Source: Octopus vulgaris
Taxonomy: Eukaryota
Length of the DNA: 64,000 nucleotides
Direction of reading: 5' to 3'
NCBI GenBank assembly: GCA_951406725.2
Contig: OX597833.1
Span: 61,070,001-61,134,000 of the forward strand
This document shows positions 1 through 64,000 of this stretch, piece after piece. The translations under genes and the position numbers were made by a program. Below the pieces are notes generated by a model that did not search any database, was not told where the DNA came from, and was given only the letters and a program-made list of their open reading frames with translations. Numbering within the stretch: the stretch's first letter is position 1; each line of letters starts with the position of its first letter.

Positions 1-368
1 ATAAGTCCTGTGGTTGATTTTTCTGGCTAAAATCTCTTAAGGCAGTGCTCTAGCATGGCTGCAGACAAATGACTGAAACAAGTAAACGAATACCCCCCCA
101 CACACACACACACACACATGTAGTTAGAATTTACAGAAAACAAAAGCCAGAAAATGATGACAGGCTGAAAGAACCAACAAACAGGTGTATTAGTTTTGAT
201 GCTCAGAAAGAAGAATGGAAAAGTCTTTGACATTTCGAGCCTACACTCTTCAGCAGAGAAGGACGAAAGAAAAAAAATGGAGAGGGGTGGGTGGGTAGAA
301 GAAAAATAATGTGTAGGGATTAACTGTTCAACAGGATGAAAATATATACTTACTGACACACAAATATG

Positions 369-408
<40 letters not shown>

Positions 409-918
409 CGTGTGTTTGTATATATATATATACACATTCATACATACATGCACACACACACATCACAACTATCATATTCTCCACTCCTCATTTTACCCTC
501 TTATCACCTTTATATAGAGAGATCCCTGTTTGGTGAAAGAGGTTTTACATATCCATTAAATCTCTCTCTTCTCTGACTCCCCCCCCCCCCCCCGTTTATA
601 TTTATTTACTTTCTATTGTTGTTGATGTTGTTTGTATTTCAGGAATGCCACACTACTGCCTACTCTTTCCTCTCTGACCTATTCTATAATGCCTGCCTGT
701 CCCAGCTGTGACTGCCAAATGTCAACAGTCCTCTTAGCATTTCTCTACTTCATGTATTTTCACCAATTTTTTTTTTCTTCTTCTTCTTCTTCTTCTTCTT
801 CTTTGTTATCATTTTTCAAGAAAAATTAATATATTACTTCATATGACATTTATTTATTTATTTCAGAAGCATATGAATACATTTCAAACTAATTAACTGT
901 CCCAATCCAAACACTCTA

Positions 919-926
919 TTTATTAC

Positions 927-1013
<87 letters not shown>

Positions 1014-1041
1014 TATTACTATTATCATTATTATTATTATT
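919..1041. repeat. (TTA)n microsatellite
   Basis: Direct reading. Confidence 0.95.
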
Positions 1042-1496
1042 CACTCACAAAATAATTTTTCTTCATCTTTTTTTTTTCTCTCTCAATGCACTGAAAATTG
1101 TTCGTATCTTGATGATGTTATTTACATTTAATTAATGATTTCAGGGTCATAACTCACATGCAGCAGTCTACTATTATTACAGATATTATTATAACAAGAC
1201 ATAGTTCACATGGATCTACAATTACTACTACTATTACAACTACTACTACTACTATCATTATTATTATTATTAATTAGGCGGCAAGCTGGCAGAATCATTA
1301 GCACACTGGACGAAATGCTAAGCAATATTTCGCCCCATCATTATATTTTGAGTTCAAATTTCACTGAGGTCGACTTTGCATTTCATGCTTTCGGGGGTTG
1401 ATGGAATAAGTACCAGTTATGCACTGAAGTAAATATGATCGACCCCCCCCCACCCCACCCAAAAAAATTTCTGGCTTTGTACCTGTAGTAGAAAGG

Positions 1497-1535
<39 letters not shown>

Positions 1536-3327
1536 GAGGCAGTGAGCTGGCAGAATCCTTATTGCATCAGACAAAATGCTTAGCAGCATTTCATCTGTCT
1601 ATGCTCAGGTTCTGCTGAGGTCCAGTTTGCCTTTTGTTTTTTGTAGAGTCAATAAAACAAGTACAGGTTGAGCCACTGGGGTTGGTGTAACCGTCGTGCT
1701 CCACCCCACAAGTTTCAGGCCTCGTTGCTCTAGTAGAAAGAATTATTATACCAAGGCTGAGGGGGGAGTGGATTGATGGAATTGTTGGAACGTTAAACAA
1801 AATGCCTTGAGTATTTCTTCCAGTTGTGTATGCTCTGGGTTCAAATCACACAAATGTCACCTCTGCGTTTCACCCAGTCTGGGTTTTGTAAAATAAAGTG
1901 CCATTTAAGTACTGAGGCCTAATGCTATCAACTAGCTTTCTTCTTTCGAGACTGCTAGCCTTCTGCTTAAATTAGAAACAATATCATGTCCATGACAATA
2001 TATTTCAGCATACACACACACACATATACATTATATAATGATGATTATGAAACTTCATGTAAATTTTGAGGTAGTAATTATATTGTGTGCATGTATATTA
2101 AACAGGCTTCTGTTGGTTTCCCTGTACCAAATCCACTTACAAGGCTTTGGTCAACCTGAGTCCATCGAAGAAGAAACTTACACAATCTGCCATGCAGTGG
2201 GATTGAACCCAGAACAATGTGGCTGAGACAAACTTCTTACTACACAGCCATGCCTGATCATTTTTTTTTCTTTTGACAGTCCCTAGTATTAAATATGTTA
2301 TTGTTAACTTAACTGTTATTTTTTCATGCAGATGGTGTCCCTGGATCATTAAATTTCCAAACATTCCCATTTTCTTCCCCCAGTCCTGTCATTCTGACCT
2401 ATGGCTGAACGATAGTAACGATAACCCCACCACCTCTACAATAATGTCGCTTCTAATTAATGTGAACAGAAAACATCAAGTAAAAGCTATCAACACTTTC
2501 ATGCTTAATTAGATATATTATTACGATATAATATACCATAATTAAATATATTTATATTAAGTAAATTAATCAATATAAATAACTAGGATCTAGACTATCA
2601 GAGGTGATTGTCTGTTTCAAAGGTGTTAATTTAAAGAGTTTTAAATTTCCAGAATATCTGGCAATTTTAAAACTTTAATTTTTTACAGTTATTTTCACAA
2701 ATGAAAATTTTTAACAATTTTTTTTGTTTCAATGAGATTTCCTCATGAGTCCCTAAATATTCCTTACACAAGACATAGGTCTAGGGTAAATATATGATGT
2801 TCATGCCTTTCATAGGGTGTGGGGCTGGAGGTTAAGCTCAATATGAGCTTATCACTCCACCCCTACCTCATTAGTATCTCTCTCTCTCTCATTCATTTGG
2901 CTCTTTGCTTTTTGCTTTTTAATGTTCCTTTTGCTGTAAATATTGTTGTTTTTAATCTTGTTGCAGCCAAAATTTGTGGAATTCTGAGGAATTGCAGACA
3001 TAACCTGACGACCAAAAATTACTTTCATTTTACTCTTGTTTTAATATATATTTTCATTCCATGTTCCGTTTTAACATTGTGTGTGTGTGTGTATTTATGA
3101 CCAATTTTAATTCTTTATTTATTACCCTTTGATTTGACTATTAACTTTTAGTCAGTTCTGATTTGTGTTAACTGTTAACCTTTAGTCAATTGTAATTATG
3201 TTAACCTTTAATCAGGTCTTCAAGTGTTTTTGTTACATTCGTGCGTTACTGTGGAATTATTAAGCTAGATCTAGAATAACCGTAGCGTCGACTGTGAATG
3301 TCGGCAATAAAAGATATTATATGAAAA

Positions 3328-3341
3328 ATGACATTTAAAAA
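3328..3341 (+). CDS. GSE1: Candidate first coding exon of GSE1-like gene (MTFK)
   Basis: ATG ACA TTT AAA AA|gtaagt, perfect donor; phase matches 3420-3451; no homology support. Confidence 0.4.
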
Positions 3342-3419
3342 GTAAGTTTCATATGATCAGGGCCATTTGATAGTTTAATTAACCTCTTATTAAACTAGAA
3401 CTGATCTATTCCTTCACAG

Positions 3420-3451
3420 TCTTTCAGTGGGGTTTCTGATCTTGAGAACAG
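3420..3451 (+). CDS. GSE1: Candidate 32-nt second exon of GSE1-like gene (NLSVGFLILRT)
   Basis: ccttcacag|...ACAG|gtaac; phase 2 in, phase 1 out, matching exon 5987. Confidence 0.4.
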
Positions 3452-5986
3452 GTAACAAACATATTCTATGTGTGGCAGCAATACGTAACACATGATTGTA
3501 TAACGGTGGCTTACTGTATTGGGTTATGACCCTTTATGGTTTGGGTTCTCACCCTGCTGGAATTGAGTTTGCCCATTACTCTTTGTGGGACTGGGTCCCA
3601 AGAAGAATAAGATAATACCAGGGAAGTAATGGAACTCATTTCATGAATTGCCCCTTCTGTCACTCCCTCTTCTCCTTCCCATAAATCTATGCTTTGTACC
3701 TGTAAGAAAACCTTATGGGGGATAGTGGTGGTGGTGGTGGTAGTAGTGGTGTTGGTTGTTGTAGTAAATCTATTGATTCTACAAAGGTTTATAAAACTAA
3801 CGAGGAAGCTTCTGTTATGTCCACCTGCTAGAAATAGCAAGTAAATTCTTTCAAATATATCCAACTGTTTTGGGGCTTTAAAAAAAAAAAAAGCAAAGGA
3901 ACATTAGACAGTGTTGTCCAAATACAGAAGAGGTGGAAGTGGTCATAGTTGGAATGGCTTTGAGCCAAGGTGTACCCAATTTGGACGGACCTGGAGCATC
4001 TTATTTGTTCAGTCGTTGGACTGCAGCCCTGCTGGGCACCTCTTTGAAAAGGTTTAGTCAAACAGATCACCCTTGGTACTTTCCTTTCTTTTTAAGTCTC
4101 TTACTTACTCTATTGGTGTCTTTTGCTGAACAATAAGTTATGAGGATATAAACAAACCATCACCAGTGGTCGAGTGAGGCAGGGGTGGGGAGGCAAGCAG
4201 ACACACACACACACACACACACATTGATATGATGGGCTTCTTACAGTTTCTATCTACCAAATTCAGTCACAAGGCTTTGGCCATCCTGAGGTTATTATAG
4301 AAGACACTTGCCCAAGGTGCCACACAGTAGGATTGAACCCAAAACCATGTGGTTTCGTGGTTCTATTGAACAAACGCTTTATTTTCTCTACTGTGATGGT
4401 GCTCATGTTCCAGTCCCTATTTTTAACATGCACCGATTTATTTTCAAAATTGAAAGATTCACTGCTTTCAGAATTAGCACATTGGACAGGTGTCTTCTTT
4501 CATAGCCTTGGGTCAACTCTTATGTTGAGACTGCCACCTATCATAGTCTCAGATTGACCTGTATGTTGGGTGTAAAATTGGATTGATGAAAACTGTATGG
4601 AAAACCTTTGGATAATCTTTAAATGTTCCCAAGTAGTGGACTTAATCCTTTACTTTGTTCCTTGTCACCACCTTGTCCCTGGATGCCTTTAGTAGAGTCT
4701 ACTAGAGTGGTGACCCCCTTGAGAACTTTTAGTTCACTTTGTTGCAAATATTCAGAGAGCAAGTCTTCTGTCTAAGAATATCTTCATAGTTTGGTGTCCT
4801 GCTGTTGTAGCAGGAACTCTTGAATTGTGTCCTCCTCACTTTCTCTGCTCACTGGCCTCAAAGATTCAGTAAAGGTCATCTGATGCTACCCCACCTTTTT
4901 TTTTCTCCCAGCAAAAGCAGATGTATGCACAAGCACACACATATGCGAAGGTGCATAGTTTTGTGGTTTGGGTGTTATACTCATGGCTGCATGATTGTCT
5001 TGCTTCTCGATCGAGGCAGTGCATTCAGCAAAACACTCCATTCCACATTGCTCTGTGATTACATCAACGTCTGACGTGCAACACAAACATCTGATCACTA
5101 TAAACAAATCATCTCTGCAGGTTATTCAGCAAGAATTTGAAGAACCCTCAAATTACATCAGGAGAGACCCACCCCTATATAATGTAGCTTCAGCCAATAA
5201 CTTGCATAAGTGGAGGCTTTACTGAGTTATTGTTATGCAGGTGTATTACGAAGATGATGAAGGATAGAGACTGAGTGGAGTGACATATACAACCACCCTC
5301 TACTCTCAGATTTGTCCTGTAATTAGCAATTTCACTTTCATTGTTTCTGAAAGATCTTAATTATTTATATAAATATTAGAAATGCTATGCCTCTGACTCC
5401 ATTGCCATTATTACAACTACTACCACCACCAACACCACTACTACAATTTGTATTGATTAAAATTCTTCTCATATTGTATGAAATAAAAAGTTAAAGGACA
5501 GTATGGGTGTGGCTGTGGTTAAACTCACTTTGTTACTACTTAATTTGGGGGTCAATCACATATAGCAATACCTCAAGCATCTTCTCTACTTTCACAGAAA
5601 TGTGAGAGAATTTAGCAGACAGAAACTGTAGAGAAGCTTGTGTGTGTATACACACATACTTATATATACTGCATATATACGCATCTGAGTGAGAAGGTCA
5701 TGGTTTTTATACTTTCTGGTCACTCTGCACTTCTGAAGATCTGTGGAGTAATAAAAAAAAAAGCCTTTACTTGATAAACAGAACAGCTGGTTATAGGAAA
5801 GGCATTTGGTTGAGAAATCCGCCCCCTCTTAGAAAATTCCTGTTCATCCTGTATTAGCATAGGGAAACAGATGTTTAACAAATAAGCGAATGAATATATA
5901 AATGTGTGTGTGTAATAATGATGAAATGCGTTTCATATTGTAAAGGCAAATTGAATTTTGAATATTTTTCTTTGTTCCTCTTGTAG

Positions 5987-6180
5987 ATGATGGTCCTAGT
6001 GTGAAAGCTGTTCCAACAACAAGTGTGAGTCCCCGATCGTCAACACCGAAACGTGGTCCTCCTCCATTGGTTTATTCAAGCCAGTCATCATCATCATCAT
6101 ATCTGACCCCACCCCCTGTAGTGACAATCGCTCCAACTCAAGCTCACCCAACACACCTCCACTCAGAAGCTCATTCTCAG
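5987..6180 (+). CDS. GSE1: GSE1-like exon (DGPSVKAVP...EAHSQ)
   Basis: ttgtag| ... CAG|gtaatg; open, S/P-rich. Confidence 0.8.
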
Positions 6181-7705
6181 GTAATGTCACACTCAACACG
6201 TTCCTGTTTGTCTTTGGCACAACTTCCTACCATACCACATTCTTCTTTATATCTTCCACTTTAGCCTATTTTTCTATGGATTTTTTTCTTTCTTGTTTTA
6301 TTCTAGAATTTGGAACGTACTCACTCCGTACAAAGCTCATCTTCATCGCTCTATGACCCCCTTACTATAAAACAGGAAAGAGACCACCGACCCTTGTCAT
6401 CACAATCTCGAGATGGTGACACAGCAAAAGAATGCATTATCCAGCCATCCCACAGGTTGGTTAAAAAGTTAGGATTGCTTTTTGTCATTTCTCTGGAATT
6501 TAATTTTTTTTCCCTCTTTTACTACTTAATTTGCCCTCAGTTTCCTCATTATTTCACTCGTAATCGAGCGGTTACTGTTTATATCTCGTTCAGAGATTTA
6601 TTATTGTTTTCAGACAGTTTTTCTACATCAGTGACAGTGGTTACTGTGAAAAACATTACATATTGTTTGTAAGGGGACTCCTTCATCGAAGACCGGTGCT
6701 TACCATGCGTTGACAAGAGGCAATTACCTCGAAACTATAGTCCGTATGTAGTACTCGGGTCTTCGATGGAGGATGACCTCCCTTTGCAAACAACACAAGG
6801 ACACTGAGATAGTGTCTAAAGTCCTTCTGGTGACGTTGATCGCCTGGGGCTAAAAGCATCAGTAACCCCCCAACCCCCAACCAGTGGCTAGCCACATTTA
6901 GATGGCTGATACCCCTTACGTTGTCGAGCGGTTACTGTTTATATCTCGTTCAGAGATTTATTATTGTCTTTCATTAAAATAATAACAAAAAAAAAACAAA
7001 AAAAATCCCCCAAATCGACTCAAAATTCCCACTTTTCATCACAAACTGTAATTTTTCCTTTCTATCTTTCAGGACTACATCATCAGCTTTATCATCATCA
7101 TCATCTACACACGGCAGAGATGACCTTCCTCCCAGAGGTTTCCAACCATATAGACCAGAGGAAGAGATTCGGCCTATGTTAACATCCCCTTTTGGTTTGG
7201 ATGCCGCTTACCCATATCACCCAGCACTATTTGCACACCAACCCTACCCTCATCCTGCATTTAGGTATTGCTATATAGTTTCTTTAATAATTTTATATAC
7301 ATCATCATACTATTATATAGCCTCTTCAGTAATTCTACATACATCAAGGCACTGTTATATAGTTTCTTCCGTTTAGAAATTCTACATACATTTGAGGTAC
7401 TGCTATATAACTTCAATAATTATACATACATCAGAGTGTTGCTTTATAGCTTCTGTAGTTCAGTAATTCTACATATATCCTGGTATTGCTATATAATATT
7501 GCTATGACTCATTTACTCTTTACCTTATTTCAGTCATTTGACTGCGGCCATGCTGGAGCACCGCCTTTAGTCGAGCAAATCGACCCTGGGACTTATTCTT
7601 TGTAAGCCCAGTACTTATTCTATCAGTCTCTTTTGCCGAACTGCTAGGTGACGGGGATGTAAACACACCCACATCGGTTGTCAAGCAATGCTAGGGGGAC
7701 AAACA

Positions 7706-7744
<39 letters not shown>

Positions 7745-10700
7745 GACAGGCTTTATTTAGTTAAATAAATTGCTTTACTTACAATTTAACCAGAGATGTC
7801 TCTCTGAAAATTCACCCAATTTCCCTCTTGATACAGTGACCACCCCCCAGCATTGGTTTTCTCCAGTTCAAGAATAATTTTGCAGTTTTAATAGTAAACT
7901 TCGGTGTATTCTCTTGTCTGAAATGACCAGCTTTTTAGTGGATATTTCAATTTAGAGAACAAAGAAAAGTCTGTGGAGACTCGGTCCGCAGAGTCTGGCA
8001 GCTGGGAACATGATTCATCCCCTTTGGAAAAGTCTTAGAGAAGAGAGGACATATCAATGAGTTATTGGTTGTGGTGCATCATTTAACTTTTCTTTACCCA
8101 TACCTTAGGTCTCTTCCTTTGCACTGCCTCTCTCAAATGTGTCAGGACGTCCAAGTAAATCTCTTTCTAGATTGTCTGACCCTGTGGAACAAACTCCTGA
8201 CAAACAACACCCGTCTATATCACTTTCATATTGGAATAACGTTGTGGATTTTTGGTTGCAATGCTACTGTTCCAACTCTCGGAAATGACTGCCTTTTTAT
8301 TTCAATATCATAGTTGTACATCCACATAAAGTCACTACATTTGATACTTATATAATGAAACAGCTCCTGACTGGTTCAGCTCTCTTTTACGTTCACAGAT
8401 TTTGTGATAACATGCTGCATCTTCAGTTACCCTCTTAAAATCTTGTGGTACACACTTTTTTCAGATGCCTGCTCTTTCCTTTTAAACTTCACAGACAGTC
8501 AGGCAACAATTTCCATAGATCAACACCCAATTTAGCAATCCTTTGATGTGGATATCCTTCCCCATACTAAAAACCGGTACAGCTCAAACAATCCACCCTG
8601 TTGGTCTATTGTAACATTAGAAAAATCTCCATATTTGAAACAGAACTTCACACAAATATGTTGTTCTGCCAAATCCTTCTCTGTTTAACAAATCCCCAAA
8701 TTTAAACAAATGGCTCATGCTGGCACATGCAGACAGATGACAAAAATTGTTGTGGTTTGATGTGGCTTTGTATGGCTGAAGATCAAACACTCTTACACCA
8801 TACTGCAGTCAGTTGCACACTGCACCAGCATCTTGGTTGTAGTTATTTACTTGTTAAAAATATTTTCATTGTTTATTGAAACTTCCATTAAAGCAGGAAT
8901 TCTTTCCCCCCTCAGCCCCCCTGATATTTCATAATTAATCTTTTAGAGTAGGAAAATGAGAAAATGTAACTTCTGTTGATTCTATGGAAATAGCTAAGAA
9001 CTGAACTCAAAACCCATTGGGTTACAGATGTATATGTATGTAGTTGCCTGGTCCTGTGTTTAGATACATGATCTGTGTCATACATGAAATGCTTTACTAT
9101 TTATTTCAACCTAAATGCTGCTGCTATTACTGTTTCCTTCTAGAACCATTTTATTTTTTTTTCCTTTTTTCGTTTTCTTTTTTTTTTTTGACCCCTTATA
9201 TTGGCTAAATCTCTCTAAGGCTTTTGTTTCTCTTCCAGTCGTATTGATGATCCTTTAGTTTTAGAAAGATGCCGATTGATGCACCCGCACTTCATGACAT
9301 TTCCACCTCCAGGTATCATTCCACCTCCGGGAGTACATCCTTTTTTATCATCTAGTCGTTATCCTACAGATCTTCTCCATCAACAGTACCCACAGTACCT
9401 GCCAAACAGTTCTCGTCTGGCTGGATATCGGTCACCTGGACCAAATGACAGGTCGGTACATTTATGATTTTATTCTCTTTTGTCTAGTTATGGTCATAAT
9501 TTTTTAGGAGAGTGGAGTGTATTTAATATAGCAAATTGTGATTTATTAAACCTTCCCCAGCTGTGAAAGTATCAGAGTTGATCCTCTTTGAGTTTGAACT
9601 CAGAACTATGGGACATTGTAAAGTGTTTAAGATTCTCACATGACACTATGATCTCCTATGTCACACTGAACAGCTACAATTTAAACAAACAAACATATAT
9701 ATAGACATAGCTGTGGGGTTAAGAAGCTTGCTTCCCGACCTTGTGTTTTGGGGTTCAGTTCCATTGTGCTGCTCCTTGGACAAGTGTCTTCTACAGCAGG
9801 TAGGTGGAAACTAAAAGAAGCCAATCGCACATGTGTGGACCCTTTCCTGACATCATGTGAGGGTTGCAGATGGGCATAGGAAATATTACATGGCTGCTTT
9901 GAAACAGGTGAAGGTTGGCGGCAGGAAGGGCATCCAGCTGTAGATAAGCTGCCTCAACAAATCTGTCTTTGCCATGCAAGCATGGGAAAGTAGACATTAG
10001 CTGAAGGTGGTGAGCTGGCAAAAATGTTAGCACGCCGGGCGAAATGCCTGGTGGTATTTCATCTGCTGCTACGTTCTGAGTTCAAATTCTGCCGAGGTCG
10101 ACTTTGCCTTTCATCCTTTCAAGGCCGATTAAATAAGTACCAGTTAGGCATTGGGGTCAATATAATCGACTTAATCCGTTTGTCTGTCCCCTCTGTGTTT
10201 AGCCCCTTGTGGGTAGAGAAGAAATAGGTAGACATTAGCTGGAGGTGATGATGACAATAATTCAAACAATTTTTTTTATAATTCTTATCTCCTTGCATTC
10301 AATTTTCCGTGCTAACTTTTATGGGTTCGACAGATTTCTTAAACCCAACTTTTGCATGGTAGTAGGAGTGCACTTGTGCACCATTCCACAATTTGATGAC
10401 AGTACATTTTTACTTGTATCAAACTGTGGAATCTACAGCTGTGACAATTCACAGTTCTATGTTGCCAGGTTAGCTGTGGGGGCATGCATTGGTGCAGCAT
10501 ATAGCTACATTCACCATTAGTCAGTATATTCCTGGGTCCTCCCAGATGACCCTTAGATCAGCGTCCCAGTCAGTCCCCATCTCTGCAAGATACCCCTCAT
10601 CTGCCATGATCATGTGGTATGTGATCAACCAACATAAACCGTTTATATGTTGTGGAGATAGAAAAGTAGACAAGCGGGTTGGCAGAAAGCAAAACAGGGA

Positions 10701-13700
10701 TAAACGTCCTTCATTTCAATCGTATAAACAACATTTCTTACTTCATCCCAAAGTGTTTGATGTCGTTTTGTCGTTTAGGTCAAGGGCTGACGACGAGAAA
10801 ATCAAACGAATTGACAGTGATCGAGAGATTGAAAGAGAGAAAGAACGAGAGAGGGAACTAGAGAGGCAAAAGGAATTTGAGCAGCGAGAACAACAACAAC
10901 AAGAAAAGGAACGTCTCCGTGAACTGGAACGACAGCATCAATTGGAGCGTCAACATGATGCCGATCGCAGAAAGTCCGAAGTGAATTACATGCGTGAAGA
11001 AGAGCGCCGACATACACTGCAACAGTCAGATTCCACTTATTCAGGTTGGTACAGTGTCTGTTGTTATTGTCTTGCTTTGTCCTGTTGTGTGTGTGAGGGA
11101 GAGTTTGCATGCATCTCATTATCTAAGCCTTGTCCTATTGTGTGTGTATATCTGTATGTTTGCATATACCCTTATCTCCAGTAATATTTTCCATCAAATT
11201 TATTCTGCTGTTGATTTCTCTCTCTTATATTATTGTTTAGTTCATCTACATTTTAGTAAAAGTCTTACTGAAGCAGAAATGGATGTTGAGGAGTAAAAAT
11301 AACTAGTGCTAGTCAAGTCTAGGACCTTGTTTCAACTCCCTGTAGCTCATGTCAGTAATATCTTTAACCCTTTCAATACCAACCTGGCTGAAACCGCCCC
11401 TGGCTCTATAGTACAAATGCCTTGCTTTTATAGGTTTTGAATTAAAATCTTCCACTAAACCTTAATCACAATTTATGTTCCTAACACTAGCTGAACAAGA
11501 ACTAAGTTATTTTACAAAATTCTTTGTTATAGTTAAAATTAATTGAAAGAAACACAGAACATCTTAAAATAAATACGGTAACGAAAGGGTTAAAAAAAAG
11601 TTCAAATGCCATGTTTAGCCCACTATCTGTTTCATGCTTCTCCAAGAAACATTTCTATGTATTATTATCATATTCCTAACTTTTGCTAAAAAAGAAGTCC
11701 TTCTCAAGAACTCTCTATCAGAGCCATTTCATATAAGAATATAGTTCCAAAGAAGTGAATGTCAAAGACTGACATTCCTTATTAGTAAAACTATTCCCTC
11801 TATTCTGAGTTTGGTACCAATCTTTTTCTCTGTTTCTACTGCTAATTTAATGGTAACAATTTTTCTTGTCCAGGTTCAATCACTCAGGGTACCCCCAGAG
11901 ATTTATTGTATGTGGAGCGATTAGCTCCATCCCAAAACTCCTCTAATGGACTTCCCGAGCAGGGACACCATTCACAACGAGGGAGGCGCACTCCCTATGA
12001 ATCCGGAGATCATTGTAGTAGTAGCGGCAGCAACTTGATGTCTGTGGCCAGCCACCAACTAAAACAGGAACAGGAAGTTCATCCCACCAGCCGACATAGC
12101 ACTAGTCCAGCAATGCACCATGAAGACCGTCGTAAACACCATTCGTATTTGGCTAAGGTAAGCCAAAGATTCCTGCCGTGTTTTTGTTAATTTGTTATAT
12201 TTTCTCTCTATATGAATTGACTGAACAGTTTTGATGTTGTTGACTAGAAATAGCTGTCAAATGTCCCTCAAATCATTGCTTATGGAGAACACATTGAATA
12301 ATATATATTTCTTTACTGCCCACAAAGGGCTAAACACAGAGGGTACAAACAAGGACAGACAAAGGGATTAAGTCGATTACATCGACCCCAGTGCGAAACT
12401 GGTACTTGATTTAATCGACTCCGAAAGGATGAAAGGCAAGGTCAACCTTGGCGGAATTTGAACTCAGAACGTAACATCAGACGAAATACCATTAAGCATT
12501 TCGCCTGGCATGCTAACAATTCTGCCAGCTTGCCGCCTTCACATTGAATAATATAGAACTAGGCAGGCACAGGTATGGCCCTGTGGTAAGAAGTTTGTTT
12601 GCCACCCACAAGGTCTTGGGTTCAGTCCCACTGCATAAAAGATTGTACAAGTGTCTTCTGTTATAGCCCTGGGCTAACTGAAGCCTTGTGAATGGATTTG
12701 GTAGACAAAACCTGAAAGAAACTCATCATGTATGTGTGTGTTACTGTCTCCCTAATCTTTCCTTCATGTGATAGTTGTAAGCAAATATTACCATCAAGCA
12801 AGCTGTATCCTTCTTTTCCAATCTGCCATAAAAACATATCTGGCCATGAGGAATATTTCTTTACATGGAAATAGGTGAGGGTTGGCAACAGGAAAGGCAT
12901 CCAGCTGTAGAAAATTGGCCTCAACAAATTCCATCCAATATATGCATGCTTGAGAAAGTGGGTGTTAAATGATGATAATAATGATGATATGCTATTCCTG
13001 AAAACAAGGTAGGATGGTCACAAGGTGGATAGCCTTAGATCAGTAGATTGCTTGATCAGGGTTAAGCTGAGGCCTAAACAACAATAATTGAAATTTGCTA
13101 TTTTACCTCTATTAGCTAATGTGTTGCTATAGACTGATAACTGAATATTCATGTCTTTTCTTTTGCAGAATGATTTCACCATTCCCCGTCTTTCTAAGGA
13201 ACAATCTTCTAATGTAAGTAATAGCAACTCTTCAAGCCATTCAAGCAATCAGAAGTCCTCAGACAAACATCACGATACACAAGATGACCGGCGTTCAGTC
13301 AAACCACCCCCGCTCGTTGCACCTGTCCGCTCCGGATCGAACAGCGATCTCGAACGAACAGACAAAAACTCTGAAAGTGGCCTATTTCGGCCATACGATG
13401 TCCTTCATCCTTACCGATATCCCAGCCACCCCTACCCTGATTCTCACAAAGCAGAAAAGATTAATTCATACGATAACAGCAGCGGTCGAAGTAGTAGCAA
13501 CAATAGGTCTAATGAACAGTCATCCCTCACCAAACATGAACCCCCGAGTGAGGGCCCCTCCAGGCAGCGAAACACACAAGAGGAGTTTCAGTTTGACATC
13601 AACTCGAGTATCTGTTCTCAGGTAGTAAACAAAGCCCATCCCCCTGAAATCCCCAACCACTACAGCAGTTATTTTCGGAGCGGCTTCTACGATCGATCTC

Positions 13701-16700
13701 TATCAGTACACATCAATTCAGTAGTCGATGCCTCTTTCCATATTTACCCTGACCAGAACTTAGTCAGCAAGTTAGACTTGGAGGAAGCGAAGATGAGAGA
13801 ATCACGTCTGAACGGAACATATTGTAGTGATAGCGAAGAAGACGAAGAACTAACTGTTGCCATGGAAATGGAAAGGAAGCAGCAGCTGTGTATCATCACA
13901 ACCAACCCACCTTTGGCACTAGACAAATCACCAAGCAAAATGCGTTACTTAAAGTCTATGGGTTTAACAACTCATTCGCGAAGAAGAGGTAAGCTTGACG
14001 ATGTATTTCACTCAAATATTTCAATTAAATTCTGTTATGTCTGGGGAGAGTCGTTTTCTTTTTGTGCCTTATAATGTAACACACTCACTGGTAAAATTTC
14101 CACTCATTTCTTATTTTTATTTATTTTTTCCTAAAATTTTCGTTGCGTCTTGCAACCTTTTTAATAGTCTTGACTCCAAAAACGAAATATTTCAATTAAA
14201 CATCCATTTAAATATCTGAGATGAATTGTTGTTAATGAGGTGAATTAGCTTTATCTTGTGAGTGGAAATACTTTACTATATTTACATCTTACACTCTGTT
14301 TTCATCAGTTTCATCTCCAATTGTCTCATTTCTGTACATAGCACCATACAGGGCTTGACTGGAGACCTTTATTTTGAAACTAAGACTAGTAATGCTTTTA
14401 ACTTCTTATGCCACTGATGAATGTACATTTAATGTTACATTTTCAGCTTATTTACATTCATCTTCCACTAATTATAATCTCCACTAAACTGATGTCAGCA
14501 CTTGACTTACTTAATTGATTTACTAATACTCGTTATGTGGAGTGCTTTCATATTTGTAGGGTTCCATGTTGGTCCCTTATCGGTTAGGAGCATTTTCATT
14601 TTTCATTCCATAGCACTCATGGTTTCCTCTGTTACTCCATACATAATTTTTATCATTTCTGTTTGTGAAGATTCAAGGATTTTTTATTCTATCATCTGGC
14701 CATGGTCTCTCCTTTGTAATATTGTAATGAATGGCAAGTGAGAGGTGTCGTTCTCTTTTTGAAACACCGTCAGGAACCAAGTGGAAATGGTTGATTAACC
14801 CTTCAGCATTTAAACTGGCCATATCTGGCCAAAATAACCTTCCTGTTTTATACTGAAGCTGGCCAGATTCAGCCTCTCGTACCTACCCGACAATGTTAGT
14901 CCAAACGAATAGTCAGATTACCAAAACCTGGCCATGTCTTTGTGGTTAAAATCTTTTCTAAATATTCTGGCATTTCCTCACTTACCTTAAAAATTTATGG
15001 TCATGGTACCCCTGCAGACTGGCCATGATGCCCTTCCAAGCCAATCATGGAATCCCTGCAGACCACCCATTGATACTCCTGCTGACCAGCATAGTACCAC
15101 TGTGGGCCAGCCTTTATACCCTTGCAGATCAGTCGTGGTATCCCTGTAGATCAGTCGTGGTATCCCTGCAGATCAGTTGTGGTATCCCTGCAGGTCAATC
15201 ATGGTACCCCTGCAGATCAGTCGTGGTACCCCTGCAGATCAGTCGTGGTACCCCTGCAGATCAGTCGTGGTATCTCTGCAGATCAGTCGTGGTATCTCTG
15301 CAGATCAGTCATGGTACCTCTGAAGATCAGCATCAGTCATGGTACCCCTGTAGATCAGTCATGGTACTCCTGTAGATCAGTCATGGTACTCCTGTAGATC
15401 AGTCATGGTACCCCTGCAGGTCAGTCATGGTACCTCTGCAGATCAATCATGGTACCCCTGTGGACTAGCCATGCTACACAAGTGTACCACAGTACAGTGG
15501 CTGAAAACGTATGTTCTATATTTACTAATTGGTTGTTTACAAGTGTTGTTGGTGTTATTCCATAGCACAGTACAGTTCCTACAGACACACTGCTACTGTT
15601 CATTGTCCTAAATAACAACACTATTGTCTGTGACTATTTCAAGTGAGATATATTGGCCACTGGTGGTTTGCGAAAGCTGTTGTATGGTCTGTTCGTCTGT
15701 TCATTACGTTTGAGCGTTTGAGATAATTAAAGAACAAACCCTGCAGAGAGTGTATCATTGAAATGGTGCCAAGATGACTAGAACCAAATATCTATCTCCT
15801 GCCAAACTGCCAAATTTAGGTGTCTGACAGTCTTGCTGACATAAGTACTATGTTGCTGTAGAACTTAATATTAATGAGCAGGTGTAAAATGCATTATTAC
15901 ATTAAAATACCTGTTGACCGAGTGAGTGTGAAAAGGGTAAAGCATATCCTTTTACCTGCTTCAGCCGTTCAGCTATGGCCAACCGGATGGAAGTGGTAAT
16001 TCTTAAGTATGTGTAATATCTAAGAAATAAATTCTTCAGTATATATTCATCCTCATCGTTTAACGTCCGTTTTCCGCGCCAGCATGGGTTGGACGGTTCG
16101 ACCGGGGATCTGGGAAGACAGGAGGCTGCACCAGGCTCCAGTCTGATCTGGCAGTGTTTCTACAGCTGGGATGCCCTTCCTAATGCCAACCGCTCCGCGA
16201 GTGTAGTGGGTGCTTTTTACGTGCCACCGGCACAGGTGCCAGGGGAGTCTGGCAGCAGGCACGATTGGTTGGTGCTTTTAACGTGCCACCGGCACAGAAG
16301 CCAGTCAAGCATCGGCCATATTATTTTCAAATTTTGGCACAAGGTCAACAATTTGGGGGCAAGGGGAAAGTCAATTACATTAATCCCGGTGCTCAACTGG
16401 TCCTTACTTTATTGACCCAAGAAAGATGAAAGTTGATCTTAGCAGAATTCATTCTCAGAACATGGTGGACAAAATGCTAAGAATTTTGTCTGATCTGCTA
16501 ATGTTTCTGCCAGTTTGCTACCTTTCTTCAATATATAATATTTTTAAAAAATTGTTTTCTAGAAATGTCCAACATTTGTCAAAATAGTAGGTTAGGGTTT
16601 CAAACTTCGTAACCAAACAGGTAAATAGTCACAGATTAAGGATAATGTGTTAATCCTTCACTGGTTTCAAATGATGAACTGTTGCCATGGTGGGGACATC

Positions 16701-17002
16701 ACCTTGAAGAGTTTTAGTTAATCATATCAACCCCAGTATTTATATTCTCAATCTTTTATTTGTCAAATGGCTATGATACATCTTTGATACAACACCAGTT
16801 TTTATACATAAGTTAAAATACAGTGACATACACAATAAATATATATATATATATATATAAATAATAATAATCATCATTTAACGTCCGTGTTCCATGCTGG
16901 CATGGGTTAGACGATTTGATTGGAACTGATAGGCTGGAGAGCTACACCAGGTTCCAGTTTCATTTGGCATGGTTTCTACAGCTGGATGCCCTTCCTTATT
17001 TA

Positions 17003-17054
<52 letters not shown>

Positions 17055-20000
17055 GAGAGGCCGGCCTAATCAGTAATCTGTGTTTCATTGTATCGGTATA
17101 TTTCAGGCATAATCTGTAGTTGCATATATTATATAATGATCAAGCAATACTCGAGATTGAATATCAATGAAACTATTGTAAATGTATGTAATTACACAGC
17201 TTGCTCAACTGAAGATTTTAGATTATCTAAATAAAATAAAATAACACACACATTTTATGTATGTGCATACTATATAATGATGCAATGGCTAGTAGTAGCT
17301 AGGCTCTCACTTGTAAAGTCATGGGTTTGATGCATTGTCCCACTGTACTTAACTGAAATAAGTACCTACTGACTGCTGAAGCAGATCTCTCTCCCTCCAC
17401 CTGTCACATCTTTCATGTTCCATTGAGTTGAGTTTGAGAGTCCTTGCCCTGGATTATACAGGCTTCTAAAACATAGTGAAAGCATGGCACATGCTACCAA
17501 GTTATACATATTTGCAAGTGGTGGCTAGGGTTTTACAGATTATATATTTATCTTGCTTTGACTTCATGTTAAAGTTTTAAATGCATGTCACTGTAATCCT
17601 TTGTCTCCAATCTTCCATCTTCCAATCTTCCATAAATATGTGTCTAGTCATGTGGAATATTGTCTTGCTTAGAAACAAGTAAGCGTAGAAAACTGGACAT
17701 TAAATGATTGTGTGTGTGTGTATTAGTATTATTGTTGTTATTATGCTGGCAAGCTGGCAGAATTGTTAACATGCTGAGCAAAATGCTTAGTGGCATTTTG
17801 TCCATCTTTATGATCTAGGAAACATGGAAACAGAATTTTAAGAAAAAAGAATGTATTCTGGTTATTGAATGGGGACACTGTGCTCTTGCATGTTGCAAGA
17901 GGTGGTTATAGGGTTAGTGACAGGGTGGGCATCCTTCTGTAAAATACTGCTTGTGAAAAGAAAGGTGAAGGTGGAAATGTTTTTTTATAGTAGATAAGAT
18001 AAATTTTTTGCTGTGTCAATGTTTGTAATGTGATTCCTTTTTTATTGTTTTCTAGATTTAGAATTTGACCGTTACCGCAAACGGCGACATATGTTCCGGG
18101 AAGGCAGCTTAAGTCCAGTGTCGACGCCAGAGAACAATCCAGAACCTGTGACCAAACTAACCGTACCACCAGTTTATGTCTCGGAACAGATGTGTATGCA
18201 AAATGACTACAAACAGAAATGTCGTTATCTCCACTCATTTCTACTCAGTCCACTTACTGGCGATAAGAAGAAAGGTACGACTAGCTTTGTTTGTTGTGTT
18301 AATTCCATGTCAGTTCTGATCCAGCACACACAGGATTTGATCTGTATAGTCACAAATTACTGTTTTAAATGTACCAAGTTTTTGCTGTAAATAATACTGC
18401 ACATCTCCAATGTGCAGTGGTTAATACCATATCTTAGTCGAGAACCACTCTGCACCCTTGCCTATACAATCTGTACGGCGCCTTGGTCAAGTGTCTTCTA
18501 CTATAGCCTTGGGCTAATCAAAGCTTTGTGGGGGGATTTTGTTGACAGACTAATTATGCTGTGTATGTATATGTGTGTGTATGTATGTATATATATATAT
18601 TATATATTATATATAAATTAGAGAAGAACCACCTTTTATCAATTCAACAATGAAATAACAATGATATAATTAAATTATACCATATAGACAAAAAAAATTT
18701 TTCTATATGGTATAATTTAGTTATATCATTGTTATTTCATTGTTGAATTGATAAAAGGTGGTTCTTCTCTAATCTATACACATATACATTGTGAAATTTG
18801 ATTTAGTATTGCTAAATTTAATTTTTCCCTGTAAGTTTGGAATAATATTCCCTAATATTATACACACACACACACAGAGTAACAATGATCTTCCATGTCT
18901 TAAGAACTGACACATCAACAAATAACCTAAAAAAAGGTACCGACACTGAATATCTCTAAAATTTTATTGAGAGATTCTTTGAAATGCTGCAACTTTCTGA
19001 AAATCTTGTAATTATTGTAGATTAATGTATTTGTGCCAACGAATTTACCAAAAATTCGTGTTTTGATGTTAGGAAATCATGCAGGGCTTTTAGATAACTG
19101 ACCATTGATAGCAGCTGGTTTCCAAGTTGGATGGTTTCCATGTTATTGTTTAATGATTCATAATACATGTTGTTATTATAATCAAGCAACATGTATGTAC
19201 GTCATGGTTACTGTTGGATCTATAGTAATGTAGAACATCTTGATTTAATATGGAAATAGTTTTCTTTATCTTATTGAAGAATAACTTGCCTACATGTTTC
19301 CATGAACTTCAAAAATTATCAAAAATTTGCACAGATTTACTTAATTAATTAAAAGTAATCTTTATAAATCTGGTGATTGGAATAATGAATTCCTCATATA
19401 AAGCTATTTTGGAAGTTTTTTATTTAAATTCTTAACACTTTAGCATTGGCGGAATTGATATAAAACCTGAGTTGATATCATAGAACCAATGGTGTTGGTC
19501 CCAATTGGATTGGTATCATAGAACCAGAGGTTATGGTCTCAGATGGGTTGCTATTATAGTTAGTTAATTAATTATTTGGCTCAAAAAGCAAAAAGGAAGG
19601 CCATGTAGGGGGACATGGAGTTATGTACAGGATGGTGTTCATGTAAAGCGTTCAGGCCACTTGTGGTCAAGGGAGACTTTGAACCGAGCGGTCGTTGGCA
19701 TCTTTACTATCTCGTCCGGCAGCTTATTCCACAGATCCGCAACCCGGACGGAGAAAGCCCCTCTCCAGCCCAGATGTGGTGATAACAAACTGTTTTCTCC
19801 TTTTCTTATGGTTATTGTTCAACATATAGCAACAGAACAACCATCTTCCTCGTATAAAGGAATTCTGCTTTTGTTGTCTCCACAGAGTATGAAGCAATCC
19901 GTCAAGCGTGTGAAGAGGAGAAAGCTCGGAGACTTGGTTTGGTGCTAGAAAATGTATTACAGCCACAACAGCAGCAGCAACAACAGCAACAACCTGATGA

Positions 20001-23000
20001 AGAGAGACTTCTCTCAGAACCAGTTAAACGATCAAAACCTGGTAAATAATTTTACTCCTCCCTTCTGCGTATGTGTGTGTGTGTGTGCACACCACATTTG
20101 TACTATTCTGGATGGGTTCATTGTACTCTGGGGTACCAGGTGTATACAAAACCAACTAATATATTCCAGAATATCTCCTACCACCACCTTCACCTATATC
20201 GACTGTAAAACTTCTACAATTACCTCTCCCATCCCCCAGTTGTTAGTTTACCTTAGTGAGTAAATGGTTAATGTGACTCACATAACTAGATGGACATGTG
20301 TTCAGGTCCTACTGTAGTAGTTAATTACATCGTGGGGCTAACCTACTTCTTGTCTAGTGAATCTAATTGAAAATATCCCATGCCCAGTCCATGGTCGGTT
20401 GGTTATTTGTCACTATTTTTGTGAAAGTTAAGGCGGCGTGCTGGCAGAATTGTTAGCACGCTGGTCGAAATGCTTAGCAGTATTTCGCCCATTACTACAT
20501 TCTGAGTTCAGATTCCGCCGGGCTCAACTTTGCCTTTCATCTTTTTGGGGTCAATAAATTTAGTACCAGTTACACACTGGAGTTGATGTAATCAACTTAA
20601 TCCCTTCGATTAAATAAGTACCAGTTATGCACTGGGGTCGAAGTAATCAACTTAATCCCTTCGATTAAATAAGTACCAGTTATGCACTGGGGTCGATGTA
20701 ATCGATTTAATCCCTTCCCCCAAAGTTGAGGCCTTGCGCTTCCACTAGAAAGGATTATTATTATGAAAGTTATCCAGCTAGTAAAACATACATTTGTTAT
20801 CATTCTTTACAGAATTCTCCAATTTAGAATAAAGCACACATGCACACACACATTCACGCACGTGCTCACACATGCACACACACTCACACACAATCATCGT
20901 TATCATTGTTGTAACTTGTGTTGATTATTGATGTAGAGCTGCAGGTCAGTCCTGATTATGCAGACCCTATGATTAGAAACATCCCTGCTACAGCCATCCT
21001 TATACAGGGAGCCCAGGAGCATGTTATCTAATGTATATCCTTTTCTTAAATAAGCAGGATTTGAGGGAGATTTGGTTGTTATTTCTTGCGGGTAGAGCAA
21101 CCATATAGACTTCCTCACAGTGTTGAAATTGTGTTGGGTTTGGTGATGAGATTGTTGTTTATGCAAGCACAAGATTGTGTGGTGGACGGTATGGTAACCA
21201 GTGGCGAGCTGGCAGAAACGTTAGCACGCCGGGCGAAATGCTTAGCAGTATTTCGTCTGTAGCTACGTTCTGAGTTCAAATTCCGCTGAGGTTGACTTTG
21301 CCTTTCATCCTTTCGGGGTCGATAAATTAAGTACCAGTTACGCACTGGGGTCGATGTAATCGACTTAAGTTTGTCTGTCCTTGATTGTCCCCCTCTGTGT
21401 TTAGCCCCTTGTGGGTAGTAAAGAAATAAGTATGGTAACCAGTGGGTGGTGTGAAGCTTAACTCTGGTTTTAGGGTTGGAAATGAATGAGAGGTCAGTCC
21501 TATACTAACTCCCCACGATCCACCTGGATCAGTCTATTACAGGTGATATAACCAGGTACTGTAATGTTACAGGTGATGTAGTCGAGTACTGTGGTATTTA
21601 TTCTCAATAACCAGGTGAAATGAGACAATTTAAGACATTATTTCTAACAATACTGTGAAATCATTGAGTTCAACTCCCAACCTACCCAGCCAAAGACAGG
21701 TATTCTTTAAGGGCCTTGACTAGCTAAAGATAAGTCAAATCTCCCTCTTAACACACATTAGTGTCTTTAAGAAAAGGCAGGACACCTTGATTACATTGGT
21801 TAAGGCAGTCGTAATTACAGCTGGAACAGTTTCCATTGTATGTCTCCCCAAGGGATAAATAACAACGATAACCCCTTACAACCTCTCACCATCTTCACTT
21901 AACGATCTTCCCACAAATATCGATCTAAAATTTTTTAGAAACTATTTAGAGATATCTGACAGTATATCTCATTGTATTGTCTCCCTTTACAGTGTGGTAC
22001 TTGATTACCTCCCCTCATATTCTGAGTTCGCATCCCATCTTTGTCCTCTTTAACTTTTTCTCTTTCAAAAGTCGATAAAATCTCTCTATATATATAAACG
22101 GCAAAATGTCTGTGTGTGTGTCCTTTATACAAATCCACAATATTTCAGTTAGAGGGCTCGCACTTTCTATGGTCATTCAAAACCGTCCAAGGGTGGTCGT
22201 GCACATCTTTACATTTCCCCAGTCACCCCACAAAGCCATTAAAAATTCAATAGAAGTGACTTTTTTGTGAATTTTCTATCCAAAACCCAATCAAAATGCT
22301 CGAAACTTGATACGCCAATTGAATGCCAGCTAGCTGTATGTGATTGGTTGGAGACTTGGACAGTTGCCGGGTCATAATGCTAGTAAATATTACTGTAAGT
22401 CGATGTCAGCAGCTATAAACTAACTTTCTAATTGTTTGTTGTTACTCTCTTTTTCAGCCCTTCTTGACAGCTTACATCGGAGGGTTAAGAGAAAATCTAC
22501 CGATATGGAAGGATCATCTCAGGTATCAAACAAATTAGAACAACCATCCCGACCAAAAATATCTTTGAATCAACTACAAGAACGCCACCTGGCGGCGACA
22601 GCCAGTTCCTCCTCCTCCTCCTCTTCTTCTTCATCGACGTCGTCGTCTCAGCCACACTATCTCAAACAGACAAGTGTTTCCACTCTTCCCTCAGTAACGC
22701 CCAGCCTACAAATGGCTAACCCAAGTAGGACTAGTCAGGAAAATTCCCGCCCCCTCATCTTTCCAGAGAACCGAGGTGACAGTCGTGACCAGCGGCGGCT
22801 TAAAGAAAAATTTGCTCAAGAATTTCATGAATCAGTGCTTGCTTCAACATTTTCAAACAAATCTTCAAACGGTAGAACAGGTAACGACACCATTCAAAGA
22901 ATTTTCTTTCATTTCTTTCTTTCGTCTCCCCTTATTTTCACCCTTTACATTCTCTTCTCTGCACTAGTGTTTCTTGTCGCTAAACTCAGTAATAGTAAGG

Positions 23001-26000
23001 AATTAACCTTTGGTTTTATTTGTAAAACTAGCAGTATCGCCCGGCGTTGCTCGGGTTTGTTTCGACCCTTTAGAATTGGAATTTTTGAAAAGTAAAAATT
23101 TTGCATTATGTAGCTTGTTATTCTCTTTAAGTGAACATTTTTCTGGTTGAAATACACCGAAAAATGGCGACACAGCAGTAAAAAAATCGTAAAAAATAGG
23201 GATTTTCATAGGAAAAAAAAAGCACCTTTTTGATGTAAATAATTTTTGGTGTTAACATGGTCCGATTTGAATTTTTCTTCTACGGAAGGAAGAGCAAGCC
23301 TTCTTCTATCATACTCTCAATTTTGGTCAACTTGCGCCACAGGGTCTCGGAGGAGATAGTGTTAGTTGAAGGCTACCAAACCTGCCATACACAGACAACT
23401 TCAGCTTTATATAGAGAGAGATTGCTTACTGTCATTTCAAATAAGCCTTTCTAAGTTTGGTACAAGGCCTGGAATTTTGAGGGATGGGTGGATTCCATTA
23501 AATTGATACCAGTGCTGAACTGGTACTTATTTTGTTGACCCTGAATGGTTGAAAGGCAAACTCAGCCTTGGAATTTGAGCTTAGAATGTAAAACTGGGAG
23601 AAATGCTGCTAAGCATTTTTGTCCAGTATACTACTGATTCTGCCAGCTCACTGTTTTAATGTCTTAAAGTCTGAAATGTATGGGTAAGGTGAGGTGTAAT
23701 TGATTACATCAACCCTAGTACTCGACAGGTACTGATTTTACCGATGCCAAAAGGATTTGGTGAAATTTGGGCTCAGAACTTAAAAAGATGGACAAAATGC
23801 TTAGTAGTAATTTGTTTGACGTGCTAATGGTTCTGCCAGATCACCAACATAATAATTCTACACTTAATGACACTAGGAGGGGCATCCAGCTGTAGGAACA
23901 TTGCCAGATCAGATTGGAGCCTGGTTCAGCCTTCTGGCTTGCCAACCGTCAGTCAAACCATCCAACCCATGCCAGCATGGAAAGCAGATGTTAAACGGCA
24001 ATGATAATAATGATGATGACTTGTGGAAATTTTTTAAGGAGTAGTCAGGGGGAAGAGACAGAGCATTCAAAGACAGTTGTGAAGAAGGCAAAATGAAAGC
24101 ACAATGGATTCACCACCACTTCTATTACAACCACTACAGGAGGTGGCAGGACATGTTGAGTCTAATTGACTATAAGCCATATGCCTTGTCCTACCCTAGC
24201 ATTTGCAACAGAGTGGTGTAATGTTAAATGTAGCCATGGGTCAAATGGTGGTGCTAAGCAAGGCTCAGATTTAGGTCTACCACCCCTGTGCAATAGAGTG
24301 GACTCTGTTATACGGTTCAATTAATTACATCTGCTATGGATTTATGTCTCATCAAAGTTAATAATAATTATTATACGACACTCCAAACATTTTACTTTAA
24401 TTCTGCTTTATTATAATTCCTAGATGTTTCATTAACAACATACGCTAATTGTTATATTGCTAATTTATTTCTGTTTGTGTTTGTTTTCTCTGCCAGGTAT
24501 GAAGTCGGTGGACAGTAGTAGAGACAATACAGTCACTCACCTGTCTGCGGTGTCTTCAATACTGCAGCAATCACAGAAATCCTCTTCACATGATTCCCAC
24601 TCCAGTTTGTGTTCTCGGTCAGATGATGGACGTTTAGAGGCTACAGATTCTTTCAATGGCCAACCTTTGTTCAAATGGCCAGGAATTGAGACCATTCTTG
24701 GCACCTATCAACGTTATTTAGAAGGTAAATCCAGACTTCCTCAAATTGTTTAATTGCTACCTTCATTGGGCTGCTACTTAATAGATTTATAATCTTGAAT
24801 TATATTAAGGGATTTAAAAGTAACTTATTCTGTACACCAGGCTAGGAATTGAACCTGTAATGATTTCGAACCATAATGTGGGCAAAAATTCAGGTGTGGC
24901 TGTGGTAATAATAATAAAATAATAATGAAATTATTGTATACAGTGCTCAGGTGCACCACGACTTGTCAGAAAGTGTGTATAAAGCATATGCAGTAATATA
25001 TAAATGTCTGGGAAGTGAACAGTGTATGAGTCAGATACATGCTTGCGTATGTATTGAGGGGAGAAAATCAGGTGTAGTGTTGGCGAATCTCAGGAAGCAT
25101 GGAAGTTTTGAAGGATGCAGCGCTCTGACAACTAACAACTGATGCCAGCAGTTTGTTCCATGCTTCAGCAACTCTTAGCGTCAAAAAATGTTTCCGAAAT
25201 TCATGGGAGCTGTGCTGTTTTCTGACTTTATAAACATGTCCATGGGTGTTAGACAGGTGGAGTTTGAAAAGGTGCTCAGAGTTATTGTTAGTAAGATGGT
25301 TAATAATTTTATGGGTGCTTCCCAACTACAAGGTTCCAGGTTCAGTCCCATTGTGTGGCACTTTGGGCAAATGTCTTCTATCATTGCCCTGGGCTAACCA
25401 AAACCTTGTGGGTGGATTTGATAGTAATAAATAATAATGAAATTATTGTATACCGTGGTAGAACTCATCAGAAAAAGTAGCCAAAAGTATATGAACAGGT
25501 CATAGAATAATGCACAGGAAGGGAACGGTGATTGAGTCTTTAAAGGGGGATCAGGTTTACTGTTGGCAAATTTTAGAAGCATGGAAGTTTTGAAGAAGCC
25601 TGTTGTGTGTGTGTATTACTCTCCTTGCCTTGACATTGCATAATAGTTAAACATTGAGTGTCACCAATATTCCAATTATTCTAATCATTGGAGAAATATT
25701 ACCTTACTTATGTGTGTGTGTGTGTGTGTGTTACAGTTACACTGGTTTGCTTGTCAGCACCTGAACAAAATGGTGATATGATGTTCACATTCTTTGTTGG
25801 CAATACAACCAGATACTCTGTTCTGTTAAAGACCAGTAGAATAGAAAATAACCCCTTATTTGCAAAACAAGTAAGAGCATCCAGCAGTAAATGCCTTGCA
25901 TAACTCGCTGTCCCTCCTCCCATGCCAGCATGGAAAAATTGGATGTTGAATGAGCAAAAGATCTTTTCCAACCTCGTAGTTTCAGGTTCAGTCCCACTGC

Positions 26001-29000
26001 ATGGTACCTTGGGGTCTTCTCTTCTACTATAACCTCAGATAGGCTGAACCCTTCATAGTGGACTTCATAGATGAAGAATTTTGTGTCCCAATCGAGTCGT
26101 CTTGGGTTCAATCCCATTGCATGGTACTTTGTGCAAGCATCTTCTGAAATAGCCCCGGGCTAACTGAAACCTAGTGAGTGGATTTAGTTAGTAGATGGAA
26201 ATTAAGTGAAGCCTGTTGTATATGTGTGTTTGTGTATGCTTTTGATTAGACATCACCTCATGGCTGATAAATGGGCATTATCATCATACAAGCAAGGTTG
26301 TTTGTTTCTAATCTTTGTGGAAAGTATTTCTAGCAATGGCGGTGGTCGGAGGGTGGGGGACTCCCAACAGGTGAGGATTGGTGACAGAAAGCCTGCCTCA
26401 ACAAATTCTCTCTGACCTGTGCAACCATGGAAAGGTAGACATTGAAACCATGATGATAATGATAATAATTTTACTATCATCATCGTTCATCATCGTTTAA
26501 CGTCCATTTTCCATGCTAGCATGGGTTGGACGGTTCAACTGGGGTCTGGGAAGCCAGGAGGCTGCACCAGGCCCAGTCTGATCTGACAGTGTTTCTACAG
26601 CTGGATGCCCTTCCTAACGCCAACCACTCCGAGAGTGTAGTGGGTGCTTTTTATGTGCCACCTGCACAGGTGCCAGACGAGGCTGGCAACGGCCACAATC
26701 GGATGGTGCTTTTTACGTGCCACCGGCACGGAGGCCAGTCAGGGCGGGGCTGGCAACGGCCATGTTCGGACGGTTCTCTTACATGCCACCGGCACTGGTA
26801 TCTCAGCTACAATTTCCATTATCCTTTGAAATTATGATTTGCAAAAAAATTAAATTAAAAGATACATTTGGGTACCAGAAGGGTTGACCTCTCGTCATTA
26901 CTGTTGAATGATCCAAACATTTTTCCATGTTTTCTAAATAAATGCAAAGCACAGTTTTCACTTTGAAATTTCTTAATAAACTCTCTCTTCTCTTTTTTTT
27001 CTTCTGTGTTGCAGAACAAAGGCTTGAGCGCCACATTCTCAACGACCGATGCCAGAAGTTAAAGACTGACAATATTGATCTGAATCGGACAGCAGAGAAA
27101 CTTAGTAGGAAAGTTTCTGTAAGTATTCAAATGTTGTTCGGACATAACTTCTCGTGTTATTATATTGTTGTAATAACGGCAGCGAGCTGGCAGAATTGTT
27201 AGCACGCCGGGCGAAATGCTTAGCGGTATTGCGTCTGCCTCTACGTTCTGAGTTCAAATTCCGCCAAGGTTGACTTTGCCTTTCATCCTTTCGGGGGTCA
27301 ATTAAATAAGTACCAGTTACTAATCAACTTAGCTCTCCTTGAAAATTGCTGGCCTTGTGCCAAAATTTGAATCTATTATATTTCTTCAACTTATATCAAT
27401 GTTGTGTGAGTGTGGTTTGAAGACAATGTGAGAGAGAATGTGTTAGTCTGTAGACTCCCCCAAGTACATAACTAGAAAGGGCATTTCACCGTCCATCTAA
27501 ACAGACAAGATGGTCAGGGCTGGAATGTCATTGTTTATAGGTTTTCTTGGTGAGAGGGTGTGGCATCAAGCAACAGCAACCAGAAATGAGAAATGGGTAA
27601 AGAAACAGCTCAGTGTTTTACATGTGCTGGGTCATTACCATACAACTCCGTGTTCAAATCCTTCTGAAGTTATCTTTTTGTGAGACTGAGGAAAAAACTA
27701 CCTGTAATACTCTGGGGTTGATATAGCTTGGTGCGTCTCTGCCTACCCCCTTTCACTATCATATGTGCCAAGCTTAGCTATGTAGGACAGAAGATCCTGA
27801 TGGTAGGTCACAGTTGTACTGAGAGAAACAACTTTGTGGAACTTGGTATCTAAAATTGTTATTAGACTTAGCCATATTCAGAACAAAGAGGGCTAAATAT
27901 TGTTCCTTTTTAGATACGAGTCCCTCCTTCTAGATAAAATGCCGCTGCTATAGACAGTAGGAACCCTGTATAATGGCCAGTTTGCAATTCCGTCAGTTAT
28001 GATGATGAGAGTTCCAGTTGATCCCATCAAGTGGCTGAGTATTCCACAGACGTGCATATCCTTAATGTAGTTCTTAGGGAGATTTAGCGTGACACAGGGT
28101 GTGACGAGGTTGGCCCTTTGAAATATATGCACTACTCATTTCTGCCAGCTGAGTGGACTGGAGCAACGTGAATTGAAGTATCTTGCTCAAGGACACAACA
28201 CACTACCGGGAATTGAACTCATGAACCGATTACGCTAACCCTAACCACCCATAAGTAAAACTCACACAGCAAGATTGGAATTCAGTTACGTCTAGCAACT
28301 CAACATTACTTAGATTCTTGAGTTTGGCATCTTACCAGTGCTTCGGGAATACCAATGGCATTTTAGCTAAACTTATTATTACTATGGCAGTGAGCTGGCA
28401 GAATCATTAGCTTGTCAGCCAAAATGCTTAGCGACATTTCTTTCGGCCTTACATTCCGAGTTCAAATTCCACTGAGGTCAACTTTGCCTTTTGTCCTTTC
28501 AAGTCAATGAAATAAGCATCAGTCAAGCACTGGAGTGAATATAATTGACTCACTGCCTCCCTTATAAATTACAGCTCTTGAGCCAGAATTTGAAATTATT
28601 ATTATTATTATTGTGAGGACGCATGAACCTAGTGGTTAGTGTTGCACTCGTAATTGCAAGATTGTGGTTTCAGTTCCTAGGCCAGGTGGTGTGTTGTGTT
28701 CTTTAGCAAAACACTTCATCTCACATTGCTCTGCAATCACTTAACACTTAACACATGCTACACTGTGTACCTGTTCCGACGTCAGTTTGATGGAAGGAGC
28801 ACATACATTTGATCACTGTAAGCAAATCATTTGTTTAGGTCAATTGACAAAAAGCTAAAAACTCATGCATTGTCTTAGACGGGAGAGTTACAGAAAAGGA
28901 CATTTTCCCTATACTTTGGAGATGGCAGAGTAACCCAGTGTTTTTGCATGGGGCTTCCCCAGATTATCCCAAGTGGACTGCTCCGCTATTGAGGGATTCT

Positions 29001-29725
29001 ATTTATTTATTATTATTTATTTCTCTACTCTGTATCATATATCTTCTGTTATATCCTTTAATGTGGTTAGTGTCTCCCCTTGATTGATGTTAACCCCGCG
29101 TTTTTGTTTTTGTAATCTTTTTGTGCTGTAACTCGTCCTTTGATATTGTCCTCCATGTCTTGAGCCCTTGTGGCCAATAACAGAAATCATCATCATCATT
29201 ATTATTACAACATCAAAAAATCATATGGAAATTGTAGTTGTGATACCTGTGCCAGTGGCACATAAAAAGCACCATCAGAATGTGGCCGATGCCAGCGCTG
29301 CCTTGTATTGGCTTCCATGCTGGTGGCATGTAAAAAGCACCAACCAATCGTGGACGTTGCCAGCCTCGCCCGGCTCGTAAAATGCACCCACTGCACTCAC
29401 GGAGTGGTTGGCGTTAGGAAAGGCATCCAGCTGTAGAAACACTGCCAGATCAGACTGGAGCCTGGTGCAGCCATCTGGCTTCTCAGACCCCGGTCGAACC
29501 GTCCAACCCATGCCAGCATGGAAAACAGACATTAAACGATGATGATGATGATGATGATGATATTATAGTTTTAAAATCTCGTTTGTTTCACTTGATTGAT
29601 TTTTCTTTTTGTGTTTCGTTTTGCAGAATTTACTTGAAAGCAAGAACCATGATGATGAAGAACTTTGTCGGATACGAAACAGTGTTGATGCCCTGAGGCG
29701 CTATTGTCTGCAGTTACCAAGATGA
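5987..29725 (+). CDS. GSE1: GSE1-like coiled-coil protein (genetic suppressor element 1 family), 13 coding exons; 5' end uncertain
   Basis: Exons 5987-6180, 6307-6455, 7073-7264, 9239-9451, 10779-11044, 11874-12157, 13169-13988, 18056-18274, 19886-20041, 22458-22880, 24497-24724, 27015-27118, 29627-29725 have AG/GT boundaries and join in frame (3347 nt). Motifs recalled from GSE1: GFQPYRPEE, HPAF(S)RIDD, ER-rich tract, KRRHMFREGSLSP, KFAQEFHESVL, FKWPGIE..YQRYLEEQRLERHIL coiled coil. Confidence 0.9.
6307..6455 (+). CDS. GSE1: GSE1-like exon (NLERTH...QPSH)
   Basis: ttctag| ... AG|gttggt; phase 0 to 2. Confidence 0.8.
6564..6967 (+). mobile_element. Retrozyme-like unit (360-nt period, 44-nt terminal direct repeat, internal HHR)
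   Basis: Exact repeat 6564-6607 = 6924-6967; long hairpin 6663-6793 carrying the HHR; no credible protein. Confidence 0.6.
6704..6748 (+). ncRNA. Type-I hammerhead ribozyme (U3:A8 core variant)
   Basis: CAUGCG-UUGACAA-GAGG(CAAUUA)CCUC-GAAA-CUAUAG-UC^-CGUAUG; stems I, II and III all pair; predicted cut after C6742. Confidence 0.8.
7073..7264 (+). CDS. GSE1: GSE1-like exon (PRGFQPYRPEEE...HPAF)
   Basis: tttcag| ... AG|gtattg; conserved GFQPYRP motif. Confidence 0.9.
7790..8690 (-). pseudogene. Highly decayed mariner transposase relic
   Basis: Reverse strand reads EQHICVKFCFKYG (mariner N-terminus EQR.CIKFC) near 8625-8666 and GDES near 8010-8022. Confidence 0.55.
9239..9451 (+). CDS. GSE1: GSE1-like exon (RIDDPLVLERCRLMHP...)
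   Basis: ttccag| ... AG|gtcggt; phase 2 to 2. Confidence 0.88.
10779..11044 (+). CDS. GSE1: GSE1-like exon, ER-rich coiled coil
   Basis: gtttag| ... G|gttggt; EREKERERELERQ. Confidence 0.9.
11368..11589. mobile_element. piggyBac-type MITE family 1
   Basis: TTAA flanks, TIR ccctttc..acc / ggtaacgaaaggg; copies at 37644-37864 and 46224-46447. Confidence 0.85.
11874..12157 (+). CDS. GSE1: GSE1-like exon
   Basis: gtccag| ... AAG|gtaagc; phase 1 to 0. Confidence 0.85.
13169..13988 (+). CDS. GSE1: GSE1-like large exon (820 nt)
   Basis: ttgcag| ... G|gtaagc; LFRPY and PPLALDKSPSKMRYLKSMGLTT motifs. Confidence 0.92.
15115..15460. repeat. 22-bp minisatellite (ccctgcagatcagtcgtggtac)n
   Basis: About 15 units read directly; degenerate units extend to about 15000. 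Confidence 0.95.
18056..18274 (+). CDS. GSE1: GSE1-like exon (RKRRHMFREGSLSP)
   Basis: ttctag| ... G|gtacga. Confidence 0.9.
18617..18773. repeat. Near-perfect AT-rich palindrome (72-bp arms)
   Basis: attagagaagaaccacc...catataga / tctatatg...ggtggttcttctctaat, one mismatch seen. Confidence 0.9.
19570..19770 (-). mobile_element. CR1/L2-type LINE 3' fragment
   Basis: GAFSVRVADLWNKLPDEIVK..RFK, typical ORF2 C-terminus. Confidence 0.7.
19886..20041 (+). CDS. GSE1: GSE1-like exon with short polyQ
   Basis: ccacag| ... G|gtaaat; YEAIRQACEEEKARRLG...QPQQQQQQQQP (frame not in ORF track). Confidence 0.85.
21202..21430 (+). mobile_element. tRNA-derived SINE family A (representative copy)
   Basis: Head ggcgagctggcagaaacgttagc..gagttcaaattcc, body gcctttcatcctttcggggtcgat..agtaccag. 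Other copies (approx.): + 1277, 1537, 10010, 20432, 27177, 28385, 49357, 58680; - 12305-12538, 16330-16520, 23450-23650, 60150-60363, 61997-62226. Confidence 0.9.
22081..22383 (+). mobile_element. Non-autonomous Helitron-like element
   Basis: A|TCTCTCTATATATAT ... gccgggtcataatgCTAG|T; no TSD; related copy 36406-36661 (-). Confidence 0.75.
22458..22880 (+). CDS. GSE1: GSE1-like exon (polyS; KFAQEFHESVL)
   Basis: tttcag| ... G|gtaacg. Confidence 0.9.
23028..23421 (-). mobile_element. Non-autonomous Helitron-like element (second family)
   Basis: A|TCTCTCTCTATATAAAG ... hairpin cccgagcaacgccggg, CTAG|T. Confidence 0.8.
24497..24724 (+). CDS. GSE1: GSE1-like exon (FKWPGIE)
   Basis: tgccag| ... 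G|gtaaat. Confidence 0.92.
24905..25310 (-). mobile_element. CR1/L2-type LINE 3' fragment
   Basis: THGHVYKVRK..RKHFLTLRVAEAWNKL..FK; second copy about 55927-56176 (+). Confidence 0.75.
27015..27118 (+). CDS. GSE1: GSE1-like exon, C-terminal coiled coil
   Basis: ttgcag| ... |gtaagt; QRLERHILNDRCQKL. Confidence 0.92.
29627..29725 (+). CDS. GSE1: GSE1-like terminal coding exon
   Basis: ttgcag|NLLESKNHDDEELCRIRNSVDALRRYCLQLPR*. Confidence 0.9.
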   Translation, partial: NLLESKNHDDEELCRIRNSVDALRRYCLQLPR

Positions 29726-30850
29726 CATTAAAGTTCCTAGTTGTCTTCAGCTGAAGAATTAATATCATCCCTTTCAAACAAACAAACAAAAACAATTAAA
29801 CCCTAAAAATGAAAAAGAGACGCTCACTTCCTCGTTGCCTCGGCTACAATATCAATTTTGCCACTAAACCTCCTAGCAATATAAGTAACAACAGCAACAA
29901 ACACATCATGACATTGACTCCCTTTTATTGAAGGTCCTGCCAGGTTATCTCAGCAGCTGGAGATAAGATGTGTGCTGACCACGCAGCCTGGCTGGACACT
30001 CAAGACTTGTAATTTAAACTCTACTCTTTTGTTGGACTCTTGTATCTCAGCCTTTGACTCTCTCGAGTCCGGCTTTAACCACAACATGGTCAAACTTTGA
30101 TTTTACTCCCCCTGATGGGAATTAAGGACTATATCCATTCAAATTGGTGCCATCAACTCTTCTACCATTAAATTTCTCTTTAAATCTTTGCAGTCTTCAT
30201 TTTATTTATTTCTTTTTCTGAGCCTTTTTTTAAAATTTTTATTTTCTTTCTTCGTTATCCAATTCTACTGTTATTTCTCTTTCATCATTGTTAATTAGCA
30301 TTAATTTCTCATTACAAGACACATTGCCTTTTTACCTGGAATATCCGCTGGCCACGGTGAAGGCACATGGCTTAGTAGTTAGGGCATTTGGCTTATGATT
30401 GTAAGGTCATGAGTTCAATTCCCGGTGACGCATTGTGTCCTTGAGCAAGACACTTCATTTCACATTACTCCAGTTCACTCAGCTGGCAAAAGTGAGTTGT
30501 ACCTGTATATTAAAAAACCAACCTCGTTACACTCTGTGTCACACTGAATCTCCCTGTGAACTACATTAAAGGTATGCTAGTCTCTGGAGTACTCAGCCAC
30601 TTGCACATTGATTTCACAAGTAGGCTGTTCCAGTTGATGAGATCAACTGGAACCTTCATCATCGTAACTGATGGAGCATCAACCGGCCATGGACAAACTC
30701 TACAGAATTTACTCACCTGGGCTGATCTGTGGATAGAAGCTATGACATATACACAGTAAGACACCTGTTATTGTCATCGTCGATCACCTATTCTAATAGT
30801 TGTCCTAGGTACACGGGGACGGTCACAGGTTGTTCTTCATTCGTTTATTA

Positions 30851-31376
30851 CTGTTCTTATTCTAACTCATGTCCATTATTGGAAAATCTTTTGTCACACA
30901 CCTGTGACCTCCTCAGCAACGCTTATTCCATTCTGTTCTTCTAGACATAACAGAATGGAATAAGCAGAGCAAGAGCACATATGAAGACGGAAAGTGTTGC
31001 TGAGGAGGTCACAGGTGTGTACTTGTATTTGTGGCAACATTCATCCTGGGTGGGGTGAGTCGGCTTCTTCTACTCATGGTTGTGGGAATATGTGGATTTC
31101 ACAAGCGGTCCCCAACAAACCCACATGTGGAGACATCCTGTTTGCCGCAGATTGTCTGCAGACGCAGGGACAGAACAACCGAGGAGCCGCCGGTTGCCGA
31201 AGCAGACACTCCGAGGATTTTCACCAGAGCCCCGTCTGCCAGGTTGTGGCCTTACCAGGAACCAAATTTCCCGACAGCATAGCTCTGACACTACCCATTG
31301 CCAGCGTCCCCACCACAGTGAGGGGTGGATGGACAAAAGATTTCCAGACAATGGACAGGAGTTAGAATAAAAACAC
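30851..31376. mobile_element. TA-flanked TIR element with nested internal inverted repeats
   Basis: About 44-bp TIR 30852-30895 / 31332-31375; perfect inner IRs of 25 and 17 bp. Confidence 0.65.
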
Positions 31377-32348
31377 TAATATATGAGAGAAGAACCAATA
31401 TATATTTAGTGTGTGTGTGTGTTTATTTGGCAAAAACAAATTAAAAATAAGAGGAGGTCGAAGTAGAATGGCTGGTGGTGCCAGAGAAACCAAATTGATT
31501 AACAGAGACATTTGATTGATGGAGATTAATGTTTTTTAATGGGTGAACATTTGGTTGACAGAAATTAACATTTTAATGGGTTAACATTTGGTCGACAAAG
31601 ATTTAGACATTTGTTCATCAAATGTCCACCAACTAAAAGGTTCGTTTTATTTTTTTTAAATAAACGAACATCTGGAAACAGATTAATTTTTTTTCTTTTA
31701 GTGGGTGAGCATTTGATGATAAGAAGGAAATAATAATGATAATAGTAACGATGATAATAATAAAAATAATATTGACAATAATAATATATTAACAAGAAAA
31801 ACAACAACAAAATGTCAAACAAACCTCCAAGAATATCTGTCCATTTCCAATGTAACCACCAAATTAGAAACAGGAAGCCAACAATGGATTAAAATTCAAT
31901 TAATTTTGTGGTTTACAAAAGAAATATTTTTTTCAATAATTTTTAACATTTGGACATTACTTATTTTTTTGTATTTTTTTTTTAGTTTTTGTTCTTATAT
32001 ATATTTTTATATATTTTTTCAAACTTTATTTTTTATTAAAAATTTGTAAAATTTAAAGATTTTTATTTGTTGACCGAGTAAGTAAGAAAAAAAAAAAAAA
32101 ACAGGAAAGATAAACTCGTTAACAGACTCAGCACAAATTATTAAGAAAATATAAAAAAAAAAAAATTAAAATAATGAAAGATAATGGTGGGGCGGGGGGG
32201 GGGGAATACCAAGACACTGCCAAAAGAGGATTCCGTTTCAGCACCATTCCTCACCAAAAATACGTGTATGTGTGTGTGAGTGAAGTCAAAGTGTTTTGAT
32301 TAGAATCCAGTCCAGCAGCAAAAGAAGCAAAATGTTGTGGGATTGGTG

Positions 32349-32438
32349 TCAGGTGTAACTGGTGCCAAACCATTGGTTGACGGCATCTAAAGAGAGCGAC
32401 AGTTGTAGATTTGTCACATAGACTCTGCCATCTTCGCA
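32349..32438 (-). CDS. FBXO15: FBXO15-like terminal coding exon
   Basis: tttcag|CEDGRVYVTNLQLSLSLDAVNQWFGTSYT*. Confidence 0.9.
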   Translation of the reverse strand, partial: CEDGRVYVTNLQLSLSLDAVNQWFGTSYT

Positions 32439-34944
32439 CTGAAAGAAAGAAGGGGACATCTTTGTTAGCTGGACAGCCAGAAGTTGGGGTTTGAACATGG
32501 CATTCAATATAAAGGAAACTGCAACACACAGACAGAACCATACACACCGCAAACTCACGGGTGGGCAGCTGAAGACCCGGGCAACGACGATAAAGGAGGA
32601 CCTCTCTGAACTCTCAGGTCCGCAGGTGGTCGGTCTGTGCAGATGGAACCGCGAATGGCTCACTATCTCTAGTGACCTCGCACAGGAGCATCGAGCATAG
32701 GGGCCGCCATGGTTCGTGATGCTGTCAGGACCAGAGAAGAAACTGGCTCAGCCCACCCTGGGTGAACAACGTCACAAGTACAAGTAAGTACACATACACA
32801 CATTGCAGACATGCACCCACACACACATGCTGTTGAATTATAAATTTGACATGATCATAGGCGCAGGAGTGGCTGTGTGGAAAGTAGCTTGCTAACCAAC
32901 CACATGGTTCCGGGTTCAGTCCCACTACGTGGCACCTTGGACAAGCGTCTTCTACTATAGCCTCGGGCCGACCAAAGCCTTGTGAGTGGACTTGGTAGAT
33001 GGAAACTGAAAGAAGCCCATCATATATATGCATATATATATATATATGTGCGTGTGTGTCTGTGTTTGTCCCCCCCAATATCGCTTGACAACCGATGCTG
33101 GTGTGTTTATGTCCTAGCGGTTCGACAGTCAAATGACTGAAACAAGTAAAAGAGTAAATAGTTTTTAGTTTTGTTATGACCCATTTTCCAAGCTATAGCT
33201 CTCACAGTCACTTCCAAAGCATTTCGTTTCACTGAGCTCTGAAGTATATTTGTGTGTGTGAATGTTTTAAGCACTATTTATTTAAAGGGATTTTTTCCCC
33301 CCAGATGAAAAATGTAGCTTCTGGCTTTCAATGAAACACATGTCAAGTATGTCATAGAGATAAAAATTTTATTCTACAGCTGCTTTTGCATAACCACCTG
33401 ACTGGCCCTCGTGCCAGTGGCATGTAAAAGCACCCACTACACTCTCGGAGTGGTTGGTGTTAGGAAGGGCATCCAGCTGTAGAAACTCTGCCAGATCAGA
33501 CTGGAGTCTGGTGCCGTCATCTGGTTCGCCAGACCTCAGTCAAATCGTCCAACCCATGCTAGCATGGAAAACGGACGTTAAACGATGATGATGATGATAT
33601 ATATGTGAGAAGGGGCATCCAGCCATAGAAAGCATACCAAGGCAAACTTTAGAGCTGGTAAAAGTTTTCCAGCTCATCAAATTCCTGTTAAACCATCCAA
33701 CATATTACAATATAGAAGACAGATATTGAATGATAATTTTCCTGGTGTGTGTGTTTTTGTAAATAAATATGGAGCGAGTTCTTGAAAAGAGATATGTACT
33801 TACTTTGTTCATTTCCATGTAGAGTTGACCGCGATCGTCTTTATAAGAAATATACCGTGTGCATCCAGTGTCCAAATCAAAACTTGGGGCTGCAAGATGA
33901 GAATTAAAGCAACATCACTCTTACAGAACAAACCTAACAACATCAACTGCAACTCACTACACCAATATAGTTAATCTAACACTTCCTTTTCCTCTATTTT
34001 CATGTACCATTTACTTACATCAGCTTCTTTATATTGCACCCAAAAGCCACCTGCTGCAATCACTGACTTCATCCTTATAGTGTCTCATCCTTTTAATCCC
34101 CATCTCCATCTCCAAATGTCTCAGCACCACATCTCTATCTACATTATTTACATTCGACAAATATTTGTCATCTTGTTTGTTGTTAACACAACGTTTCGGC
34201 TGATATACCCTCCAGCCTTCTTCAGGTATCTTGGGGAAATTTCAAACCTGGGTTCTCATTCCTAAGGTATTTTTTGATGTTATTATTATTATTATTGTGG
34301 CATAGTGGTTAAGAGCGCGGGCTACTAACCCCAAGATTCCGAGTTCAATTCCAAGCAGTGACCTGAACACTAACAATAATAATAATAATAATAACATAAA
34401 AAATACCTTAGGAATGAGAACCCAGGTTCGAAATTTCCCCAAGACACCTGAAGAAGGTTGGAGGGTATATCAGCTGAAACGTGTTAACAACAAACAAGAT
34501 GAGGACAAATATCCATCAAACGTAAATAATGTACATAATTCCTCATCTCTTAAATATAGAACTCATCTCTATCTGTTTCTCACTCTCTTTGAAGGTCTAC
34601 AATCTGTAGAAACATGTCACAAATCATCCCAGCCACTCGACGCTGCCAACTATAGCACCCTATCATCCACATTTTCACCATCGCATAAGTGACAGAAACA
34701 ATCAAGACCACCAGATTCAAAATCTTCACCCACACACACACCACTCCACAGTCTAATTTCCGTATAGTTAGATCTTCTGGACACTTTACCATGACAACTA
34801 ATTTTAGCAGTGAAATCTTTTGGTCGTTTCAATGATGCGAAAGATCTTATAATTGATTGATTAATCCTTCACAATGAATTACAATCTTTAAGGAATGATA
34901 ATCATTAGAAAACTGACTTTAGCATCTTCTTTAATCTGATAACT

Positions 34945-34988
<44 letters not shown>

Positions 34989-37900
34989 ATGTCGTAAATA
35001 TTCTGAACACACTCCACACAACATAAAGGTAAAGTCATGTAACATTGTGGAGGCACGTGGCTTAGTGGTTAAGGTGTCAGCATCTTGATCATAAGATTGT
35101 GGTTTCGATTCCTGGACTGGGCGACGCGTTGTGTTCTTGAGCAAAACACTTCCTTTCAAGTTGCTCCAGTCCACTCAGCTGGCAAAAATGAGTAACGCTG
35201 CGACGGACTGGTGTCCTGTCCAGCTGGGGAACACATACGCCATGGAAACTGGGAAACCGGGCCCATGAGCCTAGCAAGGCTTTAAAAGGGTGCATTTATT
35301 TATTATTATATGTAACATCATTTGTGACAGTACATAATTTACAAGAATATAAGAGAGAACGTAGCCATCACTGAGTACAGTCCTTACAGGAATATAACTG
35401 ATAATATATCCAACATACAGTACATAATTTAGAGGACTATAATAGATAATGAAACCAACACGGTACAAGAATGTTACTGTTAACTGATGTACCAATTCCC
35501 ACACAGTACAGATGTAATTTCATACAAATGTCCAGATATATAAATATAGTCCATATTGATTACAAGTATAAACACATACAGATTTCCATAGACACAGAGA
35601 TACACAAATGTAGAGACATGCAGAAATATGAATATAAAGTCATAGATGAACACAGAGACACAAGCACATGGACTGTACAGACACACAAATATAGATACAA
35701 ACAGACTATATAGACATACTGATGCATGCTTTATGTAGACAAACATATGCACATACACAATTACAGAGACATATAGATATATAAGCTACATGAGCTGTGG
35801 AGGCACATGGCCTAGTGGTTAGAGCAGCGGACTTGTGGTCGAGAGATCGCGGGTTCGAGTTTCAGACCGGTCGATGTATGTGCTTATGAGGGAAACACCT
35901 AAGCTCCACGCAGCTCCGGCAGAAGGTAATGGTGAAACTTCTGCTGACTCTTTCGCCACAACTTCCTCTCACTCTTTCCTCCTGCATCTTGCAGCTCACC
36001 TGCGACGGACCGGTGTCCCGTCCAGGTGGGGAACCTATATGCCGAGAAACTGAGAAACCGGCCCTTATGAGCCAGGCATGGCTCGAGAAGTAACAACCAA
36101 GCTACATGAGCTATACAGTTGTACAAATGTATAGACACACAGATACACACACACATTTATAGACAAACATAGAGACATACACACATATCTCTGCTAATAA
36201 CCAGTGATTAGTGGAGTTTCAGATTTGAGAAATTCATTTAGGATTTTCACATGAACTCTTAAGATACTCACCATCATTGGTTTTCTTTTCTTGATATCTG
36301 ACAGGAGTGCTATAAAAAAAACACAAAAGGGTTACAATAAAGACTATATATAATGAGGAAAACTATAGCAAAGATTATATATCAAGGGGAGAGCTATAGC
36401 AAAGACTAGCACTATGACCCAGCAACGCCAGGTCATAGTGCTAGTGCATGCATATACAGCTGCGTGCGTACGCACATCCACACAAGTACTGTCCAAATCT
36501 CTGAGCAATTACATATAGCTAGCTGGCATTCAATTGGCATATCAAGTTTCGGGCATTTTGATTGGGTTTTGGATAGAAAATTCACAAAAAAGTCATTTCT
36601 ATTGATTTTTTAATGGCTTTGCGGGGTGACGGGAAAAGTAAAGATCTGTACGACCACCCATAAATGTGAAACAAGGTGGAAAAAAGAGTACTCAAATACA
36701 AGAGGTAGAGTAATATGCTTTATTTAAAAGCAGCAGAAAATTCAACAAAACCTGTTACTCTGAGTTTCACGTTCCTGTTTGTCGGACAGTTTTGTTAAAA
36801 TATTTTAACAAAACTGTCCGTCGAACGGGAACGTGAAACTCTGAGTAACAGCTTTTGTTATATTTCTGCTGCTTTTAAATAAAGCATATATATATATATA
36901 TACACACGAGGGGGTGCTGAAAAGTTCCTGGTTTTGGGTAAAAGAAAATACAGGAGGATCAGTTAATTATGATTTTATTGAACATATTCCCCTCTCAGAT
37001 TCACATATTTATTGCAGTGGTCCTACAGTTTTTCTAGGCTCTGTAAAAGAACTCAGAAGGTTGGGCCTCCAACCAGACCTTTTACAATAACTTTAAAGCC
37101 AGGAACTTTTGAGCACCCCCTTGTATGCATGTGTGTGTGTGTGTGTACTGATTCTGTTCGTTTTATACAGCCTATAAAAAACAGAGCAGCTTAATATTCC
37201 ACATTCTAGGTCCAATGGCTGAGATATGAAGAAACAAAACTACTGACAACATTCTCCTGTGTTCAATCCTTACTACAGCTACCAATGACCTGATTACTAC
37301 TCTGTACTACATACCTCTATAGTACATATCCTCTAAAGTATGTACCCTTTAGAGAGCATACTCCCTGTATTATATAAACTAAACCTCTGTACTACAGATA
37401 AAGGAAGAGCAGTTTAGTGAAACATTCATTAAAGCAAATTTATTTAGAAATATTCCATGTGTCATGTACTTACCTAACACTCCAAAATATTTCTTCTCTT
37501 TCCTCTAAAACCGTTATATGTAACAAACACACGTCCTACAATGAAAGACACTCAAACATTGGATGATACTAGATCATTTACGTAGAACATAATATCAAAT
37601 AAATATGAAATAATCTCAATCACAATATTAAAATGATCTTTAATCCTTTCGTTACCAACCCCGGCTGAAACCGGCTCTAGCTCTAAGTACAAATATCTTG
37701 TTTTCATAAGTTCTGAATTAAAATCTTCCACCAATCCTTAGTCGCAATTTATGTTCCTAACACTAGCTTAATGATAACCAAGTTATTTTACTAAATTCTT
37801 TGTTATATTTAAAGTAATTCAAAGAAACATAGAGCATCTCAAAATAAATATGGTAACGAAAGGGTTAAAAAATGAAAGATTTTTCAACTTTTACATCTAC

Positions 37901-40547
37901 ATTATGCTTCAAATGGTTTGATCCCTGATCTTTATCAAGTGTTTTATTCCTGGATCTAAAGGTGATATCAAACTGAGTGACTCCAAGAACTTTTATTTCT
38001 AAATCTAATTCTGACAAACAAAAAAATCTTTCATCTCTAAAGATGAAAGCAATTGTCTGGCAGAAAATAATCATATAAACATCAATGTTGTATGGGCAGA
38101 ACATATCATGATATCCAGCCACAAAATATAATCTTGTGGGAAGAGAATCTGTATATGTCTTCATGTTTGTCCTGTGTAAGTTATTAGAATATTTAGGAAG
38201 TAGAGGAAAAAATTGACAAAGAATTCTAAAGTCATCAGTCACCATCAATCTTACCAATGATTGATTGAATTAAATCTATTTTTGCTGAGCCAGGCTTGAA
38301 TGATAAGACTTTCGCTATTTTCACCTATGTAAAATTGAACAGTCACAGAAAGGTGTTACGAGTAAATTACTTTGGTCTTTTCTTTCTGATCTGCAAAGTC
38401 AAGCAACAACCCCCGAGGAAAACCTTGTGCCCCTGTTAAGAAATTTCCAAACCAGAAAACCAAAATGGCTTCCTATTGCTTTACTGTAGGTATCTTTATC
38501 AGATGTCATCTTCATCATCATCATCATTTAACGTCCGCTTTCCATGCTAGCATGGGTTGGACGATTTGACTGAGGTCTGGCGAACCAGATGGCTGTAACA
38601 GACTCCAATCTGATCTGGCAGTGTTTCTACAGCTGGATGCCCTTCCTAAAGCCAACCACTCCGAGAGTGTAGTGGGTGCTTTTACATGCCATCGGCACAA
38701 GGGCCAGTTTGGTGGTACTGGCAATGGCCACACCCAAATGGTGCTTTTTACGTGCCACCTGCACAGGAGCCAAAAAAACACACAACTTGTCTGGACAAAC
38801 GGAATGTAAAGGAAAGGAAAAAAAATACTACAGAGTCTTTTGTTAAATGATCCGACACAATAAGGCAATACATTCTCATCGTCATCATCATCACTCAACA
38901 TCCGTGTCCCAAGCTGGCACAAGCTGGACAGTTTAACAAGGCTCCAACAAATCCATGGACTACATCATGCTCCAGTGCCTGGCATAGTTGCTACGATTGG
39001 CCCAATAAAGTTGTGCCTTGGACCGGGAAGGTATGGAGATCATTGATCGCTGATGTCTGTAGACATGGCACAAGAAAGGGAAGGGAGACAATTTGATGAA
39101 GACTGACCTACTGTTTCTCACAGGGTTACAAGAGTTGTCTCCCTTACAATCAAGATTTTTTTTTCTCCAGTTCAACTATCACATGACAATACAAACATCT
39201 CTAGGTCATAAAAATAAAAATTAAAGTTCAAATGTCTTAAATTATATTTGATATATTCCGTATTGATTTTAAAAGTTAGTAAAAAAAAAGTCACCATTGA
39301 AATTTAAGGACGGTTCTACTTTTGAACTTCAATTATAATAGCTCCGATGTAACTAAGCATAGAATAGAATTTTCTCTCACGGATAACTCAAACTAACCAA
39401 TGTAAGTCAACAGGGAAAACCTTTACAACACTGACCAGCTAGAAATAGCAGCCAAAGTTTATAATTTTATAACACTAACCCATAATATTTGGGAAGTTTC
39501 AAAGGAAATATCATTTCTGAATAAAATACATCCTACCCAGAGAATATACATTACAAGAAACTGCAGATAAATCTGATGAAAAAAAAGGGGAGAGCTCAGA
39601 TGCTTGAGAAGGGACAACTTAAGTTATAGAATGTCTTTTCTCTTGATAGGAACAGTGAGGAAAAAGGGACATTAACATAATGAAGGCAACTGTCTTTGTA
39701 AATATTTGGTATTTATCGACTGGTATGAGTGGTTTTATAAATGGATCTTTTCGGTTTGAACGGCAGTTTTTAACATAATTTCTAGGTAACTAAACACTTT
39801 TAAACTTTGTATATTGGTAGAATGTGTTTATAATACATTTTTTTTTCTCTTGGCTTTATTGAGAAAATTCTATAGTTTGTAAGATATTTGTTGTTTTTTT
39901 TTCTTCAATTTCTGCAATTTCAACCAATCAATGACGTCTATTGAGATGAAAACATTCTGTGCCGTTTGAATATGTCCCTTGTTTAAGAAACAGATTGGGT
40001 TTATTTACATTTGTGAAGAAAAAAAAGATACCCTTCCCCCCACCCCTAACCCTAACCCTAAAACAGATTGAAATGCAATAGATCGATTCTAGGGTCATAA
40101 TTATGGGTGACAATTTCATATGACACTGCTAGAAAAAACTGCTGTTCAAACCGAAAAAATCCTTATAAATTGATATGCTGATAATTATGTTGCAGGGTCG
40201 ACATAATTGAAACAGACTTTCATTATAAACCATGTTGCTTGTTACTTTCTTGCTTGTTACCCTAAATGTGTTTTGCATCACTGTGTTACGTGATCTGGGA
40301 CCGTGTGAAGATTTGTGCAAAGGTGCACAAACTGCCATCGTGGAAACTAAAGATGAAATTAAACAATGCAAGAGTGGCTGTGTGGGGTAAGTAGCTTGCT
40401 TACCAACCACATGGTTCCGGGTTCAGTCCCACTGCGTGGCATCTTGGGCAAGTGTCTTCTACTATAGCCTCGGTCTGACCAAAGTCTTGTGAGTGGATTT
40501 GGTAGACGGAAACTGAAAGAAGCCAGTCATATATATGTATGTATATG

Positions 40548-40588
<41 letters not shown>

Positions 40589-42700
40589 AACATCGCTTGA
40601 CAACCGACGCTGGTGCGTTTACGTCCCCGTAACTTAGCGGTTCAGCAAAAGAGACCGATAGAATAAGTACTAGGCTTCCAAAGAATAAGTCCTGGGGTCG
40701 ATTTGCTCGACTAAAGGCAGTGCTCCAGCATGGCCACAGTCAAACGATTGAAACATGTACAAGAGTAAAGAGTAATGTAAATCAACTATAATAGAGAGAT
40801 ATTAACAAAAGCTCTGTTAGGTACATATTTCAATATTAAAATGGATGAAATACAAAATAGTAAAAAAAAAAAATGATATATAATAGAGGGAGCATACCTG
40901 CACAACCCCTTTCAGAGAGTCTGTTTTCCAACTTAAATTAAGCTTTGATGATAATGGTGTGTAGTCATAACTGTTTTCTGGTTTGATAACGATGAAATGG
41001 GCATGACCTTCACCTGCAAGGTATAAAAACTTCTATTTAAGACAATAGCAGATAATTTCAGTTTAAAAGTTATACAGTAACTCTGTGGCAGGAATTGTTA
41101 AAACCAAATTCAGAAGAGGGATTAGCATTGTTCATTGAAAATATTAAACTGTGAGAATGTATTATGCAAATTGAAAACTGAAATTGATTAAAGAATTGGA
41201 GAGGTTTTCTAAACCAGCAAAGAGTTATGAATGGAACCATAACTGGAAATTATTTTGGCACTTCATTGTATGTGATAGAATATGTTTATGAGTTCACAGA
41301 TTTACATTTCGATTTTACTTCAGAGTATTTATCTATATATATGCGCAGGAGTGGCTGTGTGGTAAGTAGCTTGCTAACCAACCACATGGTTCCGGGTTCA
41401 GTCCCACTGCGTGGCATCTTGGGCAAGTGTCTTCTGCTATAGCCCCGGGCCGACCAATGCCTTGTGAGTGGATTTGGTAGATGGAAACTGAAAGAAGCCT
41501 GTTGTATATATGTATATATATATATATGTATGTGTGTGTATGTGTGTTTGTCTCCCTAGCATTGCTTGACAACCGATGCTGGTGTGTTTACGTTCCCATC
41601 ACTTAGCGGTTCGGCAAGAGAGACCAATAGAATAAGTACTAGGCTTACAAAGAATAAAGTCCTGGGGTCGATTTGCTCGATCGACTAAAGGTGGTGCTCC
41701 AGCATGGCCTCAGTCAAATGACCGAAACAAATAAAAGAAAAAGAAAGAAGAAAGTATAGAACTGCAAACATAAACATATATGAAGGTTGGCAACTGGAAG
41801 GGCATCCGGCTGTAAAAAAATCTGCTTCAATGAATTGCATCCGACCCATCCTAGCAGGGGAAAACTAGACATTAAAAAACGATGAAGTCAAAGATAATGA
41901 TAGATGTTATCATCGTGAGAAGAGGCGTCTTACTTATGTTGCCAAGCTGACACTGTAATCCGTTGAAATGTTGTAGGTAATATGAAGTCTGCATGCCAGA
42001 GAGTTCTAATGTCAGCTGATAGTGATGGAGACCTGCCAAGGAAAGAGAGAAAAAAATAGCAGTGAGACGGAGAAAGAGTGAGGATAGAGCAGAGATTGGA
42101 AGAGAATCAACGAATTTCAAAAGCCAGATGATTTTATTCATATTTTATTGGAAACAACCACAAGGGATTGCAGCAGGAAACTACGTGTGTGTGTGTTTAT
42201 ACATACATACATATATACACACATACATATACACACACACACATATATATATATACATTTTTCATTATTTTTTCTAAAAATCCCCTAGTAAACACGGTTA
42301 TAGAGTGAGCATACAGATGTAAACATTGGTAAAAACACACCTTTAGTGCATATAAGTAGTCTCTATCATTATATATAATTTAAACTTTAATTTCCTTTAT
42401 ATTTAACATTCACTATTAATATCCTTACTCTTTCTGTAAGCTACTTATGACGTTATATGATATAACGTTTTTTTAAACAATATTAATAGCGTTCAGTTAA
42501 TCGCTGTACAAATCCATCATTTTTTGCTGAAATGTCTTATTGACGAGTTTCGTTTTTTTTCACTTTCCTGAAGAGAAGATTGCATTGTTTATACCATTTA
42601 TTCTTTTGAATAGTATCAGTGGAATTTTCGAAACATGTGTCGAAAGTAAAAATATTTGATTTACACCTGCGTTAAACTCCATTTATTTATTTATTCATAC

Positions 42701-42744
<44 letters not shown>

Positions 42745-44310
42745 TCATCATCATTTAACGTCTGCTTTCCATGCTAGCATGGGTTGGACGATTTTGACTG
42801 AGGGCTGGCGAACCAGATGGCTGCACCAGGCTCCAATCTTGATTTGGCAGAGTTTCTACGGCTGGGAGACATCTACATTTGCACCTATTTCACTCTCTCT
42901 CCCAATAGTCCCAGCTAAATCAGTACCTGATACCTCACTGCCTCTCGTTAACCTCTCGTCTCTCTCTTCTATCTACAGTATTATGTTACTGGTATAACAA
43001 TAGACGGCATACTGCTCTAGCACTCTCTCATCCCACCCTACTCCGTTTCTACCATCATACCTTTATCCCTCCCATCCACCCATCCCAGCTCCTCTTCTGT
43101 CATCTCTCTCTCTCTCCTTTTCACCTTCTGTGTCTGCACCTTCAACAAACACGTCATAGAATAGCGTGGGTCTTTTCCTTTACAAGGGAGTACAAGACAA
43201 CCTCACTAATGCCGGTTCCACAATTAACATCCGCCCATCACATTCTGTAAAGTGATTGGTGTTAGGAAGGGCACCCAGATGTAGTCTATTCAGGAATCGA
43301 AGCCACAGTCTATTATGAACACCCTAACCACTTAGCCATGTGGCTCCACAATTTCGTTATTTGTAGTGATAAATACAGCTGAGAGTGTTTTAGTACTTAC
43401 CGAATGTTGGATCAATGTCATCTTCGAGCACATTGGGAAATGATGGAATGTATGGTCTGGGAAAAAGAGCAGAAATTCAGGAGAGTTAATTAAACAGGCT
43501 TCAGTGTCAGTCTCAGTCAAACAAGTCAGAATTGTAATTGGTAATAATAGGTTCAATAAATAATGGACTTTCCCCACCGTGTTTGAGAAATGAGACAGTC
43601 CAATTGTTCAGTCAACTGAACAACATACACATGTCTAGTCTTTGCTCAGGTGAATTTAATAAGACAGTGTGACAAGGTTGGGTCTGTGAATTACAGAAAC
43701 ATTTTGTCTTCTAATGGAAGTAGCAATGTATTCCGTAGACACTTATTCTTCAGGTAGAACCAGTGGTTCTCCACCAGGGTTCATATGGCTCTTGGGAGCC
43801 CATATCAAATTTTTCTGTTAAAATTTATCTGCAACAAAATGCTTACACTTCTGAAATATACAAAATATCTCAATTCTTTTTTTATGCAATTCCTAATAAT
43901 ATTTAATCATAGAAATATGATAAGGATTTTAAAAACGTCAAAAGGCTAGGAGGGTCCATTCATGTAAAACAGTAATCAAAGGGGTCCACAGTAAGACAAC
44001 GTGTGCAACAAAGCTTGGCCCATTAATTAAAGGTGTGGCCTACCTAGAAGGCTTACACAGTTTCTGTAGTATAATTCCACTCCCAGGGTCTGGATCAATC
44101 TAAGACGTCTATGGAAAAAGACATTTCCATAATGTGCTACACACCAAGGATTTTAATTCAACAGCTCAGTGAAAGGAAGACAGGGAGAGTCCTTGACCCT
44201 TTTGATGGTCTCCATGACAGGTGGGAAGAAGGGAGGAAGTTATCCTTAGTTCAAAGACCTGACTTGAATGCTTGCAACAGGATGAACTCTGCAAAACCCA
44301 TCAAAGGGTC

Positions 44311-44343
<33 letters not shown>

Positions 44344-47300
44344 GGGCTTACTTCAGTTTGTTTCTATAAAATCCACTCACAAGGCATTGGTTAGCCCAGG
44401 GCTATAGAAGAAGCCACTTGCCCAAAGTGCCACACATTGGGATTGAACCCAGAACCGTGTGGTTGGAAAGTAAGCTTCTTGATCACACAGCCATTTATGC
44501 TAACTAAATTTCCTCTGTGACTTGTGAACTGCAGGTTAAGATGTTGATGCAAGAGGAAGAGGAAAACTGGGCAGAGTGAGAAGAAAAATGGTTGACTTAC
44601 CGTGAACTGGTGCCAAGAAGACATCTTTGAACAAGTTTATGGAAGTGGAAGCAAGCAACAATGAAAGACAACTCTCCACCCTCCTGAAAGAGGATTAAAT
44701 GCTGTGTGAACGGACGACAAAGCTTACATAGTCATTGTTGAGAAACACAACAAACCAAATCAACAGGGTCCCGTTATACCAGCCAAACAAGTCCCATCAC
44801 ATTCAATTACAAAGTAGTCTTTAACCCTTTAGCATTAAAACTGGCCGTATCTGGTCTAAATATTCTACTAGTTTTATGTTAAAAGTGGCCAGATCTAACC
44901 TCTCACACCTATCCTACAATGTCATTCTAAAAATAAGCAATGTAGCTAAGAAAATCTCTTAGCTACAAGATAATGCACGATTTATTCAAAATAATGTGAA
45001 TGAATAAGCAAATAACATTAGTGAGAGTAATCTGAATGCTAAAAGATTAAACTTTTAGTATTTAAACTGGCCATATCCAGCCAAACCATTCTACTAGCTT
45101 CATGTTCAAACAGGCCAGAATCCAGCCTCTCACACCTACCCTATAATGTTATTTCAAAAATGAACAATCTTATCAGTGAAATCTTGAAGCTACAAGATAA
45201 TTTATGACCAATTCAAAACAATGTGAATAATTAATCGATAAATTTGACATAGCAATCTGAATGGCAATGGGTTAAATATCCACCTATTGTTGGTAAGTTC
45301 TTTGCTGTAAAACTAGGTTGAATTCCTGCTTAAGTGAACCCACAAGCAAAAGATCTTGTTGGGTCTTTACTGAGTTATATAGCATTAATTGTGTTAAGAG
45401 CATTAGAGATAAACTTTACACTTTAAAAATCATTGACTTGAGGCAGAAAAAAGCAACAGATTCCACTGTCAGAACATGAACCACAGATCTACACATTGCT
45501 GGATCACTTGTATGTATAGATAATTAGGTTACTGACAGGACTTGAACCATCTATCTATAGATTTCTGGGTCACTACTGAGAGGAGGATTTGAACTTGTGT
45601 CTATAAATAACTAGGTCAATGACAGGAGGACTTGAACCCTCTGCCTATAGATTGCTAGGTGACCACATTACCAACTTCACTGCAGAGCCACTGCCATCCC
45701 ATCTTTTCAAATATAAAATTATTTCTGCTATCTTAACTGCACTAATTAACCTCCACAAGATCCATTAACATTTAAGCAAGTAATTCTCATAAGAAATGTT
45801 AATGAGATAACTTTAAAATGATTAAAATGATGAAATGGCAAAAAATTATTAAACGAATAAAACTCTGCCACAAACTAATTTATGTAAAATCATTAATTTA
45901 TTTCTGCAAAGACTGACTAATTAATAGAAGACAGAAAGAAGTTAAATACAGGAAATAACAAAATGATAAAGGATTATGGTGAAATATAATGGAGTTATCA
46001 TGCACTGGAAAATAATCTAAATTCAGATTGAGGGAGACAAGAAGTTGGTTTTAATTTAACAGCTCAGTGAAAGGAAGACAGGGAGAGTCCTTGACCCTTT
46101 TGATGGTCTCCATGACAGGTGGGAAGAAGGGAGGAAGTTATCCTTAGTTCAAAGACCTGACTTGAATGCTTGCAACAGGATGAACTCTGCAAAACCCATC
46201 AAAGGGTCAGATAGCGACATTAACCCTTTCTTTACCAACCCGGCTGAAACCAATTCTGGCTCTATAGTACAAATGTCTTGTTTACATAAGTTCTGAATTA
46301 AAATCTTCCACCAAACCTTAGTCACAAATATATGTTCCTAACACTAGCTTTAATGATAACTAAGTTATTTTACTAAATTCTTTCTTGTATTTAAAATTAA
46401 TTGAAAGAAACACAGAGCATCTCAAAATAAATTCAGTAACAAAACGGTTAAACCACAACAGATTAGGTCTATCATCAACTCCTACAAACTTCCACCACTA
46501 GCTTCTACGAGCTCCTACCATCAACTGCTACTACTTTCTATCACCCACTTCCACTACTAATTGGTATTACCTTCTACCACTTCTGCCACCAAGGTGTACC
46601 TTCTTTCCACATAGCAAAGAGAAGACCAAACAGAGTTGTGAGATGCGAGGTTGCTACTTACTTTCCACGTGGCAAATAGAAGACCCTGTAGAGGGATGTG
46701 ATGTAGGGTTACTATGTTGTCACTTCCAATGATATTATCTACAGAAAGCTGTTTTGACCAATCAAAATTACGGGATATTTCCAACAACAGAGATTTCTGA
46801 TGAGGTCTGTCAAAAAAGGAAAAAACAGAAGAGTTATTTTTAATTTCAGCATTTAAAACACAGACAACAACAACAACAACAACAACACAAACACACACAT
46901 ACACATTCATTCACCGTTTCATCATTTAATGTCTGTCATGGGTTGGATGGTTTGATAGGAACCGACAAGCCAAACAGCTGTGCTAAGCACCAGTCATCTG
47001 TTTGGCATGGTTCTACAGCTGGATGCCCTTCCTAATGCCAACCACTCTACAGAGTGTACTGGGTACTTTTATGTGATGGCAGCACAGGTGCTTTTTATGT
47101 GATGCTGGCACTTAGAAAGTGAGATATATATACACAGACAGACAGAACGGATTTTATATAATATATATATATATAAATTATATAATATAATATCATGCTT
47201 ATGAGGTGTTTGGTGGGCAATTTGAACTGGCCTTGTACATACGTGCATATATATGTATGTATGGACGTTCGTATATGTAAGTATAACGTTTGTTCTGTAT

Positions 47301-50300
47301 ATATATATTTGTATTTATGTGCCCATCTGATATATTCAACTGATGAAGGCAGAGCTTATTTGAAGCAAAGCTAGAAATCCAGGATCTTGAATTATTCAGT
47401 AATATCTTTTTGCTAGTCTATTTTGTCCCTCTGTCTTATCTCATGATGCAATATGAACATTTAAGGTGGTTTTTAGAGTGAGATTTGACTGCTATTTCGG
47501 CATGGTGGTGTCTCTCAGACACCCTTATTTTTAGTTTTATATATACATACATACAAAGAAATGGGATGGTTATGGCCGGAATGCCTTTGATCAGAAAAAC
47601 ATCAAAGAATGACACATTAGATAATTCAGTGTAAATATAAGACAAGATAGTCACAGCAGAGACATCCTTGATCTTAGGTGTTCTGGGTGAGAATGGACTT
47701 GGTTTTAAACAGAAACAAGGAAACACATATTAGATAATTATGATACCAGATACATTTAGTCTGAATAAACAATCTAGAGTCAGCTAAATCAAAACTGAGC
47801 AGCTGCTAAACAACAGCAACAGTTAATTTCGAAATACTCACCCATCTAACACAGGTCGGCCATCTTTGTGAAAGAAAATTGGGTTAATGGAGAACACGTG
47901 GACTGTATTAATGGAGTTGAGAGGTGGTGCGTTGTAACCAGAGAAGCAGACTACCACGGACATGGAGTGGAAGAACATATCTTGACAATGTAACTCATGG
48001 CAGTATTGACTTTTAACACAGTGCTTCCATTTACCAGAATTTGACTCAGCACTACCAAGACAAAGTCTCCAAGTAATTCCTGCTTTTCTAAAGAACAAAC
48101 AGAAGAAACTTATTAGCATAATATATGTAAGGAACATAAGATAATAATATACAATGATATATTAACATAATATATGTTATGAACATTAAAAAATAACATG
48201 GCTAATTTGTTGAAGAACGTGGTCTAAAATATGTCCTATCTTGAAAAGTTAGGACCACATTGGATAATGTAGTCTTAGATACACTATGAATAAAGATGAA
48301 ATGGTCACAATTGAAACAGTGAAAGCATGCAATAAAACCACTCTGAGAGTGTAGTGGATGCTTTTACATGCCACTGGCATGAGGGCCAGTCAGGTGGTAC
48401 TTGGCAACGGCCACACTCAAATGGTGCTTTTTACATGCCACCTGCACAGAAGCCACTCCAGCGGCACTGGCAACATATATCTATACCTGTTCATCATCAT
48501 CGTTTAGCGTCCGCTTTCCATGCTAGCATGGGTTGGACGGTTCAACTGGGGTCTGGGAAGCCAGGAGGCTGCACCAGGCTCCAGTCTGATCTGGCAATGT
48601 TTCTACGGCTGGCTGCCCTTCCTAACGCCAACCACTCCATGAGTGTAGTGGGTGCTTTTTACGTGCCACCGGCACAGGTGCCAGACAAGGCTGGCAAACG
48701 GCCACAATTGGATGGTGCTTTTTACGTGCCACCAGCACGGGGGCCAGGCGAGGCTGGCAATGGCCATGAACAGATGGTGCTTTTTACGTGCTACCAGCAT
48801 AAGGCCAGTTGAGGCGGCGCTGGCAACAGCCTCATTCGGATGGTTCTCTTATGTGCCACTGGCACTGGTATCACAGCTGCAATTTCCATTGATGTTCATC
48901 GATTTCGATTCTCACTTGCCTCAACAGGTCTTCACAAGTAGAGTTTTGTGTCCCCAGAAGGAAAGGTATGCATAAGTGGACTGGCACATCCCAGGTTACA
49001 CACATACATACATACTTTGTGTGCACATGCGCATATTAACTTTTTTATTTAATTTTAATCTGAGAGGCAAACTAGTTTATCTTCAGCTGGTCAAAACAAA
49101 CTCCTTAAGAAACAACATCAGAACAATAACCACAACCACAATATGAACTTACCTAATGGCAGCTTCTGTATTTTTGACCAAGCCTGTATATAAATGAACT
49201 TTCCTTAGGAGAGAGAGGACTTTGTGATTTCGAAGATCTACAGTTCTGGCAATAAAAGGAAAAAAAAAAGGAAATTAATTTGGTTCATCTCTCCATTTAT
49301 ATTTGAAAAATTTGTAAATTGGAACATTTGCAGTTTGGGGATTATTATAATCATTAAGGCAACAAGCAGGCAGAATCGTTAGCATGCCAGGCAAAATGCT
49401 TAACGGTATTTTGCCTGCCACTACGTTCTGATTTCAAATTCCACCAGGGTCAACTTTGCTTGTCATCTTTTTGGGTTCGATTAAATAAGTACCATTTACG
49501 CACTGGGGTCGATATAATCGACTTAATCCGTTTGGCTGTACTTGTTTGTCCCCTCTGTGTTTAGCCCCCTGTGGGTAGTAAAGAAATAGAACACAATTCT
49601 CCGCCTGGTCTGAGAATGGAAACCATGATCTTGTAATCATGAGCGCTACATCCTAACCACTAGGCCACATGATGATTCTACAAAGGACTGCAGAATCTTC
49701 ACCAAATTCCTTAAAACAATTTCATCTCAACATTGCAAGCAAATCAAATAATTTCCTACAAGAAGCACTCATGGAAATTCTATAGTTTTTTCTTGATAAT
49801 TGTAGTAGAAGACACCTGCCCAAGATGCAATACAGGGAAGCTTGACCCAAGATTAAATGGTGAGGAAGGAAACTTAGGAACATTAAGCATGTTTTTTTTT
49901 TTCCCCCATCTAATTCCTTTGTTATTTTTCCCTTTTCAAAATAACCCATGTAATGAAGTATCTGCATACATCTATTGATTGATTGGTAGATAGATAGGTA
50001 AGCAGGTAGGTAGATAAACAGGTAGGCAGGTGGGTAGGTAGATAAACAGATAGACATCCAGTAAACATTGCAGTAAAAAGAAACTACATTCCCTTATGGA
50101 AAACCATTTTCTCTAATTACTAAAACTCGTTAATTTTCAATGATACAGGTAAACAAGTAACGTAATATTCATCTTAACAAGTAAAACCAACTCAGAGAAT
50201 ATACGACAATAACAGCTTTATATAATGAATAATTAAAGAAGAGCACTTAACGATATGGAGTGCTTTAGAGTGTCTACAAACCATTTCTCTAAGTATTGTT

Positions 50301-52195
50301 TATATATGTTAATATATATATACACTTACATATATATGTATACATATATATAGACATACATACATAATGCATACATATATAAACATACATATATATGCAA
50401 ACATATATATTTATATATACACATGCATATTTATACACATATATACATACACATACATACATATATACACACATATATATACACCCATACATATATATAT
50501 ACATACACACATACATATATACACACACACACATATATACACAGACACACACACAAACATATACATATTACATGTGTGTGTGTGTGTGTGTGTGCTTGGG
50601 AAGACTTGTCAATCCAAGTGAAATTGTAGTGGTGGCCACTGCCAGTGACATGTAAAAGGCACCCACTACACTCTCGGTGTGATTGGTGTTAGGAAGGGCA
50701 TCCAGCCATAGAAACAAGCCAAATTCAAACTGGAACCTCGTGCAGCCCTCTGGTTTGCCAGTTCCAGTCAAACAATCTAACCCATGGCCACATTGAAAAC
50801 GGATGTTAAATGATGATGATGAGGATATATTCTGTTCGTCTCTTTTCCTGAACTGTTAGATAATACAGATGTAAACAAACCAACACTGGTTATCAATTGG
50901 TGGTGGGTGACAGACACAAGACACACACAGATATGTTTTCATCATCATCAACATCATTTAACATCTACGTTCCATGCTGGTGTAGGATGGACAGTTTAAT
51001 AGGATCCAATGTTTAATAGGATCCATTGTTTAATAGGATCCATTGTATCCATTGCATGAAGTTCCATTGTCAGCTTCAATGTATTGGATGCTTTTTTTGT
51101 GCCACCTGCATTATGTATATTATCAGCAGCAGCATCCATTTTCCAAGCATAGAGAATCCCCCAAAGGTCTCGATAATGTATATATAAATATATAAATACC
51201 CTATATACCAGAGCTCTTCTTTCAGTTCTATCAACCAAATTCACACACAGGATATCCATTGGCCAGTGGGGTCCCTAGCAGAAGACACATGCCCACAGTG
51301 CCGCACAGTGGGATTGAACCCGAAACCACATGGTTGCAAAGCAAGCTTCTTAACCACACAGCCATGGCGGCACCTGTATGTTTACATAGTTTGATTTGAA
51401 ATTGTTTAGTTAGACACCAAGGTCAGTGTTTCCATATGTCTGGACAATTAATGGGTCTGCTTTGAGCGTTGGTCGACTTCATCAGAGCTTAACCTAAGGG
51501 AAGGGGATGGGGGACGAAAGAGCAACACAAACGACAATGGATGGAAATAATAGATTCGATCAATAATGTTCCACTCACTTGCTAATGCATAGTTTTTTCC
51601 AGTAACCTTGTTCTTGGCATGATTGAGTTTCCTTTTTATCCAACAGTCCAACATATTTATGGTAAATATCTTGCCAAAGCAAGCTAATTAATGAAAACAA
51701 AGAAATATCATTAGTTTCTGAAAGTCTTATATGTATGAAACAAATAAAATAAATTTTTAAAAAAAAAGGTAAATTTGTTTAAATATTTATTGTTAATTAC
51801 CTGAGAATAAAATATGATGACATTCCAGATATTTTCTGCACATTTTATAAATTAAAGAAAATATGATTGAGCAGAATTGGTAAAATATTTTTAAAAAAAG
51901 CCTCTTATGTATAGATTTGTTATCTTTTTACCGTTTACATGTTTCAGTCATTAAACTGTGGCCATGCTGGGGCACTACCTTGAAAGACTTTTAGTCAAAT
52001 GAATGAACACCAGTATGTTGTGGTGCACTTGAGCACTGTATACAATAATTTCATTATTATTATTATTAATTTAAGTCTGGTAGTTGTTCTATCAGTCTCT
52101 TTTGCTGAACTGCTAAGTTATGAGGGTGTAAACACACCAACAATGGTTGTCAAGCCATGGTGAGGTACATATACTGACAGGAAGACACACATTCG

Positions 52196-52231
<36 letters not shown>

Positions 52232-55200
52232 ATATCTATCATTTAACGTCCGCTTTCCATGCTAGCATGGGTTGGACTATATATATATATATATGACAGG
52301 TTTTATTCAATTTCAATCTGCCAAATCCACTCACAAGGCTTTAGCCAACCCAAGGCTATAGTAGGAGACACTTGCCCAAGATGCCATGCAGCGGAACTGA
52401 ACCCTGAAACAATGTGGTTGGGAAGCAAATTTCTTATCACAGAGCCATGCCTGACTACATATACATATATATATATATTCATAATTTAGGTTTGTTGAAA
52501 TATGTTTGTCACATATTTCAACAGCTACAGGCAGTTACCGTGGAGTAAAAATCTCTGAGAGATTTTTCCTCCATGGCAACTGCAGTGTATTTGCCTTTAG
52601 CAGTTGAAATATGTGACAAACATAGTTCAACTAACCTAAATTGTGATTATACGTATACACTGCTTAGCGCCAATACTCTCATATATATCTATATGTGGGT
52701 CTCAAATCCACTACTCCTCCTCTATTATCTGATGAGATGGGTTTGTCCTATGCATTCAAAAAACTTCAAGTCATATGGAGCTGAGTTATTAAAAAATATA
52801 TCTAACTCCTGCCAAATGTGTTGAATGCCACTTTCATTTGTCCACTCATGTGTATGTGTGCACACACACACATATATCATCATCATCATCATCGTTTAAC
52901 ATCCGCTTTCCATGCTAGCATGGGTTGGGCGGTTCGACTGGGGTCTGGGAAGCCAGAAGGCTGCACCAGGCTCCGGTCTTATCTGGCAAAGTTTCTACAG
53001 CTGGATGCCCTTCCTAACACCAACCACTCCATGAGTGTAGTGGGTGCTTTTTACGTGCCACCAGCACAGGTGCCAGGGGAGGCTGGCAACAACCACGATC
53101 GGTTGGTGCTTTTTACATGCCACTGGCACGGAAGCCAGTCAAGGCAGCGCTGGCATCGGCCACATTCGGATGATGCTTTTTACGTGCCACCAGCACAGGT
53201 ATCACAATTACAATTTCCATTTGATTTTTATTTGATGTTGATGTACTTGACTCAATAAGTCTCCTCAAGCACAGCAGGCTGTCCTCCGACCCATATATAT
53301 ATATATAATGTTTGTTCATCTATCTTTGTTGACAATGACCAAAGACATTACATACACATACACACATCATCATCATCATTTAGCGTTCGCTTTCCATGCT
53401 AGCATGGGTTGGACGGTTCAACTGGGGTCTGTGAAGCCAGAAGGCTGCATCAGGCCCAGTCAGATCTGGCAGTGTTTCTACGGCTGGATGCCCTTTCTAA
53501 CGCCAACCACTCCGTGAGTGTAGTGGGTGTTTTTTACGTGCCACCTGCACAGGTGCCAGACAGAGCTGGCAATGTACATTATATATACATATCAAAAATT
53601 TATATTTCCCATCCTCTCAATTACACTCATCTTGATCATTTTCCCCCTTTGCTACACAGCTTCTGTATTTGTAACTCATATCACATCTGAAACTGGTATT
53701 ACAGAGCCTACCTTTTGTCAAGAAAAAGAAGCCTTTTTGTTTCCCAAAACAAGACAGTCACAGTCTCATTAAACAGTGCTAATTATGTAACCTAAATAAC
53801 TGTTAACAAATCATCTGAGAAGTTCACAACCATCAGCCCAAGGCTGGTTGTGGTTGATAATGGTTTCAGTGCAGATTATCTGAAAATATATAATTTGCTA
53901 TTAGTTTACTAGAAATCACACTGAATTATTTGTAGGCCCAGTTTGTATTGGTTACATAACATTGAGTCTCTGCCAACTCTTTTTCTAGTAGGATGTTTCT
54001 TAGATGCGAGTTCCTGATTCCTGGGTCATTGCCAAATTAACCTTTTGTCTCACGTTGAATATATTCAGGCACAAGTATAGAGTTAATTATATAGTCATTT
54101 CTAATACATGTATAACACAATTATTTTATATCTCATTATTGACATTAATAAAACTACTAATCCTAAACATAAATGTAACACTTCCTTGTAAAGTAGAAAA
54201 AAAAAAAAATAATGGAAGATACCTACAAATAACAGATTTAAAAAGTCTATCTAGATTGTCTTATAGTCTAAAAATTGTTGGTTGACTGATATTATTGAAG
54301 TTCCCTTCCTGGTCTATACACCCCAGACAGAGAGTTTTTGTCTACTAACCACAAAGATAATCTCAGTTAATCCCAATTTTTCATCTCACTCTATTACAGG
54401 AGACAGTGAGGTAGCATAATTAACATGCTAAATTTTTACCTATTGATGTAATTATATTATACCTGATAATGGTTAATAAAATAAAATGAGATCTCACCAG
54501 GCACAGGGAAGTCACTAACTTGCAATGTATAAAATAAATTTACAACTTTTGTCTTCATTAATTTTTTTATCCTTTCACTATTAAAAGTTTATGCAATCCA
54601 TTTTGAGAATAAAATCAAAAAATTAGCATTCATGTTAAGTTAGTTTAGTCATGAGACCTCATTCACCACTTAGGTGAGCACTAGGTATAACTATTACTTA
54701 AAAGGAGAGTTCTATAAAAAAATGTTTAAGAACTACTGCTCTGCTTCATATGTGTGACCCTACCGTGTAATTTTTTTTTTTTGTAGGCAGAACACTTTCC
54801 AAATGAATTTTCCTAAGAAAATGCAGTGGAAATTTGACAAGACAGTCAGTCGCCCGCTGACACTCATTGACGCTACATCGAAGAGGCCAGGGAACAGAAG
54901 AAAGAAGACATGCACCCAACACCAGAGCTGAAGACACCTCCGAAAGGTGGGGCCCTGCCACGTCAAAACGGTAGAAGAGTAGGGGCTGAAACCGGATGTG
55001 GTTCCTCTTGATGATGTCTTGAGCTAACTGGATCCTATAAAGGAGCTGTTGTGGTAGCAGACCATGAAACACGGTTGTAATTCCTATGTCTCAATAAAAT
55101 ATTGGACTGGCATGGCTGGAACACCTTTGATCATTCTGTAGTTACTACAGGTGTACATGTATAGAGTAGACATACCTGTACAGTGTAGCTGTACCTCTAC

Positions 55201-58200
55201 AGTGGTGTCACTGTAAATGTACTCGCACAGTACAGACCCATAGTATTACTGTTGACATACTTGTACATTGTTACTACAGGTGAACCTGAATGGTGTAAAC
55301 ATACCTGTACAGTGTTGACTGCAAGCGCACCTGTACAGTGTTACTGCAAACATAATAACTGTATAGTGTAGATGCACCCGTATAGTATAGACATACCTTT
55401 ACCCTGCTACTGTTCAGGTAACACTGTACAGGTACATCTACAATACATGTACCTGTATAGTATTTCTGTACCTTTACTACTCGTTGACATTTCCTGTCAT
55501 GGAGTCCTCTACTAGCAGTGTGCTTTTGAAGATAGTAGAATGACAAAAATCCATTACTTGAAAAATCAGGTAAGGATTAGTGACAGGAAGTGTATATGGG
55601 TATAAAAAGAACAATGCCTCAATAATATATTCATCAAACCAATGCTGGGTTGGAAAAATGGACATAAAACAAATATGTGTGTGTGTGTGAATTAATTAAA
55701 ATTTTAATGAATAGTTGACTTACTTATCAGTGGCAATTATACACCAATGTTTATTAACAAGTGAGCACGTCAACAGGTCAAGGATTGGTAAATATTTGAA
55801 GATTTTAAATAGAATTTCGTCTGGAAAACTGAAAAATAAAAAAATAAAAATCAGAACTGAATGAAATCTACCTGAAAAGTGAATGGTGTCTGTATGAGAA
55901 TCTGGTCTTGTTTTATAAGTATCTACGTAAGAGTTGCTGAAGTATGGAACAAACTGCCGGCATCAGTTGTTAGTTGTCGGAGCACTGCATCCTTCAAAAC
56001 TTCCATGCTTTCTGAGATTCGCCAACACTACACCTGATTTTCTCCCCTCCATACACACACAAGCATGTATCTGACTCATACACTGTTCACTTCCCAGACA
56101 TTTGTACATTACTGCATATGCTTTACACGCACTTTTGACAAGTTGTGGTGCACCTGAGCACTGTATACAATAATTTCCCCACTACACTCACGGAGTGGTT
56201 GGCGTTAGCAAGGGCATCCAGCCGTAGAAACATTGCCAGATCAGACTGGGCCTGGTGCAGCCTTCTAGCTTCCCAGACCCCAGTTGAACTGTCCAACCCA
56301 TGCCAACATGGAAAGCGGATGTTAAACGATGAAGATGATGATTATTATTATTATTATTATTATACCTGAAAGCCATGCGACTTACAACAATCTAAAGTCC
56401 TACAATATTTCATAATCACAAAGAAACATGTTGATTCTTTATTTAGACACCAGGGCAAATATTACAGTCATATACAGGAGGCCATTTAAATTGGCCCCTA
56501 GTATATGACAGCTACTTACTTCATCAACTCAGGGATGATAACAGACCAAAAAATATCAACCCTGCTGAGATCTAAAACCATAATACAGAGCATCACAAAT
56601 AAAACCTGGAAATCAATTTATTGGACACTCAGGTTTGTCTATTTCTCTGTTAATGTTGACAAGAATTGAAAGAGAAGAATTTTCTTCCATAACAAAGACC
56701 ATTCCAACAGCATGGAAATTCAACAGATATTTTTCTATATTTCCACCTCATTTCACATTAAATGTGAAATGAGGTGGAAATATAGAAAAATATTTGTATT
56801 AAAAATTGTTAATATATTTTGTATATTATAGAAGTATAACTGATTTATTGCACATGGTTTTTAACAACTATGTCTTCTATGGAGCCCCAAGGGTCATACA
56901 GACCCCAGTTGAGAACCACTGGTCAAGTAGGTCATTACTCTTTGACATGAATCTGATCCTACCAGCCAGGAAAGACATTTCATCTGGCAGCAAGGATGAG
57001 ACAAGGAGGACCTTGGGATTGCGGATGGTAGTAAATACAACATCAATACCATCACTGCTCATGGCTTTCCAGATGGGTTTACCCTGGCAATGTTGAAAAG
57101 GGAAACTAAAACGATGATGACACCCTAGCTATGCTTAAAGCTGACTTATTGAAGAGTACCCTCTCAGAAAAATCAACAGTACAACATTTCAGACACAGCT
57201 GTGCAGAACTGGCAATCATTTCATCACTAGTTCTCAAGGGCATTCATCTTGTTATCTCTAAGAAACTACAAGCTGATGTCATTGTTCTTGTCCACAAAGG
57301 GCATCAGGGACTAACCAAAACAAAACAATATATGCCACACCACTCTTATGATCATCTTTGTGTTTGTTTTCCATGCTGGTATGGGTTGAACATTTTGACA
57401 TGATCCAACAGGTTAGAGGAACATGTCTTGCTCCAGTGTCTTGGTTTTAACATGATCTTTAAGGCTGGATGCCCTTCCTAACTGCAACCAATTTAAAGAT
57501 TGTACTGGGTGCTTTTTTTTTCATGGCACCAGCACTAAAAAGCTGCCTTGTAGCATATAAGACCAAAAAGATATTTCATCTGAGAAGGTGGATAACAGAC
57601 AGGGTGGTTGGTTCATATGAGATGTTGAGAGGTTGAGTTACGATGGGAAGAGCAGGAACATGGTTATTGTTGTTGAAGAAACTCATGGCTCATGGCTCGC
57701 ACATGGCCTAGGGGTTAGAGCAGTGGATTCGCGGTCGAGGGATCACGGGTTCAAATCTCAGACTGGGTGATGTGTGTGTTTATGAGCGAAACACTTAAGC
57801 TCCACGCGGCTCTGGCAGAAGGTAATGGCGGGACTTCTGCTGACTCTTTTGCCACAACTTTCTCTCACTCTTCCCTCCTGCATCTTGCAGCTCACCTGTG
57901 ACAGACCGGCGTTCCGTCCAGGTAGAGAACCTATATGCCAAGGAAACCGGGACACCGATCCTTATGAGCCAGGCGTGGATCGAGAAGGAACAAACAACAA
58001 AACCCATGGCTACTTTGTATTTTATATCTACGTGGGTGAAGGTGGCTGGGGTTGTGCCAGAAAGAGAGGTAAATATAGTAGTGATGAGGTACCCGTGTGC
58101 ACCCTTAATGTAACATGTAGAAGAACATGAATAAAAGAGAGTATAGAGACAGAAGAAATCAGGAAGAATGAGTGGGATGGAGTGAAAGAGAAAGATAGAA

Positions 58201-58583
58201 ACATAGGGTAGAGGTTATCAAATGTATACTGGGCAAGGGGCGGGGATGAACGTAGTGACTGGTGAATAGTGGTGGTGGTGGTGGTGGTTAATGGTGAACA
58301 ATGATAAGAATGAAGGATGTCATTTAGGAGTGGTGTGTGTGGGTGTGTATGTGGGTGTGTATAAACAGAAAACTCTAAATTTGACATTCAAACTATCAAG
58401 GAAATATATAAATTAAGGTCACCTGAATATGTGAAATAAGACAAGACTTACGTTTCGATAGATGTTTGTCGATATTTACATTTGGAACGGGATTTTCCTG
58501 GACACACGGAATCTGATAATTGAGTGTTTGTTACTGTACTGCTACCACTTAGTGCAGTCTTGGAGTTATTAGTCACCTTGGGT
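32349..58583 (-). CDS. FBXO15: F-box only protein 15-like, 14 coding exons; start exon not located
   Basis: 14 GT-AG exons join in frame (1456 nt). F-box SIETFPDEILFKIFKYL..LV.K.W..IATDNLLW, then GYWKK, YTGL, ELSFIVACFHFHKLVQR, GLHHYQL, LSWKTD and C-terminal VNQWFGTSY, colinear with my recollection of vertebrate FBXO15. Confidence 0.88.
33804..33889 (-). CDS. FBXO15: FBXO15-like exon
   Basis: PSFDLDTGCTRYISYKDDRGQLYMEMNK. Confidence 0.88.
34140..34533. mobile_element. Foldback element: inverted HHR-bearing (Penelope pLTR-like) arms around a tRNA-like head
   Basis: Arms about 34140-34297 and 34373-34533; CUGAAGA..GAAACG motif in each; A/B boxes at 34298-34352. Confidence 0.65.
35047..35300 (+). 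mobile_element. tRNA-derived SINE family E
   Basis: gtggaggcacgtggcttagtggtt..tgtgttcttgagcaaaacactt..ctccagtccactcagctg; related copies about 30357-30680 (+), 28613-28880 (+), 27985-28245 (-). Confidence 0.8.
35797..36098 (+). mobile_element. tRNA-derived SINE family D, full length with 14-bp TSD
   Basis: A/B boxes; TSD aagctacatgagct at 35783-35796 and 36099-36112; second copy about 57697-58000. Confidence 0.9.
36272..36309 (-). CDS. FBXO15: FBXO15-like 38-nt exon
   Basis: ttatag|(S)TPVRYQEKKTND|gtgagt; required to bridge phase 2 to phase 1. Confidence 0.85.
36406..36661 (-). mobile_element. 5'-truncated Helitron-like element related to 22081-22383
   Basis: Shared internal sequence; terminal palindrome ctagcactatgacc..ggtcatagtgctag. 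Confidence 0.7.
36713..36889. repeat. Palindrome of two degenerate HHR-like motifs
   Basis: Centre at 36801/36802; right arm CUGU-CCGUCGA-ACG(GGAA)CGU-GAA-ACUC(U)GAGU-A^-ACAG. Confidence 0.6.
36907..37123. mobile_element. Tc1/mariner-type MITE
   Basis: TIR cgagggggtgctgaaaagttcctgg / ccaggaacttttgagcacccccttg, TA on the right flank. Confidence 0.8.
37474..37535 (-). CDS. FBXO15: FBXO15-like exon
   Basis: DVCLLHITVLEEREEIFWSV. Confidence 0.88.
37644..37864. mobile_element. piggyBac-type MITE family 1
   Basis: TTAA flanks; cctttcgttacc / ggtaacgaaagg TIR. Confidence 0.85.
39743..40162. mobile_element. MITE with 8-bp TSD and GG termini (Merlin-like), internal CCCTAA repeats
   Basis: TIR ggatcttttcggtttgaacggcagttttt / aaaaactgctgttcaaaccgaaaaaatcc; TSD ttataaat on both sides. 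Confidence 0.75.
40370..40773 (+). mobile_element. tRNA-derived SINE family B with internal (TA)n(TG)n (representative copy)
   Basis: gtggctgtgtggtaag..gggttcagtccc..cttgggcaagtgtc; tail gactgaaacaagtaaaagag. Other copies (approx.): + 32860-33158, 41343-41740; - 2090-2250, 4000-4350, 7505-7760, 51220-51375, 52295-52450, 59285-59840. Confidence 0.9.
40898..41013 (-). CDS. FBXO15: FBXO15-like exon
   Basis: EGHAHFIVIKP...LNLSWKTDSLKGVVQ. Confidence 0.9.
41934..42032 (-). CDS. FBXO15: FBXO15-like exon
   Basis: GLHHYQLTLELSGMQTSYYLQHF. Confidence 0.88.
42260..42690 (+). mobile_element. Penelope-like element 3' relic
   Basis: Decayed FII..PLVNTVIE*AYRCKHW*K resembling the PLE C-terminal LN..E....CRH motif, followed by an AT-rich UTR and an HHR. 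Confidence 0.5.
42562..42647 (+). ncRNA. Type-I hammerhead ribozyme with long stem II
   Basis: ACUUUC-CUGAAGA-stem II(42575-42629)-GAAA-CAUGUG-UC^-GAAAGU. Confidence 0.75.
43401..43456 (-). CDS. FBXO15: FBXO15-like exon
   Basis: PYIPSFPNVLEDDIDPTF. Confidence 0.88.
43761..43990. mobile_element. hAT-type MITE remnant
   Basis: Starts cagtggttctc(c)acc; related end in reverse at about 56880-56921 (gttgagaaccactg). Confidence 0.5.
44160..44315. repeat. 156-bp sequence identical to 46058-46213
   Basis: Base-by-base reading; offset 1898 bp. Confidence 0.92.
44601..44683 (-). CDS. FBXO15: FBXO15-like exon
   Basis: EGGELSFIVACFHFHKLVQRCLLGTSS. Confidence 0.9.
44825..45271. mobile_element. piggyBac-type MITE family 2, two tandem copies sharing one TTAA
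   Basis: ttaa|ccctttt agcatt...aatgctaaaaga|ttaa|...ggg|ttaa; other copies 58850-59068, about 60660-60880 (reverse), partial about 14797. Confidence 0.8.
46058..46213. repeat. 156-bp sequence identical to 44160-44315
   Basis: Base-by-base reading. Confidence 0.92.
46224..46447. mobile_element. piggyBac-type MITE family 1
   Basis: TTAA flanks; same internal sequence as 11368-11589. Confidence 0.8.
46662..46806 (-). CDS. FBXO15: FBXO15-like exon
   Basis: IIGSDNIVTLHHIPLQGLLFATWK; |gtaagt. Confidence 0.9.
47842..48087 (-). CDS. FBXO15: FBXO15-like exon
   Basis: KAGITWRLCL...PIFFHKDGRPVLD; |gtgagt. Confidence 0.88.
49153..49245 (-). CDS. FBXO15: FBXO15-like exon
   Basis: LLRKVHLYTGLVKNTEAAI; |gtaagt. 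Confidence 0.9.
   Translation of the reverse strand, partial: NCRSSKSQSPLSPKESSFIYRLGQKYRSCH
50300..50593. repeat. Compound (TA/CA/TG)n microsatellite
   Basis: Direct reading; source of spurious HTYI/CV ORFs. Confidence 0.95.
51579..51683 (-). CDS. FBXO15: FBXO15-like exon
   Basis: NLLWQDIYHKY...GYWKKLCIS; |gtgagt. Confidence 0.9.
52483..52642. repeat. Long imperfect inverted repeat
   Basis: aatttaggtttgttgaaatatgtttgtcacatatttcaac / gttgaaatatgtgacaaacatagttcaactaacctaaatt plus inner stem. Confidence 0.85.
52880..53225 (-). mobile_element. SINE family C with (GAT)n tail and internal ~55-nt subrepeats (representative copy)
   Basis: ggttggcgttaggaagggcatccagctgtagaaa (Meta-domain-like) ... 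catggaaagcggacgttaaacgatgatgat. Other copies (approx.): - 16050, 26480, 38520, 42745, 48490, 53370, 60375; + 23875, 29215-29560, 33400-33598, 50640, 56178. Confidence 0.88.
55135..55480. repeat. Degenerate minisatellite (actgtacaggtacat-like)
   Basis: Recurrent tacctgtacagt / actacagg units. Confidence 0.6.
55724..55828 (-). CDS. FBXO15: FBXO15-like exon, F-box core
   Basis: FPDEILFKIFKYLPILDLLTCSLVNKHWCIIATD. Confidence 0.92.
57131..57330 (+). pseudogene. Ty3/Gypsy integrase zinc-binding region relic
   Basis: LVLKGIHLVISKKLQADVIVLVHKGHQGLTKTKQ resembles RIVIP..L...L.LAHEGHQG..KTK. Confidence 0.65.
58452..58583 (-). CDS. FBXO15: FBXO15-like exon (PKVTNN...TSIE)
   Basis: ctgcag| ... |gtaagt; phase 2 to 2. 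Confidence 0.8.
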
Positions 58584-58849
58584 CTGCAGAATAGAATAAA
58601 ATAGATAATCGTTAAAAATAAATGTGAATGATGTATTATTATAGACAACAGAAATAACACCTTAATTAAATAAAAAAGAAGGTGGTGAGCTGGCAGAAAC
58701 GTTAGCACGCTGGGCAAAATGCTTAGAGGTATTTCATCTGTCTTTATGTTCTGAGTTCAAATTCCGCCGAGGTCAACTTTGCCTTTCATCCTTTTGGGGT
58801 CAATATATTAAGTACCAGTTATGCACTGGGGTCGATGTAATTGACTTAA

Positions 58850-59068
58850 CCCTCTAGTGTTTAAACCAGCCATACCAGGCCAAAATTGTCTTCCTGTTAC
58901 ATGCTCAAACCAGCCAGCTCTGACCTCTCACACTTATTCTACAAAGTCATTCTAAAAATAAACAGGACATCATCAAAATCTCAGAGTTACAAGATGCTGT
59001 ACAATTAATTTAAAACAATGTGATTAAACAGGCTTTACATCTGACAGAGTAATCTGAATGCTAAAGGG
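58850..59068. mobile_element. piggyBac-type MITE family 2 nested in a SINE A copy
   Basis: Duplicates the TTAA of the SINE motif gacttaatc. Confidence 0.85.
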
Positions 59069-61242
59069 TTAATCTGTTTGTCTGTCCTTGTTTGTCCCCT
59101 CTTTGTTTAGCCCCTTGTGGGCAATAAAGAAATAAGAAATAACACATTAATTATTGGTTAATATAACTAAAAGACTTAGCACACTTGACCCCTTTTTGTG
59201 TGGAAATCAGTTATGTCCACTCAAAATTTCAATACCTTTATCTGTGGAAAGTAGTTTTATATCCCAATCTCTATTTTTTTTTTATCTTTTACTTGTTTCA
59301 GTCATTAGACTGCAGCCATACAGGGGCACTGTCTTGAAGAATTTTAGTTGAACGAATTAACCCCAGTACTTATTTTAAGCCTAGTACTTATTCTATTGTT
59401 CCCTTTCACTGAACTGCAAAGTTACAGGGATGTAAACACACCAACACCGGTTGTTAAGCAGTGGTGGGGGACAAACACAGATGCAAGCACACACACACAC
59501 ACACACACATACATTATATATACATTTTTACACTTTGATTTTTTGCTGAATTTTTTCTTGAGAACACATTCTTCGTGGAAAATGGTGATTTTGATGTCTA
59601 TATCTAGCATATAGGCTGTCCATTTCTTTAGTGGTCAGTCCTCTAAATTTTGTATATATATATATATATATAGAAATATATATATTGAAAGGCTCCTTTC
59701 AGTTTACATCTACCAAATCCACTCAGAAGTCTTGGTTCAGCCAAGGGCTATAGTTGAAAACAAATGCTTAAATTGCCATGCAATAGGATGAACCCGGAAC
59801 CCTGTGGTTGGGAAGCAAACTTCTTACCTCACAGCCACATCCACGCCCACGCAATCTATTTTTTGTGCAGGAATGTCCTGTTGGAAAGTATTTCCTGCTG
59901 TGGTGTGTCATATATCCTGTTGCGGTTTATTGAGACAACATGACTTGCAGAAACGCAAAGTTCTGCAGTTTTTCGCCTTTTTTCTTGGGAAGTACGAAAG
60001 AAAACGTTTTTATTTTGTTTCTGTGTAAATAAAAATGTGTGAGTACCTAGCTGGCCAATGTACTCTTCTTTCACTTTTGGATACCTTGCCAGTTAAAACA
60101 TATCAACGCATCAATAAACGTAACTAACAGATCTAACACAACATGTGTAATATCTTTTCTACTCTTGGCACAAGGCCCAAAATTTGGGGGGAGGGGGCCA
60201 GTCGATTAGATTTACCCCAGTACGCAACTGGTACTCAATTTATCGACCCCAAAAGGATGAAAGGCAAAGTCGACCTTGGCAGGATATGAACTCAGAACGT
60301 AAAGACAGAGACGAAATACTGCTAAGCATTTTGCCCGGCATGCTAACATATCTGCCAGCTCACCACATTACATCATCATCATCATTTAATGTCCGTTTTC
60401 CGTGCTAGCACGGGTTGGACGGCTCGACCGGGGTCTGGGAAGCCAGGAAGCTGCACCAGGCTCCAGTCTGATCTAGCAGTGTTTCTACAGTTGGATGCCC
60501 TTCCTAACACCAACCACTCCATGAGTGTAGTGGGTGCTTTTTACGTGCCACCGACACAGGTGCCGGGGGGGGGGGGGGGGCTGGGCAGCGGCCACGATCG
60601 GTTGGTGCTTTTTACATGCTACCAGCCTTACAATATGTGTAACATCAATATGATGACCTTTACCCTTCAGCACCCAGATTACTTTGTCAAAATGTAATAG
60701 TCATTCATTCGCATTGCTCTGAATTAATCATGCATTATCTTGTAGCTTCAAGATTTTGATGATGCGATTGTTTATTTTCATAATGATGCTATGACCGTGA
60801 GAAGCCAAATCTAACAAGTTTGAATATAAACCAGGTAGAATATTTAGGCCAGATATGGCTGGTTTAAATGGTAAAGGGTTAACAGGCCACTTCTTCCATA
60901 CCAGTGAGACTGATGTGATCAAAATCCAGTCTGAAACTTTCATTGACATTAAAGCAGTAAATGAGTCATCATTTTAATGTCCATTTTTCCATACTTGCAT
61001 GAGTCGGATGTTGTTTATAGGGGCAGCTTTTTATTGGGCTGGATGCCTTTCCTGTCACCAACCGTAATCTGTTTCCAAGCAAAGAAATACTTCCTCCTCC
61101 TCCCTGCACCATGGCCAGACATGTTCATGAATGGTTGGGAATGAATGACATTGGTTGTATGATAGTGACAATCATTTTACAACTATCACACAATGCCAAG
61201 ACAAGGAGACACAAACATGCACAATCACACACACACACACAA

Positions 61243-61700
61243 ATGATAAACCATCTTCTCTACATGGATGACTATAAAATATTTACAGAGACAATAACTA
61301 TTTAGTAAATCTACTGAAAAATTGTTCCTAAAAAAATGAATTTAGGATTAGACAAATGTGCTAATGATGCAACAAGAAGAAGCAAATTAGTTAAAACGAA
61401 GAAGATTAAATTAGCTGCAGACACTAGACACCAGAAGCAGAGACTTAGGTTTTACAGAAACTGATAAAATACAACAGAAATGAAGGAGAAAATTAGAAAT
61501 GACTACTGCAGAAGAATCAGACTGATATTAATAAAAACTGAACCTAATGCAAGAAGCAAGATAATAGGCATAAACACATTAGTTGTCTCAGTTTTAAACT
61601 ACAGCTTCAGACAGAAAAACCAGGAAACCACTAACGATGTTTTGAAGCCTTCACTTGCAACTGGTGCAGAAAGAATTTACCCAACTCTGTTCACAGAGAG
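61243..61700 (+). pseudogene. Non-LTR reverse transcriptase relic (R4/Dong-like)
   Basis: NHLLYMDD.K, GLDKCA, Y.RRIRLIL..E.NA..KI.GINT...VLNYSF, with frameshifts. Confidence 0.65.
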
Positions 61701-62818
61701 GACAGATGCAGTGACTGATATTACTGATATATTGAGACGGTAAAGCCCTGATGTCACCACCTCTAAGAGTTCCAGTCAAGAAGGACATCAAACAAGGTAT
61801 CTCCTTGATTGACGCCCTTTGTTAAAGTTCTTCACAGCATGTCCCAAAATGGTTATCAAGAAGCATTGGTTGGAAAGGTGGTGTTAACATTAACAATGAG
61901 CACATCTCTGATTTTCATAGGACATTGTGCTCATGACAGAAATCAGCCGTAGACTATGCTGACGGACGCTCAGAGTTCAGCAGTAAACATCAAAATACCT
62001 ATTTCTTTACTACCCACAAGGGGCTAAACATAGAGGGGACAAACAAGGACAGACAAACAGATTAAGTCGATTACATCAACTCCAGTGTGTAACTGGTACT
62101 TAAGTTATCAACCCCGAAAGGATGAAAGGCAAAGTCGACCTCAGCGGAATTTGAACTCAGAACGCAACGGCAGACGGAATACCGCTAAGCATTTCACCCA
62201 GCGTGCTAACGATTCTGCCAGCTCACAGAAATAAACCACATGAAAACAAAATATGTGACCCAAAAACATATCACAAGACCAAATTGTGATGGTAACTGAT
62301 GAAATTGAGGAGGTGAAAAATTATATCTTTGTAAATATGCTACAACATGAACAATGTAAGAAAGTAAAGTAAAAACCAAGCATGGACTTTGATATCACCT
62401 TCCAAGAAAGCTACAGTATTCTCTGCAGATGAAGGGTGTCCGTCATCTTCTAAAGTTGATAAACTAACATTGTACTTTACTTCTATGTATACCTAGAACA
62501 TTACCTCACTCTTGCACCTGAGTGCATAAAATGCATTATTACATCAACTATTCAGTAATCATTTGAAACAGCTGTAAAGACCTGACATGATTACATCATG
62601 CAAATTATATACACAACTTTTCATATGAATACATTCCTGACACCTATTACCACTTGTCTGTCATTCTTCTGTATATACTTGATTCTGATCGTCCTTCTAG
62701 CGCACTGTCCTTCTTCTGCCTAGCTCAACCGAATGAAGCTAAAATTTAAGATTCTGATCTCTCTGAGCACCACTAGGTAACTTTGCCACACTTAAAACTA
62801 GCATCTTATCACCCATTG

Positions 62819-62881
<63 letters not shown>

Positions 62882-63433
62882 AATATAATTCCAAACTTAT
62901 AGGCTTAAGTTTTTCATTGTATGATTTGCCTAATAGTGGTTTTATCTCTAATTTAATATAATATATATATATATATATATACATACTAGTAAGAAATATA
63001 ATTCCAAAACACACACACACACACACACACACATGAAGTGTAGGCAACTGTGTGCAACTGCTTGGCACCTTGGGCAAGTATCTCCTACTAAATCCCTGAG
63101 CGAAACCAAAGCCCTGTGAATGGATTTGATAGAAGGAAACTGAAGAAAGCCCATCTTGTTTACATGAATGTGTGTGTGTGTGTGTGTGTGTATGTGATCG
63201 TCTCCTTGTCTTGACATCACTTGACAGTTGTAAATGAGTGTCACTGTCATACAAGCAGTGTCATTCATTTCCAATATTTTGCGAGAATATGTCTGGCCAT
63301 GAGAAAATATTACTTTGCTTGGAAACAGATAAGGGTTGGCAACAAGTAGAGTATCCAGCTGTAGAAAATCTTCAATAAAATCTATCCAACCCATGCTAGC
63401 ATGGAAAAATGGACATTAAAATGATCACTATTT

Positions 63434-63481
<48 letters not shown>

Positions 63482-64000
63482 CACACACACATATATATAC
63501 ACACACACACACATATATATATATATGCACATACACACACAAACACAGAGACGGACATAATTTTATTGAATTAATTCTGTTTTAATTCTAAGTTTACTTC
63601 CTGCAACATCAAAGGCTTTATTTTGAATCTTTATGTCTTTTTCTTTTGAACAAGCTCATAGGAATGTGTGTGTGTGCATGCACAGGTATGTGTGTGTTTC
63701 GTTGTATTTCTCATTAAGTTAAAAATAAATATGTCTTTATAAACGTATTTATTACTGAAATATTATGGGAAAATGACTGTACACATATACACACACACAC
63801 ATATATTTATAATTACATCTATTACTGAAATATATGAGATATTAATTGTATTCACAAATATAAAGCAGATTTGTTACTGAAATACATGGTATTAATTATA
63901 CATCTACATACATATATTACATATGTATATCTCTGTATCAACCAAATTATCAGATGCTGTTATACATGGCTCGTCACAATGCACTTTCTTGCACTGTTTA

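Follow-up and report, generated by a model that had tools for sequence, protein, structure and literature searches.

A dispersed hammerhead retrozyme family of Octopus vulgaris with Penelope-type insertion structure, and hybrids joined at predicted ribozyme cut bases

A 360-nt non-coding unit bearing a hammerhead ribozyme, located in an intron within a 64,000-nt stretch of the Octopus vulgaris genome (assembly GCA_951406725.2, contig OX597833.1, forward-strand positions 61,070,001 to 61,134,000; hereafter the window), belongs to a dispersed family, here termed family A, which is best read as behaving like a non-LTR retrozyme that spreads as a non-autonomous Penelope-like element, and not as a viroid. 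The window copy is probably a 5'-truncated member of this Penelope-structured family, whose RNA would be cut at C17 of the hammerhead, religated by RtcB and copied into AT-rich DNA by a Penelope-like enzyme. Hybrid insertions elsewhere in the genome, in which other RNAs meet a Penelope-like element at its predicted cut base, likely record ribozyme cutting and rejoining of the ends in living cells.

The host intron of 617 nt inferred in the first-pass annotation is upheld by its GT..AG ends and by in-frame read-through of the flanking exons, and the gene product contains a DUF3736/PF12540 domain, which we take to identify the gene as GSE1 (GSE1-like). The 44-nt direct repeat enclosing the unit (Table 1) is indeed exact, with a period of 360 and differing flanking bases, and the match continues to position 6973 with one inserted base. 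The unit also retains CpG as had been noted (observed/expected 0.71, versus 0.42 for the window) and has a GC content of 45%. The window copy consists of one unit plus a tail, is 5'-truncated with a single hammerhead, and lies in AT-rich, non-microsatellite DNA with no clear target-site duplication. The insertion with its 5' flank was present in contigs of two DNA-like runs (organisms A and D) among the four sequencing runs whose contigs were examined, and an empty site was seen in none of the four. A run presumed to be RNA includes intron sequence and was left out of account. An origin of the 44-mer by host duplication was ruled out, as the 44-mer belongs to the unit genome-wide. With its single hammerhead, the window copy probably could not release a circle by itself and would be a dead end, cut at most in trans. 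The next intron contains a degenerate tandem repeat of ~42-47 nt (window 7260-7525) with an inverted match at 5553-5576.

Table 1. Features of the family-A copy and its host intron, in window positions
Feature	Position	Strand	Basis or remark
Host intron, 617 nt	6456..7072	+	GT..AG; DUF3736 gene; unit sense to gene
Retrozyme unit, family A, 360 nt	6564..6923	+	Repeat period and genome-wide copies
44-mer, copy 1	6564..6607	+	Marks 5'-truncation point of window copy
44-mer, copy 2 (Penelope-type tail)	6924..6967	+	Span separating the two fixed 3' ends
Long hairpin with ribozyme	6663..6793	+	MFE fold and covarying pairs
Type I hammerhead	6695..6755	+	Stems, core and GAAA as below
Stem I	6695-6700/6750-55 and 6704-09/6743-48	+	Hammerhead motif
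Core	6710-16	+	U3, A8
Stem II	6717-20/6727-30	+	Hammerhead motif
GAAA	6731-34	+	Hammerhead motif
Palindromic stem III	6734-41	+	2 bp within 8-nt palindrome
C17, predicted cleavage base	6742	+	Three chimeric insertions elsewhere end family A exactly here

The long hairpin proposed earlier is recovered in the minimum free energy fold (-138.4 kcal/mol, z -6.2, none of 100 shuffles as low), the three small hairpins listed beside it also exist, and circular folding, which had been suggested as a check, gave -121.5 (z -6.3, none of 60 shuffles as low). The description of the unit as rod-like is accurate for 6663-6793; the circle as a whole is branched, with 65% of its bases paired. Likewise, the type I hammerhead with a predicted cut after C6742 stands, but its core is non-canonical (U3, A8) and its stem III has just 2 bp. 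Relative to the minimum free energy fold of 6690-6762, the active hammerhead fold is less stable by 3.6 kcal/mol, and an Rfam search of 5500-8000 yielded no hammerhead and two spurious matches. Both sides of the hairpin pairs 6665/6791, 6666/6790 and 6691/6761 change among copies, with 42 cells of both-side changes for these three pairs versus 0-6 for slid partners, the cells counting copies and not events. Of 104 distinct family-A monomers, selected with a pattern that constrained other core bases but neither position 3 nor position 8, 103 have U at position 3 and 103 retain C17, and position 8 is occupied by G in 100 monomers and by A in the remaining 4. The family core is hence U3·G8, and the window copy, with U3-A8, falls into a cluster containing two further A8 copies (support 96/85). 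A U3-A8 hammerhead core is known and active according to PMC3088659 and PMC4209133; literature searches found no paper describing a natural U3·G8 hammerhead.

The additional genomic copies anticipated by the first-pass annotation exist in the hundreds, dispersed and in some cases in tandem: at least 227 exact genome matches to a 27-nt ribozyme-core pattern were recovered (control, 0), and a search of the octopus genome with the unit gave at least 119 matches when the best 40 out of 2,949 loose candidates were scored, the top ones being 92-96% identical. From 110 fetched loci, of which 30 were chosen for matching along their full length (a criterion biased towards tailed ends) and the others by the core pattern, removal of 19 overlapping or duplicate loci and 2 chimeras left 89 loci with 150 arms. 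The 3' ends of these arms fall at unit 355-2 (71 arms) or 40-50 (57 arms), with 22 elsewhere; two fixed termini account for 128 of the 150, contrary to the expectation of different permutation points. The 5' ends are scattered, without enrichment at the cut site (2 of 150 within 4 nt, unit 176-184). An (AT)3+ stretch adjoins 79 of the 128 arms having fixed 3' ends, and the 47 inverted pairs combine one short with one tailed arm in 31 cases, two tails in 2, two short arms in 1 and another end in 13. Two or more cores ~360 nt apart, a feature that the window copy lacks, occur at 13 of the 89 loci, and such tandem source arrays reach ~3.4 units, closing on themselves at 360 nt. No ORF is tied to the unit across the family-A loci.

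Divergence averages 2.05% between tandem monomers (40 pairs), 2.08% between inverted arms (39) and 5.9% between different loci, and the low tandem and inverted values are as would be expected from repeated copying of one template. The copies as a whole form a low-divergence, transposon-like tree. Two mosaic arrays (L067 and L045), with switch points away from the cut site, are impossible from one 360-nt circle, and multimeric templates must therefore also occur. Apparent hammerhead spacings of 3.6 kb and 1.4 kb were considered as full elements and rejected as local host duplications. At L064:7100-8900 both array arms end at unit 138 and enter the same LINE-like 5' region, inside a large inverted duplication.

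Partial tandems, an inverted 5' arm, a tail at one end and microsatellite targets constitute the insertion signature of Penelope elements as described in PMC8557442, and family A exhibits partial tandems, variable 5' truncation, an inverted 5' arm, a one-arm tail and AT-rich targets. In window coordinates, the first fixed 3' end (unit 359) corresponds to 6922 and the second (unit 40-50 of the next repeat) to about 6967. In Penelope elements the tail extends from one RT start to the other (PMC11167929); with the two fixed 3' ends taken as RT start sites, the second 44-mer is such a tail.

Three Penelope-like families of this genome, termed B, C and L062, were examined alongside family A. Family B is autonomous, with a 4,471-nt period in L338, where the full-length element (L338:2075-6700; G000:C8:86303300-86311300) contains two overlapping ORFs, the first of ~430 aa and unknown, the second combining RT and GIY-YIG domains. 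Penelope elements usually have a single ORF; the two-ORF layout is the same in L337 and L339. Both terminal repeats of B contain a hammerhead-like motif with U3-A8 and a palindromic stem III, GCAA instead of GAAA in nearly all copies, and a stem I that pairs poorly in the register used. A GT..AG stretch of ~50 nt spans its predicted cut site. In copies of the B-like family C (L299 and others) a sequence resembling an intron acceptor terminates at the 5' strand of stem I, and a comparable intron-acceptor position is reported for Drosophila Penelope in PMC4209133. The third family is represented by a 5'-truncated element in (AT)n (L062:5980-8330, minus strand); its 3' region is repetitive, a minimal U3-A8 hammerhead is located close to the 3' end, and its ORF lies near a family-A copy as a separate insertion. 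U3 cores are common to all three Penelope families.

The case for cleavage is an indirect one and comes from the hybrids. At L031 (with a local duplicate), L099 and L114 family A ends at C17 and continues as B, the first base of B being the one that follows its predicted H17; nothing is added at the joins, and one L099 arm lacks one A. The three chimeras carry different B variants, which makes separate events likely, though all start at family-A positions 122-132. A survey of all 100 genome matches in which the downstream piece of B is not preceded by its native base found 73 slightly altered native arms, 14 fold-backs, 3 A halves, 3 U6 arms at two loci (L211 and L230), 1 U6atac arm (L231), 2 with an uncharacterized insert and 4 others. 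Arms with an A, U6 or U6atac partner are rare, amounting to 7 of the 100 non-native arms beside 1,768 native ones. The U6 and U6atac pieces join B at the same base as A does, and all four U6-B arms within a 31-base window fall at the cut base. Rfam calls U6atac with 80.6 bits and U6 with 52.5 bits, each ending at the 3' end of the model; the short U6 piece at L211 received no Rfam call and rests on its identity to other U6 copies. Rfam applied to L211, L203, L208, L162, L062 and L156 returned chance matches of the hairpin type only. At L239, one of the 4 others, both arms join a whole tRNA-like SINE at the predicted cut base of B. Pyrimidine-rich inserts of ~50 nt were also observed, exactly between the predicted 5' and 3' cleavage products of B at L208 and directly before the predicted 3' product at L203.

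Most of the U6 loci (29 viewed of 48 listed) join SINE-like sequence or host flank, indicating that joining of U6 is common in this genome; the retrocopies L252-L283, many of them fused to SINE-like sequences, suggest frequent ligation of U6. One U6 locus joins family C; a hammerhead cut at that point was predicted from the join beforehand, and native C copies do display one there (U3-A8, GAAA, same stem III), recognizable in most of 19 matches, with several decayed or truncated. The presence of the C hammerhead at the U6 join fixes the register of the site in B. On the family-A side, the 11 copies in which C17 is followed by a base other than C comprise 5 point variants, 5 A-B chimera arms and 1 join of A to internal A, and no reciprocal join of B or U6 to A occurred among 4 matches. 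At L148 (equivalent to the L016 region) C17 of family A is joined to about unit position 281 of family A. Since reverse transcription of the A-B chimeras starts on the tail of B, these do not demonstrate that B mobilizes A. Cut-site chimeras of Penelope elements are not described in the literature that we searched, which mostly excluded subscription journals.

The chief competitor of ligation, which we regard as possible but unlikely, retains the ribozyme cuts and has the Penelope RT jump from a cut 5' end to the 3' end of another RNA, generating both tandems and chimeras. Jumping would accommodate the SINE RNA joined at the cut base of B, the 14 fold-back arms near this site and the mosaic arrays, and no circle has been observed. 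However, the partner has a cyclic-phosphate end (5' half of A, U6 or U6atac) at 6 of the 7 B loci with an identifiable partner and at the one C locus, the joins lack added bases, and no end of an mRNA, a tRNA or U1-U5 was recognized in the 100 arms, as judged by eye and motif only. For B alone, an intron 5' splice site may account for the joins, a GT being located 3 nt upstream; yet the joins retain the four A's and lack GTA, which fits the ribozyme cut.

Two further readings concern the nature of family A. Were it the terminal repeat of an unsampled autonomous Penelope-like element, the ribozyme would be irrelevant and the tandems would be read-through of tandem DNA. In this direction point the match of Xenopus retrozymes to Penelope terminal repeats (bioRxiv 10.64898/2026.07.22.740005), the finding that hammerhead cleavage is dispensable in vitro (PMC11167929) and the fact that the genome search scores best candidates only. 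Against these, the unit is collinear with a Penelope ORF at none of the 89 loci, and the ORF at L062 belongs to a separate insertion; arrays of up to ~3.4 units close at 360 nt, and joins at C17 exist, all of which renders a terminal-repeat origin improbable. Least credible of all, at a very low probability, is a viroid-like circular RNA with RNA-to-RNA replication and capture as DNA at random permutation points, as the first-pass annotation had envisaged in part: the strong fold and covarying pairs would suit it, but the two fixed 3' ends, the branched fold, the transposon-like tree and a motif scan that found no minus-strand hammerhead in the window do not. Of the earlier interpretation, the assignment to the non-LTR retrozymes is retained, family A being a multi-copy, tandem, hammerhead-bearing non-coding retroelement with an element-borne 44-mer; the different permutation points and the viroid-like character are not supported, and the earlier reading had overlooked the Penelope signature, the cut-site chimeras and the U3 core.

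Under the favoured reading, that of a retrozyme moved as a Penelope-like element, multimeric family-A transcripts would cut themselves, the palindromic stem III probably allowing them to do so as dimers. Hammerhead cleavage products have cyclic-phosphate and 5'-OH ends. To judge from the chimeras, such ends would be ligated in cis, giving circles of 360 nt or multimers, and on rare occasions in trans with other cut RNAs. The cyclic phosphate at the end of U6 and U6atac lets RtcB join them to 5'-OH RNA (PMC6789731), and RtcB circularizes retrozyme monomers in vitro (PMC7229834). The pattern in the DNA suggests that target-primed reverse transcription would start at two fixed sites ~45 nt apart, cross the ligated cut site and stop at no fixed point, in many cases adding a second, inverted arm. 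A circular template for family A is plausible. More broadly, and with a confidence only somewhat better than even, we interpret the hybrids as a germline fossil record in which non-canonical hammerheads of Penelope and retrozyme RNAs (U3·G8, U3-A8, GCAA) cut in vivo, their ends act as RtcB ports that swap partners in trans, and Penelope elements and retrozymes move via ligated (circular) RNA and can capture any cyclic-phosphate RNA at a fixed site. Weighing against the favoured reading are the in vitro behaviour of the PAc Penelope RT, which did not depend on ribozyme cleavage and gave no reads terminating at the site (PMC11167929), the Xenopus retrozyme dimers, 8 of 9 of which did not cleave (bioRxiv 10.64898/2026.07.22.740005), and the non-canonical cores themselves, namely U3·G8 (100 of 104) and the GCAA of B.

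Comparison with known systems places family A near the metazoan non-LTR retrozymes (PMC7229834), such as the ~350-nt mussel family, with which it shares a non-coding tandem unit of 150-450 nt, a type I hammerhead, a short palindromic stem III, a GC content of about 45% and the co-occurrence of Penelope-like elements. Each unit of family A has a type I hammerhead (U3 variant) and no coding capacity, and its tandem arrays, with a unit inside the 150-450 bp range, contain at least two hammerheads at 13 of the 89 loci. It differs from the retrozymes of PMC7229834 in its U3·G8 or U3-A8 core and its mostly dispersed insertions of 1-3.4 units with inversions and a tail, and is known here from DNA alone; the accessible text of that source names no cephalopod family. 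With the non-autonomous Penelope-like elements (bioRxiv 10.64898/2026.07.22.740005; PMC8557442) it shares partial tandems, an inverted 5' arm, a one-arm tail and microsatellite targets, whereas its tail measures 44-45 nt against their 30-40. Comparison with B, C and L062 yielded no autonomous homologue and no terminal repeat matching A, so that the link lies in insertion structure and the A-B chimeras and not in homology.

The hybrids resemble the RtcB-dependent U6/LINE-1 chimeras (PMC6789731), in which the 3' ends of U6 or U6atac are joined to retroelement RNA and then retrotransposed. In those the L1 junction has no specific site, whereas the octopus hybrids involving B and C meet at the predicted cut base and the 5' product of another ribozyme also serves as donor. 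Family A shares with Poseidon PAc (PMC11167929) AT-rich targets and two RT starts downstream of the hammerhead that define the tail; that study, as far as its consulted text extends, had no in vivo sign of cleavage, of which the present chimeras are such a sign. A recent repeat annotation of octopus (PMC13282606) names Penelope-like families, its main text mentioning neither ribozymes nor retrozymes in the portions consulted, and its library may hold family A.

Cleavage by Penelope hammerheads in vivo was without evidence according to the available text of a 2014 paper (PMC4209133), and a 2026 preprint describes, in its accessible part, little evidence on the life cycle (bioRxiv 10.64898/2026.07.22.740005). 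The position of the joins suggests activity in cores that standard searches overlook (U3·G8, GCAA). Family A itself belongs among the known retrozymes; what is new here is the cut-site chimeras, of which the A-B forms establish a physical link between a retrozyme RNA and a Penelope RNA. Chimeras that meet at predicted cut bases provide a readout of cleavage and joining from DNA only, usable on any genome.

Follow-up and report, generated by a model that had tools for sequence, protein, structure and literature searches.

The GSE1 intron and its hammerhead motif

The window, the whole 64-kb stretch of Octopus vulgaris DNA that was analyzed, carries plus-strand exons that match DUF3736, and one of these exons, in the part that aligns, matches the Octopus bimaculoides GSE1 protein P0001 at 100% identity. 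The features of the locus are listed here with the evidence for each.

6307..6455, + strand: GSE1 coding exon 5' of the insertion (contig junctions, protein match)
6456..7072, + strand: GSE1 intron, GT..AG, 617 nt, with the insertion in sense orientation (contig junctions, protein match)
6564..6923, + strand: full 360-nt unit of a non-coding mobile repeat, family 1, U3:A8 subfamily (direct repeat, genome copies, unit ends)
~6663..6793, + strand: long imperfect hairpin, a continuation of stem I that closes off the ribozyme (fold stability, inverted repeat)
6704..6748, + strand: type I hammerhead ribozyme motif (sequence anatomy, descriptor scan, covariation)
6734..6741, + strand: self-complementary stem III octamer ACTATAGT (duplex energy; palindrome with three different centres across families)
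6924..6968, + strand: 45-nt tail, a second copy of the first 45 nt of the unit (direct repeat with spacing 360, tandem arrays)
7073..7264, + strand: GSE1 coding exon 3' of the insertion, 3' end approximate (contig junctions, protein match)

Position 6455 was joined to 7073 in contigs of runs X8, X1 and X17, which belong to three studies (two guessed to be RNA, one of unknown kind), with 617 nt bounded by GT..AG skipped. The sequence of P0001 also reads through the predicted 6455/7073 junction. The spliced contigs and P0001 therefore place the motif in the sense strand of the GSE1 intron 6456-7072, as a preliminary description of this DNA had proposed. The ribozyme lies in sense orientation in this short intron, 286 nt past the donor. 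A DNA contig from a diverged sample (X16) spans the 5' junction of the insertion, with 12 differences over 6204-6664, while contigs of X15 break at the repeat. Because spliced mRNA was recovered in three runs and the X16 contig carries the junction, the insertion appears to be tolerated and not private to the assembly.

The unit contains an acceptor-like TTTTCAG (ending at 6613, within 6607-6674); a donor-like GTAAGG at 6669 is confined to the U3:A8 subfamily. A cryptic 55-nt frameshifting exon at 6614-6668, with AG before it and GTAAGG after it, was considered and rejected, as no such joint was present in four RNA-type contig sets. Elsewhere in the window, at 15000-15460, a GSE1 intron holds a 22-nt minisatellite of ~21 copies.

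In the motif itself, a 6-bp stem I is formed by CATGCG (6704-6709) and CGTATG (6743-6748). The core TTGACAA occupies 6710-6716 (U3 = 6710, A8 = 6715, A9 = 6716) and is followed by stem II, GAGG (6717-6720) paired with CCTC (6727-6730) around the hexaloop CAATTA (6721-6726), and by GAAA at 6731-6734. The cleavage triplet GTC lies at 6740-6742, with the predicted cut 3' of C6742 (C17). Every letter of the anatomy given in the preliminary description, from the stems, core and loop to the GAAA, palindrome and GUC, was found in its place. The motif has the hallmarks of a type I hammerhead, namely three helices, G5, A6, A9, G12-A14, the A15.1:U16.1 pair, H17, an opening at helix I and a 3:8 base pair, which is U:A in this copy. 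Stem I is extended by the hairpin at 6663-6793 (-65.2 kcal/mol, z -8.9; 0 of 200 shuffles equally stable), within which lies the inverted repeat 6679-6694/6758-6773.

A strict type I descriptor (stem I of at least 6 bp, stem II of at least 4 bp, Watson-Crick 3:8) had 0 matches in 40 dinucleotide shuffles of the window, and a loose descriptor had 3 matches over 40 such shuffles versus 2 in the real window. The hammerhead motif exceeds chance expectation. No Rfam hammerhead model was matched at gathering score or at E<=10, which is expected with a changed core, yet still a miss. Since Rfam finds no hammerhead, the earlier claim that the motif would evade standard searches holds. Self-cleavage after C17 is a prediction from this anatomy.

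A 360-nt mobile repeat and its insertion marks

A direct repeat with a spacing of 360 nt flanks the hammerhead, and the element in the window is a single unit plus its tail (6564-6968; 360 + 45 nt). A genome search with 6610-6925, in which 40 of 2272 candidates were scored, produced at least 107 matches with identities reaching 96%, and the window copy is ~95-97% identical to dispersed copies. An exact pattern of the motif with positions 3, 7 and 8 left free had 247 genome matches, and the reversed-pattern control had 0. The motif belongs to this element and is not a feature of GSE1; the preliminary description had missed the dispersed repeat.

At locus L011 the units recur with a tandem period of 355-356 nt and a GC content of 0.44. 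When the ends of units were classified at loci L001-L121 (n = 122, de-duplicated), 42 ran into a next unit, 43 stopped at the unit end and 37 stopped after the tail. A TA repeat adjoined 55 of the 80 true unit ends at these loci; the window copy has no adjoining TA repeat. The tail sequence was found at 37 of the 80 3' ends and also inside tandem arrays. The 45-nt direct repeat was considered as a target-site duplication and rejected because it is present in every tandem unit, and this element-internal tail is the sole direct repeat of the window copy. The 5' ends of copies were scattered, with no cluster at the cleavage site (C17+1), and inverted truncated copies were common. One 48-nt family fragment ends exactly at C17 (L061:2572-2619 and 6152-6199), a single event that was locally duplicated with its surroundings and that carries no weight as evidence.

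The family has the layout of a retrozyme, with one type I hammerhead per unit and both dispersed and head-to-tail tandem copies; the window copy, unlike the family tandems, is a lone unit plus tail. The unit is non-coding and, at 355-360 nt, falls within the ~170-400 nt and GC <50% of retrozymes. Among sequence records that carry the element, none was listed as RNA, and assembled contigs of the runs guessed to be RNA covered the unit patchily or not at all, which counts neither for nor against expression. The accessible parts of the literature, to which all comparisons with published work in this text refer, describe non-LTR retrozymes in similar terms: a non-coding unit of 170-400 nt with GC <45%, found as monomers and tandems in genomes with coexisting Penelope-like elements (PLEs), and a single type I hammerhead with a 6-bp helix I, a 4-bp helix II and a weak palindromic helix III (PMC7229834, Cervera and de la Pena 2020; bioRxiv 10.64898/2026.07.22.740005, Li, Clavereau and Pollet 2026). 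Mussel retrozyme units in the same accounts measure 350-390 nt, similar to the 360 nt in octopus. The octopus family differs from the retrozymes described there in its U3·G8 or U3:A8 core in place of C3:G8, in that a tail of 45 nt and two fixed 3' ends have been mapped, in being known from DNA and in the lone unit of the window copy.

PLE insertions are marked by partial tandems, 5' truncation, inverted copies, a tail of 30-40 bp and (TA)n targets (PMC8557442), and the octopus family shows marks of this type: tandem copies, 5' truncation, inversion, a tail and (TA)n targets. The unit differs from the PLEs of that account in lacking a reverse transcriptase (RT) or GIY-YIG open reading frame (ORF), in its canonical rather than minimal hammerhead geometry and in its tail of ~45 nt rather than 30-40. 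By tblastn, no PLE match that would indicate an RT or GIY-YIG ORF of an autonomous PLE was found in the window, and the units shared no DNA similarity with any of 60 PLE/GIY-YIG loci taken from 17,755 and 6,136 candidates. The genome does contain young PLEs with intact 781-aa ORFs (RT, GIY-YIG) that end at (TA)n. A mobilizing PLE partner is likely.

Several further observations were made during this search. In one young PLE family (L155, L161, L171, L172; for example G000:C6:133345512-133348967), there are many 781-aa ORFs whose GIY-YIG region is 97-100% identical, and a hammerhead-like TTGATAA (U3:A8) core with a CATG palindrome lies near the 3' end, followed by (TA)n; its stem I looks weak. 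Motif pairs 1.4-3.6 kb apart were considered as pseudo-LTR (pLTR) pairs and rejected as local duplications or nested other elements. PLE fragments beside L014/L020, L054, L063/L066, L076, L137 and L145 were likewise rejected as parents, having other 3' ends or the opposite orientation, and such fragments near some copies look like separate insertions. At L014:658 and L020:1071, an unrelated repeat beside a family 1 copy bears a canonical CTGACGA hammerhead with a long stem II and a longer stem III. The window itself holds a second, unrelated minimal type I hammerhead of the PLE type on the minus strand (34190-34230, CTGAAGA core at ~34225). In this second hammerhead A9 is followed by one additional base, stem II has 6 bp and stem III is a tiny palindrome, and the motif is enclosed by an inverted repeat with ~160-nt arms.

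Position 3:8 and the order of core changes

Position 3:8 was compared across three families. Among the 100 family 1 matches listed of 247, 93 were U3·G8, six U3:A8 and one C3:G8; TTGATGA was the core of four and TTGACAA of six of the same 100. Separate patterns gave 17 matches for U3:A8 and 10 for C3:G8, 7 of the latter being family copies. About 90% of family 1 combines U3·G8 with G10.1·U11.1. The sister family (family 2), ~75-80% identical to family 1, had 94 exact matches, 91 of them with A8, and its consensus-type copies are U3:A8. A third family, with 110 matches to a 28-nt end motif, had C3:G8 in 10 of the 11 copies examined. Position 3:8 was pairable in 129 of 131 copies, a set of loci enriched by targeted searches and not a census. 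The window copy, with all core positions intact and Watson-Crick pairs at 3:8 and at G10.1:C11.1, is among the best-formed in family 1.

Family 2 varies in arrangement and core. At L111 (G000:C4:13620759-13624379), ~10 family 2 units of 355 nt with U3:A8 cores lie head to tail, an array that would be a natural substrate for assays of dimer cleavage. Part of the family (L099, L105, L109, L116, L119 and L145) has a CCGAAGA or CCGACGA core, with U4 changed to C, and a C·A mismatch at 10.1:11.1, where family 3 also has C·A. The U3·G8 majority, together with the CCGA cores and C·A mismatches in part of family 2, suggests that spread is possible with a weak ribozyme.

For covariation, 53 of 59 distinct hammerheads were aligned, six having been dropped as truncated or junction copies, one of which has an A3·G8 mismatch. 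In this alignment 93.1% of structure cells were paired, and the covariation score was 0.371, compared with 0.226 after shuffling and no more than 0.129 when partners were slid. Position 3:8 was U:A in 22 copies, C:G in 18, U·G in 12 and unpaired in 1, and the centre pair of the stem III palindrome was A:U in 21, G:C in 21 and C:G in 9, counts that reflect few ancestral events and not 53 independent ones. Stems I and II also change in compensated fashion between families. Ribozyme columns varied less than the rest of the unit (0.015 versus 0.046), a comparison biased by the many loci that were picked by exact ribozyme patterns. Loop II of family 2 is CAAAUA, which we take to be the S. mansoni loop.

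Because the palindrome centre cannot close an intramolecular hairpin, its compensation points to pairing between two hammerheads. The 3:8 covariation and the retention of the palindrome in three families make selection on a dimeric ribozyme likely, and such selection would act at the level of the element. The preliminary description had taken the palindromic stem III as a sign of a dimeric hammerhead, a view strengthened by the compensated changes that keep the palindrome across families, and had made its reading depend on covariation at 3:8 or in the stems of homologous copies, which was found. Its further proposal, that the double change reflects selection for catalysis, survives in part. 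Selection is likely, with 3:8 paired in 52 of 53 copies and the palindrome compensated, whereas the tie to GSE1 is not supported for a motif in a young repeat with dispersed copies ~95-97% identical.

The order of the core changes was examined in a tree from which core, stem II and stem III columns had been removed, with 76 rows thinned from 117 and a few copies present twice. C3:G8 and U3·G8 copies were basal in family 1, and ten U3:A8 copies, including that of the window, grouped in a clade (95/87) that sits within a ladder of U3·G8 copies. AU tests on 69 rows rejected a basal position of the U3:A8 clade (p 0.011) and a single U3:A8 origin for families 1 and 2 (p 1e-72), with groups named after the tree had been seen, a separate A8 copy (L072) left outside the clade and copies treated as non-recombining. 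An ancestral U3:A8 state for family 1, suggested by the sister family, was rejected by the core-masked tree and the AU test. The G10.1:C11.1 pair was present in 14 of 18 U3:A8 copies versus 1 of 61 U3·G8 copies.

C7 and G8 form a CpG, at which G8>A is an easy change; both transition products occur in family 1, and other CpGs change in 0-5 of 73 rows, subfamily-diagnostic sites aside. The nesting of U3:A8 in the U3·G8 group suggests a stepwise path via this CpG and not one double change, and a path from C3:G8 through U3·G8 to U3:A8 is likely in family 1. With U3·G8 in 93 of the 100 matches listed of 247, U3:A8 nested among these and G8>A a CpG transition, the concerted double change of the preliminary description was not borne out. 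The ease of G8>A at this CpG and the far greater amplification of the wobble lineage argue against a strong selective reading.

U3:A8 cores have been published from several natural hammerheads, with reported activity in vitro (Perreault et al. 2011, PMC3088659), in line with the earlier remark that U3:A8 can keep activity, and they share the compensated tertiary pair with the window copy. The octopus family differs from those variants in that the U3·G8 intermediate is its commonest form and the successive steps map onto a tree. About 1,300 U3-A8 motifs are reported in S. mansoni PLEs, and the Cercyon PLEs resemble the octopus element in U3-A8 covariation, a palindromic helix III and predicted dimer activity (PMC4209133). 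In a type III hammerhead, only a G:C swap rescued the 3:8 pair and other core mutants were weak (PMC9901934), so the U3·G8 and U3:A8 ribozymes described here may be slow.

A literature search found neither an amplified U3·G8 intermediate with nested U3:A8, which supplements may hold, nor, judged by title and abstract, a description of this octopus family, nor one of C3U/G8A; subscription papers and supplements may hold such descriptions. Thus, the element is of a known kind and its core a known variant; the amplified U3·G8 intermediate is the point for which no published match was found. We give roughly even chances to the full stepwise record, in which C3:G8 passed to a U3·G8 wobble amplified to ~220 copies and then to U3:A8, a state that two sister families reached on their own and that was followed by repair of stem II, while the palindrome was rewritten in compensated fashion.

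The lone intronic copy and the spread of the element

No other family copy was found in the 64-kb window, and the intronic copy is solitary. In its best fold (ViennaRNA), G5-A6-C7 pairs with GUC and buries the cleavage site. The hammerhead fold with a 2-bp stem III lay 3.6 kcal/mol above the best fold in all five contexts, from 45 nt to the whole intron, and the intramolecular stem III pair probability was 0.0, in models that take no account of tertiary contacts or Mg2+. Pairing with a second copy through the palindrome is predicted to give a duplex of 8 bp and -7.2 kcal/mol. In a natural tandem, the cross-copy stem III pair probability was 0.01, in a geometry that ViennaRNA handles poorly. 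The lone intronic ribozyme is thus predicted to be mostly off.

Very probably, the motif is the hammerhead of a non-LTR retrozyme, a 360-nt non-coding repeat that PLE enzymes likely inserted, and the lone GSE1 copy is likely a tolerated passenger. Under this explanation, tandem copies would be transcribed, and the stem III palindromes of two hammerheads would base-pair, allowing cleavage after C17 and the release of unit-length RNA, possibly as a precursor of circles. A Penelope-type RT and GIY-YIG endonuclease would then insert copies of this RNA at AT-rich sites, which would give rise to the partial tandems, 5' truncations, inversions and 45-nt tail. The U3:A8 pair in the window would have been inherited from the source subfamily, likely by way of C3:G8 and U3·G8. 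Retrozymes have been proposed to derive from PLE pLTRs (bioRxiv 10.64898/2026.07.22.740005). Points against the explanation are the lack of DNA similarity between the units and the 60 PLE loci, the 5' ends that do not cluster at the cleavage site, the low cross-copy stem III pairing in the natural tandem, the U3·G8 majority with the CCGA cores and C·A mismatches of part of family 2, the rescue by a G:C swap only in a type III hammerhead (PMC9901934), the window copy's lack of an adjoining TA repeat, and the report of cleavage in just 1 of 9 retrozyme dimers in the preprint.

The same element could instead carry a largely vestigial ribozyme in family 1, with mobilization in trans via its ends, dispensable cleavage and A8 as a CpG hitchhiker on a successful source copy. 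The U3·G8 and G10.1·U11.1 wobbles of ~90% of family 1 fit such decay, as do the C7-G8 CpG with both transition products seen (against 0-5 of 73 rows at other CpGs outside subfamily-diagnostic sites), the lack of 5' end enrichment at the cut site and the reported weakness of core mutants other than the G:C swap (PMC9901934). However, 129 of 131 copies remain able to pair at 3:8, changes in the palindrome and in stems I and II are compensated between families, the stem II pair moves from G·U to G:C in the U3:A8 clade (14/18 versus 1/61 U3·G8), and families 1 and 2 acquired U3:A8 independently (p-AU 1e-72); we regard a vestigial ribozyme as unlikely, though worth serious consideration. Less probable again is that the unit is a solitary pLTR, left behind when 5' truncation removed the coding part of an autonomous PLE, and not an independently replicating retrozyme. 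A unit plus tail does match the pLTR-plus-tail layout (PMC8557442), a TTGATAA (U3:A8) core lies close to the 3' end of a young autonomous PLE in the octopus genome, and the preprint cited above derives retrozymes from pLTRs, but where copies reach 5' beyond a single unit, what follows is a further unit or part of one in inverted orientation, arrays of the sister family reach ~10 units, and the 60 PLE loci showed no sequence match.

That the hammerhead was co-opted by its host, cutting GSE1 pre-mRNA co-transcriptionally or with family RNA in trans and so tuning GSE1 output, is very improbable. The sense orientation in a short intron, 286 nt from the donor, the intact core with Watson-Crick 3:8 and G10.1:C11.1, and the X16 contig across the 5' junction would all suit a recruited ribozyme. 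Amniote co-opted intronic hammerheads have also been reported (PMC7761336); these too are of type I and lie in the sense strand of a host intron, but they are few and conserved, whereas the octopus copy sits in an intact, young, multi-copy repeat and its stem III is not predicted to form alone. The whole repeat is present, where a host-co-opted motif would stand alone after loss of its element, and its 95-97% identity to dispersed copies gives no sign of special conservation. Cutting of GSE1 pre-mRNA in cis or in trans, as the preliminary description envisaged, is further opposed by the solitary copy with no second one in the window, the GUC buried in the predicted inactive fold and a partner duplex of only 8 bp and -7.2 kcal/mol. 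Contigs of three runs show the intron spliced out, although spliced mRNA is compatible with partial cutting. The intronic location is ordinary, since 42-44% of Xenopus retrozyme copies are intronic (bioRxiv 10.64898/2026.07.22.740005). Regulation of GSE1 by the ribozyme is unsupported; it would have been a rare case of a host-recruited ribozyme, and the evidence points instead to an ordinary intronic insertion of a retrozyme.

In the retrozyme families, C3:G8, U3·G8 and U3:A8 form a natural series on almost the same 360-nt backbone, and true tandem arrays exist, which makes it testable how much ribozyme activity a retrozyme needs to spread. Rfam and CUGANGA descriptors undercount hammerheads in the octopus genome. 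Dimer cleavage by the wobble form would mean that natural hammerheads can work with a core regarded as crippled in mutagenesis studies, and that most copies of such families escape searches restricted to CUGANGA. Should that form fail to cleave, a working ribozyme would not be required for retrozymes to spread. Both outcomes test the need for self-cleavage in retrozyme mobility.
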